From NCBI GenBank assembly GCA_039818205.1, contig JBCBUK010000003.1, forward strand, positions 32,001-96,000: a stretch of 64,000 nt of DNA, in the 5' to 3' direction. Of the stretch, positions 1 through 64,000 are shown piece after piece. Made by a program: the position numbers and the translations under genes. Source of the stretch: Verrucomicrobiota bacterium (GTDB lineage Bacteria > Verrucomicrobiota > Verrucomicrobiia > Opitutales > Cerasicoccaceae). Each line of letters starts with the position of its first letter. Position 1 is the first letter of the stretch. Below the pieces are notes generated by a model that was given only the letters and a program-made list of their open reading frames with translations, was not told the DNA's origin and did not search any database.

Positions 1-1326
1 TCCGCATATACCGAGTATTCCGCCACTGCTCACGAACGCCATCTCGAGATGGAGGAATACTTCGAGGACCACGCAGATATGACTCTGCCTGAAAGTTTCG
101 ATGCCTGGTGGAACTATCGGTACATGCTTGGGGACGGAGCCGTCCGTGATGATCTAGCCCGTGAGGGCATAACCGTCTCCATGAAATTCGTTACCGATAG
201 TCTCGGAAACGTATCTGGTGGACGAGACCAGGGTTTCACCTACACTGGATCGCTCGGCTTTGATGCGGAGGCTAGTTTGGAAAAACTCATTGGATTTAAA
301 GGGTCCGACTTTTATGTGTCGGCCGTTTGGCGGTCTGGTTCAAGTCTGTCAAATAAGTATATCGGCAACGTTTTCCAAACGCAGCAGGTCTTCGGCGGAC
401 AGAATTTGCGCTTATATGCCTTCAACTTGCGGCAGCGATTTATGGATGACCAGTTGGTGTTCCGGATTGGGCGGATTGCGCAAGGTGACGAGTTCTTGTC
501 CCGGCCTATTTATTGGAGCTATGTGCAGAATGCCTTCGATGGAAACCCGGTTTCTATCTTTCTAAACTCACCCGTTTATGCCTATCCGAATTCAACTTGG
601 GGCGCGTTTGTTCGCTTCAAGTCGAACAAGGATCCGTTCTACATCCAAGGGGGCGTCTATGGTGGTCGCAAGAGTCCACCGCAAAATCGAAACAGTGCAC
701 ACGGCTTGGACTGGAGCTTTGACTATGAGGACGCCTATTTTATCGCCCAGGGCGGTTGGACGCCCGAGCTGGAGATTGGCGGGCAGTCGGGTTTGGCAGG
801 AAATTATTCAATGGGTGGCTACTATGTGACCGGAGATCACGAGAAGCTGCTGCAGCCCGCGACTGTGGCGGGTGTCCCGCGCCGGGTCCGCATCAAAGAG
901 GGTTTGTGGGGCTTGTATTGGATGGTCGATCAGATGGTCTATTCCAATGGCGTGAATTCCAAGGGGGCGAAGACGGGAATAACGCCTTGGTTTGTCGTGA
1001 GTCTTGCGCCCGACGAGGAGGTCAACCGTATGCCGTTTTCCTTCTATGGCGGTGTGCGATTCGATGCAGTGATCCCAAGCCGGCGGGATGACTTCCTGGC
1101 TCTGGGTTATGTCTACGGAAAATTTAGCGACGACCTGAATCAGTCACAGGCTCGTTCGGGAATACCGGCGCAAAACTTCGAGTCAGTGATCGAACTCACC
1201 TATATGATCCAGCTCAATCAGTGGCTTACTTTTCAGCCGGATATTCAATACATCATCAACCCTGGTGCCGCAGGGCGCTACGGTGATGCTGTTGTGCTGG
1301 GTTTCCAGTCCTCGGTGGAGTTCTAA
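1..1326 (+). CDS. Carbohydrate-selective porin, OprB family (5' end probably outside the window)
   Basis: Frame is open from base 1. OprB-like motifs (GNVSGG, YP.STWG, ESVIELTY, QPDIQYIINPG) and a C-terminal Phe typical of outer-membrane beta-barrels. Confidence 0.85.
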   Translation, partial: SAYTEYSATAHERHLEMEEYFEDHADMTLPESFDAWWNYRYMLGDGAVRDDLAREGITVSMKFVTDSLGNVSGGRDQGFTYTGSLGFDAEASLEKLIGFKGSDFYVSAVWRSGSSLSNKYIGNVFQTQQVFGGQNLRLYAFNLRQRFMDDQLVFRIGRIAQGDEFLSRPIYWSYVQNAFDGNPVSIFLNSPVYAYPNSTWGAFVRFKSNKDPFYIQGGVYGGRKSPPQNRNSAHGLDWSFDYEDAYFIAQGGWTPELEIGGQSGLAGNYSMGGYYVTGDHEKLLQPATVAGVPRRVRIKEGLWGLYWMVDQMVYSNGVNSKGAKTGITPWFVVSLAPDEEVNRMPFSFYGGVRFDAVIPSRRDDFLALGYVYGKFSDDLNQSQARSGIPAQNFESVIELTYMIQLNQWLTFQPDIQYIINPGAAGRYGDAVVLGFQSSVEF

Positions 1327-1341
1327 TTGCCTGGCAGACGC

Positions 1342-2520
1342 TTACTCGTTTTCTTTAGCCCATCTTTTGTAGGCGTCAGACTCGACGAATTTTGCGTAGC
1401 TCGGGTCTTCCTCGAACTCGTAGTCATCGAAAGTAACAAAGTATTTATCGCCGATGATTTTGAGAGTCGCAACGGCATCGTCAAACTTGCCACCAGCGAT
1501 TTGGGATTCGCCGAGTGAGAAGTAGGCGTCGGAATAGTCGGGTTCAATCGCGATAGCGTTTTGGGCGCTCTTGATGGCGCCATCATAATCTTTCATTACC
1601 ATGCGAGTGTTGGTTTCGAGTGTCAGCAGGGCGGCATCCGGAACGCCACCGGAATACTTTTCAATCTGATTAAGGCATTTGAGGACGGAGTCGTAGTCCT
1701 CTTCAGCGAAGTAGACGTCCAACATCATCAAGGCCATTCCGGGCTCGTTACCAAAAAACTGCTTCAGGTCCTTGAGGGCTTTGGGGTATAGTTCGCCCTC
1801 CATATCGAGGGTGCCAATCTGGTAAGCCGCCAGGCAGGCACTCTTCTGGGAGCGAACCGTGTCATTGGCTTTCATGTATTTCTTTGTGAACGCATCGTAG
1901 TCGCCGGATCGTGCGTCATTGAGTAGGTCGACAAGGAGGTTTGCATTTTTGCCAAGGCCTTTTTCCTGACCCAGCAGCATCTTCGTTACCGACTGGTTGG
2001 GCGTGGCAAATGCGGCTAGATTACGAATGCTGGTCGTGTAGGGCTCGCCAGCATGCAGTTGATACATGTCGACGATTTTCAGCTTGCCGGCTTTATTCGG
2101 GCGAATGAACAAGTCGAGGTAGTTAAGGCCAGAGTCGCCGTCGATGCGGACTAGGGCATTGTAGCCTTTGCCAAACTTGCGCCAGCGGATGAGCTTGGCT
2201 GTGCTGTCGGCCGGGAAGTTGGCCAAGAACATTTCGCCGAAATCTTCCTGGGACTGGAGGAAGCCGACTTTGAAACCCCTGCGAAATCCATCACCTTCGG
2301 GAAGACCGTCGAGAGCGGTGTCGATGATTGCTTCGAGATCGATGTCTTCATGGATGGTCTCGCTATTGCCGTAGTTGAAGCTATCAACGAAATTCTCACT
2401 GACCGCGAGGTATTCGGCAGAGGGCTCGGAGACCTTGTCCTCGTCGGCCATTGCTGACAGCTGGCCAAGGATAATCGAGAGGGCGAGGAAAAGGAATGGG
2501 CGTGGGTTGAGTGTATTCAT
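1342..2520 (-). CDS. Exported TPR-containing protein
   Basis: Signal-peptide-like N-terminus from ATG 2520 (MNTLNPRPFLFLALSIILG). C-terminal TPR (AIKSAQNAIAIEPDYSDAYFSLG). Confidence 0.7.
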   Translation of the reverse strand: MNTLNPRPFLFLALSIILGQLSAMADEDKVSEPSAEYLAVSENFVDSFNYGNSETIHEDIDLEAIIDTALDGLPEGDGFRRGFKVGFLQSQEDFGEMFLANFPADSTAKLIRWRKFGKGYNALVRIDGDSGLNYLDLFIRPNKAGKLKIVDMYQLHAGEPYTTSIRNLAAFATPNQSVTKMLLGQEKGLGKNANLLVDLLNDARSGDYDAFTKKYMKANDTVRSQKSACLAAYQIGTLDMEGELYPKALKDLKQFFGNEPGMALMMLDVYFAEEDYDSVLKCLNQIEKYSGGVPDAALLTLETNTRMVMKDYDGAIKSAQNAIAIEPDYSDAYFSLGESQIAGGKFDDAVATLKIIGDKYFVTFDDYEFEEDPSYAKFVESDAYKRWAKENE

Positions 2521-2620
2521 GGTAGATACCGGAATTTCAGATTCTTTAAGACGCTGTATCAAGGTTGAAATTGTCGGTAACCCTATTTAGTAGACCGAGT
2601 CATTGACGCTGGTTGGGGAC

Positions 2621-2648
2621 AAAAAAAGCGCCCCTAAGTAGGGGCGCC
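2621..2648 (-). terminator. Intrinsic terminator of glnII
   Basis: GCGCCCCT-aagt-AGGGGCGC hairpin with A7 on the + strand (U-tract on minus), just downstream of the glnII stop. Confidence 0.85.
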
Positions 2649-2675
2649 GGAAAAGAGTCAACTGTCGCTGAGGTC

Positions 2676-3698
<1,023 letters not shown>

Positions 3699-3793
3699 AG
3701 TGTGTGTTTTTGTTTTAAGATATGGCAGTGAAGCCGCCCGGAAGAACGGCGGGTCCTGACTATCGGGTTTTTAGATGAAAAGGCACGCAGAAA

Positions 3794-3810
3794 AGCACCT
3801 CATGTGCCAA
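3794..3810 (-). promoter_or_regulatory. Sigma-54 (-24/-12) promoter of glnII
   Basis: Minus strand reads TTGGCACATGAGGTGCT, with TGGCAC and exact GG-N10-GC spacing, about 95 bp upstream of the glnII start. Confidence 0.75.
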
Positions 3811-4044
3811 ATAAGTAATTTTTCCAGATCGTAGCGCCATATTGCCACACTTTGACTAAAATTGCACAGCAATCATGCGGTCTATGAATGAAATTCATCA
3901 ACAGACTTAGCCAAACGCTCCAAATTGGCAATTCCTGAACGATTCTCAAAGGGGGGCAAACGATTGTGACGGGACTTTTGAGTTCCTATATAGGCCAATC
4001 AGATGTATGCAGTTCGCCTAATCTTTGCATCTCAATCTGTGACT

Positions 4045-4533
4045 ATGAAAAAAAACTCGTCCGAGCCATCCGATGAGAAATCTCAACGTTCTTCTTCGAA
4101 AAAGTTAATTTTTTGGAGATGGTTTTGGCTAGGCTTCCTCGCCATATCGCTGGGGTATGCGTGGCATTCGTTTTATGTTCCGCCTTACGAAATGGATTGG
4201 GTCGAGGACGTGACCGCAGCCAACGATTTGGCGACCAAATCGGACAAAAATGTCATGCTCTTTTTCACGGCGAAATGGTGCGCGCCCTGCCGTATTATGA
4301 AGCGGGAGGTATTTGCTGACGATGAAGTGCAGAGCTTGATCAGAGCGGAGATCGTTCCGGTCATGATCTACACTGATTCTCCTGGAGGGGAGGACCTGAT
4401 TGATCAGTATCGAATTGGAACGACACCGGTCACCATATTTACCGACGGCCAAGGCAATGTCCTCGACTACGCGGTTGGCGGTGTAAGCAAGCCGGATTTT
4501 TTGGCGTTGCTGGGCCGGGTCGCGGCTCGTTGA
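4045..4533 (+). CDS. Membrane-anchored thioredoxin-family protein
   Basis: N-terminal TM segment followed by the WCAPC active site. Start is either 4003 or 4045. Confidence 0.8.
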   Translation: MKKNSSEPSDEKSQRSSSKKLIFWRWFWLGFLAISLGYAWHSFYVPPYEMDWVEDVTAANDLATKSDKNVMLFFTAKWCAPCRIMKREVFADDEVQSLIRAEIVPVMIYTDSPGGEDLIDQYRIGTTPVTIFTDGQGNVLDYAVGGVSKPDFLALLGRVAAR

Positions 4534-4541
4534 TATCTGGA

Positions 4542-5345
4542 CTAGTGGGTGGAGAGCTCGTATTCCTCGCCAACACCGGAGGCGGGGTCGAATACGTCGA
4601 TGCGAAGGTTGTGGCAACCGTTGCGCAGTGGCGCGAATTGCTGATCGACGAGTTCCGGAGAGTTACAGTCCTTGCTCAAGTGGGCGAGGCAGACTTGGCG
4701 CCAACGAGGGCGTTCAGCTTGTGCTAAAAACTCAAAGGCCGCGTCGTTTGAGAGGTGCCCGTGACGGCCACGAATCCGCTGTTTCGTGCTCCAAGGCCGT
4801 TTTTCGCATTGCTCGAGGAGCTCTAGGTCGTGATTTGCCTCCAATACTAAAAGGTCGCAATCCCGAACCTTTTCCTGAACGAGGTTAGAGGCGTAGCCGA
4901 GGTCCGTTAGCCAAGCGACTTTTCGGTAGGGGTTGAACAGGCTTCCATCGCCCGACTCAAATACATAGCCAACGGGATCGTGGGCGTCATGCGGTATCGA
5001 GAACGGCGAGATTTGCAGGTCGGCAAATTGAAAATTTCGCCCGGTCTCGAATAGGCCCCACCTAACTTGGCGATTTAATTTGGACTGGGCGGCGCGGGCC
5101 GTATCCCGGTTGGCAAAGACTTTGACCTTGGGTAAGCGGCTAATTGCTTTGAGCCCGGCGGTGTGGTCGCCGTGTTCATGGGTGATGAAAACGGCATCGA
5201 TAGAATCCAGACTCTCGCCAACAGAAGACAGCATTTCACGCAGTCGCCGCCCGGAGAATCCGGCGTCAACGAGCACCTTACAATGCGGCGTGGTCAGGAG
5301 TGCCGCGTTCCCCGAACTACTGCTGCCCAGAATGCGGAAACGCAT
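4542..5345 (-). CDS. MBL-fold metallo-hydrolase (YycJ/WalJ-like)
   Basis: LGSSSSGN, THEHGDH, PHDA, TDLG, LEANHD, GHLSN, LAHLS. Confidence 0.88.
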   Translation of the reverse strand: MRFRILGSSSSGNAALLTTPHCKVLVDAGFSGRRLREMLSSVGESLDSIDAVFITHEHGDHTAGLKAISRLPKVKVFANRDTARAAQSKLNRQVRWGLFETGRNFQFADLQISPFSIPHDAHDPVGYVFESGDGSLFNPYRKVAWLTDLGYASNLVQEKVRDCDLLVLEANHDLELLEQCEKRPWSTKQRIRGRHGHLSNDAAFEFLAQAERPRWRQVCLAHLSKDCNSPELVDQQFAPLRNGCHNLRIDVFDPASGVGEEYELSTH

Positions 5346-5606
5346 GGATGGAGCATGGAGTTGCGTTGATTCCGATCAAGCAAGAATCTCTTGGTAGGGT
5401 GGAATAATTTCTGCACGGCGGCGCGGATTGGAGGCGCTCAATTGCGATTCGTGGCGCAAATTATCAAAATTTATGCGCTGGGTCGCCTAGATTTTTTGAA
5501 TGCGTCTTGGTATCCTTTCGGTGCTATGGGGTAAATTGGATTAATCCAATCTTAGTCTATTGGTAACTGAAGTATTCTAGGGGGGTATCTCGGGATGAGA
5601 TACCGG

Positions 5607-5637
5607 AAAAAACCGCCGGGTGTAGCCCGGCGGTTTT
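5607..5637. terminator. Intrinsic terminator downstream of the nitroreductase (potentially bidirectional)
   Basis: AAAACCGCCGGG-tgtag-CCCGGCGGTTTT perfect hairpin with A and T tracts on both sides. Confidence 0.85.
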
Positions 5638-5672
5638 ACTTTGTGCAATTGTTTTCCAGTAGCCGGGTTTCC

Positions 5673-6275
5673 CTAGAAGGAGTTCTCGATCACGACTTCG
5701 TCGTATGGCAATTGACCGGGCTTCGGCCATGGGTCTTTGGTACCTTTACCAACGGCGATCATGAAGGAGATGACGTGGTCGCTTGGCAGATTGATAATCT
5801 CCGCGACTTTTTCAAAATCGAAGCCATCCATTGGGCAGGATTCATAACCCATGGCTTTGGCGGCGAGCATGATGGTATTTCCCGCTAGGCCGCAACTACG
5901 CATGCATTCGTCGCGCTGGACCTGGTCCTTGCCGTTGTAGTAGTCGTGGATGGCCGGAAGCATGAATTCTTGGACTGCCGATGGGGCATCTTTCCAATAG
6001 CGAACCGGTTGTTTCTCCCATGCTTTGGTATCAGCGCACATGATGATCAGCAGCGAGGCGTCCGTTACCTGAGCCTGGTCCCAGGCGACGTCCCGAATCT
6101 TTTGACGAACCTCGGGGTCTTTGACGACCAGGAAGCGCCAATGTTGGAGGTTGAAGGCAGTTGGAGCCTGCATAGCGGCGGTCATCAGCTGCTTCTCTTC
6201 TTCCTCGGTGAGGCGGTGTTCTGGGTCGTAGTGCTTTACGGCACGGCGGGTATTGATCGCGTCTAGAGTATTCAT
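5673..6275 (-). CDS. Nitroreductase family protein
   Basis: RRAVKHY, APTAFNLQHWRF, GYESCPMDGFD. Confidence 0.9.
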   Translation of the reverse strand: MNTLDAINTRRAVKHYDPEHRLTEEEEKQLMTAAMQAPTAFNLQHWRFLVVKDPEVRQKIRDVAWDQAQVTDASLLIIMCADTKAWEKQPVRYWKDAPSAVQEFMLPAIHDYYNGKDQVQRDECMRSCGLAGNTIMLAAKAMGYESCPMDGFDFEKVAEIINLPSDHVISFMIAVGKGTKDPWPKPGQLPYDEVVIENSF

Positions 6276-6363
6276 GAAGGTTAGCTAAATTCGATTTATC
6301 TCGACGTCAAGTTATTGGGTTAATGTTTGTGTTACTTTCTTGTGAGCAGCGGATCTACCGACA

Positions 6364-6395
6364 AAAGAATGCTCAGCGGTTGCTGAGCATTCTTT
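6364..6395 (-). terminator. Intrinsic terminator of the carbonic anhydrase gene
   Basis: 14-bp perfect stem AAAGAATGCTCAGC-ggtt-GCTGAGCATTCTTT. Confidence 0.75.
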
Positions 6396-6454
6396 CAATT
6401 ACTGACTTCGAACCGAACGAAGAGATCAGTTGAAACGCTGGCGAGATCCAATAG

Positions 6455-7135
6455 TTACTTAACGATGGTTACAGCGCCGTCATCGAGGGAGTACATTGTG
6501 CCGACGATCATGATATCACCGTTCTTCTCCATTTCGGCGATGATTGGGCTGATCTCCCGAATGTCGTCGATGGTGTTGAGGACATTGGCCCGGATCACTG
6601 CATCGACGTATTTTGCGTTCTTCGAGGAGCGACTACCGTACTCGGTGCCGACGGATTCGATGGCTGGGTCAATCTTGTCCAAAAGCTGGGTCAAGTTGCC
6701 GAGCTCAACATCATCGATGGCACCTTTGACGGCACCGCAGGATTCGTGGCCCATGACCATGATCAGCTTGGAGCCTGCGACTTTGGTGGCAAATTCAAGG
6801 CTGCCCACCATGTCCCTGTCTTCAACGTTGCCAGCGACCCGGCCGACGAAAATGTCACCGATACCCTGGTCAAACACCAGCTCGACAGGAACTCGTGAGT
6901 CCAAGCAGGACACGACCACGGCAATGGGGTATTGTCCGGTGGATGTTTCTTCGGCTTCGTTCAACAAGTCGCGATGCGTTCCATGACCGTTTTGAAAGCG
7001 TTCATTGCCCTCCATCAGTTCTTCGAGAACTTGGGCTGGCGTCATTGACTTCTGTTCTCCAAGAGAACGGGCGTGTGCTTGGGTAGCGACGCCGGCAATT
7101 AAAGTTACTATAGCTAGGATGGTGAGTTTTTTCAT
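6455..7135 (-). CDS. Beta-class carbonic anhydrase with signal peptide
   Basis: Zn ligands CLDSR and GHESCGA, plus GNERF and RVAGN. Sec signal from MKKLTILAIV at 7135. Confidence 0.92.
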   Translation of the reverse strand: MKKLTILAIVTLIAGVATQAHARSLGEQKSMTPAQVLEELMEGNERFQNGHGTHRDLLNEAEETSTGQYPIAVVVSCLDSRVPVELVFDQGIGDIFVGRVAGNVEDRDMVGSLEFATKVAGSKLIMVMGHESCGAVKGAIDDVELGNLTQLLDKIDPAIESVGTEYGSRSSKNAKYVDAVIRANVLNTIDDIREISPIIAEMEKNGDIMIVGTMYSLDDGAVTIVK

Positions 7136-7309
7136 ATCGCGGTAAGAAAAAACGGAAATCACGGAGTCTCAACCGGTCGCACGCGATTTTAAGATTTGTC
7201 TGCTACCGTTTGCGATAGTTAACAAATTGGAATAGGTCGACGCAGATTGCCGGATCTCGGGAGATTCGGATAACTCTTGGCTTCACGGCGAGTCAACAAC
7301 CACGCGAGA

Positions 7310-8656
7310 CTAGCTAGTCTGCTCTTGCTCCTTCTTTTCGGCGCGCCCGGCGATTGCAAGAAAGGTGCCTCCCACGATGAAGAGCAGGGCGACGGAGCTC
7401 ATGCCGAGGCGAGTCGAAAACGTTGGGTCTTCTGGGTTGTTGAAAACTCGGGCGACGGTTCCAGCCAGGGCGGGACCCATCACGGCCGCGCTCTTGCCGA
7501 TCATGCTATAGAAACCAAAGAAGGAGACTTCGCGTCCGGCTGGGATCAGGGTCGTAAAGTAACTGCGTGAAAGCGCCTGGGTACCTCCTTGGACCATCCC
7601 GATTAAAGCCGCGAGTATGAACATTTCCGATAGCTCGAATCCAAAGATGTAAACAGGTTTGGTGCTGAGGAATGCGCCGTAGGTGGTCACGCACATGTAA
7701 AGAACGATTGCGACAAAGATGATTCGGCGGGGTCCAAATTTCCCTCCAAGCCAACCGAACAGGATCGCACAGGGGACCCCAAAAACCTGAACGATAAAAA
7801 AGGCGGAAATGATTTGGCTGTCAGTGAAGCCGATCGTCGTTCCGTAGTTCGAAGCGGTCATAATGATCGTGTTGACGCCGTCGATGTAGAACAGATAGGC
7901 CACGAGGAACCACACTATTCCCTGATAGCCGAGGATCTCCTTCAGCGTTTGCCACGTGTCTTTGGCGCCGATCACGATCATCGCGCCCAGCGGCGGCCGG
8001 TCCGGACGCGGTTTCTCTTTGATGTTCAGCGCCAGCGGTATGGTGAACGCGGCCCACCAAAATGCTGCGACCAGAAACATCAAACGGCTACCTGCTAAGG
8101 CGTCATCGAGGCCTAGGCTCGCGTATTTTGTCGTCGCAAAAAGAGTGATCAATAGCAGGACGAATCCAGCGGCATAACCGAATGAGAATCCAAGTCCGCT
8201 AACGAAGTGCCGCTTCTCGGGCGTCGACACCGTCGCGAGCATGGAATCGAAAAAGATGTTGCTGGAGTAAAAGCCGATCGTGCCAACGATGTAGATCAAG
8301 CTGGCGAGCATGTATTGGCCTTCGCTCACGAAATAGCAACCTGCCGTCGCAATGATTCCAATTGCGGCGAAGTTGATCAGGAGCTTTTTGCGTAAGCCAC
8401 CAAGCTCGCCAATGCTTCCGAGAAAAGGCGCCAGCACGGCGACGCTAAAACTCGCGATGGCAACCGTCATGTTGAACCAAAACGTTTGGCGATCGTCCGT
8501 CAGGTGGGATCCAAAGAAGCTGTTGTAGAGCCGCGGAAAGATGAGTGCGAGGACGACCATCGCGTAGCCCGTGTTTGCCCAGTCATAGAAAGCCCAGGAA
8601 ATGGTTTCCTTGAGCTTGGGTTGGCGTGGTTTCGAGCTTAGTGGCGCGTCACTCAT
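7310..8656 (-). CDS. MFS transporter, UMF1/Atg22-like family
   Basis: SWAFYDWAN, YLFYIDG, GGTQALSRS, FFGFY; about 12 TM segments. Confidence 0.88.
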   Translation of the reverse strand: MSDAPLSSKPRQPKLKETISWAFYDWANTGYAMVVLALIFPRLYNSFFGSHLTDDRQTFWFNMTVAIASFSVAVLAPFLGSIGELGGLRKKLLINFAAIGIIATAGCYFVSEGQYMLASLIYIVGTIGFYSSNIFFDSMLATVSTPEKRHFVSGLGFSFGYAAGFVLLLITLFATTKYASLGLDDALAGSRLMFLVAAFWWAAFTIPLALNIKEKPRPDRPPLGAMIVIGAKDTWQTLKEILGYQGIVWFLVAYLFYIDGVNTIIMTASNYGTTIGFTDSQIISAFFIVQVFGVPCAILFGWLGGKFGPRRIIFVAIVLYMCVTTYGAFLSTKPVYIFGFELSEMFILAALIGMVQGGTQALSRSYFTTLIPAGREVSFFGFYSMIGKSAAVMGPALAGTVARVFNNPEDPTFSTRLGMSSVALLFIVGGTFLAIAGRAEKKEQEQTS

Positions 8657-8740
8657 AGGTGCAGATGGGAGCGATGCTGACGCAGGCTACTCGTGGTCGC
8701 CAGCTTAAAACCAAGGTCTCGATCGGCATTACTTGGGGCG

Positions 8741-9427
8741 TCAAAGCTCCTCTTCTTCGATGATTTCGACACCCTTTTCTGCGATTGTTAGTCCGACCAG
8801 TCGGCCAATGAAAACCGCAACATACAAGACCCCAGATAGTGCGGTCATGATTGCAACAATTCGCGCGGAGTTGCTGACCGGAACAATGTCTCCATAGCCC
8901 AGCGTGGTGAGCGTGACAAAGCTGAAGTAGAGGAAGTCGACTGGAGTGCTGACACCGTTTTGGTCAAAGCCATTGCTGATCTGAATGCTGCCCGGTTGCG
9001 CCATTTCAATGAAGGCGAATACGACCGCCCAATTGACCCCCATGAGCAGGTAGACCGCGATGCCGCCGCAGACGACGTCGTCGTCAATCACCTTGGCTCG
9101 CAACACCGATTTCAAAATTGATACGTTAATGAAGACGTAAAAGGTGAGCTGAAAGGGCAGGGCATAAATGTAGTCGAACTGCCCAATAGTCGCTGCGGCA
9201 CCAACCGCATAGCCCACCACTCCGAGAATAGCCGCAACGATGAGCGTGCGCCGGTGAAACGCGACTGCGCGTAAGCTGAGCACAAGCGTGACGATTGTCA
9301 GAAAGCCCAAGATGGAGTGGCCCCAGTCATCTTCTGCCAGAATCGGTAGGACAAAGATCATTCCCATGAGCGCGCATAGCAACATGAAGTAGGCATGCTT
9401 TCGGGGCTTTCGCGCTTGTTCCATCAT
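8741..9427 (-). CDS. Potassium channel family protein (Ion_trans_2)
   Basis: Selectivity filter YFSFVTLTTLGYGDIVP in a multi-TM protein. Confidence 0.88.
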   Translation of the reverse strand: MMEQARKPRKHAYFMLLCALMGMIFVLPILAEDDWGHSILGFLTIVTLVLSLRAVAFHRRTLIVAAILGVVGYAVGAAATIGQFDYIYALPFQLTFYVFINVSILKSVLRAKVIDDDVVCGGIAVYLLMGVNWAVVFAFIEMAQPGSIQISNGFDQNGVSTPVDFLYFSFVTLTTLGYGDIVPVSNSARIVAIMTALSGVLYVAVFIGRLVGLTIAEKGVEIIEEEEL

Positions 9428-10218
9428 CGTGGTAACAGTTCTATGTGCTGATCGAGGCGCAGATCAAGCAAGGTCTTCGCGCAGCCGCCGTTGACCGCGA
9501 TTTCCAGGTGCCCACCACTTCCAATATAGGCCACGGGCTGCCCATGAGGGACATCGCCAAATGTCCGGCCAATTACAACGTGCCTTGGGTGTAGTGATAC
9601 CACCATTTCTGCGAGGTCATAGCGCGGGGACAATTCACGCTCGTGAAGGTTAGTGATCGCATTGCCGTAGTGGTCAATGTAGAGGATTTGTCCGTACGCT
9701 GATTTGGATTCGTAGCTTGGGATCGGCCAGTCGGTAGGGTCGAGCTGGGGATGGGCCGGGCCCACCTGGTCAAGATTGGCCAGCCCTGCCGCAAGGCGGG
9801 CTCCAACCGGTGCAAAGATATCGCGCCCGTGGAAGGTGTGGGAGACGCATTCGCGAAACAGCGTGGCATTGGTGATATCATGACACTGAATGACTGCGTT
9901 GCCCAACCATCCAAACAAGCCGTTGTCGGGACCGACAAAGAATCGGCCATCGGCTTCCAGCGCGATCGGAGGTCGATCCGTTCCCACGCCTGGGTCCACG
10001 ACCACGACGAAAACTGTACCGGTTGGAAATTCCCGCCAGCACTGGCTCAAAATGAATGCCGCGGAGCGAATGTCGCCGGGATTGATTGTATGGCAAATGT
10101 CCACGATCGGCAGTGATGCATCGATCGAGAGTGCCACGGCTTTCATGGCCGCGACATACCAATCTCGGTCTCCGAAATCTGTGAGTAAAGCGAGCGTGTC
10201 TTTAGGAAAAAACCGCAA
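9424..10218 (-). CDS. SAM hydrolase / SAM-dependent halogenase family (DUF62)
   Basis: LLTDFG, VVDPGVGTDR, GPDNG, TFHGRDIFAP, IDHYGN, LEIAVN. TTG start; overlaps the channel gene by 4 bp. Confidence 0.92.
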   Translation of the reverse strand: MRFFPKDTLALLTDFGDRDWYVAAMKAVALSIDASLPIVDICHTINPGDIRSAAFILSQCWREFPTGTVFVVVVDPGVGTDRPPIALEADGRFFVGPDNGLFGWLGNAVIQCHDITNATLFRECVSHTFHGRDIFAPVGARLAAGLANLDQVGPAHPQLDPTDWPIPSYESKSAYGQILYIDHYGNAITNLHERELSPRYDLAEMVVSLHPRHVVIGRTFGDVPHGQPVAYIGSGGHLEIAVNGGCAKTLLDLRLDQHIELLPR

Positions 10219-10294
10219 CCGGTTGGAGTCAAGGCCTTCGGAGCGCTATCGGAATGCAATCGACAAAGCTCAGATGTTCGACTACGTCGTTTTC

Positions 10295-11848
10295 ATGAAT
10301 CAGATTGGAAGGTTGGGCCGCCCCGCGGGTTATGTTCTGGGGCTTTGGCTGCTCTCATTGATGTTGAGCCCTTGTTGGGGCCAATCATCCCTCAGCGCGC
10401 TTTCACCGGAAATGCGGGTTGCGGCTGGGATGCAGAAGCTACTGCCAGACATGAAGTTCAATAAGCGGCTCTCAACGCCATCTGACGAAGACCACCTGCT
10501 GTTGTTCTCGAATGGAAACCAGTTGGCCCTCGTAGCCTGGACTGAGGGTGAGGCCAAGCGCATCCTGGCTCCGGCGAGCCCCATGGATTTTCTCGTCTAC
10601 AACACCGATGGTAAGCCACTCGGGTCAATATTGGCCCAGGGATTCGTGCTTGAGATCATCCTTTCTCAAGAGCCGGGAATCTATGTGCCGAAAGGAGCGA
10701 ATGCATTGCTGATGATAGCGGCGCTTGCGGAACGAGTTGAGCCTCGCATCCGGGTGAAGGGGCCCGCGTTTTTGGAGCTCACTTGTGATTTTGTGAATCC
10801 CCTGAATGAGCCGTTGATTCTAAGCACGCCCGGTGAGCCAAGTGTGGCCATCAAACCAGGTAAATCATACACCGTACGACAGGACGTGATCGTCGGGCGC
10901 GATGCGGAGCCTATTCGCCTGCAGGTTGGCGCTTCCGGGATCTATCAAGACGTTACGATTGAGGTGGAAAATCCATTGCTGGTCGATGTCCGCGCAGATT
11001 TGCCCGGCCGGCTGACGGTCGATCTGATCAATCCGGCAGGAACCGCCCTGCAAGGGCGCATGAGCCTCTCGCTGGTTGGTGATAGCCGAGCGCCGTTCGT
11101 TTTCCCCGTCGAAATGAAGCGAGGAGAGAGTATCGAGTCGATCCAGGTTCCAATGACAATCAATCTGCCGCTTCCCAAGCCAATTGAGGTGAGTATTAAT
11201 GAGTCGATTGGCGACCCACGGGAAGATGTCGAACTCACCCGGACATCGCCACTGCAGTTTGCTCCAATTGCTGGCTTTGAGGCCGCGGGTGAGGGCAAAC
11301 CGGTTAATTGGATGCTGAAGAAGAGTGGAGAATCGTTTGCGGACCTTCGGGCCGGCAATCCTCCGGGTGGTGCTCCGTGGGGTGAAAACTCAACGTTGAT
11401 CTTAGCTTACACGTTTGAAAATGCGGGTGCCTCCTTGGCCATAGCTCCCGCCAATCCGATTGCCGGGTCGATTACGCAGCTGCCCAACAGCGTTGGTATG
11501 TGGATCCGAGGAGATGGTTCCGGTAATTTGGTATCCATGCGCTGGCGCGACGGGCAAGGAAACCGGTTTAGCTCGCGACCGCGTCCGATGAGCTGGAAGG
11601 GGTGGCGCTACGAGACCTTTGCTCTCGACTCTAAAATGGTTCCGCCGATCCGGTGGGAGAGCCTCCTAACGGTTGATTCGGTTTCGCCAAGCTCGGGTGC
11701 GGCCATGGTGTGCGGCCCGGTGCTAAACTATGGATTTGATCAGTTAAGCAAACAAGCCGAGGCGGAAGTCAGCGTTGAAGTTGAGGACGATGTCACCTTC
11801 GGCAATCCGGTAAAGCTAGACCGGAGTCAATTGGCACCCGTTCAATGA
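10295..11848 (+). CDS. Exported hypothetical protein with a C-terminal carbohydrate-binding-like domain
   Basis: Likely start at MNQIGR (10295) with a signal-like segment. C-terminal GMWIRGDGSGN...WKGWRY resembles CBM11/CIA30-like beta-sandwiches. The upstream part of the ORF overlaps DUF62 and is probably non-coding. Confidence 0.6.
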   Translation: MNQIGRLGRPAGYVLGLWLLSLMLSPCWGQSSLSALSPEMRVAAGMQKLLPDMKFNKRLSTPSDEDHLLLFSNGNQLALVAWTEGEAKRILAPASPMDFLVYNTDGKPLGSILAQGFVLEIILSQEPGIYVPKGANALLMIAALAERVEPRIRVKGPAFLELTCDFVNPLNEPLILSTPGEPSVAIKPGKSYTVRQDVIVGRDAEPIRLQVGASGIYQDVTIEVENPLLVDVRADLPGRLTVDLINPAGTALQGRMSLSLVGDSRAPFVFPVEMKRGESIESIQVPMTINLPLPKPIEVSINESIGDPREDVELTRTSPLQFAPIAGFEAAGEGKPVNWMLKKSGESFADLRAGNPPGGAPWGENSTLILAYTFENAGASLAIAPANPIAGSITQLPNSVGMWIRGDGSGNLVSMRWRDGQGNRFSSRPRPMSWKGWRYETFALDSKMVPPIRWESLLTVDSVSPSSGAAMVCGPVLNYGFDQLSKQAEAEVSVEVEDDVTFGNPVKLDRSQLAPVQ

Positions 11849-11883
11849 TTGGGCCATTTCGGTTGGTAGGGTTCTGATAGGTA

Positions 11884-13104
11884 ATGCCTAAACTAACCGA
11901 CAAACAGCGAACCCGAGCATTCATCTGGATGCTCCTCTCCGTACCACTTGGAGGGGCTGGAGTGGACATGTATCTGCCATCGCTTCCGGTCATGGCTCAC
12001 GATATGGCGGCGACTGATTTCGCAATCCAGTCGACGGTTTTGATCTATTTAATCGCTTACGGGCTCGGGCAGATTTTTGCGGGCCCATTGGTTGATGGCT
12101 TTGGTCGACGGATTCCCGCAATTCTGGGGGCCTTGCTCATGGCGGTCGCGAGCGTTGGTATTACCCAAGCGGATTCGATTGCCTTGGTTTTGGTTTTGCG
12201 CGTGTTTCAGGGAATTGGTGGCGCATTAACTGCGGTAGCAGCACGCTGCGTGGTTCCAGATTGCTACGCGGGCATTGAGCGGGTTAAGGCGGCAAACTGG
12301 ATGTCAATCGCTTGGGCATGTGGTCCGATTCTTTCGCCGGTTCTCGGCGGCTATTTACAGGAGTGGTTCAACTGGCACGCGACGTTTTGGGCGCTGGGCG
12401 GCTGGTCGATCCTGGTTATGGTGACCGCTTGTGTGCTGCTGCCAGAGACGCATCCACAAGGCCGTGATTATAGCCTTCGCTTTGATTTTGGCGGGCCGAA
12501 GGCAATGTTGAGTGATCGCACCTACCTCTATGCATCGTTGGCAATGGGCGGTGTGATTACGGTGATCTATTCGTTTGAGGTGTTGGCGCCGTTCTATATC
12601 GAGATCGATTTTAAGCATTCACCGATCTATTACAGTCGCGTTCAGTTGTGTCTCGGCCTCCTCTGGCTCGCCGGAAATTTGGCCAATCGTTTCCTGCTCA
12701 AAGTCGCTGGTGACCAGCTTCGTATTTACCTCGCAACATTGATCGGAGTTGGGGTTGCTGCCGGGATGATTGTCGGGGATCTAAGCGGATTCTACAGCTT
12801 GTTGTGGATCGCAATACCTTCCAGTATCATCTACTTTAGTGCCGCTACAATCTGGCCAAATTTATATGCCATCTGCCTGGGGCGATTTCCCAATGCTGGC
12901 GGATCGGCCAATGGATTAGTCAGCGGCATGTTCAACCTGATCAGTGCGCTGTTCTCGGTGAGCGGTGCCTTGCTGCATTCGGCGACTGCGTGGCCGCTCT
13001 GGACCCTCTATCTCGTGGGGCTTGGGGCCGCGGGTGCCATATTTGTGTTTGCGCTTCGTTCAACGCTGCAGGCCGGGATCGCCAAGATTGAAGAGGTCCG
13101 TTGA
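11884..13104 (+). CDS. Bcr/CflA-family MFS drug efflux transporter
   Basis: DMYLPSLP, GPLVDGFGRR, LRVFQG, PVLGGYL, LPET. Confidence 0.88.
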   Translation: MPKLTDKQRTRAFIWMLLSVPLGGAGVDMYLPSLPVMAHDMAATDFAIQSTVLIYLIAYGLGQIFAGPLVDGFGRRIPAILGALLMAVASVGITQADSIALVLVLRVFQGIGGALTAVAARCVVPDCYAGIERVKAANWMSIAWACGPILSPVLGGYLQEWFNWHATFWALGGWSILVMVTACVLLPETHPQGRDYSLRFDFGGPKAMLSDRTYLYASLAMGGVITVIYSFEVLAPFYIEIDFKHSPIYYSRVQLCLGLLWLAGNLANRFLLKVAGDQLRIYLATLIGVGVAAGMIVGDLSGFYSLLWIAIPSSIIYFSAATIWPNLYAICLGRFPNAGGSANGLVSGMFNLISALFSVSGALLHSATAWPLWTLYLVGLGAAGAIFVFALRSTLQAGIAKIEEVR

Positions 13105-13113
13105 GGACGATAT

Positions 13114-13145
13114 AAAACCCTGCTGGGCCGTAAGCCCAGCAAGGT
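13114..13145 (-). terminator. Intrinsic terminator closing the arsR + Cys-peptide unit
   Basis: TGCTGGGC-cgtaa-GCCCAGCA stem. It extends with a G:U pair only on the minus strand, is followed there by UUUUA, and lies 11 nt after the peptide stop. Confidence 0.75.
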
Positions 13146-13156
13146 CGATATGTTGG

Positions 13157-13231
13157 TTACTTGCAGCCACAACCGCAGCAACCACATTCGCAGCCCGTAC
13201 AGGCCTGCGGATTCGTTGTGTTTTCAATCAT
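13157..13231 (-). CDS. 24-aa Cys-rich metallothionein-like micro-protein (MIENTTNPQACTGCECGCCGCGCK)
   Basis: Hand-translated ATG(13231)..TAA(13157), with 7 Cys in the last 14 residues. Lies between arsR and a terminator and is preceded by an operator palindrome. Not in the ORF track. Confidence 0.75.
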   Translation of the reverse strand: MIENTTNPQACTGCECGCCGCGCK

Positions 13232-13247
13232 TGTTTTATCTGATTTT

Positions 13248-13267
13248 ATATAGATATCTGTCTATAT
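13248..13267. promoter_or_regulatory. ArsR-type operator palindrome upstream of the Cys micro-ORF
   Basis: ATATAGA-tatctg-TCTATAT perfect 7-6-7 inverted repeat, matching the copy at 13600-13619. Confidence 0.7.
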
Positions 13268-13281
13268 GTTGGTTAAAATAG

Positions 13282-13590
13282 TTAGCAGCAATCGCACAGC
13301 TTATGTGCCTTCTTTTGATTTGGAGCAATTTTCACGAGGAGCTCCCCGCAGCAGTTAACCACGGCTGACTGGTTAACCTGGTAGTATACCATTTTGCCGT
13401 GCTGCTCGCGGTTCACCAATCCAGCCTCTTCCAGAATTGCAAGGTGATGACTGGCGGTCGGTTGCGTGACCTGCGCCTGCTCGGCGATCTCGCCAACCGA
13501 CTTTGATTGGCAGCAGCAGAAACGTAAAATCCGCTGTCGCGTAACATCCCCAAGGGCTTTCCCAAACACGGCTGCTTGTGTTTCATTCAT
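13282..13590 (-). CDS. ArsR/SmtB-family metalloregulatory repressor, Cys-rich
   Basis: KALGDVTRQRIL, VGEIA, QPTASHHLAILEEAGLV, GKMVYY; Cys clusters CCC, NCC and C-terminal CDCC. Confidence 0.92.
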   Translation of the reverse strand: MNETQAAVFGKALGDVTRQRILRFCCCQSKSVGEIAEQAQVTQPTASHHLAILEEAGLVNREQHGKMVYYQVNQSAVVNCCGELLVKIAPNQKKAHKLCDCC

Positions 13591-13596
13591 AACAAC

Positions 13597-13624
13597 ATCA
13601 TATAGATGTTTATCTATGAGTCAA
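13597..13624 (-). promoter_or_regulatory. arsR promoter with overlapping operator palindrome (leaderless geometry)
   Basis: Minus strand: TTGACT-N16-TATGAT-N6-ATG. The palindrome ATAGAT-gttt-ATCTAT (within 13600-13619) fills the spacer. Confidence 0.7.
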
Positions 13625-13802
13625 GGGAGTAGCCTCGATTTTCTTTGAGCCGTTTTGCGGAGACCGAGACTCGCAGCATGAAGAGTGGCTCCGATCACCC
13701 AGTGGAACAATTAGGAGAAGATCGGGACTTAAAAGGCGTATTAAATCTAAGTATTTTTATCCGCGTAGTCCGTGGGACCAAGTTCGCCTGATTGCGTGGT
13801 CA

Positions 13803-14564
13803 ATGATGATGTTCGTTGGTTTTCCAGCGCATGGTGAACGTCCGATGCCAGTTGACGAGATCAAGTCTGCGATCTTGGCCTCTCCGGATCTCCGCGTCTT
13901 TAGTGGGCTTAATCTGAAAGATAAAACCGATGGCTTGCAGCGGTGGATTACGACCTTTCCAAAAATGGCGGCGATCCCGGGACCGTTAACCGAAGACTTT
14001 CCCAGCGATCAGCACACCCTTTCGTTTTTCCGCGTCAATTATTTGATCATCGAGGATAGCCGGATTGAGGCCAGCGTCGTTGAAGAGGCCTTAAAGTTCT
14101 CAGATTGCCACTACGTTTGGGTGCGAAATTCGGTTCTGTTGGGAGGCCACGAGGACGCGCTTGATGTCGTGCGTGGTAGCCACCTGATATTTGAGAACGT
14201 CGAATTTATATCTCGAGGTGCGAGGGCGGTCACCATTAAGGGTGGGGTAGATACCGTCTATTTTCTCGACTGCCACTTTTCCGGCTCGGCTAAGGCGGGG
14301 GCTTTTATTGAGCTGGGTGACTGGACGGACTACGACAAGAATGATCATCCTCCGACCAGCAATATTGTTGTTCCCGAGGGTAATACGTTCGATTGCCCGA
14401 CAATTGTCGTGAGGCGAGGTAGTAGCCGGCGATACCATACGAGCCAGACGATTCGGCCGATTCGCACCTACTATATTGAGGCAGTTGAGGCCAGTAGTCG
14501 GGTCGAGAGATTGCCCAGTTGGATGATGTCCATCTACTTTGGAATCCAAGACCTCGTCAAATAG
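13803..14564 (+). CDS. Hypothetical protein with right-handed beta-helix-like repeats
   Basis: 253-aa ORF. EDALDVVRGSHLIFENVEF, AVTIKGG and FLDCHFSG resemble parallel beta-helix coils. Start is uncertain. Confidence 0.55.
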   Translation: MMMFVGFPAHGERPMPVDEIKSAILASPDLRVFSGLNLKDKTDGLQRWITTFPKMAAIPGPLTEDFPSDQHTLSFFRVNYLIIEDSRIEASVVEEALKFSDCHYVWVRNSVLLGGHEDALDVVRGSHLIFENVEFISRGARAVTIKGGVDTVYFLDCHFSGSAKAGAFIELGDWTDYDKNDHPPTSNIVVPEGNTFDCPTIVVRRGSSRRYHTSQTIRPIRTYYIEAVEASSRVERLPSWMMSIYFGIQDLVK

Positions 14565-15292
14565 CCTAAATTATACTCGCGCTAGGATTTGCGGTGAGGT
14601 CTATGGTGGTCGAATTCGAACGATTCCGGCTCTCGCCGAAAAGAAATTGGTTCCCTAACCCTCAAACGCTTTTGGCAATGCCGGTTAGGAATTCGGTATC
14701 CTTAGGACGAAGCCGCTTAGAGGAGCAAGTTTTTCGGGAAAAATACCGTGCGCAAAATATACACAGGGTTTTCGCAATCCAGATTTTACCGTTTTCGCGC
14801 ACGGGTTATCATGAGGATATATTCTCAAGCGTTGTGGTGTCATTTGGCCGTATGCCTTTTGTTGGCGTGGTTAGCTGCCGGACTGATTGGCCCTGGGGCA
14901 CTAGGGCATGAAGTCTATCCTATTTGTAAATAGCGTTACATTTGGCAGCGAAATACTTTGATTTGGTAAGATATTAATTAGGGTTTAATTCCTATTTATT
15001 GGGTCATTTGTGATTAGACTCGATGCTTAACTAATATTAAGAATAAGCTCAGCTTGCGTGTCTTGATGGTAAAATGCACAAGTGACGCAATGGATTGAAA
15101 TAAACTCTTGTAAAAAGGCTCTAGAATATAGATTTCATGCGACATTCAGGTGCGAATCAGCTTGTGTAGCCGGACTATTAACTGACGTTAATTGACAATG
15201 AATTCCTTGTAAAAAAAATATTGTCATCAAATTTGCTTTGAATTTTTTCATAACATAATGATCCTTTATCAATAGGGTCACCTGACTATAAA

Positions 15293-15757
15293 ATGACATC
15301 ATCGATGAATAACTTGAACCCAAAACAGCCTATTGGACTTACCCTGGTCGAGGTGATGATCGGAATGACCATCTTGGGTATCGTCATTGGATCTAGTCTT
15401 TTGGCGGTCGTTCAGGTTAGGGAATTGAATTATCGTTCCGACGCGACGCGGGGAGCCTACACGGCTCTCAATGGTGAGCTTGAGAATTTGCGCACCCAAA
15501 CATTCGCGCAGCTTTCGGCGAGTGTTACGTCAGCAGATGCGAACGCGACATCAAGCACTTCGACATCGACTAGCTCAATTAATGGGGTCTCTTACAACGT
15601 TTCTCGAACGCTGCAGTTCGAGGATTCGGCGAAGGAGATCGTCCTCGCAAACGTAATGATCACATGGACTTTCGGCGATCGAGAATCGAGCATCACCGGT
15701 CGCTCTCTATTTACCATCAATGGATTATCAGACAAAAAGTTTAGCACGGCCAACTAG
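15293..15757 (+). CDS. Prepilin-type N-terminal cleavage/methylation protein (PilV-like minor pilin)
   Basis: Class III signal G|LTLVEVMIGMTILGIV with Glu at +5. Confidence 0.85.
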   Translation: MTSSMNNLNPKQPIGLTLVEVMIGMTILGIVIGSSLLAVVQVRELNYRSDATRGAYTALNGELENLRTQTFAQLSASVTSADANATSSTSTSTSSINGVSYNVSRTLQFEDSAKEIVLANVMITWTFGDRESSITGRSLFTINGLSDKKFSTAN

Positions 15758-15761
15758 GTTA

Positions 15762-16268
15762 TTGCGCAAAGGGTTTTCTTTTCCCGAGTTAATTATCGCG
15801 ATGGCGATCTTCGGTTTGGTAGCTGGCGGAGTTTCAGCGACTTTTATTGCATTCAGTCAAGGGCTTCGCCTCTCCATGATACACGCTGAACAGGCTGCGG
15901 ATGCTCGCTACGCCTTCGAGTGGATCAACAAAAAGCTACACTCAATCAGCGAGCCCCATATCGCTTCATCTGCTAGTTTTGAATTTACAACCGCGGATTT
16001 GGATGGGACCGCAGAGCGCATCAGGATTCATTATGACTCCAATGATGATGAGCTTAAGAGCACAGAAGATGGTAGTACAAGAGTACTCCTTGAAAATGTC
16101 AGTTCCGCCAGCTTCACCTACTATGATCGCTTTGGTGCGGTTACCAATACGTTGATTGACATCAACGCTGCCAAATTGGTGATCAACACTGAAGTCGCCA
16201 CGAAAGCCGGGGCAAACGATGTTAAGACTGAGACCTCAATAATTACTTTTCGTAATCGCACCTTTTAG
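15762..16268 (+). CDS. Prepilin-type protein (PilW/GspJ-like minor pilin)
   Basis: RKG|FSFPELIIAMAIFGLV. Probable TTG start at 15762, just after the upstream stop. Confidence 0.85.
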   Translation: MRKGFSFPELIIAMAIFGLVAGGVSATFIAFSQGLRLSMIHAEQAADARYAFEWINKKLHSISEPHIASSASFEFTTADLDGTAERIRIHYDSNDDELKSTEDGSTRVLLENVSSASFTYYDRFGAVTNTLIDINAAKLVINTEVATKAGANDVKTETSIITFRNRTF

Positions 16269-16270
16269 CC

Positions 16271-17668
16271 ATGAAAAATCGATCAGAGAATGGTTCTGTC
16301 ATTGTATTGGCAATGATCTTTGGAACAGTCGCCGTATTGGCGATAACCTACCTTGGTAGTTCACTCGCTACCGAATACAAGACGACTGTTCGATACGGTC
16401 TTGGATACACCGCCTTTCACTTGTCCGAATCCGGTGTGGAATTGGCGATGTATGCGATCACGAACGAAGAGCTAGGCGATTCTGATTGGCCGAGTACGGG
16501 TGATCAGACTTGGACTTTCACCGATAACACCCCCGTTGGGCAGTATGCTTCCAATACCCGGGTCCGTGTTATCAATAATGGTGATGGAAGTTATCTAATA
16601 ACGGCTCTTGGAAGCGTCGACCTCGGATCCAATCCAGTTCAGCGAGCGGTTGAAACCGTGGTGCAACAGGGGTTAACCGAGGAACAGGAGGAAGATGGGA
16701 CGGGCTCAGGCGCCTTTGACTATGGCTTGGTCGCTAAAGATGCGATCAAACTGAACCACAATAACCCTGGCATGAAGATCGCCAGCTACGATAGTGACGT
16801 CGATTTCGGTGTGCCCGAATTTGGAGTCAACACAGGCTTTGACGTGACCGTTGCAACGCCATCGACTACCGATAATGCGATTAAAGTTAACAATGCCTAC
16901 ATCACCGGATCAATCCGCAGTGGTGGTGGTAGCATTGACTATTCTAATAGCCACCCGCATGACCCGTTCCAAAACGCGATTGTCCTGGGCCCAGACTCAA
17001 CCCAAGCACATGGGGTTGACCTGAATCGTCTTTCAATCGACTTCGACGGTGAAGTGCCTGATCCAGATTTGCCCACCCAGGAAGGCTATAACGTTTTAAG
17101 CTTCGACCAAAATTATTGGCAAAACAACCAAGATATCGAAATCGGTTCCACGAATAGTTCCACCTGGGTTTCCACCGAACGCGTTAACACAAATGCACAG
17201 GGTACGCTGACAATTCGCGGTGAGGTTGTGATTGATGCACAACGCAACCTGAACCTGGCCGCTGATATCGTTATCGAGCCCGGAGCAACCCTGATCGTTA
17301 TGGCAGGGGAGAACATCCATGTGAATGCCAGCAGTATTGCCCAGCAGTACCCGTCTCAGTTTCAGTTGATCGCAAAATCGAACCGAGACGTCGTGCTGAA
17401 TAACTTTGATGTATTCACCGGTGTGGTGAATGCGCCGAACTCAAATGTTCGTCTGGCCGGGGTAGGTGGAACGCCCAAAAGCCAGTTTCGTGGCGCGGTT
17501 ATCGGCAAGAATATTGAGGTCACGAACGGGACCGAGTTCTACTATGATGTGAACCTGGGTGATGGTGGCTTCGACAATTCTGAAGATGGCGGCCTGGGCA
17601 CCGTTCCAGTCGGTGAACTGGAGCTAGTGAGCTGGGCAGAAGTTTCGCCTTCCCGGGCATTTGATTAA
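16271..17668 (+). CDS. PilX/GspK-like minor pilin with a large C-terminal beta-rich domain
   Basis: ENG|SVIVLAM lacking Glu5, AFHLSESGVELA, YLITALG, and C-terminal FTGVVNAPNS..FRGAVIG..YYDVNL..SWAE. Confidence 0.8.
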   Translation: MKNRSENGSVIVLAMIFGTVAVLAITYLGSSLATEYKTTVRYGLGYTAFHLSESGVELAMYAITNEELGDSDWPSTGDQTWTFTDNTPVGQYASNTRVRVINNGDGSYLITALGSVDLGSNPVQRAVETVVQQGLTEEQEEDGTGSGAFDYGLVAKDAIKLNHNNPGMKIASYDSDVDFGVPEFGVNTGFDVTVATPSTTDNAIKVNNAYITGSIRSGGGSIDYSNSHPHDPFQNAIVLGPDSTQAHGVDLNRLSIDFDGEVPDPDLPTQEGYNVLSFDQNYWQNNQDIEIGSTNSSTWVSTERVNTNAQGTLTIRGEVVIDAQRNLNLAADIVIEPGATLIVMAGENIHVNASSIAQQYPSQFQLIAKSNRDVVLNNFDVFTGVVNAPNSNVRLAGVGGTPKSQFRGAVIGKNIEVTNGTEFYYDVNLGDGGFDNSEDGGLGTVPVGELELVSWAEVSPSRAFD

Positions 17669-17716
17669 GATCCCGGAGCACACTGCTCTGCTCAAGTAAT
17701 CATTACTGAACCAATG

Positions 17717-17745
17717 ATCCGCTTCATTCTGGAGCGGATTTTTTA
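17717..17745 (+). terminator. Intrinsic terminator of the minor-pilin operon
   Basis: ATCCGCT...AGCGGAT stem followed by a T-tract. Confidence 0.75.
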
Positions 17746-17928
17746 TGCCTTTAAGATTCTCTGTTTGGGTGATCTTTGCTCGAGAGTTTATCGCTAGGTT
17801 GAACCCGTTGGGGCTCTCGAACTCTCGAGCTATTAAGTATGATTCGAAAAAGCCACATAGTCTGCAACCAGTGTTGCTTCACTGGACGCACATGGGTGTG
17901 GCACCTCGATTGTAAACCCTTGCTTTGC

Positions 17929-18016
17929 TGGCGGATGGGGAGGGATTCGAACCCCCGGAGGCTTGCACCTCAAAAGTTTTCAAGACTTCCGCATTCGGCC
18001 ACTCTGCCACCCATCC
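17929..18016 (-). tRNA. tRNA-Ser (anticodon TGA)
   Basis: Minus strand GGATGGGTGGCAGAGTGGCCGAATGCGGAAGTC-TTGAAA-ACTTTTGAGGTGCAAGCCTCCGGGGGTTCGAATCCCTCCCCATCCGCCA: acceptor stem, long variable arm, TTCGAAT loop, discriminator G and encoded CCA. Confidence 0.95.
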
Positions 18017-18172
18017 GGAACAAGCCGCATATATGAAAGTGCTCCCGCGAAAAGCGCAAGTATTGTTTTTGACCTCATCATTTACGGGGCCTGATGGATA
18101 ATTGTTCGAAAAAAATCGAATTTTCGTGGCCGCGGGATGTCAGGTTTGATTCATTGAAGCGACTTACCCGCT

Positions 18173-18985
18173 ATGAATTTCTTTAACTATACGTTACCAG
18201 CGTTATATTTTGGCGTTTCTGCCCTGGTTATCACCGGATGTGGGGGCAAGGCGGAGCAGGCAGAAAAGCCCGCACCAAAAACGTCCGCTCAATGGGCTGA
18301 TCATTCGCAGCGCAGTCACGGCCTCGAGACTTGGTGGGGCAAACAGGTGGTTGCTATGGACATGGACGTCGTGTTTGGCGGCTCGCCAATTGTTGATGGT
18401 GTATTTACCTTCGAAGCACATGGGCCGAAGGCGAAGTATGAGGCCCCGGAGGGGCTTGTCGTATTTGATGGCAAAGAGGCGCACGTTTCAGTCAATCCAG
18501 CTGATTGGCCAATGGCTCGTTTTCATGTTTTGACCTGGCCTTGGTTTTTGATCGCTCCGGTTAAAATGACGGGTGAGGGCATTGAGCTCAGCGATAAGAA
18601 ATACATCATGCTCAATGGTAAGGAGTACCTGACCTTTAAGCAGACTTTCGCGGCCGGCGTGGGAGACACTCCCGACGACTGGTACCGTTATTTCATTGAT
18701 CCCTCCACTGGACGCGTGGAAGCCCTCAGCTACATCGTTACCTACGGGAAGGATGCAGAGAAGGCTGAGGAACAGCCGTCTATTGTCTTTTACAAAAACT
18801 ACCAATCGTTTGATGGCGTCGAATTCGCGACGAAATACGAGTTCTGGTATTGGGATGAAAAAACCGGAAAGCTCGTCGGCGATGCTCCTAAAGGCGAAGC
18901 CACGGTGAACTCTGTTACCTTCTTGGAATCGGCTGACTTCGCTATTCCAGAGGGCGCTCAAATTCAAGCGCTGCCGGGGAGTTGA
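18173..18985 (+). CDS. Lipoprotein of unknown function (DUF6503-like)
   Basis: Lipobox LVITGC; motifs HG...W and VGDTPDDWY. Confidence 0.7.
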   Translation: MNFFNYTLPALYFGVSALVITGCGGKAEQAEKPAPKTSAQWADHSQRSHGLETWWGKQVVAMDMDVVFGGSPIVDGVFTFEAHGPKAKYEAPEGLVVFDGKEAHVSVNPADWPMARFHVLTWPWFLIAPVKMTGEGIELSDKKYIMLNGKEYLTFKQTFAAGVGDTPDDWYRYFIDPSTGRVEALSYIVTYGKDAEKAEEQPSIVFYKNYQSFDGVEFATKYEFWYWDEKTGKLVGDAPKGEATVNSVTFLESADFAIPEGAQIQALPGS

Positions 18986-19043
18986 TTTTGAGAACGATCT
19001 CGGGCGTCGGGAACACATGGTGCCCCGAGGTCATGTTAAGTGG

Positions 19044-21566
19044 CTACACCGCCAGCGACCCCTCGAAGCGCTGTTGTTGCTGCGGGGTGAGAGGCGGGAG
19101 TTCGGCGAGTCGAATGATGCCGAAGTTCGATAGAACATATTGGCGGGCGAGCTCTTTGAAATCCATCCAGCGGTCCCAGTAGTAATCTGGGGCAAAGGCT
19201 ATGTGGTTAAGGATGCTGCGCCATTCAAGAGAAGCCCGCTCGATGTCGCCTTGGCGCAGTTCGTCGCCCAGAAAGCGGTTAGTTGAATCCGGGGATTCGC
19301 GCAGGGTCGCAATCACCTCAGCGGCGCCATTGCCGTAGCCCGGGGGAACACCAGCCTCTAGATAACCAGGGCAGGTAATGCCGCGATAAGTTAACCGGCA
19401 TAGATTGCCCAGGCGCCCGCTGGTATTGTCGAAGTGCTCGAAACGGTGGCCCGCGCGCAAGTTCGCAACATCAAACAACAGATCGTTAAGGTCATAGGTA
19501 CTGTCTTCGAGCGCAGCGGCGATGGCCAAGCCTTCTCCGTGATTAAAGAAACTGAAAATCACCCCGCGTCGGGTCGGGCGTTTTTTGCGGTCGATCAATC
19601 CGATCTTCAACCAGTTTTCCGCCGCGGTGCGTCTGGCGTGATCCTGCTCACCACTAGCAATTTCAGCAAAGCTCGGAAACGGATCTGGGGCGACCTCGCG
19701 TTGGGGTGGGTTAAGGAGCGCCTGGCCCTCGGAGTCGACCCGGGCAAATACGACGGCCTTTGAGTAGTCCAGGCGCGCTGAAATCAAATCGTTTTGTTCG
19801 AGCATCTCAACGACGCGACCGCCCTGAGTCAAATAGGGCAACAGTGGTGCGTAAACCTCTTCTAAACGTTCGATCGTGCAAAGACGCCCAGGTGTGCGTG
19901 CATCGGGCATCTCCTTTAGAAAGTGTTCCTTGAGCGCTCGATGAAACCATTTCACCAGCGAGACCCGACCTTTTCGTTCTTCCTGGGGAAAGGTCGCTAG
20001 CGGTACCTGACGACCATACCGTCGTCGGCCTTGGCCTTTTATGCGGCAGAGATTACCGTAGGCCACAGCCTGTAAGCTTTCCGGTGTTTCCAGGGCTGGT
20101 TTCCATTCCCCCTCGACATAAAGCAGGGTGTCCTCCAATGCGATTTTACTGGGTGCGCGCAAGCGCTCCCATTCGCCGGTGGAACCGCGCATTTGTTTGA
20201 TCTTTTTCTTTTCGGGTTCTCGAAAATGGAATTCACCCAAGGAATCGTTGCTGGTGGGAGCAGACGATTTTGCCGGCTTGCTTTGCGTCTTGGCTGGTGC
20301 CTTTTGAGGGGGCTTCTCTTTGCCTAGGCGCCGCAAGCCTAAGCGAAGTCGTTGCTCAGTAAACAAGCGTTCGACTAACTGATCCGCCGCCTTTACTGGC
20401 GAGTCTCCATCCTTGTCGGCTTCGTGCATGACCGCCAGGAAACTTGGCCAATCAACGGTGCTGGCCCGCTTCAAACTCAGTGGGCGTGCCTCGGAGAGGC
20501 GCGGTTTGTTCGGGGCGACCAGGACAAATCCTTTGTCGTCCAATCCGCGCCGACCGGCTCGGCCAAACATCTGAAGGAGCTCATCGGGGCGGACTTGAAA
20601 ACTGCGCCCGCTGTGCCGGTATTCCCGCTCGGTTACGAGCACGCTGCGCATGGAGAAATTGATTCCCGCGGCCAGGCCCGTAGTCGCGACGATGACGCGG
20701 AGCTGCCCGGCCTTAGCCAGCGGTTCGATCAGTCCGGCACGCTGGCGGTAGTTCAGCCCGCTGTGGTGAAAGGCAATGCGGTTGCGGAGGATCTTCGATA
20801 AGTCGTCCCCGGCAATTGCGCGCTGCTCGGCTGTGAGCTCCAGCCACTCGGGCAAGGGCAGGGCCGCACTGAGCTTTGCTGCGAGGGTTTCCGCTTCTCG
20901 GCGCTGCGGGGCAAAAACCAGAATCGGTCCAAAGTCCTCGGCTAGCGCCCGGGCAATCATCCGGGGCCAAAATCCGCGGACGTGATTCGATGCAACGTCG
21001 GGCAGTGCTTGCAATTGAACCTCGTCTTGGGGGACAGGGCGTTGTTTGTGCTCAACGAGTACGGCGTCGCGCCCGATCTGCCGAAGCCAATTGACCAGTT
21101 TTTCCGGGTTGGCCACACTTCCAGAGAGTAGGAGGAGCTGAGTGCCCGGGGGTGCCAGGGCGATCGCGAGCTCGTAATTGATGCCGCGCCGGGCATCGGC
21201 AAGCATCTGATATTCATCAATAACCAGAAGGCCAGGGCCTCGGCCTTGGAGAAACTTGGCTTTCTGGGTCTCCAGGGTGGCCACCACGACTGAGGCATCC
21301 AGTTTGTCGGCGACGTCGCCCGTACAGAGGCCAACGTTCCAGCCCTTGCCTCGCCATTCATAGAGCTTGTCATTGGCGAGCGCCCGGGTTGGCACTGTGT
21401 AGATAGCCTGGCTTCGGAGACCGCGCTCCACCAGCAATTCGAAAATATAGGTTTTCCCCGCGCCGGTCGGAGCGTTGACGACGACATCCCGTCCTGCGAG
21501 CAGGTGATTTACCGCGTCTTGCTGCCAAAGATCAGGAATCCTGAGATGATTAGGGATACCTTCCAC
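19044..21566 (-). CDS. SF2 Ski2-like DEAD/DEAH-box helicase
   Basis: APTGAGKT, PTRALANDK, DEYQ, FHHSGL, TTGLAAGIN, QMFGRAGRRG. Probable GTG start at 21566. Confidence 0.88.
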   Translation of the reverse strand: MEGIPNHLRIPDLWQQDAVNHLLAGRDVVVNAPTGAGKTYIFELLVERGLRSQAIYTVPTRALANDKLYEWRGKGWNVGLCTGDVADKLDASVVVATLETQKAKFLQGRGPGLLVIDEYQMLADARRGINYELAIALAPPGTQLLLLSGSVANPEKLVNWLRQIGRDAVLVEHKQRPVPQDEVQLQALPDVASNHVRGFWPRMIARALAEDFGPILVFAPQRREAETLAAKLSAALPLPEWLELTAEQRAIAGDDLSKILRNRIAFHHSGLNYRQRAGLIEPLAKAGQLRVIVATTGLAAGINFSMRSVLVTEREYRHSGRSFQVRPDELLQMFGRAGRRGLDDKGFVLVAPNKPRLSEARPLSLKRASTVDWPSFLAVMHEADKDGDSPVKAADQLVERLFTEQRLRLGLRRLGKEKPPQKAPAKTQSKPAKSSAPTSNDSLGEFHFREPEKKKIKQMRGSTGEWERLRAPSKIALEDTLLYVEGEWKPALETPESLQAVAYGNLCRIKGQGRRRYGRQVPLATFPQEERKGRVSLVKWFHRALKEHFLKEMPDARTPGRLCTIERLEEVYAPLLPYLTQGGRVVEMLEQNDLISARLDYSKAVVFARVDSEGQALLNPPQREVAPDPFPSFAEIASGEQDHARRTAAENWLKIGLIDRKKRPTRRGVIFSFFNHGEGLAIAAALEDSTYDLNDLLFDVANLRAGHRFEHFDNTSGRLGNLCRLTYRGITCPGYLEAGVPPGYGNGAAEVIATLRESPDSTNRFLGDELRQGDIERASLEWRSILNHIAFAPDYYWDRWMDFKELARQYVLSNFGIIRLAELPPLTPQQQQRFEGSLAV

Positions 21567-21733
21567 TCTGAATTTGAAGTAAAAGGAGTTCGTGAAGCAA
21601 AAGCAACGCCAACTTATCAACGGAGCCGTTACAGCTGCATGACAGCGACCGCTCGTGTCACTGATGCGTCAAATTGTCCATCATGCAAAATACGTGTCTT
21701 TACTTTTTGTGAAACATATATTAAGCACGATTT

Positions 21734-22468
21734 ATGAGCTGGTACTACGCAGACGCTGGGAATTCGATTGGCCCAATCACGGACGAGGAGCTCTATCAGC
21801 TCCGGGTGAATGGCATCGTGCACGAGAATACCATGGTCTGGCAGAATGGCTGGCCAGAGTGGGTCCCCTACGGTCAGGCCCCCGGATATGTGCCCTTAGC
21901 CTCGTCACCGGCTGCAGCTCCTCCGGCAGCGGCGACACCGCCGCCGACAGCGGTTCCCTTGCAGCCCGAAGCCATGCCTGCCAGTCCGCCGGTAGCAATT
22001 CCCGGATCAGAAACTGGAGAGGTAGAAGTATCGCAAGAGTTGGCCAAGGCCGCAGGTGTCTTTCAAGGCGGAGCGCGTTGGTATTACTGGATCGCTGGAT
22101 TGTCGCTCGTCAACTCAGCGATCGCGCTTTTTGACGGGGGCACGTATTTTGTCGTCGGTCTCGCGGTGTCGATTATCGTGGATCAAATCGGATACGGCCT
22201 ATCGGAGACGATGGGGCAGGCGGCAATGTATGGCGCTTTTGGAGTCAACCTGGTGATCTCAGCGATTGTAGCTGCATTCGGCTATTTCTCCCTCAAAGGC
22301 GTTCGCTGGCTGATGATCGTGGGGATCGTTCTCTACGTGGGCGATGGGTTGATTTTTCTCCTGTTCCAAGATTGGCTCTCGGTTGCATTTCACGCCTACG
22401 CGACCTTCTGCTTGGTTAATGGAACTATAGCCCTCGGCAAGTTGAATGCTGCCGGTATCAAACTCTAG
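21734..22468 (+). CDS. GYF_2 (DUF4339) domain membrane protein
   Basis: WYY....GP..EL....G.....VW..GW.EW N-terminal domain, Pro/Ala linker, then 4-5 TM segments. Confidence 0.85.
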   Translation: MSWYYADAGNSIGPITDEELYQLRVNGIVHENTMVWQNGWPEWVPYGQAPGYVPLASSPAAAPPAAATPPPTAVPLQPEAMPASPPVAIPGSETGEVEVSQELAKAAGVFQGGARWYYWIAGLSLVNSAIALFDGGTYFVVGLAVSIIVDQIGYGLSETMGQAAMYGAFGVNLVISAIVAAFGYFSLKGVRWLMIVGIVLYVGDGLIFLLFQDWLSVAFHAYATFCLVNGTIALGKLNAAGIKL

Positions 22469-22518
22469 AACTGGATTCAACGCTCATGAGATTGAGGGCG
22501 GAGGCGGTTTGTCGAGAT

Positions 22519-23007
22519 CTACTGGGCTCCGAATGATAAACCGCCACTGGCATATTCGCTCCCAAAGGTGAGCGACAGATTCGCGACCTGATAGGCACCC
22601 GATTGAATCTGCTGGGATGTCAGCGGAGAGAGCGGGTGAATAAATGCTCCATAAACGAATCCATTACTGACTGCGTAGCGGGCGTCTAGTGCACTGTGGA
22701 AGTTGGCGTTCAACATGGCATCTTTCTGGGCGTCGGTCAGCTCGCTGGCCTCAGCAATTTCTGTAATGAAACGCATGCGGTCGTGATTCTCATCGGTGAA
22801 GCAATAGAGCACGACATCATTAACGGTGAAGCGCATGGCATTGCCGTCACGCTCAACGTTTTCCGCAAACGATTGGATTTCCTTTTCCAATCGACCGGTG
22901 TCCATGCTTGAGTTTCCGAAATTGCCGAGAAAGCCAGTGCTTGCGATCATGATAACGATTAAGGTGGAGATGATGCCCAGGTAGCGGGCAAAATAGGCAT
23001 GTTTCAT
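22519..23007 (-). CDS. Hypothetical protein with N-terminal membrane anchor (YbjN/T3SS-chaperone-like fold possible)
   Basis: Likely start MKHAYF at 23007; DRMR..., MLNANFHSALDARYA, FIHPLS, TFGSEY.SG.L.FG. Confidence 0.6.
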   Translation of the reverse strand: MKHAYFARYLGIISTLIVIMIASTGFLGNFGNSSMDTGRLEKEIQSFAENVERDGNAMRFTVNDVVLYCFTDENHDRMRFITEIAEASELTDAQKDAMLNANFHSALDARYAVSNGFVYGAFIHPLSPLTSQQIQSGAYQVANLSLTFGSEYASGGLSFGAQ

Positions 23008-23109
23008 TGAGCGAAAGAATACGTTTTCGGGCAGACTTGTCAAAGATGATGCCAATGAAATTAATCCAACTGTATCTGATTGCGTGGCTCAGTATCGGCA
23101 GCTTTCGAT

Positions 23110-24225
23110 CTAGTCGAAGATCAACAGACAATAGGTTGAAAACAGAATCAAATGGATGAGGCCTTGGACAACGTTGGTTCGCGGAGCGGAGAAATTCACC
23201 GCCGATACTGCGAGGGTCAGAACCAGGAGAATTTCACCGACTGGTGATAGCCCGAGGACGACTTTTTTACCAGTAAACATGCCGATCAAAAGCACTGCCG
23301 GAACGGTTAACCCGATGGTTGCCAGGGCTGAGCCCAGGCAGATATTCATCGAGCGCTGCAAGCGGTTCTGCAGCGAAGCCTTGATGGCCGCCATCGCTTC
23401 CGGCGCCAGAACCAATATCGCCACGAGGAATCCGCCGAGTGCCGCGGGAGCCCCGGCGTTGGCAATCCCGTGGTCGATAATGACCGCAATCTTCTTCGAA
23501 AGCAGCACGATTGGCACCATCGAAAGAACCAGGAGGGCAACGTGGTAGGGGATGCTGCGAATCTCCAAGTTTCCGTGGTCATCATGGTCGTCGCCGTCAC
23601 CGTTCGTGGGTGCCATAAAAAACGGACGATGCCGCATCGTTTGAATTGCCAAAAACGCACCGTAGAGTGCTGCGGTCGCAACGATGATAAAAATCGCTTG
23701 GCTGGTGGAGAAGGTCCCCGGCTCGGTTGCTTTGGTAAAGTTGGGCAGCAACAGACCCAGAACAGCGAGCGGAATCAAGACGCTTAGAAAGACGTTCGCG
23801 CCCTGCAGGTTAAACTCCTGCTGATGGTGTTTCAGTCCACCGATAAACAGACACAATCCGACAAGCCCGTTCAGCACAATCATGACGACCGCAAACATCA
23901 TATCCCGGCCGAGCGTTGGATTTTCCGAACCCGTGAGCATCACTGCGGAGACCATGATGACCTCGATGGTGATCACGGAAAGTGTCAGAATTAATGTGCC
24001 GTAGGGTTCGCCGAGTTTGATGGCGAGGCAGTCGGCATGTTTCACGACACCGAAGGACGACCAAAGCATCACGGCAAACAGCCAGACGAATAGGAACAGA
24101 GTCAGCGGAAGGTTGCTGAGATCCGCAAGCCAGCCCTTGCCAAAGAGCAAAAATAGCCCAGCAGAGATCAGCCCGATGATCAAGCTCAGCTCCGCACGAT
24201 AGAATGGTTTGAAGCTATCCGACAT
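23110..24225 (-). CDS. chaA: Ca2+/H+ antiporter (ChaA family)
   Basis: LGEPYGTLILTLSVITIEV, LAPE, LQRSMNICLGSALATIGLTVPAV. Confidence 0.88.
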   Translation of the reverse strand: MSDSFKPFYRAELSLIIGLISAGLFLLFGKGWLADLSNLPLTLFLFVWLFAVMLWSSFGVVKHADCLAIKLGEPYGTLILTLSVITIEVIMVSAVMLTGSENPTLGRDMMFAVVMIVLNGLVGLCLFIGGLKHHQQEFNLQGANVFLSVLIPLAVLGLLLPNFTKATEPGTFSTSQAIFIIVATAALYGAFLAIQTMRHRPFFMAPTNGDGDDHDDHGNLEIRSIPYHVALLVLSMVPIVLLSKKIAVIIDHGIANAGAPAALGGFLVAILVLAPEAMAAIKASLQNRLQRSMNICLGSALATIGLTVPAVLLIGMFTGKKVVLGLSPVGEILLVLTLAVSAVNFSAPRTNVVQGLIHLILFSTYCLLIFD

Positions 24226-24332
24226 GAGTAGTAGTTTTGTGGTCTCAGACTATGAGCGTCGGAGAACGCGGCAATGCCTATTCCGCGGAATTCAATAATT
24301 GGTATCGGTCCCAACTGGCAATTCACAGGATG

Positions 24333-25595
24333 CTAGGCAGACGGCCGATTCCCTGGAGCTTCGTCTTCGCGTTTGATAAACGGCGAGCGGGTGCCGGTGT
24401 GTACTTTGGCTTTCGGGAAGCAGATTCGGGAGACCGCTTCGTCGAAATCTTTCACGCCGCGCAGAATTTCGACCTCGAGCCGCAGGTAGAAAAACGGTGC
24501 CTGTTCGGGGACCCATTCCGGGCGGAGGCGCACGGCGTCTTTCTCGGTGGTGATCACGAGGTCGACTTGGGCTTCGTTGGCTTGATCGAAGTAGTGTTCG
24601 ATCTCCCATGGTGTGAACATGTGGTGATCCAGGAAGCGGCGGTTGAAAACGATTTTTGCGCCGAGTTTGATCAGAAAGGCTTCGAAGCTCTCGGGTGTCG
24701 CGATGCCACTGAATGAGGCCACGCGTTTGCCCTCAAGAAAACTGAGCGGGTGTTCTTCTTCGGTGAAGACCGATTGAATGTATTTGGGCTGGTGCGTGCA
24801 TTCGATGAACTCGGTGTCCGGCTTGTGTTGGCGAATCAAGGCTTCCAGCTCGGGGTCGGGCTCGCCGTCGCTCTTGGTGAGGAAGACGTAGGACGCCCGC
24901 TGAAGGTGCTTGATCGGTTCCCGCAAGATGCCTCGCGGAAGCATGTTCTGATTTCCGAAGGGATTGTTCTTATCGACCATCAACAGATTTAGCTGGCCGC
25001 GCAGCGGTAGGTATTGGAAGCCGTCGTCGAGCAACAGGGTGTCGGCGCCAAATTCACGAATAGCATATTCGCCCGCCTTGACGCGGTTTTTGTCGACCAG
25101 CACGACCACGCCCGGTAGGTTTCGCGCTAGCATATAGGGTTCATCACCAGCAACATGTGAGTCGAGCAGGACGTTCTCACCGTCGCTGACGATCTTGGGT
25201 GGTGGCGCCTTACGATGAGTCAGCCAGCGGATAAATCGTTTGTAGAGGGGCTCCTTTTTACTGCCATAGCCCCGGCTGAGAATTGCGACTTTACGGCCTC
25301 GCTCGTGCAACGAGCGCGCAAATTTCTCCACCACGGGCGTTTTCCCGGTGCCGCCAACGGTCAGATTCCCCACGACCACGACCAGACAGCCGAGGGGTTG
25401 GTCGCGCAGGACCCGTTTGCGATAAAGGAAGGTGCGGGTCTGGACAATCCCGCTGAACACTTGAGAAAGGGACTTTAGAAACGCACCGTACATACTCTCG
25501 ATGCGCCCATGACGCCGGTCAAACGCAACGTCGATGGTAAACTCCTCCAGGCGCTCCAGGCGGTGTTTCCATCGCTCCTTGAATGACAGGTCCAT
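24333..25595 (-). CDS. lpxK: Tetraacyldisaccharide 4'-kinase
   Basis: [50 protein letters not shown]. Confidence 0.95.
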
Positions 25596-25801
25596 TGGTT
25601 TCCAGTCACTCCGTTAACCGGACAAATGTAAAGCGGAATTCGCGGGATCGGAGTCGGTGCTGGCGGTCACGACTCGCCAGGATCGGCTTAAATTGCTGAG
25701 AAATCGCGTCGTTCCTGGCAACTGCGTAAATTTGGGCTGGCCTGAGTACGAGCATCTGGTACAAAACGAATTTTTCTTTCGGCCAGACAAAGATTACGAT
25801 T

Positions 25802-27043
25802 ATGGCATCTGCTGACACCGCGAACGACGAAAAGCTCACTAAGCAAAGCAAACCCGGCCAGGCTGACGGCCAGCGCCCACAGGACCTTGAGATTAAGGAC
25901 GCCTCCTTGATTTTCAACGCGGTGTGGCAGGAGCTCGAGGATCAGTTCGGGCGTGATCATTTGAATTTTCCGCGAGAGGTTCACTGGCTCAATGGAGCGC
26001 CCGGCGCTGGTAAAGGCACCCACACGCGTACGCTCATGGAGTATCGCGACCTTACGGAGGTGCCCGTTGTCGTCAGTGAGTTACTCAACAGTCCGGAAGC
26101 GCGCAAGCGTATCGACGCTGGCATGCTCGTTGGTGACCGCGAGGTGACTTCGCTCGTCTTTCACAAGCTGCTCGATCCGCGTTACGAGAGCGGAGTGGTG
26201 GTCGACGGCTATCCACGTTCGAAGACTCAGGTTGAGTGTTTGAAGCTCCTCTACCGCAAGTTGAATGACCTGCGGGCCGAGTTTCGGGATACCTTGTTGA
26301 GCTCCCGTTTCCGCAAGCCGCAGTTCCATATTATCGTGCTCTTTATTGAAGAGGATGAGAGTATTAAGCGGCAACTCCTGCGGGGCGTTAAGGCGGCGGA
26401 ACACAATCGCGAGGTCGAGGCCTCGGGGATGGGAAAGATCAAAGAGATCCGGAAAACTGACCTGAGTGAAGATGCGGCGCGTCGCCGTTATCGGACTTTT
26501 AAGGACGTTACCTACGAGGCGCTTAAATCCCTCCGTGAGGTTTTCCACTACCACTACGTCAACGCGTTTGGTTCGATTAAGGAAGTGCGGGCCCGCGTTA
26601 TTGATGAGCTAAAATATCAAAGCACGCTGGAGCTTGAGCACAACACATTTGATACGGTCGCGCGGATTCCATTGGCGAGCCAGATCATCATGCATGCCCG
26701 CCAAGAGCTGGTTAAGCGATTGGACAACTATCAGCAGCAGGAGCCTGAATTGTTCCAGCAGGTGGTGGGCTTGGTCGGCGATAAGTTTATGCCCATTATT
26801 GAGCGCCACTCGATTTCGGGTTACGCAATCATCAACAGTGAGAGCGAGCTGTTTGACCACCCTTTGGCTTCGGCCATGCTCTTGGATATCTTTTCCGAGC
26901 GCGGGTATCATGCGACTGTTGACATCCAGCGCGAAGAGATTCCGTGCAAGATCGATCCGAAAACCTTTAAAATGGAAACCCGGATTAAAAGAGTCGTTCG
27001 GGTGCATGTGCGCTTCCCTGGTTCGGAGATTCGCCGCGGTTAA
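25802..27043 (+). CDS. Adenylate-kinase-family nucleoside monophosphate kinase (long form)
   Basis: P-loop GAPGAGKGT, GMLVGD, DGYPRS..Q; 413 aa with a long C-terminal extension. Confidence 0.8.
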   Translation: MASADTANDEKLTKQSKPGQADGQRPQDLEIKDASLIFNAVWQELEDQFGRDHLNFPREVHWLNGAPGAGKGTHTRTLMEYRDLTEVPVVVSELLNSPEARKRIDAGMLVGDREVTSLVFHKLLDPRYESGVVVDGYPRSKTQVECLKLLYRKLNDLRAEFRDTLLSSRFRKPQFHIIVLFIEEDESIKRQLLRGVKAAEHNREVEASGMGKIKEIRKTDLSEDAARRRYRTFKDVTYEALKSLREVFHYHYVNAFGSIKEVRARVIDELKYQSTLELEHNTFDTVARIPLASQIIMHARQELVKRLDNYQQQEPELFQQVVGLVGDKFMPIIERHSISGYAIINSESELFDHPLASAMLLDIFSERGYHATVDIQREEIPCKIDPKTFKMETRIKRVVRVHVRFPGSEIRRG

Positions 27044-27058
27044 CAATCCTTTTAAACT

Positions 27059-27646
27059 ATGCGTTGGTTTGCTTTATTCATCACCCTCCTTTGTGCGAAC
27101 GCTCTTCTGGCGAATTTGCCGCTTCGGGATTGCACGCTCAGTGTTTCCGCCTCCGGAGTCCCGGTTCCGCAGGAGCGCCTGAAGCCCTACCTGCGTGGTA
27201 ATTTGGTGGTGCTCAATGCCCGAGGATTTATCTTTGAGCCACCGGCAGCAAAGAGCATTAAGGCTGAGCCAACTGATGACATTAGCACTCCGTTTCGTAC
27301 GGCAATAAATTACCACCGCGCGATTCGAACCCAAGGTCCGGAGGAGATCGCTCGCTACTGGCATCCATCTTATCGGAAACAAATGCAGGCATATTTTTCG
27401 CGTCCAGAGATCCTCTCGGGTGCCAAGGAAAAGCTGAGTGCGACTGACAATATTGATAGCATGGGCATGCTCGAGTTGGATAACCGCGCGGTGATGTATG
27501 TCCGCTATGGTGGGAGGACTCAGGCCTTCGTCTGCGTCAAAGTCGGCGACGAGTATCTACTCGTGAACGATCCGGGAACTAAGACCTTGAATCAGATCGC
27601 CTGCGCCGCATTCGATTCTGGTCGGGTCGAGATGGCGTCCAACTAG
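27059..27646 (+). CDS. Exported hypothetical protein
   Basis: Sec signal MRWFALFITLLCANALLA; 15 bp after the kinase gene. Confidence 0.6.
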   Translation: MRWFALFITLLCANALLANLPLRDCTLSVSASGVPVPQERLKPYLRGNLVVLNARGFIFEPPAAKSIKAEPTDDISTPFRTAINYHRAIRTQGPEEIARYWHPSYRKQMQAYFSRPEILSGAKEKLSATDNIDSMGMLELDNRAVMYVRYGGRTQAFVCVKVGDEYLLVNDPGTKTLNQIACAAFDSGRVEMASN

Positions 27647-28593
27647 CGGCGAGATAGCTCGCGGGAAGAGGCATACAGGCGTTCGCTCAAGCGCAGGATT
27701 TTTTTGCGATAGACGATTCCATCGCGCCACTGTTCGGGGATATCTCGAATACCATAATATGCGCCGGCCAATTGGCCATATACGGCCGCCGTCGTGTCAG
27801 CATCTTCGCCGAGGTTCACGGCTGCCAATACGCCATCGGGAAAATTATCGGTACAGGCAAATGCCCAAAGAGCGGCTTCCAGGCACTGGGCAACGCCGCT
27901 GGAGCCACGGATGGCAGGCGGTGCCTTTTCCCAGTAGGAACCGCGGGCAACGATTTCAATCTCACCACATAACGGTTGGCTGAGCCAGATTCCTTGAACG
28001 GGCGCGAATCCCGGCTGCAAGAGGACTTCCTTTTCAACGCCATTGGCGGCGCCGACGATGAGGCCTCCAAAGTATCGGCAGGCATCAATACAGATTCTAG
28101 CTGCGTGCGTAAGCTTACTACTTTGCCCAGAGTAGGCGATCGCCTCTTTGGGGGAGTGAGCATAGTAAAGTGGAACCGGCGATAGCCGCATGATTGATCC
28201 GTTGGTCATGCTACGCTCGGTGGAAAGCCCAGCGAACGGTGCGCCCTCGGCTTCGTAGTATTCGATGGCTGCTTGGGTGGTTTTCCCAATGCCAAAGGCG
28301 TCATCTCGACTACTCCAATATCCAGCGCGCCACCATTGGCGGAAGCGATCGATGGCATCCGCAGGATTGAAGCCGTTTCGGGCTATGAGGCTCTCGGCCA
28401 GACACATTGCCAGTGCGGTGTCGTCCGTCCACTCTCCGGGTTCGACTTGAAACAATCCGCCGCCTCGAAAATTGTTTACCGGGGTGAACATGCCCGGGGC
28501 TAACCCTTCGACCGAAGCACCAAGCGCATCACCCACTGCTAAACCAAGCAGGGAGCCGTAGTAGCGCTCCAGCGGATCTACTTTCATAGACAT
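27643..28593 (-). CDS. ADP-ribosylglycohydrolase (DraG/ARH family)
   Basis: GLAVGDALG, WTDDT, NGSIMR, TH, GEDADTTAAVYGQLAGAYYG. Confidence 0.93.
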   Translation of the reverse strand: MSMKVDPLERYYGSLLGLAVGDALGASVEGLAPGMFTPVNNFRGGGLFQVEPGEWTDDTALAMCLAESLIARNGFNPADAIDRFRQWWRAGYWSSRDDAFGIGKTTQAAIEYYEAEGAPFAGLSTERSMTNGSIMRLSPVPLYYAHSPKEAIAYSGQSSKLTHAARICIDACRYFGGLIVGAANGVEKEVLLQPGFAPVQGIWLSQPLCGEIEIVARGSYWEKAPPAIRGSSGVAQCLEAALWAFACTDNFPDGVLAAVNLGEDADTTAAVYGQLAGAYYGIRDIPEQWRDGIVYRKKILRLSERLYASSRELSRR

Positions 28594-28883
28594 CTTGGTA
28601 TAAGATGGACTGAAATTGCGGATAGTTCAAGAGTAAGAATTTTGGCTCAATGTGACGCAGTGCAGCCGTTCGTCTGGGGTTCACGTGCGTTGTTTACGAG
28701 GAATTGCAGCGAACCGGTTTCTGCGAGATTCGGCCGATGAGCGGAATTTTTTCAATTTGGGTTATCCCATGAGAACAGGATGCCATAATGCGCAAAATTT
28801 CATGGAAAAATGGGGACTCAGTATCATTTCTTGTTGAATTCGTAGTCGATTTGCGGAATGAATCCATTGCCGTCTGACCAGCC

Positions 28884-31800
28884 ATGAGTGAAGCCATTGA
28901 GAAACTACCCCGATTCGATCCCGAGCACCCGCCCGTTGCCGTCTCTACCGAGACGGCGCAATCGCTAGATGACCTCGCTGGAGCGGGGCGTTTTGTCGAA
29001 GCCTATCAGTTGATCAACGAGCAAGCGCCCGCGCTTTACTGGAACGACCTAGATGCCCGCTTGGACGCCTCCTACGTGTATGCCCGCCTCGGTGCGGATC
29101 GCCTGAGTGATCTTATCGACTTGTGGACCTACCGGTGCCATCGTGAGAACGCCCGCACGATTGTTCGGATGGCGCATTATTATCAATCGCGGAGAGGTCC
29201 ATTTTATGCGCATCAGCTTTTGAGCGAAGCGAAGCTGGATCAATATGATGAGATCGGGCAGGGGCGAATACTACGAACTCAGGGCTGGATGTGTCTTGAA
29301 TTTGACGATACCACGCGGGCCGAGACCCAGATTGAGCAGGCCTATGCTTTGGACGGGAATGAACACCGCCACTGGCATGCCCGCTCAACCGTTGCATACA
29401 AAAAAGAGAAGTATGAGCAGGCGCGTGAGGAAGCCGGGAAATCGCTCCAGGCCAATCCAAATTATTTGCCTGCTCGTTTCATCTTGGCCGGTGCCCTCGA
29501 TCGGCTCGAAGAAATGGATGAGATGGAGCGGGTCTTGGGTGACGGTTTGTCCTCGAGCCAAGACCGACAGTTAGCCATTCAACTCCTGCGTTATTTCAAG
29601 GAGTTGCGTCGCTTCGACGAGGCTCTCGAAATTATCCGTCTCATCGATCAATGGTCCCCCATACGCCAGAAGGATTTGGTCGAATGGGTTCATGGTGAGT
29701 ATGCCGACATTCATTACGACCTGGGCCAGTATGAACTCGCTCAGGAGCATGCGGGGAAGGGTAACGTTACCTATTATCAAAAATTTGCCGAACGCTTGGG
29801 TTCAATGACGGAGTCTCCTAAACGGTGCCGTATTGATGTGCCTTCCGTGCGCCAGCTGCGGCGGACTTGTGGGCCAGCAACATTGACTGCACTGGCGCGC
29901 TATTGGGGGCGATCCGTTGAGCAATCTGATATCATTGAGGACATCTGGCATGATGGTACCTTTGATTGGCGGGAGCGCAGGTGGGCTGAAGAGCAGGGCT
30001 TTGTCGTTCGAGAATTTCGCGCTGATTGGCCGAGTACCCAGCGACTGATTGATGCCGGTTATCCGTTTGCCATCATGACTGCGGGCGCAGACTTTTCTCA
30101 TTTGCAGGCTATCATTGGCTACGACGCAGTTCGCGAATGCGTCGAGGTTCGAGAGCCCGGAGCGTTTCACCACATTGATTATATTCAGGACAAGTTTTTC
30201 TCGTCGAACGCCTGGGTTGGCCCACGTGGTCTTGTCTTTGCTCCCGAAGAAGATGCTCAGGCTTTGATCGAAATGGATCTTCCGGATCAAACGATGTACG
30301 ATCAGTGCTACGAAATGAACCGTGCGCTTGAAGATCATGATCGAGATCGTGCCGCCCGGCTTTTGGAAGATATTGAGCGGGATTCACCGGAGTCGCTCCT
30401 GTTCCATTCAGCAAGCCGCCGTCTTGCCAGTTACGATGCCGACAACGTTCGGGCGTTGGATTCGGTCCGCGCACTGCGCAAGCTATTTCCCGAGGCAACG
30501 CGTTTGCAGTTGTCAGAGATTGGCTACATGCAGACTCAGTCGTCCTGGTCGGATCGGCTAGAACTTCTCCGAGAACTAACCCAGGGTGACAAAGTGCATC
30601 CGGTGGTGCGCCTTGAATTAGCGCGACACTTGATGGATGATGTTCGGTGTAGCGATGAGGCCGAGAAGGTGCTTTGGCGTTGTCAGCGGGAGCACCCAGA
30701 GTCCGCGGCAATCCTCCATGCCTTAGGTGATCTAAAGTGGAATCGTGGAGATCGCGAATCCGCCTTTGATGCCTATCGTTTTGCCTTTACGCTCGATTAC
30801 CTGAACGAGGGGCGGGCGCGGGCATTTTTTCAGGCTGCTCGGTTTTTTCAACAACACCTGATTGCCTTAGCGTTGCTGCAGGAACGGTTTGAGCGCTTTG
30901 GCGGATCTTCCGGCGATCCGGCAATCACGCTTGCAGATATGTTGCGCCTGCTCGACCGCGATAAGGAATCCTTGGAGGTTTTTGATGACGCTTTGAAACG
31001 CCGCCCAAACGATGCCGATCTGCTTGCTGCCTACGCGTCGCGGTGTATCGATTGGAACCGACTCACCTTGGCCTCTGAACTGTTGGACGATGCAAAGGGA
31101 AATATTCATGAACTCAGTTGGCTTGAGCTCTCAGCGCGTTTGGCCACCGCGAGAGGAGAACATGAACAGGCACTTGCTTTGTATGGCAAAGCGGTTGCTT
31201 TGAGTGAGCAACGAGTTGACTTGCAGAGTGCCTACGTGGCGGTCGTTCATCGGCTGCAAGGAAAGCAGCAGGTGATTGAGTATCTTGAGTCCTTGGCAGA
31301 TCGTTTTCCCTATCATAATGAGATTAATGAAATGTACATTACCTGGCTCAGGGATGTGTATTTTGATCGAGCCGATGCCGCCTGTCGAAAACTCTTAGAG
31401 CGGCACCCAAATAATCACTGGGCACGTCGTGAGCTGGCAATCTCGCTCGAAAATCAGGGGCAGCTCGCAGAAGCGATTGACGTAGCTGTCGAAGCCAAAA
31501 ACAACGACCGGCACGCGGCCGCATCGTACACCGTCCTTGGAAACCTTTACGAGAAGGATCAGCAGTTTGAAGAGGCTGCCAATTGCTACCGTCAGGCGAT
31601 TCAGCTCGAGGTGGACAACGGCTTTGCGATCAATCACCTGTGCGACATGGCGCTTAACGAAGCGCAGGAACGGGATACGCTGGCCTTTATTTGGAACGAG
31701 ATCGAGACCCAAACCTTGTTTGGAGACGGTCTGATGGAGTTTCGTCGGCATGCGAGCGGCGTCTGGGATTCGGACGATTTACTGGCTCGGCTAAAGAGCG

Positions 31801-34526
31801 CCCTTAATGCCCGTTCTGATTTGTGGCACTGCCACTCGGCTTTGGTTATCCAATATCTGGATATGGGGCAGGCCGGCGAAGCCTTGGCTGCTGCGGAGGC
31901 GTGTTGCGAACAGTTCCCACTGGTCCCCGGTTCGTTCGCGAACCTTTCAAGAGTCGCAAAACATCAACAGGATCTTTCCCGCCAGATCGAAGCCCTGGAG
32001 CAAGCCCTTGAACTCAACCCTCACTGGGTCGACGTCGTCGAAGTATTGGCCGATTGCTATAGTCTGGCCGATCGCGGCGAGGACGAAAAAGAGCTGATCG
32101 AGCGCACGCTGCGCCGCTTACCAAAGTCCTATACGATGCACGGTTACTTGGCCGCGTGGCACGCACGTCGAGGCAATACGCGGGCTGCGATTGAGTCCTT
32201 GGAAATCGCGCTCTCCATTGAGCCAGACTATCCCTTCGCTTGGGCACGGCTCGATGAATGGGGAAGCCATGAAGAGTGCACACGCAAAGCGCGCACCTTG
32301 ACGGAGGAGCGTCCGGGCGAAGCCCGCATCTGGCAGCTCTTAGCCAATACCCTGCAGCTAGAAGAAGAGCAGGAAGAACGATTGGCGGCTTTGACGAAAG
32401 CGAGTGAGTTGGAACCTTGGAATATCGAACTCCTCGATGAAATTTCGATGCTTCTGGTTCAAATGGATCGGCACGACGAGGCGCTGGCGGCAGTGACTCC
32501 AGAGAGCCGTCGCGATGCTATGCCGTTTCAACTTTTAGGGCGCCAAGCCTGGATTCTCTGGGAGCAAAATAAGCAAGACGAAGCGATCGCCATGATGGCT
32601 GAGATCATTGAAGCGAACCCTAGTTATTGGTGGGGTTGCTCGCGTCGCTTTGAGTGGCTCATCGACTCAAAGAAGAACGAAGATGCGCATGACGCCGCGT
32701 TGTCCATGACCGAGCGTTGGCCGCAAGTCTATGTCTCGTGGGGTTACCTGGGGCAGGCCCTGCATCGATTGGGTAAAGACGATGAGGCGCAGGCTGCATT
32801 GAAGAAGGCCTTGAGCTTGGAACCCGATTACCCCTGGGGCTGGGATATGCTTGAATCGCTGGCCAAACGCGAGGAACTCGAAACGCTCGCATTGGAGATG
32901 GCTGAACGTTGTCCAGGGCAATCACGGCCGTGGATGATTTATGCGCGGGCCATGGATGAGCAGAATCGAATTAACGATTGCCTTGAAGCCATCGACCAAG
33001 CTCTGGAACGTGATGCCCGCTTGATTGATGCGATCGACTATAAAATTATTTTGCTCACCCGTGCCGGTCGATTTGATGAGGCGCGGGAAGCCTGCCTGCC
33101 AGCCGCCTTTGAGGATGACGTTCCCTTTAATCTGTTGGGTAGACGCGCTTGGGTATTGGCGGAGGAAGGAAAGATTGCTGAGGCCGTTGAAGAATTGAAA
33201 CCAATTTGGAGCGAACACCCGGACTATTATTGGGGCGGTGAGCGCCTGTTGGAATGGCAGCGGGCATTGGAGAACTTTGGCGAGCTTGCCCAGGTGGCAA
33301 ATGAGTTCAAAGAACAGTTTCCCACTGATCCCGTGGGCTATGGTTACAGTGCGATCGCGGCGCTTGGGAAACAGAATTTCGGTGAAGCCAAACGTGAGCT
33401 ACGAGACGCATTAGAGGTTGATGAGGAGTATTTCTTTGCCGCGAATCGGTTGTTTTTTCTCTACTTCGAAGACAATGAGTTGAGCTTGGCCGAAGAGGTA
33501 GCGAATCGCTATGCCGTTACGTTGGGCGATTCAAGAGTAGCGGTGTTTAACGCGTTGCTGGCCGCTGCGCGCAACCGTTGGAAAAACCTCAAGCCCTTCC
33601 TCAAAGATCTTGCAACGCTCGAACCGATGGATGTCGCCCATTTGCGTTACCTCTGGGATTATCTCGGGCGTAGCAGTAAGAACAGTCAGTTGCTCCGCGA
33701 ATTTACTCAGCAAGCAAATCGAGGTGAGATCTCTGCGCCTGCGTTGCAGTTTCTAGTTGAGGCGCGGATTAGCCGCAAAAAATTCTCGCTCGACGGGTAT
33801 ATCAGCCAACTGAGTCCCGAGCTGCAGGGTATTGCAGTGGATACCTATTTTTATCAGGCGAGTGAAGGCTTATTGCCATTCTCGGATATTAAGCGAGCAA
33901 TTCGCCGTCACCGGAAACTGATTGTCCAGAACAGCGTTGCTTGGGGTAACGTCGCGAGTTGCTTTTACCGACACCGAAAGTACAACGACGTCATTGAATG
34001 GATGGGCGACTGGCGAACCCGCGAAGGGGTCGAACTCTGGATGCTCAATAATCTGCTGTTTGCTTATATTTCGAAGGCCGACTGGCCGGCGGCAGACGAA
34101 GTTGCCCGTGCCCAGATTGACAATCGATCGATTCAGCATGGCTCGGATCACCCATTCGGATATCTTGCATTCCGATTGGCGCAAGGTGGGCACACGGAGA
34201 AAGCAGAGGCTTTTCTGCGGTGCGTCGCATCCATGGAAGCCGATTCGATGTCGATGTTGACCACCGGTGGAACCCAGATTTTCCTCGAACTGCATGCGGA
34301 CCTTCCCAGCGATGAACTCCGACGGCGGATTCGCACCAGACTGAAAGATTTGTTTGAAAAGGCCTCGTCCGGGAAATGGTCGCGACCCGATGCACTTCAT
34401 TTGTTTCGAGTCATCCTCGCTACCATTCGTGAACGTGAGCCAGGCGCACTTTCTTTCCTCGATTCACTGCGCTTGGGCACCGTTGCGATGCGCTGCCAGT
34501 TCCGCAAAATTGGCATGGTGATCTGA
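28884..34526 (+). CDS. Giant TPR-repeat protein with an internal C39-like cysteine peptidase domain
   Basis: RQLRRTCGPATLTALARYWG...HLQAIIGYD...VREP, flanked by many TPR-like repeats; 1880 aa. Confidence 0.85.
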   Translation: MSEAIEKLPRFDPEHPPVAVSTETAQSLDDLAGAGRFVEAYQLINEQAPALYWNDLDARLDASYVYARLGADRLSDLIDLWTYRCHRENARTIVRMAHYYQSRRGPFYAHQLLSEAKLDQYDEIGQGRILRTQGWMCLEFDDTTRAETQIEQAYALDGNEHRHWHARSTVAYKKEKYEQAREEAGKSLQANPNYLPARFILAGALDRLEEMDEMERVLGDGLSSSQDRQLAIQLLRYFKELRRFDEALEIIRLIDQWSPIRQKDLVEWVHGEYADIHYDLGQYELAQEHAGKGNVTYYQKFAERLGSMTESPKRCRIDVPSVRQLRRTCGPATLTALARYWGRSVEQSDIIEDIWHDGTFDWRERRWAEEQGFVVREFRADWPSTQRLIDAGYPFAIMTAGADFSHLQAIIGYDAVRECVEVREPGAFHHIDYIQDKFFSSNAWVGPRGLVFAPEEDAQALIEMDLPDQTMYDQCYEMNRALEDHDRDRAARLLEDIERDSPESLLFHSASRRLASYDADNVRALDSVRALRKLFPEATRLQLSEIGYMQTQSSWSDRLELLRELTQGDKVHPVVRLELARHLMDDVRCSDEAEKVLWRCQREHPESAAILHALGDLKWNRGDRESAFDAYRFAFTLDYLNEGRARAFFQAARFFQQHLIALALLQERFERFGGSSGDPAITLADMLRLLDRDKESLEVFDDALKRRPNDADLLAAYASRCIDWNRLTLASELLDDAKGNIHELSWLELSARLATARGEHEQALALYGKAVALSEQRVDLQSAYVAVVHRLQGKQQVIEYLESLADRFPYHNEINEMYITWLRDVYFDRADAACRKLLERHPNNHWARRELAISLENQGQLAEAIDVAVEAKNNDRHAAASYTVLGNLYEKDQQFEEAANCYRQAIQLEVDNGFAINHLCDMALNEAQERDTLAFIWNEIETQTLFGDGLMEFRRHASGVWDSDDLLARLKSALNARSDLWHCHSALVIQYLDMGQAGEALAAAEACCEQFPLVPGSFANLSRVAKHQQDLSRQIEALEQALELNPHWVDVVEVLADCYSLADRGEDEKELIERTLRRLPKSYTMHGYLAAWHARRGNTRAAIESLEIALSIEPDYPFAWARLDEWGSHEECTRKARTLTEERPGEARIWQLLANTLQLEEEQEERLAALTKASELEPWNIELLDEISMLLVQMDRHDEALAAVTPESRRDAMPFQLLGRQAWILWEQNKQDEAIAMMAEIIEANPSYWWGCSRRFEWLIDSKKNEDAHDAALSMTERWPQVYVSWGYLGQALHRLGKDDEAQAALKKALSLEPDYPWGWDMLESLAKREELETLALEMAERCPGQSRPWMIYARAMDEQNRINDCLEAIDQALERDARLIDAIDYKIILLTRAGRFDEAREACLPAAFEDDVPFNLLGRRAWVLAEEGKIAEAVEELKPIWSEHPDYYWGGERLLEWQRALENFGELAQVANEFKEQFPTDPVGYGYSAIAALGKQNFGEAKRELRDALEVDEEYFFAANRLFFLYFEDNELSLAEEVANRYAVTLGDSRVAVFNALLAAARNRWKNLKPFLKDLATLEPMDVAHLRYLWDYLGRSSKNSQLLREFTQQANRGEISAPALQFLVEARISRKKFSLDGYISQLSPELQGIAVDTYFYQASEGLLPFSDIKRAIRRHRKLIVQNSVAWGNVASCFYRHRKYNDVIEWMGDWRTREGVELWMLNNLLFAYISKADWPAADEVARAQIDNRSIQHGSDHPFGYLAFRLAQGGHTEKAEAFLRCVASMEADSMSMLTTGGTQIFLELHADLPSDELRRRIRTRLKDLFEKASSGKWSRPDALHLFRVILATIREREPGALSFLDSLRLGTVAMRCQFRKIGMVI

Positions 34527-34550
34527 GGCTCAGATTCCAATCTGGCCAAC

Positions 34551-34577
34551 AAAAAAGCGGCCCACAGTGTAGGCCGC
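34551..34577 (-). terminator. Intrinsic terminator of dapL
   Basis: GCGGCC...GGCCGC stem with A6 on the + strand. Confidence 0.7.
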
Positions 34578-34603
34578 CGACATAAAACTAAATGGTAGTC
34601 TGC

Positions 34604-35854
34604 TTAGAATTCGAATGAGCAACCATCAAGGCGTCGCTTGATCTCGTCGACGATTGCCGCTTCAGCATCTTTGCCGCTCGCGCTGAATGTGACTGAGAAG
34701 CGCACGTAGGCACCCGCATCGTCCCAAGGGACAGTGCTGATCAGCAATTCACGAATCAAAAACTGGGAGAATTCTTCGGCCGAAGCAAAATCTACCTTGT
34801 CGCCATTGGGCGTTGTCGCGCTCTTTGGAATTGGCGCATACAGGAAGAAGCTGCCCTTGGGCTTGTTTACGGAGAATCCCGCTTCGTTCAAAGCGGCGAC
34901 CAAGAGGTCCATACGCCGGGAATATTTCGACGCAATTTCCTGAGTGATCGACGGGTTGTCCAAAGCGGTGGCAGCAGCTTTTTGGATCGCCAAAAACTGG
35001 CCCGAGTCGCTGTTGTCTTTCATGTCGCTGTAGGCCTTGACGATAAGGGGATTACCACAGACAAAACCAATCCGCCAGCCGGTCATGTTGTAGCTCTTCG
35101 ACAGAGAGTGGAGCTCAACGGCAACGTCCTTGCCACCGGGGACCTGTAGAATCGAAAGTGGCTCGACGCCTTCAAAGACTAGCGCCGAGTAAGCGGCGTC
35201 TTGGAGGATGATCAAGTTGTTAGCCTTGGCGAACGCGATGGCTTCTTCGAAGAATTCGCGAGTGGCCGAAGCGCCCGTTGGGTTGTTTGGGTAATTGATT
35301 ACCAATACCTTCGCCTTCTCAATGACGGCGGCAGGAGCACTTTTCAGGTCAGGCAAAAAGCCATTCTCCTGAGTCAGCTCATAATTGTAGACCTGCCCAC
35401 CGTAATACTTTGAGTGGGTCCCAAAGACAGGATAGCCAGGGGTTGTCATCAAGACGTAGTCGCCTGGGTTAATGAAGCAGCCGGGCAGGAGAGAGAGAGC
35501 AGCCTTGCTGCCGATGGAGTGGCAGACTTCCGTTTCAGCATCCACATCGACGCCATAGACGCTCTTCATGTGGCGGGCTGCGGCCTCCTTGAACTCGGGC
35601 CCGCCATTGTCAGCATAGCCGCGGTTCTCCGGCTTCTCGGCCTCGGTTTGCAGAGCCGATACGACTTCTGGAAAAGCCATTTCGTCCGGCTCACCCACAC
35701 CCATGTCAATCAGTTCGACATCGGGTTTATCGGCCTTCGCGGCTGCCTTAGCACGTTTGATCTTCTCAAACTTGTAAATCGCCGTGGACTTGCCGTATTG
35801 GGAGCCACCAATGCGCTCAGCAAATAAGAACTGTATGTAGGGATCGTCTGCCAT
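34604..35854 (-). CDS. dapL: LL-diaminopimelate aminotransferase
   Basis: Class I PLP enzyme (NYPNNPTG, DAAY, SLSKSYNMTGWRIG) with DapL-type IYKFEKIK, DMGVGEPD and DSGQF motifs. Confidence 0.88.
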   Translation of the reverse strand: MADDPYIQFLFAERIGGSQYGKSTAIYKFEKIKRAKAAAKADKPDVELIDMGVGEPDEMAFPEVVSALQTEAEKPENRGYADNGGPEFKEAAARHMKSVYGVDVDAETEVCHSIGSKAALSLLPGCFINPGDYVLMTTPGYPVFGTHSKYYGGQVYNYELTQENGFLPDLKSAPAAVIEKAKVLVINYPNNPTGASATREFFEEAIAFAKANNLIILQDAAYSALVFEGVEPLSILQVPGGKDVAVELHSLSKSYNMTGWRIGFVCGNPLIVKAYSDMKDNSDSGQFLAIQKAAATALDNPSITQEIASKYSRRMDLLVAALNEAGFSVNKPKGSFFLYAPIPKSATTPNGDKVDFASAEEFSQFLIRELLISTVPWDDAGAYVRFSVTFSASGKDAEAAIVDEIKRRLDGCSFEF

Positions 35855-36016
35855 AATTTATTTGGGAAAAGGTCCTACGAAAGCGTCGCATCGCTTCCTC
35901 GCAAGTCTAAACACGCTTTTTGCCACCGAGGCACCTCGCCGCGCGGTCCAGAGGCGAATATTCAACGGCGACGAAGCGGGCGATTCGCAACCATTCGCCC
36001 ATCACTGATCACAGAT

Positions 36017-37189
36017 TTATTGATCTCTTTGCGGCGCTTCGACCACGGCTAGGGTCAAATCATCCTCCATGGTAATTTCCTGACCAATCTGGTAAACCTT
36101 CTCCGTGATCGCATCGGCCTGCTCTTGTGGGCCGAGCTCCATCGTTGAGCAAATCAGCTCCAACAAGGTCGTTTCGTTCTTTGCGTCCAGGATTTCTGGC
36201 AGACCGTCGGTAAAGAGAAACATGCGATCGCCCGGTCCGAGTTTGCCATGGACGTTGCCCGAGGCTGCCTTGTCGAGAAGACCAATTGCAATGCTTTCCG
36301 AGAATTCCAACTTTTCGAATTCGTTCGTCTGACAGCGCCAGATAAATGCTTCGGGATGGCCCGCATTGGCCGCCGAATATTCAATCTCACCATCGCTGTT
36401 GAGTAAAAAGTGCCCACAGGTCGCCGACATAAAGCGGTTGGTGAACTGGCCCTGAAGCAATTGATTGAGCTCTATTAGAAACTCATCGGGCGAGCCTGAA
36501 TAGTGCGCCGCAATTTGATCAGTTAGGTGACGGACCAGGACCGTATACATCGCGGCTGACAAGCCATGGCCGCACACATCGCCGATCACGAAAAAAGTAA
36601 ACTTACCGGGGGTGACCGGGAAAATAATCACATCCCCACCAACGGCTTCCATCGGACGATAGGATACGCCAATCTTCAAACCATCGAAGTTCGGGACTCG
36701 TCCTGGAATCATCAGCTTCTGCACCTGGCGCGCACTTTCCAGATCGCGAGACATGATTTCGTTTTGGTGGCGAATCACCTCCTGAGCACGGTGCTGGGCA
36801 GTGATATCCCGCGAGATTCCCATGATCCCCGCAATCTTGCCGGACTCGAGGAAAAGCGGCACTTTAGTCGTGGAAACCCAGGTAATGCTACCGTCCGGCC
36901 ATACCTCACGTTCCTCTTTGTTGATGAGGGGCGTTCCGGTAAGGATAATGTTGCGCTCATCCTCGAACGCGTCTTTTGCGTGTTCGAGATTGAAAAAGTC
37001 AAAGTCGGTCTTGCCCGTTAGTTCGGCCGGGTCGCCGCAGCCTTGTTTCTGCGCCAAAGCATTACTTACCACGAGGAATCGGCTCCGCAGATCCTTGAAG
37101 TAAACGCGGTCGGGCGTCTGGTCCATCAACGCCTGGAACAACTGGCGTTCGCCGGGGACGGGGGGGCGGGCTGGCAATTCGTCGGGCAT
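36017..37189 (-). CDS. PAS-domain SpoIIE/RsbU-like PP2C phosphatase
   Basis: PAS (VYFKD, GKTDFD, STTKVP, GISRDIT) followed by VGGD, GDVCGHG, NAGH, FTDG, DDLT. Confidence 0.9.
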   Translation of the reverse strand: MPDELPARPPVPGERQLFQALMDQTPDRVYFKDLRSRFLVVSNALAQKQGCGDPAELTGKTDFDFFNLEHAKDAFEDERNIILTGTPLINKEEREVWPDGSITWVSTTKVPLFLESGKIAGIMGISRDITAQHRAQEVIRHQNEIMSRDLESARQVQKLMIPGRVPNFDGLKIGVSYRPMEAVGGDVIIFPVTPGKFTFFVIGDVCGHGLSAAMYTVLVRHLTDQIAAHYSGSPDEFLIELNQLLQGQFTNRFMSATCGHFLLNSDGEIEYSAANAGHPEAFIWRCQTNEFEKLEFSESIAIGLLDKAASGNVHGKLGPGDRMFLFTDGLPEILDAKNETTLLELICSTMELGPQEQADAITEKVYQIGQEITMEDDLTLAVVEAPQRDQ

Positions 37190-37326
37190 AAATCAAAAAC
37201 GCTAAATTACATTCGTTCAAAATCAATCTATTTGCGGCGCTAAGTTGAGATGAGTTTTAGTTGCTTCGTAAGGGCAAGAATGCTTCATAATCGAAGTCTT
37301 CTAGGTCATTTTGTGAGTCGATTCCT

Positions 37327-39945
37327 ATGCATTTAACGTTCTGCCGGCTAAATATATTCACTGTTGTTGGGTGTTTGATGCTCGGTTCACTTAGCCCCGG
37401 CCTGAGTGCTCAGGACGAGGAAGGGTTCCAGCAGGATGCGATTTCCATGGTGGCAGACTGGCCGGCTTGGCGATGGAAGACCCTCGCGGGCGACGATGCC
37501 TTGCAGGCTGGCTTGCCAGGATTAGCCGAAGGTTTGTATCTCGGTGTCCTTGAGGAAAATCCTGACCTGAACGAAGACGCGAGGGCCTGGATCAATATCA
37601 AGTTGGTCTCCGCCCTGATCGCCCAGCGCAAATTTGACGAGGCTGAGGCAGCTCTGCCGCCCCAAAGTGGATCCATGGCCTATGCGGTTGCCCTTCGCCG
37701 AGCAATCTTAGCCTACAGTCGCTCTGATCTGCTGGCCTTAGAGCAATCCCTGGCGCAGATCCGGCCCGAATTCTTGAGTCAGGCGGACTTACCCTGGTAT
37801 TATTTGCTCCGCGGCATGGAGGCCCGAATGAACGACGATCTGGAGAATTCGGCGATCGCACTCGAAAAGGCACTCAACCAAGCAGTTTCTCCGGCTCAGG
37901 CCGCCCAGATTGAAGCGGTTGTTTTGAAAGGGGATGTTATCGCCGGTAAGGACGATTTGGCCGTGCTGCCCGTCCTCAAAAGTAAAGTGGCGCAAACTCG
38001 AGGCACGCGAGCTGGTTTTGATTTCGCGCGTCAGCTCGCGGTGGTGCTGGAACGCCTTGGACGTAAAGATGAGGCCATCGACCTTTTGCGGAGTCAGATG
38101 ACGATGCTCACCGAGCAGGAGACTGCCGAGGCCGGGCAGATGTTACTTCTTATCGGCTTGATTTCCGGGCGCGACTCCGGGCGTGGCCAACTGGCATTCC
38201 AAGAAATTCTCGGTGGAAAGGGCGAAGCGGATACCCAACGCCTCGCACTGTACCTCCTCGCTGCAGGTTCAATGAAGGAGGATGAATCGCGGGCCAAGTT
38301 CCTACAAACACTCGATGAATTGATTGCCCAGGCAGATCATCCCTTGCGTGACGAACTGCTTTTGTTGCGTAGCCGGATCAAACTGGAAGAGGGCGACCTT
38401 GCTGCAGCGGACGCCGATGTTGCTGAGTTGGTGGACAATTATCCAGCCTCTCCGTTGGCCGAAGATGCGTGGTGGTTGCGGGCGTATATGGCATGGACGG
38501 AGAGTCGTTATCGCAGCGCAGCGGATCATTTGGGCAAGATCCGGGACAATCTTCCCGCGGGCCAGCAACGCGCACGCATCGGTGAACTGATTGGGGATTG
38601 CTACTTTCTCAAAGGCGATTACGCCAACGCAGCCGACGTCTATTATGCGGTTTTGACTGAGAAAAGCGCCTACTGGATGGCTGAAATGGTGTTCTTTCAG
38701 ACCGTACTTTCTAGCACCTTGGCGAAGCGGTGGGATGCGGCTCGAGAATTGTTGGATCAGCCAAATAGCTACGCGGGCGAAGTGCTTTGGCGTGCAGAGT
38801 GGACCTACCTTGACGGCTTACGCAATGCGGGCGAGATCGATATTGCCCGCGAGCGGCTCAGCAAACTCTTTCAAACAGGCCGATCATTACCGCAAGAGAA
38901 TGCGATGAGGTGGCGCCTTTTATGGCTCGATGCTCGGCTTGCCTACGACGCCGGAGACGCACTGGCAGCGGCAAACAAAGCCCGCCAGCTGGCGATTGAG
39001 GTTGAGTCGTCGTTAAATGTCGAGCTGAGCGAAGTCCCCAATCTTGCGCCCGAAGTCGCGAGCCACCTTCGATTGCTTGAGGGCCAGGCGCTAATCCGTT
39101 CGGATCAGCCGGAGGAAGGGCTCGCGGTGCTGCAGGACTTGCGGACTACTTATCCGGGAAGCGATCCGGCGATTCTGTCGATCTTAGAAGAGGCACGTTA
39201 CTTTGCGGGTCAATACAGTCTCGCTGAAGCCCAGCGACGCCTGCGCGAACTGGCAGACCGCTACCGTGAAAGTCCGCACGCGCCGGCGGCCCTTTATGAG
39301 GCCGCTATTCAAGCAGATCGCCAGGGCTTGGAGTCAACCCGTCGCGAATCTCTGTCCATTTTGCGGGACCTGATCGAGCGTTACCCAGAGCATCCGCTGG
39401 TCTTTCGAGCTCGTTTGCTACAGGGTAATATCGCCCGCCAGTTGGGCGAGTTCGGTGATGCGCGGGTGGTTTACGAAACCCTGCTCCGTGACTTCGCTGA
39501 CCATCCCGAGATTTATCTCGCCGAACTCTATCGAGCAAATTCGCTCCTTGCGCGTTCAGGGGACGACCCTGCGCTCCTCGATGAAGCGGCCGATGGCCTC
39601 GAGCGCCTGCTTGATCTCGCCTCTGTCCCGGTGGATGTTCGCGTGGAAGCCGGTTACTCACTCAGCCGTATTCAGTCCCAACAGGGCCGACTTCAGCGTG
39701 CGTCCGAGACGCTCTGGTTGGTGATCGCGCGCTTTTTGCGCGATCCAAATTCAGCCCGCCAGCTCGGCGCGAATGGCAGCTATTGGATGTCTCGTTGCCT
39801 CTTTGAGCTCGGAGATATCCTCGAGCAGGACGGCAAAGTCGAAGATGCCCGCAAGGTCTATGCGCAGATTATTCAAAACGGCTTGCCGGGTAAAAACCTC
39901 GCTGCTGCCCGTCTCGAAAAACTCCGCCAGACCGGCGAGAATTAG
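37327..39945 (+). CDS. Exported TPR protein (BamD/YbgF-like repeats)
   Basis: Signal peptide; repeated L...YP.S..A TPR units. Confidence 0.8.
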   Translation: MHLTFCRLNIFTVVGCLMLGSLSPGLSAQDEEGFQQDAISMVADWPAWRWKTLAGDDALQAGLPGLAEGLYLGVLEENPDLNEDARAWINIKLVSALIAQRKFDEAEAALPPQSGSMAYAVALRRAILAYSRSDLLALEQSLAQIRPEFLSQADLPWYYLLRGMEARMNDDLENSAIALEKALNQAVSPAQAAQIEAVVLKGDVIAGKDDLAVLPVLKSKVAQTRGTRAGFDFARQLAVVLERLGRKDEAIDLLRSQMTMLTEQETAEAGQMLLLIGLISGRDSGRGQLAFQEILGGKGEADTQRLALYLLAAGSMKEDESRAKFLQTLDELIAQADHPLRDELLLLRSRIKLEEGDLAAADADVAELVDNYPASPLAEDAWWLRAYMAWTESRYRSAADHLGKIRDNLPAGQQRARIGELIGDCYFLKGDYANAADVYYAVLTEKSAYWMAEMVFFQTVLSSTLAKRWDAARELLDQPNSYAGEVLWRAEWTYLDGLRNAGEIDIARERLSKLFQTGRSLPQENAMRWRLLWLDARLAYDAGDALAAANKARQLAIEVESSLNVELSEVPNLAPEVASHLRLLEGQALIRSDQPEEGLAVLQDLRTTYPGSDPAILSILEEARYFAGQYSLAEAQRRLRELADRYRESPHAPAALYEAAIQADRQGLESTRRESLSILRDLIERYPEHPLVFRARLLQGNIARQLGEFGDARVVYETLLRDFADHPEIYLAELYRANSLLARSGDDPALLDEAADGLERLLDLASVPVDVRVEAGYSLSRIQSQQGRLQRASETLWLVIARFLRDPNSARQLGANGSYWMSRCLFELGDILEQDGKVEDARKVYAQIIQNGLPGKNLAAARLEKLRQTGEN

Positions 39946-40407
39946 GTGAGCTTGCCTCCCATCGAGTTTGTTCCAGCGAGGGCGGAAGACATTGATTCCT
40001 TGAACCGAATCGCCCAATGCTCGAAGCAATACTGGGGCTATGGTCCCGAATTGATGGCCCTTTGGGCGGATCAGTTGGCGATTGATTCAAGTCGAATTGG
40101 TACTGACCTAATCGAGATCGGGATAATTCATTCTCAGCGAATCGGCTTCTACAGCGTGGATTTGGCCAGCTGCGAGCTGGATGGCTTTTGGTTGTTGCCG
40201 GACAAAATTGGCCGGGGCTTCGGAAGGCAAATGTTTCGACGAATGGAGGAGGCGTTGAGACTTCGGGGAGTGCGAGATATTCAAATTGTATCGGATCCAA
40301 ACGCCGACAGTTTCTATCGGAGGATGGGTGCGAAGAAAACTGGAGTCACAGAGAGTATTCCGAAAGGCCGATACCTGACCGTACTCTCGTATTCGATTTC
40401 GCCTTAA
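39946..40407 (+). CDS. GNAT-family N-acetyltransferase
   Basis: SKQYWGY, IGRGFGR, SDPNADSFYRRMGA; GTG start abuts the upstream stop. Confidence 0.88.
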   Translation: MSLPPIEFVPARAEDIDSLNRIAQCSKQYWGYGPELMALWADQLAIDSSRIGTDLIEIGIIHSQRIGFYSVDLASCELDGFWLLPDKIGRGFGRQMFRRMEEALRLRGVRDIQIVSDPNADSFYRRMGAKKTGVTESIPKGRYLTVLSYSISP

Positions 40408-40415
40408 ACAGGCGC

Positions 40416-40445
40416 AAAAAAAGCAGCCGTGAAATTCACGACTGC
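40416..40445 (-). terminator. Intrinsic terminator of pdhAB
   Basis: GCAGCCGTGAA/TTCACGACTGC stem (G:U pair on minus) with A7 on the + strand. Confidence 0.8.
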
Positions 40446-40494
40446 CTGTTCATAAATCGGTTGTTTGGAATAGGTCGATCCAACGGGACGTTGG

Positions 40495-41469
40495 TTAGCA
40501 GATCTCGAGGACCTTCTTGATCACACGGTCAGCATCCGGAATTTGGAGCTTTTCCAATGGCATGGAGTAGATCTGCGGAGAATCGATGCTGCTTACGCGT
40601 TTAATCGGCGCATCGAGGTAGTCAAAGGCTTCCTCTTGGATGATGCTGATGATCTGGCTGCCGACACTCGCGAATGGCTTATTCTCCTCAACATAGACGA
40701 CGCGGTTAGTCTTCTTCACGGTTTCGAGAATCGCTTCGACATCGAGTGGACGGATCGAACGGAGGTCAAGAACCTCGGCGTTGATATCGTATTCTTCAGC
40801 CAGCTTCTCGGCCGCTTCCATCGCGGTAATCGCGGCGCGACCATGAGCAATCAGCGAAATGTCTTTGCCTTCCTTCAGGATGTTGGCCTTACCCATCGGA
40901 ATCAGGTATTCCTCTTCGGGAACTTCCCACTTTTGACCGTAGAGGAGGGTGTTCTCCATCACGAAAACCGGATCGTTGTCGCGAATCGCAGTCTTCATCA
41001 GGCCCTTGGCGTCAGCCGCATTGGATGGGCAGACGACCTTGATGCCGGGGTGATTGGCGCAAAGGTTTTCCGGAGTGTGGGAGTGCGTCGCGCCAACGTT
41101 GGTGCCGCCGTTGGCGGGTCCGCGCACGACGATTGGCACGTTCATCAGACCACCACTCATGTAGCGGCAGAACGAACCGTTGTTCAGCAACTGGTCAAAG
41201 GCAACGTAGCAAAAGCTCCAGAACATGAACTCCATAACGGGGCGCAGGCCCAGCATGCTGGCGCCGATGCCCAGGCCAACGAAGCCTGCTTCGCTGATTG
41301 GTGCATCCACGAGGCGCTTGTCTCCAAATTTTTCCCAGAGGCCTTCAGTGACCTTGTAGGCTCCATTATACTGGGCAACTTCTTCGCCCATGACGAAGAC
41401 GTTGGGATCGCGTTCGATCTCTTCGGCGAGCGCTTCCTTGACGGCTTGGCGGTAAGTGATTTGCGGCAT
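40495..41469 (-). CDS. pdhB: Pyruvate dehydrogenase E1 beta subunit
   Basis: GEEVAQYNGAYKVT, PISEAGF, GLRPVMEFM, DLRSIRPLD, FDYLDAPI. Confidence 0.93.
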   Translation of the reverse strand: MPQITYRQAVKEALAEEIERDPNVFVMGEEVAQYNGAYKVTEGLWEKFGDKRLVDAPISEAGFVGLGIGASMLGLRPVMEFMFWSFCYVAFDQLLNNGSFCRYMSGGLMNVPIVVRGPANGGTNVGATHSHTPENLCANHPGIKVVCPSNAADAKGLMKTAIRDNDPVFVMENTLLYGQKWEVPEEEYLIPMGKANILKEGKDISLIAHGRAAITAMEAAEKLAEEYDINAEVLDLRSIRPLDVEAILETVKKTNRVVYVEENKPFASVGSQIISIIQEEAFDYLDAPIKRVSSIDSPQIYSMPLEKLQIPDADRVIKKVLEIC

Positions 41470-41489
41470 TACTGAATGAAAATTTGAGA

Positions 41490-42641
41490 TTACTTGTCGA
41501 GGATACCGCCGTCTTCAAAGATGAATCGGCCTTGGTTCAGTTCGTCGATCTGCTCGTCCTGACCCTTGTTGTCTGTGCTCCAGTAGGTGTCTTCCAGGAT
41601 GGTTTCCGCTGGAGGGAAGGGGGACTTGTCGGCAAATTCGAAGGAAGCTTCCGCTTCGTCGGTGGCGGTCTTGTTGATTTCCTTCGCTTGTTCCTCGGTG
41701 AGGACGCCTTCAGCGATGAGTTGCTTGCGCAGCAACGTGATCGGGTCCTTGTTTTCCTTGTAATCCGAGATCTCGTCCTTCGAGCGATATTTTTCCGCAT
41801 TCGCGTCGGCAACGGAGTGCCCGCGGTAGCGGTAAGTGAAAATCTCCAGCACGGTTGGGCGGGACTCTTCGTGGGCGCGCTTGATCGCCTCCGAAGTCTT
41901 TGCGCGAACGTCGTAGAGAATGTTTCCGTTTACGGTATCCCAGTCCATGCCGTAAGCCTCAGCACGCTGAGCAAGGCACTCTGGGTAGGCCGAGGACCGT
42001 GCCTGGCTGGTGCCCATTGAGTAGGCATTATTTTCGATGACAAATACGACCGGTAAATTCCACAGGCCTGCCAAATTGTAAGCCTCGTGGACGGCACCTT
42101 GGTTAACCGCACCGTCGCCCATGTAGGCGAGGCAGCAACCCTTGATATCCTTGTATTTCAGGGCAAAGGCAATGCCGGTTCCAAGTGGAATCTGTCCACC
42201 AACGATACCGTGGCCGCCCCAGTAATTTTTGTCAGGAGCGAAGAAGTGCATCGAGCCGCCCTTACCCTTGGAGCAACCAGTGTGCTTACCAAACATCTCG
42301 GCCATACACTCGTTCATGCTCATGCCAACAGCAAGCGCGTGACCGTGGTCGCGGTAGGCGGTAATGACGTGATCATCGGAGCCCAGGAGGGAAACCGTTC
42401 CGACGGCGACAGCTTCCTGCCCCTCATAGAGGTGAAGAAAACCGCCAATCTTTCCTTGCTGGTATGCTCGTAGGCTGCGGCCTTCAAAACGGCGAATGCG
42501 TACCATATCGGTAAACAGACGCACCTTTTCTTCAGCACTCAGGCGCTGATTGATCTCAAGCTTAGCGAGGTCGCTGACGTTTACGTCCTGCCAGCGCTCG
42601 GCTTTATTTGTGGTCTTTGCGGACTTTTTTTTCGCGGTCAC
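41490..42641 (-). CDS. pdhA: Pyruvate dehydrogenase E1 alpha subunit
   Basis: IGGFLHLY.GQEA, YRDH, GKGGSMH, GDGA..QG, ENN, TYRYRGHS. Confidence 0.93.
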   Translation of the reverse strand: MTAKKKSAKTTNKAERWQDVNVSDLAKLEINQRLSAEEKVRLFTDMVRIRRFEGRSLRAYQQGKIGGFLHLYEGQEAVAVGTVSLLGSDDHVITAYRDHGHALAVGMSMNECMAEMFGKHTGCSKGKGGSMHFFAPDKNYWGGHGIVGGQIPLGTGIAFALKYKDIKGCCLAYMGDGAVNQGAVHEAYNLAGLWNLPVVFVIENNAYSMGTSQARSSAYPECLAQRAEAYGMDWDTVNGNILYDVRAKTSEAIKRAHEESRPTVLEIFTYRYRGHSVADANAEKYRSKDEISDYKENKDPITLLRKQLIAEGVLTEEQAKEINKTATDEAEASFEFADKSPFPPAETILEDTYWSTDNKGQDEQIDELNQGRFIFEDGGILDK

Positions 42642-42725
42642 GGTCGGTGATCGTTCGGTTTGATGAAACTAATGAAGTGGTTGATTTCCGGGTTATTAAG
42701 CCGGAAAGCCGCGCAGTCTCGCACA

Positions 42726-43232
42726 CTACAGGGATTGTTCAACCACAATTTCAAGTTCTCGCTCGGGATCACAATTCGCTCGCAGGGCGATGAAGCGCTC
42801 TCGGTGGGAATCAAAGTATGGCCACACCAAATGATGGTCGGTCGGTGGAATCCTGAGCGTGTTGATCTCCTCACGGGTAAAGAATTGAAAGCGTCCCTCG
42901 TCGATCTCTTCCGGGAGTCGAGCGATCGGCTTGTGGCATTCGAACAGGAACATCAGCCAGTGACCCGAGCCCTCAAACCCTTTTTCCGAGACATAACCAA
43001 ACAGATGCAGGTCATTAATCTTCAGTGGTAAGCCCACTTCCTCGTCGACCTCACGGATCGCGCATTCGAAGGGCGATTCGCCCCAGGCCATCTCGAGCTT
43101 GCCGCCAATCGGGCTCCAACAGCCCAGGTTTGGCGCTTTGCGGCGTTGAATCATCAGCAACCTCCCTTCGGTGTTGCGGACAAAAACGAGCACGCTGATT
43201 TTGAAGGGGAGGGTGGTGGTCGGTTCCTGCAC
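42726..43232 (-). CDS. NUDIX hydrolase (MutT-like)
   Basis: Nudix box GGKLE..GESPFECAIREVDEEVG. Confidence 0.88.
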   Translation of the reverse strand: MQEPTTTLPFKISVLVFVRNTEGRLLMIQRRKAPNLGCWSPIGGKLEMAWGESPFECAIREVDEEVGLPLKINDLHLFGYVSEKGFEGSGHWLMFLFECHKPIARLPEEIDEGRFQFFTREEINTLRIPPTDHHLVWPYFDSHRERFIALRANCDPERELEIVVEQSL

Positions 43233-43406
43233 AATCTCGTTGTCTGGCGCGTTCGATCGTTAGGCAATGAAATATCGGTGATTCTACCTAATTTTTGTGT
43301 CATTGCTTGGTGAAAATTGCCCTAGAAGTCCTTGTACCTGAATTTATTGTTAAATTTATAGTTTTCTTGTTGATTAAGGTCCGCGATTCTCTTTTACCAT
43401 GCAGAG

Positions 43407-44018
43407 ATGCAGCCCCGCTTGTCCCTCTTAATCCTCCTAATTTCCACGCTTCTGGTGCCGCTTGCCGGATCTCTGCACGCGCAGAAGGACCCGGTTGACG
43501 TTCGAAATGTGAAGTTCAACAAAAACGCGGGTAACTGGAAGGACACCCTCATCGAAGTCGAATTGGTGGCTAACGGGAATCCGAATCCGGATGCTCCGAA
43601 CCCCAAGTATGTCGACAACATTGGCGTGACGCTGACCATCGGTTATGCTCACCCGAACAAAGACGGTGAGTTCATCTTCCACTCCTCTTCGGTTGTCATC
43701 ACGACCCTCGAAGTGGCGAAGTCCCGCAAGATCGGATTTTGGCTTCCTTACGATATCGTCGAGCGGGACAATGTAGCCAAGGAACCGAAGTTTTGGTACG
43801 TCGACGTTGAGATTGACGGCAGCCCAATCGCCCCAACCGGCGCGAACATCCGGGCCCGCGCCTCGAGCGATCTCCAAAACCCAACGGCTCTCAATAGCTT
43901 CCAAAACAAAGCGTCTGACGCAACCGAAGGTGTGCTACTACCCGGTTATCTCTCTGGAAACGGATACATCGAGCGCGGAAAAGATCGTCCGGCTTTTATC
44001 CGCAAAGAGGAGAATTAG
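43407..44018 (+). CDS. Exported pilus-cluster protein (Amuc_1102-like by position)
   Basis: Sec signal peptide; first gene upstream of pilM in a verrucomicrobial pilus/secretin cluster. Confidence 0.6.
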   Translation: MQPRLSLLILLISTLLVPLAGSLHAQKDPVDVRNVKFNKNAGNWKDTLIEVELVANGNPNPDAPNPKYVDNIGVTLTIGYAHPNKDGEFIFHSSSVVITTLEVAKSRKIGFWLPYDIVERDNVAKEPKFWYVDVEIDGSPIAPTGANIRARASSDLQNPTALNSFQNKASDATEGVLLPGYLSGNGYIERGKDRPAFIRKEEN

Positions 44019-44122
44019 TTCACGGTTAGTGATATACCTCTGCGTGTGCGGCTGCTTCCATTAACGGAAATTATTGCTTGCACTCCTAACAATCCTTTTT
44101 CAAATGGCCTTTTACCCTGTTC

Positions 44123-45763
44123 ATGAGCGCTGCTAAGAAATTGATAATCAACTGCGGAGCTGGTCACGTAACCGCTTCGATTTTCAGCGAACGCAAAGGC
44201 GGTTTGGTACTGGAAAGTTTCGCGCACGAAGATCTCGACTACGACTTTACTGAAGAGAATGACTGGTTGCCAGCGGTGGTCGACGCCGTGGCTCAAGTCA
44301 AATCTCGGGTAAAGGGTGGGGATAAAGCGATTCTGATTCTTCCCGGTTACCAACTGCTGACCAAGCTGATTAAGGTTCCCCACGTCGAGGAGGCCAAACG
44401 CGCGCAAATCATCGCCTACGAGGCGGCGCAACAAATTCCTTATCCACTTTCGGAGGTTGTTTGGGATCACCAGGTCATCGCTGATGATGGCGTGGAGACC
44501 GAAGTCATCCTCATCGCGGTTAAGTCGGAGGTCGTCGACGATTTCTGCACCGAGTTCCGTCGCCAAGGCATTACGCCAGAAAGCGTCGAAGCAGCATCCG
44601 TCCTCGATTATAACGCTTTCCGTCTCAATTACCCGGACGTCGAAGGCGAGAGCCTGTTGGTCAATATTGGAGCGCGTTCATCCAATCTGCTTTTCATTAA
44701 TGAACTGGGTTTCTTCATCCGTAACATTACTCTGGGTGGAAATACGCTGACCCAGAATCTCGCGGATAGCCTCGGCAAGAGCTTCCCGCAGGCCGAGCAG
44801 ATCAAGATCGCATTCTTCTCCGGTCAGACCAGTTTCGATGCGGACGATCCAAGCGCGCAAGTTCTCCAGACGAATGCGCAAAGCTTTCAGAAGAAGATCA
44901 GCCAGGAAATCACCCGGTCGATCGTAAACTACCGCCGCCAGAAGGGCGGTAAGGCACCTAGCCGAATTTTGCTCACTGGTCGTGGCGCACGTCTCCCCGG
45001 GTTATCCGAGCAACTTGAGCAGAGCCAGCGTATCCCGGTTGAGTTTTTTGACCCAACCGCGGCAATCGAAATTGGCGGTGGCGTCGATGCGGCTGAGCTC
45101 GAAGACAATCGCGAAATTCTGAGCGAGGTTGTTGGTCAGGCCACCCGGATCAGCGATCCGGAAGCCGTTAGTGTCAATCTGCTGCCCCAGCAGTTGGCAG
45201 ATTCGATGCGCTTCGCCAAACAAAAGCCGTTTATCCTAATCGGTGCTGCTTGCCTCGCATTGGCAACGATTCCGCCGATTATGCACTTCATGCAGGCCAA
45301 GACCACCTATGCGGACGAAGCCAAGCAGTTGCAGCAGCGGGCTCCTGGTCTAAACACGAAGCATTCCGAGATCATGTCCCTCACGGACGAAGCGAAGAAG
45401 ATCAAGACCGATATCGCGAATCTCGAGGACCTCGTAAATTCACGCTCCAACTGGATCAACTTCTTTGCTGATCTGCAACAGCGTCTACAATCCGTACAGG
45501 ATGTTTGGTTGGAAGACTTGAAGTTGGACCGCGACTCGACTGGAAACCTTCAGATTTCCGGCCGCATGCTCATTAAGGACTGGGATGAAGAAAACCCCGG
45601 TGTCAGCAACGGGCGTGCATCGTCTCGGGTCAACCAGATGCTTACCCAGTTCGAGGCCTCCGAATTCGTAAAGAAAGTCGGGGACCGCAAGTTCGATACG
45701 AACAACCCGCGCATCCTCCAATTCCAGTTCTCTCTCGAGATCAACCCCGAACGCCCGCTCTAA
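44123..45763 (+). CDS. pilM: Type IV pilus assembly protein PilM with fused PilN-like C-terminus (Amuc_1101-like)
   Basis: Actin-like PilM motifs (EAAQQIPYPL, NIGARSS, GGNTLT, LLTGRG), then NLLP, a TM segment, a coiled coil and VWLEDL..LQISG. Confidence 0.85.
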   Translation: MSAAKKLIINCGAGHVTASIFSERKGGLVLESFAHEDLDYDFTEENDWLPAVVDAVAQVKSRVKGGDKAILILPGYQLLTKLIKVPHVEEAKRAQIIAYEAAQQIPYPLSEVVWDHQVIADDGVETEVILIAVKSEVVDDFCTEFRRQGITPESVEAASVLDYNAFRLNYPDVEGESLLVNIGARSSNLLFINELGFFIRNITLGGNTLTQNLADSLGKSFPQAEQIKIAFFSGQTSFDADDPSAQVLQTNAQSFQKKISQEITRSIVNYRRQKGGKAPSRILLTGRGARLPGLSEQLEQSQRIPVEFFDPTAAIEIGGGVDAAELEDNREILSEVVGQATRISDPEAVSVNLLPQQLADSMRFAKQKPFILIGAACLALATIPPIMHFMQAKTTYADEAKQLQQRAPGLNTKHSEIMSLTDEAKKIKTDIANLEDLVNSRSNWINFFADLQQRLQSVQDVWLEDLKLDRDSTGNLQISGRMLIKDWDEENPGVSNGRASSRVNQMLTQFEASEFVKKVGDRKFDTNNPRILQFQFSLEINPERPL

Positions 45764-45772
45764 TTTTCCCGT

Positions 45773-46822
45773 ATGAAATTCTTTAAACAGAACCCGGTCT
45801 TCAGCGCGATTTTATCGCTGTTTGTCGTGTTGTTCATCGCTGGTCTGGTATTCATCTTTTTGTTGAATGGTCAGGTTGCGAAAGAGCAAAAAGACGTCAA
45901 GCGGGCGGAGTCCAATTTGCGGGCAGCTCTGTCTTTACAGCCAGCCCCGACGGATGAAAACATTCAGGCTGCTGAGAAGAATATCTCTGAGCTCAAGCAA
46001 GTGCTCGAAAAGCAGATTGCCGCCACCGCCGGCAACAAACCAAACCTTCTTTCGTCCAATCCGCCGGCAACCGGCACCGATTTGTTCTTTCAGCTCCAAA
46101 GCTATCGCGATGAGTTGACTCAAGATGCCGAACGCACGGTGCCAATTAACGTCTCCGATGAAGAGCTCGAGGTCATGGAAGAGTTTGGCACTGAAGTTCC
46201 CGGAGTCGAAATCCCCGAAGGCTTCGCATTTGGCTTCAGTCGCTACATCGATTCTGGCGAGCCGCCAGCTGATTCAGCGGTCCCAGTGCTTTTTAAGCAG
46301 AAAGAAATCCTCACCTATGCCCTCCGCAAGCTCCTGAGCACGCGCCCGATTAGTATCGTTTCGGTTGATCGCAGTCCGCTCGAGCTTCCCAAGCCGAAAT
46401 CAAAGGACGAGCGCCAGCAGCTCAACGCCGACGAGTTCAATGTCGGCTCGGAATCGGCCGCAGTTAAGAGCGCAGTCGAAACCATTCCGTTCCGAATCGT
46501 ATTCACTGGATACACCGAGAATCTCCGCAGTTTCCTCAAGCAAATCGAGGAGTTTGAAATACCGCTTGTTGTTCGCTCAGTCGAAGTCACCCCGCTCGAA
46601 GATAGCGTGGTCACCGCAGACAATAGTCGCGGCGGTCGTGGTAACTCGGTCGATGATCTGTTTGGCGGATTTGGCTCTGCGACGCCTGAGTCTGATGCCG
46701 AGCCGGCCGCACCGGCCAAAGATCCTATCGTCGCAGAAAACGAATCTGAATTCACGGTCGTTATCGAATACATCACGGTCACGGTCGCGGGCAAAGACTC
46801 CAAAAAGGAGGACCTGTCGTAA
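45773..46822 (+). CDS. Amuc_1100-like / PilO-like pilus-associated protein
   Basis: N-terminal TM, coiled coil, FAFGFSRY, F.IVFTG.T..LR.FL, LVVRSV; located after pilM. Confidence 0.7.
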   Translation: MKFFKQNPVFSAILSLFVVLFIAGLVFIFLLNGQVAKEQKDVKRAESNLRAALSLQPAPTDENIQAAEKNISELKQVLEKQIAATAGNKPNLLSSNPPATGTDLFFQLQSYRDELTQDAERTVPINVSDEELEVMEEFGTEVPGVEIPEGFAFGFSRYIDSGEPPADSAVPVLFKQKEILTYALRKLLSTRPISIVSVDRSPLELPKPKSKDERQQLNADEFNVGSESAAVKSAVETIPFRIVFTGYTENLRSFLKQIEEFEIPLVVRSVEVTPLEDSVVTADNSRGGRGNSVDDLFGGFGSATPESDAEPAAPAKDPIVAENESEFTVVIEYITVTVAGKDSKKEDLS

Positions 46823-47727
46823 TGAAAGCTTTTGTTGATAAAATTGTTCTCGCTGTTGGTGTCCTGGCATTGGCTGGCGGTGCTGGTTTCTATGTTACTC
46901 AAAAAGGGCAGGGTGGTTCCAACAATCCGTTGATCGACCAGCAGCCATCAGGCACCGCCTACGAAAACCTAAGCCCAGCAAAGCTTACGGCGGCAGGGAC
47001 CGAATGGCCCGAGCCAGTCCCACAGGACGGCGATGGCTATGAGCTCTACGACGTATTTACGCCACCAAAGATCTGGTGGGACGCCGAAAAGGGTATCTTT
47101 GTTTTTGAGCCGCCAATCGGGGGCAAGAAGAAGGTCGCCTTTGGTCTGGCTCTCTTAGGTCTCGATCGCGAACTCTATCGGATTCAAATGGAAGCGTTTT
47201 TTGGTCGCGGCCCCGATGCCATGGCTCAAATTTACGATGACGTTACTCAAAAGAGCTATCGCGGAAAGGTCGGAGAGAAGTTCGAAGAGATTGACACCGC
47301 AATTGTCGCTTTGGAGAACGAATTGGTGACCAACCCAGATGGCACGATCCGCCGGATTCCGCGTGTGACTCTACTTGATGGTGCCAGCGGTGAGGAGATT
47401 ACCCTTACCACCGACGAGCGCCTCTACGTGCCAAATAAATTTGATATCAAGATGGAAGTTGTCCGCCCATATCCATCCGAAGAGTTCCTTTGGAAGGAAA
47501 GCGATGCAACCCATTCCGTCGGTGATGTCACCTGGAAATTGCTCGAGTTTAACTTTGACAACCAATCCGTCACGGTCGAAAAGACTGTACCTGAACAAGA
47601 AATTGAAACTGAAACCCTAGTAGTTACTACTCCCTCATCCGCCTCTGAATCGGCAGAAGATACGTCTACTGAAGAAGAAAATGCCCCAGCACAGGAAATT
47701 TCTCCTGATGATGGATTATTCTTCTAA
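46822..47727 (+). CDS. Amuc_1099-like pilus-cluster protein
   Basis: N-terminal anchor, WPEP and VFTPP.I motifs; 1-bp overlap with the upstream gene; precedes the secretin. Confidence 0.6.
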   Translation: MKAFVDKIVLAVGVLALAGGAGFYVTQKGQGGSNNPLIDQQPSGTAYENLSPAKLTAAGTEWPEPVPQDGDGYELYDVFTPPKIWWDAEKGIFVFEPPIGGKKKVAFGLALLGLDRELYRIQMEAFFGRGPDAMAQIYDDVTQKSYRGKVGEKFEEIDTAIVALENELVTNPDGTIRRIPRVTLLDGASGEEITLTTDERLYVPNKFDIKMEVVRPYPSEEFLWKESDATHSVGDVTWKLLEFNFDNQSVTVEKTVPEQEIETETLVVTTPSSASESAEDTSTEEENAPAQEISPDDGLFF

Positions 47728-47802
47728 ATTTAAGTGATACTCCTAATTGCTAATCTTTGAAGACCAACGCGTATCCCCGCGTTGCCTGCTAACTAACGAA
47801 TC

Positions 47803-50583
47803 ATGAAACGACTCCGGACCCTCCAACGCTTCGCCTCCACGTGCGCCTTTGCTGCGATTGCCGCATTGGCGTCCCTCAACGCCCCTGAGGCCCACGCTCA
47901 AAGCAGTGAAACCAAGGAAAAAATCCGCCTCATGGCGACCGCCCTGCGCGCTCGTGAATCAGGCGATCTCAACACCGCTAAGGCAAATTTGGAGGAGCTA
48001 CTCCGGATAAACCCCAACGATGCAAATGTTCAGCGCCTTCTCGATTCCGTTAATAAGGATATCGAGCGTCAAACCACTGGTCAGCCGACCATTTATGGCC
48101 AGGCCGCGACCGTAAACACTTTCGAGCCTTCTAACGCATCCGTAACCGATTCATCCACTGTTGTGGCCATGAGCAACGGTGACGGCACGGACACGCTTAC
48201 CGAGATCGAGCTCGCCGGTGCATCCGGTGATGTTGACTACTTGATGGCTTCCGTAGCGGCTGAGCAACAGCAAGCGATTGCGAATGCACAGCAAGCAATG
48301 GCTGACGCCAAGGTCCTGATCGAGAATGATCGCGGCGACGAAGCTGATGCGCTCCTTGAAGCCGCTCAAAATCAGATTCCAGAGTCGACCGCAACCGAGT
48401 TCGTGATTGCCGACGTTAAGGCAATGCGCGGCGACATCATTCTTAAAGCTGGCAAAGAAGCGCTGGCAGCAAACAACATCCCGGCCGCAGAGGCCGCTGC
48501 TGCCGCTTATGAAGAGACTTTGGGCGATGACAAGCGTTTGGCCAACTACCGCAAGGCGATTGCGAAAGTTGCTGACAACCCATGGTTGCAGGATCCGGAA
48601 GCTTTGAGCCCCGAATACGTCGAAAATCAGGAGATTGTGGAGGACCTCCTTGTTAAGGCACGCGCGATGATGCTTTATGGCGACTACAGTGGTTCGATGG
48701 AGAAGCTTCGTGAGGTTGAGGCCCGTGACCCGACCAATCGATCAGCTAAAGCACTTCAAATGGAGATCATCAAGCAGCTGGGTGACTCCGCCTGGCTCGA
48801 CCATGAAAAGACTCGTGACCAAATGCTTCAAGAGGTTGCTCGCTCCTGGCAGCGCCCACAAGTCTACGACTTTAGTGAGCCTCCGGTCGAGTCTAACGGA
48901 GCAAACCCAATCCGCGAGAAACTGAAAACCATCTTCATCCCGCGAGTCAGCTTTGCCGGTGTTCCACTTTCTCGTGTAGTTGAAACTCTATCGGAATTGT
49001 CGGTTGAATACGATCCAACACTCGAAGAAGACGAGAAAGGCGTTAATATGATCCTTCTAAGCAAGGATGGTAACGATCCAATGGTTAGCATTACATTGCG
49101 TAATCTCGACATGGAGCGCATCCTGAATTTCGTTACCGAATCCGTTTCCTACAGCTGGGACGTTGGTAGTGATGCGGTTCTTATTTCTCGTGGTTCTGAC
49201 GATGGTGGTATTCGTCTAGAAACGGAATTCTTTCCAATTTCACGTGGAACGATCATCCGCTTGACCGGTTCTGGTGACGGTGGAGGCTCCTCTGCTCCTG
49301 CCGATCCATTCGCCGCTCCGGCTGCAGTGTCTGCTGGACCTTCGGCCTCCGATACCGAAGAAAATCTGCGTAACTTCTTCCAGCGCGCTGGTGTTGATTT
49401 TAACGAGCCAGGTTCCAGCCTTGCGTTTGACGGCACCCAGTTGATCGTCACGCAGACTCCGCGTAATCTCGAGCGCATGCGTAACATCCTTCGCCGTTAC
49501 GACCAGCCAAAGCAGGTTGAGATCGAAGCGAAATTCCTCGATGTGATTCAGGGTAACCTCGATGAACTTGGCTTCAACTGGAGCGTAACCAGTGCGAGCG
49601 GTCGTAACTCCATCAGCTCGGATAACATTTCTCTCAGCGAGGCGTTCTCTTTGGCCGACCAAAGTTCCAACATTGGAATCGAGTCGACCAATCTGGTTGA
49701 GCAGGTCGTTGCAGGTCAGGTCGTCCAATCGACCGTTACCGAAAACACTCTTGTTCCTGCAGGTGCGCCCTCGATTCCGAATGCGATTGATCTTGGTCAA
49801 CTCGGAGGCGTCGCTGGCTCTTTCATGGGCGTTATTCAAGGTGTTGACGTGAATCTCACGGTTAATGCTCTGTCTCGCCAGGAGGGTAGTGACCTTCTTA
49901 GCGCTCCTAAGCTAACGGTTCTCTCCGGCCGCACCGCACAAATCGTGGTGGCTCAAGAGCTCCGTTATCCTGAGAATTACGGTGATATTGAAGCAGAAGT
50001 TTCCAACAACGGTGGTTCAGTCCTCGGTGGTGGAGGAACTTCCGTTGCGATCACCGCGGGAACTCCACAAGACTTCACTGTCCGCAATGTGGGTGTCGAA
50101 ATGGAGGTCACTCCAACGGTTGAAGAGAACGAAAACATTTCTCTCAAACTCGAGCCGCGTGTTACAGAATTCGAAGGATTCGTCGAATATGGCGGTCCTA
50201 GTATTGCGATCTCAGGTGGAACCACCGTTACGGTACCATCCGGCTTCTTCCAGCCGATCTTCTCGACTCGTGAAGTTCGCACGGAAGTCACCATTTTTGA
50301 CGGCGCGACCGTTGTAATTGGTGGATTGACCCGCGAGGAGATCAAGACAATCGAAGACAAGGTCCCAGTGCTTGGTGATATCCCATTCTTGGGCCGTCTC
50401 TTCCAGAACAAGGGGGAAACCGCTCAGAAGCGGAACCTTCTGATCTTTGTCACAGCCAATCTGATTTCACCCGGTGGTTCACCGGCTCGTCAGACTTTGG
50501 GTGACACCGAGGCTAACTCGCTTTTCCAGAATCCGATCGTCGTCACCCCAGGTGGTGGTGTAAGTCGGGAAATCTCTGAGTAG
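47803..50583 (+). CDS. Outer-membrane secretin (PilQ/GspD family, Amuc_1098-like)
   Basis: QVEIEAKF, LLSAPKLT, VGVEMEVTP, VVIGGL, DKVPVLGDIPFLGRLF, NLLIFVTA; long TPR-like N-terminus. Confidence 0.93.
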   Translation: MKRLRTLQRFASTCAFAAIAALASLNAPEAHAQSSETKEKIRLMATALRARESGDLNTAKANLEELLRINPNDANVQRLLDSVNKDIERQTTGQPTIYGQAATVNTFEPSNASVTDSSTVVAMSNGDGTDTLTEIELAGASGDVDYLMASVAAEQQQAIANAQQAMADAKVLIENDRGDEADALLEAAQNQIPESTATEFVIADVKAMRGDIILKAGKEALAANNIPAAEAAAAAYEETLGDDKRLANYRKAIAKVADNPWLQDPEALSPEYVENQEIVEDLLVKARAMMLYGDYSGSMEKLREVEARDPTNRSAKALQMEIIKQLGDSAWLDHEKTRDQMLQEVARSWQRPQVYDFSEPPVESNGANPIREKLKTIFIPRVSFAGVPLSRVVETLSELSVEYDPTLEEDEKGVNMILLSKDGNDPMVSITLRNLDMERILNFVTESVSYSWDVGSDAVLISRGSDDGGIRLETEFFPISRGTIIRLTGSGDGGGSSAPADPFAAPAAVSAGPSASDTEENLRNFFQRAGVDFNEPGSSLAFDGTQLIVTQTPRNLERMRNILRRYDQPKQVEIEAKFLDVIQGNLDELGFNWSVTSASGRNSISSDNISLSEAFSLADQSSNIGIESTNLVEQVVAGQVVQSTVTENTLVPAGAPSIPNAIDLGQLGGVAGSFMGVIQGVDVNLTVNALSRQEGSDLLSAPKLTVLSGRTAQIVVAQELRYPENYGDIEAEVSNNGGSVLGGGGTSVAITAGTPQDFTVRNVGVEMEVTPTVEENENISLKLEPRVTEFEGFVEYGGPSIAISGGTTVTVPSGFFQPIFSTREVRTEVTIFDGATVVIGGLTREEIKTIEDKVPVLGDIPFLGRLFQNKGETAQKRNLLIFVTANLISPGGSPARQTLGDTEANSLFQNPIVVTPGGGVSREISE

Positions 50584-50641
50584 TATTTTCAATTACTGGA
50601 ATACAATTGCCATACGATAGCATTTAAAATAGGAGATTTTC

Positions 50642-53098
50642 ATGAAAACCCGCCTTTTACAGCGCAACCTACTCTCGAGTTTGGTTGTCGCGATCATGGG
50701 AGCGGCCAGCCTTGTGGCGCAACCAGTCATCACCAGTCCGACCGAAGCGACCGGTCAGGTTGGAGAACCCTTTGAATACGAGATCACGACCGACGTAGCT
50801 GCTTTTGGTTTCGTCAATACCGAACTGCCTGCAGGACTGTCTCGGTCAGGTGCGATCATCGCCGGAAACCCAAATGAATCAGGTGTTTTTCTGACAACGT
50901 TGAACGCATTCGATGTCAACGGCACTAGTGCCCCATTCGATCTGGTTATTATTATCAATAACGAAGACGGATCGGCGCCTACACTTGAAATTACATCGCC
51001 AACGTCTGTTTCGGGCGAAGTCGGAGGTGCATTCACCTATCAAATCGAAGCATCACCAGATCCGGTTCTCTATGAGGTCTTTGGTGTTAGCACCGATAGT
51101 TCTCTGCCTGACCTTGGTCCAGTAGATGGTGCTACTGGCCTTTTGACAGGAACATTACCGAACCTACCAGGAGCTTATGATTTCTTTATCTTTGTTACCT
51201 ACGCAGATGGCTCGGAGATCAGTGCTCAGGTTCAAATCGATGTTATCGCAAATGCGACTCCAGTGGTATCAATTGTTGAGCCGACCAGCAGCCAGTTGAT
51301 CGGTAGCGGTGAATCAGTTGATTTTGAAGTAACCGCAACCACGACAGTCGGATCAATTACCCAAGTCGATCTGTTGTCTAATGGCGAGATCATCGCCTCG
51401 GACACGCAGGCACCATTTAACTTGTCGCCGGTATTTAATGCGGTGGGCGTTTTTGAGGTGACGGCGCAGGCAACTAATACCGGCGGGTTCACCACAACTG
51501 CTTCCGAGACGATTACGGTGACGGTTGAGAGCTTTAATCCAGTCATTCGTGATTTCGATTTTGTTACGCAGACCTATCAGGACATTTACCTGCGTCCCGC
51601 CACCAACTCTGAAATCAACGACGGTCTGAGCTTCCTTGCTGCCGGGAATACACGCGGTGCTCTGATCGCACGTATCATGAGTCGCACCCTTGATCAGCTT
51701 GATATCACGACGGTTCTTCAAATCTATCGCACAATGGTAGGATTTTGGCCAGATCGTCAGGTCTTGGCCAACGAGATCACTTTCTATCAGGCTCCCATTG
51801 ACCCGCCGGTAGGGGTTGCTCCTGGTGTTGGCCGCACTAATCGCCTTTACGCATTGAGCCTTGAAGATCAGTTTCGCGTTAATAATCCTCAGGTGAACTT
51901 TCCGCTTATTTATCAGGATCCTGCCGGTGGGAGCGCGATTGATCCGGCTGAATGGAATAACGAGATTGAATATATCAATGTTCTTTATCGGAACAAATTT
52001 GGAGTTTCGTTGAGCGAATTGAACCTCAACTATACTATCGCGGTCATCGCGAATGCGTTGCTCAATACGAATCCTGTAGAAATTCAAGACGGCGGTCTAA
52101 ATGATCTTGCTGGTCAAGCGCTCGCGGATTTCGCAACCATCACCACTCTTTCGTTTCCATATAAACTCGGACCATCCGGATTCTATTTTCTATCCGTTCC
52201 TTTACCGAACAGCCAAAGTCCATCCAGTGGATCAACTCAGACATTCGGTTTCGAGATGGTAAATTTGAATTTCCCTGCTCGGGTTCAAGTTGCTCTGTTG
52301 ATCGCAAGTCTCCTTGAACGGGAGCCGACCGATGCTGAAGTTACTGCACTTGCTGGGAATGGATTCGATCTAGCGACGGTAGCTCAAGAGATCATCACTA
52401 GCCCTGAGTATATGGATCGTTTCGTTCCGGCGTTTACCGTTGCATTGAGCCAGACTGGATCAGGCGAAATAACCATTGAGCCTCTGCAAGAAGATCCGAA
52501 CAACGAATCTCAGTTCATATACAATGAAGGAACGACGATTACCCTTACGGCAACACCTGCGGCTGGATTTTTCTTCCAAGAATGGTTGGTTAACGGCCAG
52601 TCAAATACGTTGAATCCGCTGAGCTTGATTGTTACTGCTGATCTCGCGGTTGAGGCAATCTTTGCGGAGATCGTAACCACCAGCGAAGGAATTGTTGAGG
52701 ACGTTCTCGAAGAGGCAGGTGTTACCACGCCAGCACTGATCTTCCCAACGGCTGATGCTGATTTCGATGGTCACAGTAATATCGAAGAATTGGCGATGGG
52801 CACTAATCTCATCGAGAGTGGTTCGGTTCCTGAGATCACAATCAACACCGATGAAGATGCGGGAACGGTGACTCTAGTGTTCGTTCGCTTGAAGGCTTCG
52901 GAAATGCCGAGTGACCTCACGATGATTGTAGAGTGCAGCCCAGACCTTGGTGCTGACTGGAACCCAATCAACGAGCTGATGATCTCAACGAACGGTGTAT
53001 CCCAGGATGGCCTTGAGCCCGAGTATGAGCGGGTGAGTGTTGAGCTTCTCTACGAAGAGTGCCAATTCGTCCGAATTCGATTCGCGATTGATTCCTAA
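50642..53098 (+). CDS. Acidic cell-surface protein with Ig-like repeats and DUF4214/S-layer-like segments
   Basis: Signal peptide; two P.ITSPT..G.VG..F.Y.I Ig repeats; Big-like domain (DTQAPF); FVTQTYQDIYLRP and LLEREP..SPEY segments; TLTATPAAGFFFQEW repeat; DADFDGHSNIEELAMGT tail. Confidence 0.75.
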   Translation: MKTRLLQRNLLSSLVVAIMGAASLVAQPVITSPTEATGQVGEPFEYEITTDVAAFGFVNTELPAGLSRSGAIIAGNPNESGVFLTTLNAFDVNGTSAPFDLVIIINNEDGSAPTLEITSPTSVSGEVGGAFTYQIEASPDPVLYEVFGVSTDSSLPDLGPVDGATGLLTGTLPNLPGAYDFFIFVTYADGSEISAQVQIDVIANATPVVSIVEPTSSQLIGSGESVDFEVTATTTVGSITQVDLLSNGEIIASDTQAPFNLSPVFNAVGVFEVTAQATNTGGFTTTASETITVTVESFNPVIRDFDFVTQTYQDIYLRPATNSEINDGLSFLAAGNTRGALIARIMSRTLDQLDITTVLQIYRTMVGFWPDRQVLANEITFYQAPIDPPVGVAPGVGRTNRLYALSLEDQFRVNNPQVNFPLIYQDPAGGSAIDPAEWNNEIEYINVLYRNKFGVSLSELNLNYTIAVIANALLNTNPVEIQDGGLNDLAGQALADFATITTLSFPYKLGPSGFYFLSVPLPNSQSPSSGSTQTFGFEMVNLNFPARVQVALLIASLLEREPTDAEVTALAGNGFDLATVAQEIITSPEYMDRFVPAFTVALSQTGSGEITIEPLQEDPNNESQFIYNEGTTITLTATPAAGFFFQEWLVNGQSNTLNPLSLIVTADLAVEAIFAEIVTTSEGIVEDVLEEAGVTTPALIFPTADADFDGHSNIEELAMGTNLIESGSVPEITINTDEDAGTVTLVFVRLKASEMPSDLTMIVECSPDLGADWNPINELMISTNGVSQDGLEPEYERVSVELLYEECQFVRIRFAIDS

Positions 53099-53122
53099 CT
53101 CGAACGTTTTTCATTAATTTCT

Positions 53123-53151
53123 GGCGGATCGGCAACGATCCGCCTTTTTTT
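53123..53151 (+). terminator. Intrinsic terminator closing the secretin operon
   Basis: GGCGGATC-ggcaac-GATCCGCC followed by T7. Confidence 0.88.
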
Positions 53152-53156
53152 GATCT

Positions 53157-54035
53157 ATGTCCAAGATCCTGCTCATTGACGGTTACAATATTGCCTTTCG
53201 CAGTTACTATGCGTTACCGGATCTAACCCGTTCAGACGGGAAGCCTACGGGAGCACTTCATGGGTGGATCAAGGCAATGTGGAAGTTAGAAGACCTTGAA
53301 CAACCAGATGTTATTGCTGTCTTCTTCGATGATGGCGAGTCTGAGCGGCATATAGCGCTGCTGCCGGAGTACAAGGCAAATCGAGATGAGACACCGGAGG
53401 CCCTGATTCAACAAGTTCCTGAGATTCGGCGCCTGACCCAACTTCTTGGGTATCCGATTCATTCGAAAACGGGCGTGGAAGCGGATGACTTGATCGGGTC
53501 AGCAGCAACGAAACTAGCTGCTGAAGGGCACGAGGTTGTCATTGTCAGTGCGGATAAGGATCTGGCTCAATGCGTCGGGAGCAACGTTCAGCAGCTACTG
53601 CCAGCACCAACGGCAAATCCGCGCCTTGGTTGGCGGAAATTAGACTCAGAAGGTGTCACTCAGAAGTTTGGTGTTCCTCCGGAGCAGGTCGCCGAGTACC
53701 TGGCTCTAATTGGCGATACGTCCGACAATATTCCCGGGCTCAAGGGCTGTGGTCCGAAAACGGCCGCGAAATGGCTCCAGGAGTATGGTTCGCTGGAAGG
53801 GGCTATCTCTGGTGCCGAGGCAATCAAGCCACCCCGTTTTCGGGAGAAATTGCCCGAATTTGCGGAAGATTTGCGACGCAACCTAAAGCTAGTGACCTTG
53901 GAAACCGGCTTCGAGATCGGAGACCTTGATCCGACACCGGTTGCGTTGAATGACCTGATCGCTTATCTCGAAGATATGGAGATGAAGCAATCGGCCAATC
54001 AAGCCTATGAGCGTTACGGATTGGGCCTTGGCTGA
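53157..54035 (+). CDS. Stand-alone 5'-3' exonuclease / flap endonuclease (Pol I N-terminal-like)
   Basis: LIDG...FRSYY, YKANR, EADD, SADKDL, GDTSDNIPG..G.GPKTA; ends at 292 aa. Confidence 0.9.
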   Translation: MSKILLIDGYNIAFRSYYALPDLTRSDGKPTGALHGWIKAMWKLEDLEQPDVIAVFFDDGESERHIALLPEYKANRDETPEALIQQVPEIRRLTQLLGYPIHSKTGVEADDLIGSAATKLAAEGHEVVIVSADKDLAQCVGSNVQQLLPAPTANPRLGWRKLDSEGVTQKFGVPPEQVAEYLALIGDTSDNIPGLKGCGPKTAAKWLQEYGSLEGAISGAEAIKPPRFREKLPEFAEDLRRNLKLVTLETGFEIGDLDPTPVALNDLIAYLEDMEMKQSANQAYERYGLGLG

Positions 54036-54036
54036 T

Positions 54037-54783
54037 TTATGATTCCGCGGCTCCGTTCTGCGGGTCGTAGATATAGCCAACGCCGTGCACGGTCCGGAAT
54101 ACGTCGGTGTTACACTCGTGGGCAGATAGCAAATTGCGAATCTTGACCACATATTGGTCAAGGGATCGGCTACGCACGTCAGCATGGACGCCCCAGACCG
54201 CATGAATCAGGCTTCGGCGAGTCAGAACCGTATTGGGGTAGGATACCAAGTAGGAAATAATTCCGAGCTCCTTGCGGCCGATCTTTTCGCTTTCACCATC
54301 GGGGAATGCAATCTCCATTCGGGTCGGATTGACGGTCGCATCACAGAATGGGAACGGCTTCTCGGTAATCTCCACATTGTTGGTGATGTGTTGATCCTTC
54401 GCGGTTTCGGTGCGTCGTAGGACGGCCTTGATTCGAGCTGTGAGCTCGGGAAGGCTGAAAGGCTTGGTTAGGTAGTCGTCGGCGCCAAGGTCGAGCCCCT
54501 TCACTTTGCTCACTTCGGAATCGTGCGCGGTGACAAAGATGATCGGTACCTGGATGTTATTGCGACGCAGTTCCTCAATCAGCTGGAATCCGGTCGTATC
54601 CGGTAGGTTGACGTCGAGCAGCATCAGGTTGGCATGGTTGCCTTTGAGATACCTGATGGCGTGCTCGCCACGATGAAACATCTGTGGCAGCATCTCCTGG
54701 GTCTCCAAGTGGTCGGAGACCATCTCAGCGATTTCTTTTTCGTCCTCGCAGATCAATATGAGGGGCTTGGCTTCTTTCGGCAT
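54037..54783 (-). CDS. OmpR-family response regulator
   Basis: EDE, LLDVNLP, GADDYLTKPF, winged helix TVHGVGY. Confidence 0.92.
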   Translation of the reverse strand: MPKEAKPLILICEDEKEIAEMVSDHLETQEMLPQMFHRGEHAIRYLKGNHANLMLLDVNLPDTTGFQLIEELRRNNIQVPIIFVTAHDSEVSKVKGLDLGADDYLTKPFSLPELTARIKAVLRRTETAKDQHITNNVEITEKPFPFCDATVNPTRMEIAFPDGESEKIGRKELGIISYLVSYPNTVLTRRSLIHAVWGVHADVRSRSLDQYVVKIRNLLSAHECNTDVFRTVHGVGYIYDPQNGAAES

Positions 54784-54790
54784 GATAAAA

Positions 54791-55270
54791 TTACAGCGTT
54801 GCTAGAGCATCCTCTAGAACTTGAGAGGCGTGCTGCTCTGGTTTTACTTTCGGGTAAGATTTGATAATTTTTCCGTCGGGGCCAATGAGAAATGACATCC
54901 GATGGATGCCTTCATATTCCTTGCCCATAAATTTTTTAAGTCCCCAAACACCAAATGCTTCTACGATAGAGTGATCGAGATCTGAGGCGAGTGGAAAGGG
55001 AATTTTATACTTTTTTCGAAATTTTGAGTGCGAATTCTCATCATCGCAGCTCACACCAACCACCTGAATACCTGCTTTTTCATACTCTGCGAATAGATCG
55101 CGGAAAGCGCAGGCTTCCTTCGTGCAGCCTGGGGTATCGTCCCGAGGGTAGAAATAAACGAGATAGGGCCGTCCGGACAGGTCTTTAGTATGCAATAATT
55201 CGCCTGCCGCATCCTGATAAGCAAATGTTGGTGCGGTGTCACCGTCTGATAGTGGTTTGGGCTCCTTCAT
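54791..55270 (-). CDS. bcp: Thioredoxin-dependent thiol peroxidase (Bcp/PrxQ)
   Basis: YFYPRDDTPGCTKEACAFRD. Confidence 0.93.
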   Translation of the reverse strand: MKEPKPLSDGDTAPTFAYQDAAGELLHTKDLSGRPYLVYFYPRDDTPGCTKEACAFRDLFAEYEKAGIQVVGVSCDDENSHSKFRKKYKIPFPLASDLDHSIVEAFGVWGLKKFMGKEYEGIHRMSFLIGPDGKIIKSYPKVKPEQHASQVLEDALATL

Positions 55271-55395
55271 GGCGTCAGTGACAATATTGTGCGGATTTTG
55301 TATCTATTTCGATGGCAGCTTATTGCATGGATTCTCTAACGCAAAGCAAATTTAGCTTGTGTGCAAGCATCCCTGGCGTTTGTCATGCCTTTGTT

Positions 55396-56283
55396 GTGAG
55401 CACTGAAAATCCTCTCCTTATGCTCGGATTGCCCAAGGGCAGTCTGGAAGAATCAACCCTAAAGCTTTTTGCGAAAGCGGGCTACAAGATTGCCAAAAGT
55501 TCACGGTCGTACCGACCCTCTTTTGACGATCCGCAACTCGATGGTCGCTTCATCCGGGCGCAGGAAATGAGCCGTTATGTCGAGAACGGCTTCTTTGACT
55601 GTGGTTTGACCGGTTACGACTGGGTCGTTGAGAACAACTCGGATGTCATCGAGGTCTGCGATTTGATTTACAGCCGTGCTTCGAATGTGAAGAGCCGCTG
55701 GGTGCTCGTCGTGCCGGAGGATTCAACCGTTCAGTCGGTGAAGGACTTGGAAGGGAAGCGCATCGCAACTGAGGTAACGAACATCGTTGAGAAGTACCTG
55801 GAAGTGAATGAGGTCAAGGCCGACGTGGAATTCTCCTGGGGCGCGACTGAAGTGAAGGTGCCGGACATGGTCGATGCGATTGTCGATTTGACTGAGACTG
55901 GCAACTCGATCCGCGCCAACAAGTTACGTATTGTTGACGTTCTCCTGGAGACCAATACGAAACTGGTCGCTAACAAGGAATCCTGGGCGAATCCCGAGAA
56001 GCGCGCCAAGATTGAAAGCATCGCATTGTTGCTCACGTCAGCTTTGGAAGCCAACAAGAAGGTGGGCTTAAAGCTGAATATCAAGAAGAACAAAGTGCCG
56101 GAAATCCTCAGTGAGCTACCAGCCCTGCGCAACCCGACGGTATCGACCCTGAGTTGCAACGAGTATGCGGCGCTCGAAGTCGTATTGGACGAGAAAATCG
56201 TTCGGGAGATTATCCCAAGTCTCAAAGCCCACGGCGCTGAGGGCATTATCGAATACCCGCTCAACAAGGTCGTTCCGGATTAA
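55396..56283 (+). CDS. hisG: ATP phosphoribosyltransferase (long form)
   Basis: LPKGSL, IATE, SWGATE, AIVDLTETG, C-terminal regulatory domain (PTVS..GAEGI). Probable GTG start at 55396. Confidence 0.95.
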   Translation: MSTENPLLMLGLPKGSLEESTLKLFAKAGYKIAKSSRSYRPSFDDPQLDGRFIRAQEMSRYVENGFFDCGLTGYDWVVENNSDVIEVCDLIYSRASNVKSRWVLVVPEDSTVQSVKDLEGKRIATEVTNIVEKYLEVNEVKADVEFSWGATEVKVPDMVDAIVDLTETGNSIRANKLRIVDVLLETNTKLVANKESWANPEKRAKIESIALLLTSALEANKKVGLKLNIKKNKVPEILSELPALRNPTVSTLSCNEYAALEVVLDEKIVREIIPSLKAHGAEGIIEYPLNKVVPD

Positions 56284-56305
56284 TCCCGGAACCTCTGTGC
56301 TGGAT

Positions 56306-57445
56306 TCAGGCTTTCAAGAAGGACTGAACCAGTGCTTCTAGCTCTGGGGCCTCGACTAGGAAAGAGTCGTGGCCCAATGCGCTATCGATCTCGGCGTAGG
56401 TGGCGTGCTTGCCACAACGCAGCAGTGCCAGCGCGATTTCGCGGTTTTGCTGCGGTGGAAAGAGCCAGTCGGAGGTAAACCCAATCACCAAAACACGCGC
56501 GGTTACCTTACTTAGCTGTTCTTCAAGGCGCCCGCTTTCTCCAAACAGATCGAAGCGGTCGAGTGCCTTGGTGAAATACAGGTAGGTGTTCGCGTCGAAT
56601 CGGTTGACGAAACTCTGCCCCTGGTAGCGCAGATAGCTCTCCACTTCGAACTCGATATCGAAGACCTCACGAGCGGCCCAGTTGGCTTGTCGGTTTCGGC
56701 CAAATTTATCCTCCATACCCTTGTCGGAAAGGTAGGTGATGTGCGCCATCATCCGAGCGATCGCCAGGCCAACGCGAGGGCCTTTTGCGTTCTCGAAATC
56801 ACCATTGTTCCAGTCCGGGTCTTGCATGATGGCGGACCGGCCGACTTCGTTGAAGGCGATTGCTTGGGCGTTTTGCCGCGCCGTCGTTGCCATGGGGAGG
56901 GCACGGGCGACGGCGTCCGGATACTCGATAATCCATTGCAGGACTTGCATCCCACCCATGGATCCGCCCACGACCGCGAGCAGTTTTTCAATGCCCAGGT
57001 GCTCAATCAACAGCTTCTGCGCCCGGACCATGTCTCGAATCGTGACGACTGGGAAATCCAGGTTGTAGTTGTGCCCGGTGCTTGGATTTGGGCTGGCCGG
57101 ACCGGTCGAGCCCTGGCATCCGCCCAAGCAGTTTGAGCAGATAACGAAATACTCGTTGGTGTCGATTGGCTTGCCGGGGCCAATCATGTTGTTCCACCAA
57201 CCGGTTTTGCGGTCGGTGATGGTGTAGGCGCCAGCTGCGTGATGATCGCCGCTGAGGGCATGGCAGATCAGGATGGCGTTGTCCTTGCGCTCATTCAGGC
57301 GTCCGTAGCTTTCGTAGCGTAGCGTAAAGCCTGGCAGGATGGTGCCGTCATCGCAGGTGAACGACTCATCGTGCACAAAATCATTCCATGCAACGAGCCC
57401 GACCTCGCCGCGTTCGTCATGGGTCAATGTCGAGGCGTCATTCAC
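56306..57445 (-). CDS. metX: Homoserine O-acetyltransferase
   Basis: HALSGD, IGPGK, GGCQGSTGP, GGSMGGM, FDAN.Y, SDWLFP, GHDSFL. Confidence 0.93.
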   Translation of the reverse strand: MNDASTLTHDERGEVGLVAWNDFVHDESFTCDDGTILPGFTLRYESYGRLNERKDNAILICHALSGDHHAAGAYTITDRKTGWWNNMIGPGKPIDTNEYFVICSNCLGGCQGSTGPASPNPSTGHNYNLDFPVVTIRDMVRAQKLLIEHLGIEKLLAVVGGSMGGMQVLQWIIEYPDAVARALPMATTARQNAQAIAFNEVGRSAIMQDPDWNNGDFENAKGPRVGLAIARMMAHITYLSDKGMEDKFGRNRQANWAAREVFDIEFEVESYLRYQGQSFVNRFDANTYLYFTKALDRFDLFGESGRLEEQLSKVTARVLVIGFTSDWLFPPQQNREIALALLRCGKHATYAEIDSALGHDSFLVEAPELEALVQSFLKA

Positions 57446-57526
57446 AAACAGTTAGCTAAAGCATATGTCCCGCCGGAATAAAGCGGAAAAATACGCATAT
57501 GCCAATCGTGGCCAGTGGCTCCCAAA

Positions 57527-58435
57527 CTAGCGTTCGCCCTGGTTCGGAGTCACGCGTGGAGTTTGTGGTGGCGCTGGCCCGGGAATAAAATCTATCGTGC
57601 CTCCGAAGATTCCCGGTTGCAGTGGGTTAAAGTCCGATCCAGTGAACAGTTCAAACAGCTGCTTGGCGGTGCTGGCACTCAAGTTGATCCGGGTTGCGTT
57701 GGCTTGCGACATGGTATTCGCTTGCAGGCTAGTAATCGTAACCGTGCCATTTGGATTCACCCGACCGGTGAACGTGATTTCTTCTAAACCATTAACCACA
57801 TCCGGATCACGCCCGAGCGGAATGAAAATACCGTTTCCAACGGCGATGCCAAACCGTCCGCGCTTCTCTTGGACACCTTCAGATTTAACGCTGAACTCGT
57901 AGTTGGTGCCCCGGATCCCCGCGGTTCCAACCGGCGAATCAATTTCGTAGGTGGATCCTTCTTCGGAGTTCAATTTTTTGACCGATCCAACAATGTCACC
58001 CTCAAGGAGGCGAAGTTTCGTTTTCGAGGTCGTTGGTTCGCGATCGAGGGCATCCAGCGCCGGGGCTGATTCCGGAACGGGTGCTTGCAAATACTCTTCA
58101 ATCGAAATCGTGGTGCTTGGCTTAATGGTCAACGAGGAGCCATTGGAAAAGAGCAGGATCACCATGCCATCGGGCCCGGTGTTGATCGTCACCCCTTGTT
58201 TAAATTTCATCTTCGGCTCCACGCGGCCTTCTTCGCCTAGAGCAAAATCCGTGAAGGTGGCAACACCGGTGACACGGGCGACAAGCGCAACCGCTGGCTT
58301 CATTTCAGGGCCTTTGGGCGACGGCGGACTTGACGATTCTTGAGCCCAAACTAGGGAAAGAAGCATCAGCCCCAATGAAACAATCACAGTGGATCGAAGG
58401 AAAGCGTAGCGGCGTAGTCGGACGTTCACAGGCAA
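57527..58435 (-). CDS. FecR-domain exported protein
   Basis: Signal/TM segment; I.TG.DG...L.FSNGS and SPVGTAGIRGT. TTG start uncertain. Confidence 0.75.
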   Translation of the reverse strand: MPVNVRLRRYAFLRSTVIVSLGLMLLSLVWAQESSSPPSPKGPEMKPAVALVARVTGVATFTDFALGEEGRVEPKMKFKQGVTINTGPDGMVILLFSNGSSLTIKPSTTISIEEYLQAPVPESAPALDALDREPTTSKTKLRLLEGDIVGSVKKLNSEEGSTYEIDSPVGTAGIRGTNYEFSVKSEGVQEKRGRFGIAVGNGIFIPLGRDPDVVNGLEEITFTGRVNPNGTVTITSLQANTMSQANATRINLSASTAKQLFELFTGSDFNPLQPGIFGGTIDFIPGPAPPQTPRVTPNQGER

Positions 58436-58530
58436 AGAATTTCCCGATAACCCTACTTTTTTAATGGCGATGGGTCAAGCGAAGACAGGCCCAGTTTCCT
58501 GGACCGCGATTTTACCATTTTTACAACGGA

Positions 58531-59010
58531 CTAGGCAGCGGAGGCAACTGGCTTTGCCTCGACACCGAGGCATTCCGGGATGACTTGGTTTCGATACTCA
58601 AAGATGCCTTCGATCTGCCGCTTTATCAGTGGGTAGGCGAGGTCTCCCAGTGGAGTCAACGGCAGTTCGTAGCGCACATAGTCAGTGATGAGCGTATTCT
58701 TGTCATCGATTGCCGTGAAGCTATGCCGGTGGATCCAGGTTTTGTAGGGTCCCTTGATTTGTTCGTCGACAAATTCATGCGGCGGATTCCAAACGGGGAT
58801 AAGTGTCCGCCAGCGCATGGGGATGCCGTGCAGGCGGATCTGGTAGTCGATCACGCTGTCCTGCGCCATTTCGATGGGCAGCGGCGTAGTGATTTTGAAT
58901 CCAAGCTCTGGTGGAGTGATGCGTTCCAGGTTTTCCGCCTTGGAGAAAAAAGCGAATACCTCTTCGAGTGGTAAGGGGAGCTCTAGCTCGGTCCGAATTG
59001 AATGCCACAT
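58531..59010 (-). CDS. SRPBCC-family protein
   Basis: VFAFF...NLERITPP, FVDEQIKGPY..W.H.H.F, IFEYR. Confidence 0.88.
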   Translation of the reverse strand: MWHSIRTELELPLPLEEVFAFFSKAENLERITPPELGFKITTPLPIEMAQDSVIDYQIRLHGIPMRWRTLIPVWNPPHEFVDEQIKGPYKTWIHRHSFTAIDDKNTLITDYVRYELPLTPLGDLAYPLIKRQIEGIFEYRNQVIPECLGVEAKPVASAA

Positions 59011-59054
59011 CGTTTAAATAAAGCCAGGAAGGCCTCATTTTCAACTGCGGTCGT

Positions 59055-60020
59055 TCAACTGAATCGGCCCCAGGCGAGAAAAACGCCATAAAGGATAACC
59101 AAGGCTAGACCGCTGAGTCGATGGAGTCGGCGGAATAGCGCGAGACTCATGACGTGAAAGGCAGCGACCCCGGTAATTAAAATCATCGCGGTGGGAAAGT
59201 CCGCTGGTAGCGGCATCGGCTGAATGACGGCGTAAACACCCACGCACAAGGGAATGCAAACGTGGGCATCACCGGCCTGTGCACTGTAAACGACATCGGC
59301 TTCTTTGCGTGAGCCGTAAAAAAATGCCAGGAGCGCATTTGGAAGCGCCATGAGGAGCCCACTTAGGAGGCCCAGGTTCTCTCGACTGAAGAAACCGGTT
59401 TCGATGGCGGACATCCAATCCACTAAGCCAGAGATGCTCCAGAACATGCCATAACCGCCCAGCGCTAGTAAGACGCCCTCGACAATGAGCATGGGATTAA
59501 AACGGCCGGCGCTCCGAACGTTTTCTTTGAGTAGCTCGTAGACGTGAAACAATTGCCAGAGTAGAAACAATCCGATCAAGGCTAGCCCATCGCCTTTGTC
59601 GAGGACACCATCGCGGCCCAATGACCAGGTGATCCCACCAAAAAAGAAGATCGCCAGCAGCGTAAAGAGCAGGGCAAGCCGATGGAGCGCAGCTTGCTGC
59701 TTCGCCTTTTTGGCTTTGCCACGGGGCTCGAGGCTCAGACCCCAAATGAGCGCGGGCAGGCCGAGGAGTATGGTCAGGTTGGTCGCGTTATTGATCAGAC
59801 AATTCGTCATGACCTCGGACCCAGGCTGCTGGTTTTTCAGAATCACGAAAACGAACAGGAGATTCCCCAGCCCGGAGAGGTAGGGCATCACCAGGTTGCC
59901 CAGCACGGTACCTTCGACTCCACTGTCGGACAGCGTTTCCAGGCGCCAAATCATTAAGGTCGAGGCGACCAGGAATAAGCTGAGCAGGAAGGCTGGGTGC
60001 GTTGTTATGTAGTCTGGCAC
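59055..60020 (-). CDS. CaCA-superfamily (Na+/Ca2+ exchanger-like) membrane protein, divergent
   Basis: About 10 TMs in two repeats; L...DG..LIGLF pattern; alpha-repeat positions read SGLGN and MALPN. Confidence 0.65.
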   Translation of the reverse strand: MPDYITTHPAFLLSLFLVASTLMIWRLETLSDSGVEGTVLGNLVMPYLSGLGNLLFVFVILKNQQPGSEVMTNCLINNATNLTILLGLPALIWGLSLEPRGKAKKAKQQAALHRLALLFTLLAIFFFGGITWSLGRDGVLDKGDGLALIGLFLLWQLFHVYELLKENVRSAGRFNPMLIVEGVLLALGGYGMFWSISGLVDWMSAIETGFFSRENLGLLSGLLMALPNALLAFFYGSRKEADVVYSAQAGDAHVCIPLCVGVYAVIQPMPLPADFPTAMILITGVAAFHVMSLALFRRLHRLSGLALVILYGVFLAWGRFS

Positions 60021-60162
60021 TTAAGACATATAAGCAAAATGCCTTATTCGATTGGCGAAAGGAAAAAGATCCCTTAAATCGCGCTTCACGAAATGTTCAC
60101 ATTGATCAAACGGTTCCGACGGGCTTGCCTCTCGGGCGGAATCTGCTTTTGCTACCTGGTTC

Positions 60163-62154
60163 ATGTCCGATCCCAACCAGCCAGCTGCTTGTTGCCACGC
60201 CGACTCCGACCCCGGATTGACGGCGGATGAACGTGCTTGGACCATGACTTGGCTCAAGGTTGGAATTGCCGCCGTGATGGCCGGGCAGGGGATGATTTTT
60301 GGCCTGGGGCTTAACACTGCCGACACCCCATTGACTCCGGATCAACCGATTTACTGGGTCTTGCATGGGGGGTTGTTGATCTCGGCGATCGTCGTGATTG
60401 CTTTGCTCGGCCCGCCGCTCCTGGCCAACACTTGGCAAGCCCTGCGCGCGCGTCGCATTACGGTTGAAGCCTTGTTCGTAATCAGCGCGGTTGGGGCACT
60501 GGGCGCTTCATTGACTTCATCACTGAGTGGAAGCGGGTCTGTTTACTACGAAGTGGTGGCCATTGTGTTGGCGATCTATACGGTTGGCAAAACGCTTGGA
60601 GCCCGGTCTCGTTCCCGAGCCCTGGCGGCGGTTCAGGAATTGCGAGAGAGTTTTGACTTCGCCTACTTGGAAACCTGTTGCGGGCAGCGGCGCCGAATAC
60701 CCGTGGATGAGCTCGCAATGGACTCATTGGTGTCCGTGGCTCCAGGGGAACCCTTTGCGGTCGATGGAGTGATTAAGCGAGGCGTGGGCGATGTAACCGA
60801 TACGGCGATGACGGGCGAGCTGGCACCGCATCGGTTGCAGCCAGGAGATGCCGTGTGGGCTGGATCTTATTCGGTCGACGGAACATTCATCGTAGAGCCA
60901 CGCGCGTTGCGCGGCGAACGAAAGATCGATGTCGTGCTCGATACAGTGGAGCAGGGGCGCTTGAAGCCGTCGGAACTGCAGCAGCAGGCCGACCAGTTGA
61001 TGCGGTGGTTTGTTCCCGTCGTGTTGGCCATCGCAATGATCACATTTTTGGCCTGGGGTGCCTCCGGTCATTGGACGCAGGCATTGTTCAACGCCATGGC
61101 GGTATTGCTCGTTGCCTGCCCGTGCGCGCTTGGGCTGGCCACGCCGATTGCGGTTTGGAGCCAGCTGCTTCACTTTTCTCGCATTGGGTTGACGGCCCGC
61201 ACCGGAGATTTTGGAGACCAACTGGCGCAGGCCGATCGAATCGTTTTCGACAAGACCGGTACGCTCAGTTTTGAAGCCTTGGAAGTGAACAACATCGACT
61301 TCGACCCGGCATTCGAACCGCGACGAACGGAATTGCTTGCCGCCGTGCGAGCGGTGGAGGGACTAAGTGCGCACCCTGTGGCTCGTGCCTTAGCTAAGAT
61401 CGAGGCCGACCCGGCAGTTTCTGTTGAACCTTTATCAATCACCCAGCATCCGGGACGCGGAGTCGAAGCGCTCGTTCGGTTGCCTGCGGGCACGGAATCC
61501 GTCTTGCGCATTGGTGCTCGAGATTTTGTTCAGGATACCGGTTCCGGAACGGTCAGTGTTGAGACTCGAACGGCTAAGCGAGAGGTTCTGTTTTCGCTCG
61601 ATGGCGCATACTGTGGGCGTTTCCTGTTGAGCGAGGAATTGCGGCCAGATTTGGAGCCGTCTCTAGAGCAGCTGCGTCATGCCGGAGTGGCGGTTTCGAT
61701 TCTAACGGGAGACCCCGCACCGATCCACACCGAGCTCGCGGGAGTCGTGGTCGAATCCGGTTTAGCGCCTGAGGACAAGCTTGAGCGAGTGCGAAGGTGG
61801 CAAGCTGCGGGTGAGCGCGTTGTATTTGTTGGCGATGGGCTCAATGATGCCGCCGCAATGAGCCATGCGGACGCGGCCATTGCGATGGGCCAAGGAGCCG
61901 ATCTAAGCCGGGCAACCGCGCCTGCGGTTTTGATGGGCGAGTCGCTTTCTCCCATTCCGCGAGCATTGGCGATCGCTCAACGAGTGCGCCGAGCCGTGCA
62001 GGGTAATTTGATGTTTGCCGGTTTTTATAATTTCGTCGGGATGGGTCTCGCGGCAGGAGGCATCCTGCATCCGGTTGTGGCTGCGTTGTTGATGCTTTTT
62101 TCGAGTGTTGGCGTATCGGTGCGTGCCGCTCGCAGTGCCCGCGCACTGGATTAA
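60163..62154 (+). CDS. Heavy-metal-translocating P1B-type ATPase (Cu+/CcoI-like)
   Basis: TGE, ACPCALGLATP, DKTGT, HP, TGD, GDGLND, YN, M..SS. Confidence 0.9.
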   Translation: MSDPNQPAACCHADSDPGLTADERAWTMTWLKVGIAAVMAGQGMIFGLGLNTADTPLTPDQPIYWVLHGGLLISAIVVIALLGPPLLANTWQALRARRITVEALFVISAVGALGASLTSSLSGSGSVYYEVVAIVLAIYTVGKTLGARSRSRALAAVQELRESFDFAYLETCCGQRRRIPVDELAMDSLVSVAPGEPFAVDGVIKRGVGDVTDTAMTGELAPHRLQPGDAVWAGSYSVDGTFIVEPRALRGERKIDVVLDTVEQGRLKPSELQQQADQLMRWFVPVVLAIAMITFLAWGASGHWTQALFNAMAVLLVACPCALGLATPIAVWSQLLHFSRIGLTARTGDFGDQLAQADRIVFDKTGTLSFEALEVNNIDFDPAFEPRRTELLAAVRAVEGLSAHPVARALAKIEADPAVSVEPLSITQHPGRGVEALVRLPAGTESVLRIGARDFVQDTGSGTVSVETRTAKREVLFSLDGAYCGRFLLSEELRPDLEPSLEQLRHAGVAVSILTGDPAPIHTELAGVVVESGLAPEDKLERVRRWQAAGERVVFVGDGLNDAAAMSHADAAIAMGQGADLSRATAPAVLMGESLSPIPRALAIAQRVRRAVQGNLMFAGFYNFVGMGLAAGGILHPVVAALLMLFSSVGVSVRAARSARALD

Positions 62155-62227
62155 GCGAACCGCAACCGCTGGAATAAATAGTTTTGCTCGTTCAGCTGGA
62201 ATCGATAGGATTGGCGGTTTAAATCAT

Positions 62228-62692
62228 ATGAGTGATCTGAGTTCGAACCCCGCTGAAGATGTCGCCACGCCAGAAACGCCCAAAGAGATCGATCCAACGC
62301 CTTGGATCGGTGTAGATTTGGACGGGACCTTGGCCAAGTTTTCTTCCTGGCACGGGATCAATCATATTGGAAAGCCGATTCCGGATATGATGAAACGTGT
62401 CCGTCGCTGGCGTACGGAAGGCCGTAAGGTGAAGATCTTCACGGCCCGTGCAGCCCACGAAGAGTATTTGCCGCCTATTCGCAAGTGGTTGAAGAAGCAC
62501 AAGCTGGAGGACATGGAAATTACCAACGAACTCGATCCCTACGTAGTCGAAATCTGGGACGATCGGGCCATTCAGGTGATTACGAATTCGGCTCGTATCA
62601 TCCGCCACCCGTCGGTCACCGCGCGCCCAAAGGCGCCGCTGCTCGAAGAAGCGTTTCCGCACGAAGGTCGCCCCTCCTTAAGCGACCGATAG
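62228..62692 (+). CDS. Small capless HAD-superfamily protein
   Basis: WIGVDLDGTLA, IFTAR, WDDRA. Likely start at ATG 62228. Confidence 0.7.
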   Translation: MSDLSSNPAEDVATPETPKEIDPTPWIGVDLDGTLAKFSSWHGINHIGKPIPDMMKRVRRWRTEGRKVKIFTARAAHEEYLPPIRKWLKKHKLEDMEITNELDPYVVEIWDDRAIQVITNSARIIRHPSVTARPKAPLLEEAFPHEGRPSLSDR

Positions 62693-62705
62693 AACTGCCC
62701 AAGCG

Positions 62706-63710
62706 TTAGGCTTTGGGCAGGTAGTCGTCCTTGGTTTCGGCAATAACCGCGATGACTGCGTCGTGCACGTGGGAATTGGACGCAACGACTCCCTGATTGC
62801 CCGCCAAGGTCTTGCCTTGGGAGAAATCCAGTGGCTTGCCGTGGATGTCCGTCACGCGTCCGCCGGCTTCAACGACTGCCAGCATGCCCGCAGCGTGATC
62901 CCAAATCTTTTCCTGATAACCGGGGCGCGTTGGCAAGCGCAAGTAGATGGAGGCATCGCCTCGTCCAACGGCGGCGTATTTGCACTGGCTGTCCATGCGG
63001 ACGGATTCTCCGGTGATACCAAGTCTTTCGGCGATTGCAGCCGACCAATCGTGTTTGGAGTGTCCGCTTTCGACGGACTCACAAAGGCGGGCGAGGGCCG
63101 GGTTCACGGTGTCATCAACGGATGCTCCGGCGAGCATCTTGCCGTCCATGTCAAAAATTTCCGTTCCATGATTGTGTTGCGAAACGATCAGGCAACCAAT
63201 TGGGCTACCGGGAACATCGTGCTGTTGCGGTAGCGCCGGGCACCCGAGAATACCAAGAACGACTTCCCCGTTCTCGATCAAGGCAAGTGCAACTGCGTAT
63301 TGATCTTTGCGCAAAAAGCCTTTGGTGCCATCGATTGGATCTAGGGTCCAGAAACGACCATCTTTGCCGCCAAGGGCATTCCCTCGATCAATGGATGCGA
63401 GGACCTCCTGTTCCGTAGTGTCTGGAAGGATTGCCTGAACTTCTGTGGTAACGCGGCTCCGGAGTTCGGCATTGGCATCGCCGACAAGGTCCGCGGCATC
63501 TTCTTCTGCGACAACGGTATCGTCGGGATACGCGTCTTTCAGCTTGGACAAAATAACGGCCTGGGCTCCAAAGTCTGCAATGGTGACCGGCGAGCGGTCG
63601 TCCTTTTGCTTGTGGTCTCCCTCGCCAAGGCGTTGGCGGACGTTTTCACAGAGTTGACTCGCGGCGATCACAGCTGCGATCGCAGTTTCTTGTTCAGCAT
63701 TCCAATTCAT
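62706..63710 (-). CDS. 3'(2'),5'-bisphosphate nucleotidase, HAL2/SAL1 type
   Basis: KDDRSPVTIADFGAQA, EE, WTLDPIDGTKGFLR..QYA, ESVESGHS, RMDSQCKY, EKIWDHAAG. Confidence 0.92.
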   Translation of the reverse strand: MNWNAEQETAIAAVIAASQLCENVRQRLGEGDHKQKDDRSPVTIADFGAQAVILSKLKDAYPDDTVVAEEDAADLVGDANAELRSRVTTEVQAILPDTTEQEVLASIDRGNALGGKDGRFWTLDPIDGTKGFLRKDQYAVALALIENGEVVLGILGCPALPQQHDVPGSPIGCLIVSQHNHGTEIFDMDGKMLAGASVDDTVNPALARLCESVESGHSKHDWSAAIAERLGITGESVRMDSQCKYAAVGRGDASIYLRLPTRPGYQEKIWDHAAGMLAVVEAGGRVTDIHGKPLDFSQGKTLAGNQGVVASNSHVHDAVIAVIAETKDDYLPKA

Positions 63711-63786
63711 AGTAGGGTCTTCTATAAGGACACTTGCAAGAAATGCCGCTAGTGAAAACCCCTAAATGCAAAGGGAATCCAATCAG

Positions 63787-64000
63787 CTATTTCGCTGTCT
63801 CAACGAAGCGCTGTTCACGCACCACGGTGACCTTGATCGAACCTGGATAGCTTAGCTCTTCCTCGATACGTCGGCGCAGGTGACGGGCGAGGCGACGAGC
63901 CTCCGAATCGTCCATGCGATCGGGCTCGACGATTACGCGAATCTCCCGCCCCGCCTGCACGGCGTAGGCCTCGGACACGCCGATTATTTCTCGGGCCAAA
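63787..64000 (-). CDS. rny: Ribonuclease Y, C-terminal fragment (gene continues beyond the window)
   Basis: [16 protein letters not shown]...[20 protein letters not shown]...AK is the RNase Y C-terminus. Confidence 0.85.

Follow-up and report, generated by a model that had tools for sequence, protein, structure and literature searches.

A 24-residue cysteine-rich micro-gene behind an ArsR-family repressor in a Verrucomicrobiota bacterium, probably a repressor-metallothionein-type pair tied to arsenic

The stretch of Verrucomicrobiota contig JBCBUK010000003.1 analysed here (64,000 nucleotides; hereafter the window) carries on its minus strand a very short gene for a cysteine-rich peptide, placed directly behind a gene for an ArsR/SmtB-type repressor. 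The following features were located:

13597..13624, minus strand: predicted sigma70-type promoter of arsR (TTGACT, 16 nt, TATGAT), from a promoter scan
13602..13617, no strand: operator 1, ATAGA-N6-TCTAT, within the -35/-10 spacer (27.6 bits)
13590..13282, minus strand: ArsR/SmtB repressor, 102 aa, above the PF01022 and NF033788 cut-offs
13250..13265, no strand: operator 2, ATAGA-N6-TCTAT, between the arsR stop and the micro-gene (30.4 bits)
13231..13157, minus strand: micro-gene, 24 aa, 7 Cys, no His, without a Shine-Dalgarno (SD) sequence, from translation
approximately 13118..13144, minus strand: terminator-like hairpin with a U-rich tail, 11-12 nt after the micro-gene stop, from folding against shuffled sequences

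This layout agrees with the original prediction, which had proposed a 24-aa, seven-cysteine open reading frame (ORF) under an ArsR repressor, with a palindrome in front, a terminator 11 nt behind and neither an efflux pump nor a reductase in the unit. The ORF translates to MIENTTNPQACTGCECGCCGCGCK*, its ATG was measured at 50 nt downstream of the arsR stop, the palindrome ahead of it proved to have a twin before arsR, and beyond the unit comes a Bcr/CflA-like MFS gene in convergent orientation. The peptide consists of a 10-residue Cys-free head followed by the pattern C-x2-C-x-C-x-CC-x-C-x-C, giving 29% cysteine encoded by three TGT and four TGC codons. Among the 23,489 ATG-initiated ORFs of 15-35 aa surveyed in the 4.85-Mb genome, eight hold at least six cysteines and only the micro-gene holds seven. 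The peptide matched no Pfam or NCBIfam profile and, at an E value of 10, no PDB sequence, searches whose power is low at 24 aa, and exact-sequence look-up of four family peptides retrieved none from about 15 billion called proteins; the family is therefore invisible to current annotation. A 92-aa plus-strand ORF overlapping the micro-gene (12965-13243) was rejected as a shadow, antisense stops occurring in 14 of the 15 frames of five relatives.

The A-rich leader to which the original prediction drew attention is present but is not evidence: AAAACAATG, with one mismatch allowed, occurs 14 times in the window against 17 expected, and it was rejected as a signal. An SD-like motif is absent from the window copy, the sole such case among 26 copies; in this genome such motifs stand before 9.7% of 1,141 long genes whose start is clear, so that the missing motif is unremarkable. 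The micro-gene of four same-order relatives, unlike the window copy, retains a strong SD sequence. Without the strong ribosome-binding site that its relatives have, the window copy is best described as a candidate for translation.

Conservation was examined by alignment search in 401 genomes of the same order, five of which contain a repressor orthologue; all five also carry the micro-gene (20-25 aa, 7-9 Cys), 50-66 nt behind arsR and in differing gene neighbourhoods. The unit was found in none of the five same-genus genomes searched, and the single repressor orthologue in a sample of 401 genomes from the phylum was the window's own. The five same-order loci and one metagenome locus form a clade (six rows, support 97) with the micro-gene in all six. 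The wider repressor subfamily, mostly Anaerolineae with about 50% ArsR identity, was sampled as the best 80 of 297 genome candidates plus the best 80 of 520 metagenome candidates; its loci are mutually related, and counts taken from them are not independent. In this sample, a micro-gene ORF lies within 200 nt downstream at 26 of 146 evaluable loci (window included), compared with control rates of 64 in 6,215 random windows (1%) and 1 in 25 unrelated ArsR loci; 17 of 163 family loci with less than 300 nt downstream were dropped from this count. The expectation that a Cys-rich ORF would be conserved behind arsR orthologues is thus borne out, in five of five same-order orthologues and, less regularly, across the family. 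Six additional copies sit further downstream, behind arsM or hgcA (best 80 of 297 plus best 80 of 520), with 7 of 13 distal matches set aside by eye as non-members. On a poorly resolved tree, the presence of the micro-gene changes at least 15 times, which suggests that it has often been gained, lost or moved.

The 28 complete first-slot peptides (20-31 aa) share a composition of 28% Cys, 22% Gly, 17% Asp plus Glu and 2.5% Phe, Tyr and Trp, with no His. Cysteine content is kept while cysteine spacing varies; the longest cysteine run is two to three, and in an alignment of six peptides the only invariant columns are M1 and two cysteines. For nine disjoint micro-gene pairs picked by ArsR identity, mismatches numbered 44, 38 and 69 at codon positions 1, 2 and 3 (P=0.005), and 9 of 14 gaps were multiples of three. 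A pN/pS ratio of 0.22 was obtained in seven pairs, a value biased low by picking the pairs at 60% or greater peptide identity, and 12 of the 45 aligned Cys codons in the seven pairs swap TGT and TGC; the window's own copy has no close partner. Judged by sequence, the micro-gene is a real, conserved and selected coding gene. Low mass, a high share of cysteine in CxC and CC motifs and few aromatic residues, the features by which metallothioneins are defined compositionally, were all found in the predicted peptide, which is in that compositional sense a metallothionein.

Two copies of the palindrome ATAGA-N6-TCTAT occur in the window against 0.01 expected, and none of 100 shuffles reached two. 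Scanning the genome with a matrix built from 191 sites of other loci returned these two strong sites only, the next match scoring 13.5 bits. Both sites flank arsR, and the peptide gene is therefore the repressor's only apparent target; in four relatives the pattern likewise lies around arsR only, apart from one stray match. The regulon of the window's clade accordingly appears, from its predicted operators, to consist of arsR and the peptide gene. The proposal that the peptide is the only effector holds to this extent, but the cell has more than this peptide against arsenic, two other ars-type operons being present in its genome.

Across the family, an operator with at most one mismatch follows arsR within 130 nt at 24 of the 25 micro-gene loci and at 101 of the 125 remaining loci (best 80 of 297 plus best 80 of 520); none was detected behind 25 unrelated arsR genes or inside the arsR coding stretch tested. 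In the same sample (best 80 of 297 plus best 80 of 520), 102 of 127 family loci have a perfect TTGACA immediately ahead of the upstream operator, and a -35 element matching at least five of six positions precedes the downstream operator in only 1 of 27 micro-gene loci. A second promoter at operator 2, where the promoter scan of the window also found none, is thus unsupported, and at most a weak one may exist. The good -35 element upstream and its near absence downstream point to a single transcript that starts at the arsR promoter; operator 2 would then act as an auxiliary site or roadblock. The -10 element ends 7 nt before the arsR ATG, and the arsR mRNA is therefore probably leaderless. Furthermore, AGGAGG stands behind operator 2 in 23 of the 27 micro-gene loci compared with 8 of 96 ordinary-gene loci (best 80 of 297 plus best 80 of 520), as would be expected for a product needed in quantity.

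The hairpin behind the micro-gene has a predicted folding energy of -25.9 kcal/mol (z -5.9 on the minus strand and -4.0 on the plus strand; matched in 0 of 200 shuffles), and it is probably shared with the convergent MFS gene, which ends at 13104. It was not among the predictions of a simple terminator scan of the window. A blind search for an operator, SD sequence and start codon in series gave one new match in 400 genomes of a single class, a 29-aa ORF with seven cysteines between arsR and arsM. Matches to operator plus SD on 18 viral stretches were rejected as chance, a Cys-rich micro-ORF following in none of the 18.

Among its named homologues the repressor is nearest to Rubellicoccus protein P0003 (76%), and SrnR is its closest solved structure and sequence match (28-29% identity). 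Across 165 ArsRs (best 80 of 297 plus best 80 of 520), Cys80 and Cys81 are kept in all 165, Cys26 in 163, Cys27 in 162 and Cys25 in 136. In the predicted structure (pLDDT 92), cysteines 25-27 lie in the loop after helix 2 and cysteines 80-81 in helix 5. Neither the alpha5 DxHx10Hx2(H/E) motif nor the alpha3 CxC motif of Zn sensors was found in the 165 ArsRs, where His exceeds 30% at positions 48-49 only and no column between positions 29 and 79 exceeds 10% Cys. The repressor also contains none of the As(III) sites sought, namely alpha3 C-(V/A)-C, alpha5 CCx5C, the CgArsR site and an N-terminal CC; three As(III) sites and the Zn/Cd motifs were taken for this comparison from the consulted part of a 2024 review (PMC11672702). 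By its motifs, then, the Cys-pair site matches no As(III) or Zn site compared. A C-x-CC tail (window 13282-13300) recurs in clade loci L002, L003, L198 and L199 and is present in about 5% of the 165 members. Among 149 new proteins from a broader search at the level of 50% representatives, 18 have the CC/CC signature; the ESM Atlas gave generic ArsR clusters only for the repressor and unnamed clusters for a 107-aa neighbour encoded at related loci. This neighbour (L161:400-723), mostly encoded directly before arsR and without a Pfam or NCBIfam match, occurs in 11 of the 27 micro-gene loci and in 3 of the other 112, for the most part within one clade (best 80 of 297 plus best 80 of 520).

The genes that the same repressor subfamily precedes elsewhere indicate its likely ligand. 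In 139 loci (best 80 of 297 plus best 80 of 520), the first gene after the repressor is arsM in 84, the micro-gene in 27 and hgcA in 21, the remainder being arsI/cadI (3), GGDEF (2), an arsP-family permease (1) and one unassigned gene; slot genes were classified by tblastn to sampled representatives, and 26 of 165 loci with less than 500 nt of flank were dropped. Of the 27 micro-gene loci, 15 run on into arsM or arsP, with a third operator between in 11 of the 15, and 13 of the 27 also hold arsM (best 80 of 297 plus best 80 of 520). A slot filled elsewhere by arsM, arsI or arsP, together with hgcA, points to trivalent arsenic, and the original list of As, Cd, Zn, Cu and Hg is narrowed with weight on this species. 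The link is provided by Chloroflexota loci with about 50% ArsR identity to the window's; the arsenic-handling placement is seen in the subfamily and not in the window's clade, where none of six loci has an ars gene beside the micro-gene. ArsI and ArsP act on methylarsenite. This, together with the vicinal Cys pairs used by MAs(III)-selective SpArsR according to the consulted part of PMC13236881, makes MAs(III) a fair candidate for the inducer.

In Chloroflexota, hgcA stands directly behind the same repressor and operator in 21 of the 139 loci (for example L040:1285-2274, L079, L082 and L088). It occurs anywhere in 38 loci (best 80 of 297 plus best 80 of 520), none of which has a first-slot micro-gene. 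ArsR-like genes near hgcAB and arsM are described in the portion of PMC7438021 consulted.

The window's genome contains further arsenic genes at a distance. At G000:C2:563.9-565.7 kb (L196), a canonical C-V-C arsR, an arsC-like gene below the NCBIfam cut-offs and a MIP channel gene stand in a row, to judge from their order likely an ars operon using an aquaglyceroporin-type exit. At G000:C3:103-106 kb (L191), an arsS radical SAM gene (above its cut-off), an arsM-like gene with a Cys-pair tail and an MTAP-like phosphorylase gene form a probable arsenosugar operon. Relative G008 has a separate arsR-arsC-acr3 set, again with a canonical C-V-C ArsR. A second, canonical arsenic repressor in both genomes means that the repressor of the micro-gene could sense another ion or another arsenic species. 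No acr3, arsP, arsH or arsB was found in the window's genome, the arsB result being weak as the E. coli control failed, and a PF03960 match is Spx/MgsR-like.

Several side observations were made at these and related loci. An arsS/arsM-like pair similar to that of L191 is present in G008 (L236). In G142, a full arsM (L235, G142:C85:903-1709) lies behind a sigma-factor-like gene, not behind the repressor of the micro-gene. A gene for an AhpD/CMD-like peroxidase-related protein is divergent from arsR at L111:2345-2887 (minus strand) and L198:851-1408 (minus strand), and may share the operator. Elsewhere in the window, three genes stand in a row at 15293-17668 (plus strand); two of them carry weak N-methylation (pilin-like) motifs and the other has DUF7305.

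The most likely explanation, given these sequence features, is that the micro-gene's product is a very small peptide which binds arsenic, or else some other thiol-loving metal, and the unit is probably a repressor-metallothionein-type pair tied to arsenic. We give a probability of roughly 55% to the complete reading, a two-gene autoregulated unit in which an arsenic-released repressor controls a sequestering polythiol peptide. The ORF, its conservation and selection, the operators, the mini-regulon and the hairpin are read from sequence, and from these we infer repression, co-transcription, inducer, translation, binding, stoichiometry and protection. An ArsR dimer would occupy operator 1, inside the arsR promoter, and operator 2, ahead of the micro-gene; trivalent arsenic, the likeliest inducer, as arsenite or methylarsenite, would bind Cys26/27 and Cys80/81 and release it. 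A short arsR-micro-gene transcript ending at the hairpin would then be made, and the peptide, without a fixed fold, would hold about two As(III) with three of its seven thiols each and buffer the ion as a ribosome-made, phytochelatin-like sink. Loose Cys spacing with constant Cys content suits such a sink better than a protein-binding partner. A broader version is tentative and falls somewhat short of even odds: that the peptide is a gene-encoded, phytochelatin-sized arsenic sink and an overlooked regular member of ars regulons in at least two phyla, under an ArsR with an undescribed Cys-pair site that perhaps senses methylarsenite and also controls mercury-methylation genes, and that it makes up the whole regulon in the window's clade.

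The same layout and sequestering role could serve a soft metal (Cu(I), Cd, Hg or Zn), which we regard as unlikely. Fungal Cu-thioneins match the peptide in size and Cys count, arsenic is already served by another repressor in the genome, and the sensor has four conserved cysteines, an arrangement that in the partly consulted literature may favour Zn, Cd or Pb. Moreover, hgcA fills the slot of 21 loci, and the ArsP-family permease matches weakly, below the cut-off, as an SO_0444 Cu/Zn transporter. Against this, arsM dominates the slot (84 of 139; best 80 of 297 plus best 80 of 520), no Cu/Cd/Zn ATPase or CDF pump is the first gene in any of the 139 loci (one unassigned), and the sensor lacks the alpha5 His motif and the alpha3 CxC. 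It is less likely again that the peptide is a carrier or co-sensor which passes arsenic on to either ArsM or the repressor, as in the SrnR/SrnQ system. SrnR, the nearest structure, depends on a Ni-binding partner, arsM occurs in 13 of 27 micro-gene loci and an unlinked arsM-like gene in the window's genome; however, the identity to SrnR is low, the repressor has invariant Cys pairs of its own, and in the 112 of 139 loci that lack a first-slot micro-gene, most with none nearby (best 80 of 297 plus best 80 of 520), it has no need of the peptide. The six aligned peptides, invariant in so few columns, also present no conserved binding face.

The window copy may alternatively be decayed or barely translated within a family that is real. 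Being the only SD-less copy of 26, with no -35 element before operator 2 and with the unit absent from all five same-genus genomes, it invites this reading, but the ORF, operators and hairpin are intact, all seven cysteines are kept and SD sequences are scarce genome-wide, which makes decay improbable. Marginally more improbable is a Cys-sensing leader peptide, in which stalling of ribosomes at Cys codons would matter and the peptide itself would not. Polycysteine short ORFs act in this way in mycobacteria (bioRxiv 10.1101/834739, part consulted), a hairpin follows nearly every copy, a same-strand long ORF lies within 400 nt in 17 of 25 evaluable loci and the strong SD of most copies would fit. 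Yet no same-strand gene follows the copy in the window or in G008, and 8 of 25 loci have no long one; the folding model keeps the hairpin at 0.98 with the whole ORF here and at 0.7 or more in 19 of 27 copies, so that no competing structure was seen. The short Cys runs, the six copies outside the first slot and the third operator in 11 of 15 arsM/arsP loci argue the same way. At the window's locus the leader-peptide reading would survive only if RNA were made beyond the hairpin. Least likely of all is a sink for redox or persulfide species, controlled by an ArsR that senses thiol redox state. In its favour are the positions of the cysteines (behind helix 2 and within helix 5), the sensing of persulfide or peroxide by some ArsRs, and the AhpD/CMD-like gene that runs divergently from arsR in L111, with a similar one in L198; but this neighbour is missing from the window and the slot genes belong to arsenic and mercury methylation.

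If the preferred arsenic-sink reading is true, sequestration would take its place beside efflux, reduction and methylation among the arsenic defences that are wired genetically; a 2025 source (PMC12093948), in the part consulted, states that no intracellular arsenic sequestration gene had been found within ars operons. Few bacterial metallothioneins have been characterised, according to the consulted part of PMC13578184. Bacteria would then possess a metallothionein-like peptide less than half as long as the canonical ones, and ArsR proteins a new sensing site, one also standing before hgcA in 21 loci (best 80 of 297 plus best 80 of 520). Were the ion Cu or Cd, a new bacterial micro-metallothionein family would still result, of somewhat less interest. 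The candidate lends itself to direct tests: a 24-mer is within reach of synthesis, and the repressor is defined, as are its operator and target. A full-text literature search, with supplements and most subscription papers beyond its reach, returned no description of the micro-gene family; supplements of metagenomic metallothionein or small-protein catalogues may be a source of members.

Among known systems, the SmtB-SmtA and BxmR-BmtA pairs of cyanobacteria resemble the unit in placing an ArsR/SmtB repressor beside a small Cys-rich gene, with sequestration as the likely output. The smtB and smtA genes are divergent, whereas arsR and the micro-gene stand in tandem; BmtA and SmtA use His among their ligands, and none occurs in the 28 complete family peptides. 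Canonical bacterial metallothioneins have about 60 aa and about 16% Cys (PMC13578184, Table 1, part consulted), unlike the 24 aa, 29% Cys and missing Pfam match of the micro-peptide. Length, Cys share, His and regulator motif all fail, so the peptide is not a member of the BmtA family, and its distinctness from SmtA/BmtA stands as first proposed. The claim of an undescribed metallothionein class stands in part: the peptide would be new for bacteria only, since fungal family 8 Cu-thioneins of the same size, about 26 aa with seven cysteines, are already known from Neurospora crassa and Agaricus bisporus (PMC4755600, part consulted). They indicate that a peptide of such size can work as a metallothionein; size alone is alike, the fungal pattern CXC-X5-CXC-X3-CXC-X2-C differing by eye from the pattern here, and the fungal peptides are eukaryotic and copper-specific.

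EcArsR, AfArsR, CgArsR and SpArsR have the same fold as the repressor, which shares vicinal Cys pairs with AfArsR and SpArsR; the described As(III) sites (C-(V/A)-C, CCx5C and N-terminal CC) are unlike its own. In Pseudodesulfovibrio mercurii ND132, ArsR2 is an arsenic-responsive regulator of hgcAB with a four-Cys site (bioRxiv 10.1101/2022.10.17.512643, part consulted). Set beside the micro-gene repressor by that partial description, it is alike in having cysteines on the coil after helix 2 and in preceding hgcA, and differs in its CxC pairs (47/49 and 86/88) where the micro-gene repressor has CC pairs. The mycobacterial polycysteine attenuators, as far as their description was consulted, have in common with the unit an unannotated, Cys-rich small ORF with RNA structure behind it; they come first and control the genes downstream, whereas the micro-gene is the last of its unit. 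Phytochelatins are short polythiol chelators of As(III) and Cd, made enzymatically from glutathione. Their likeness to the micro-peptide is one of functional analogy only, the micro-peptide being encoded by a gene.
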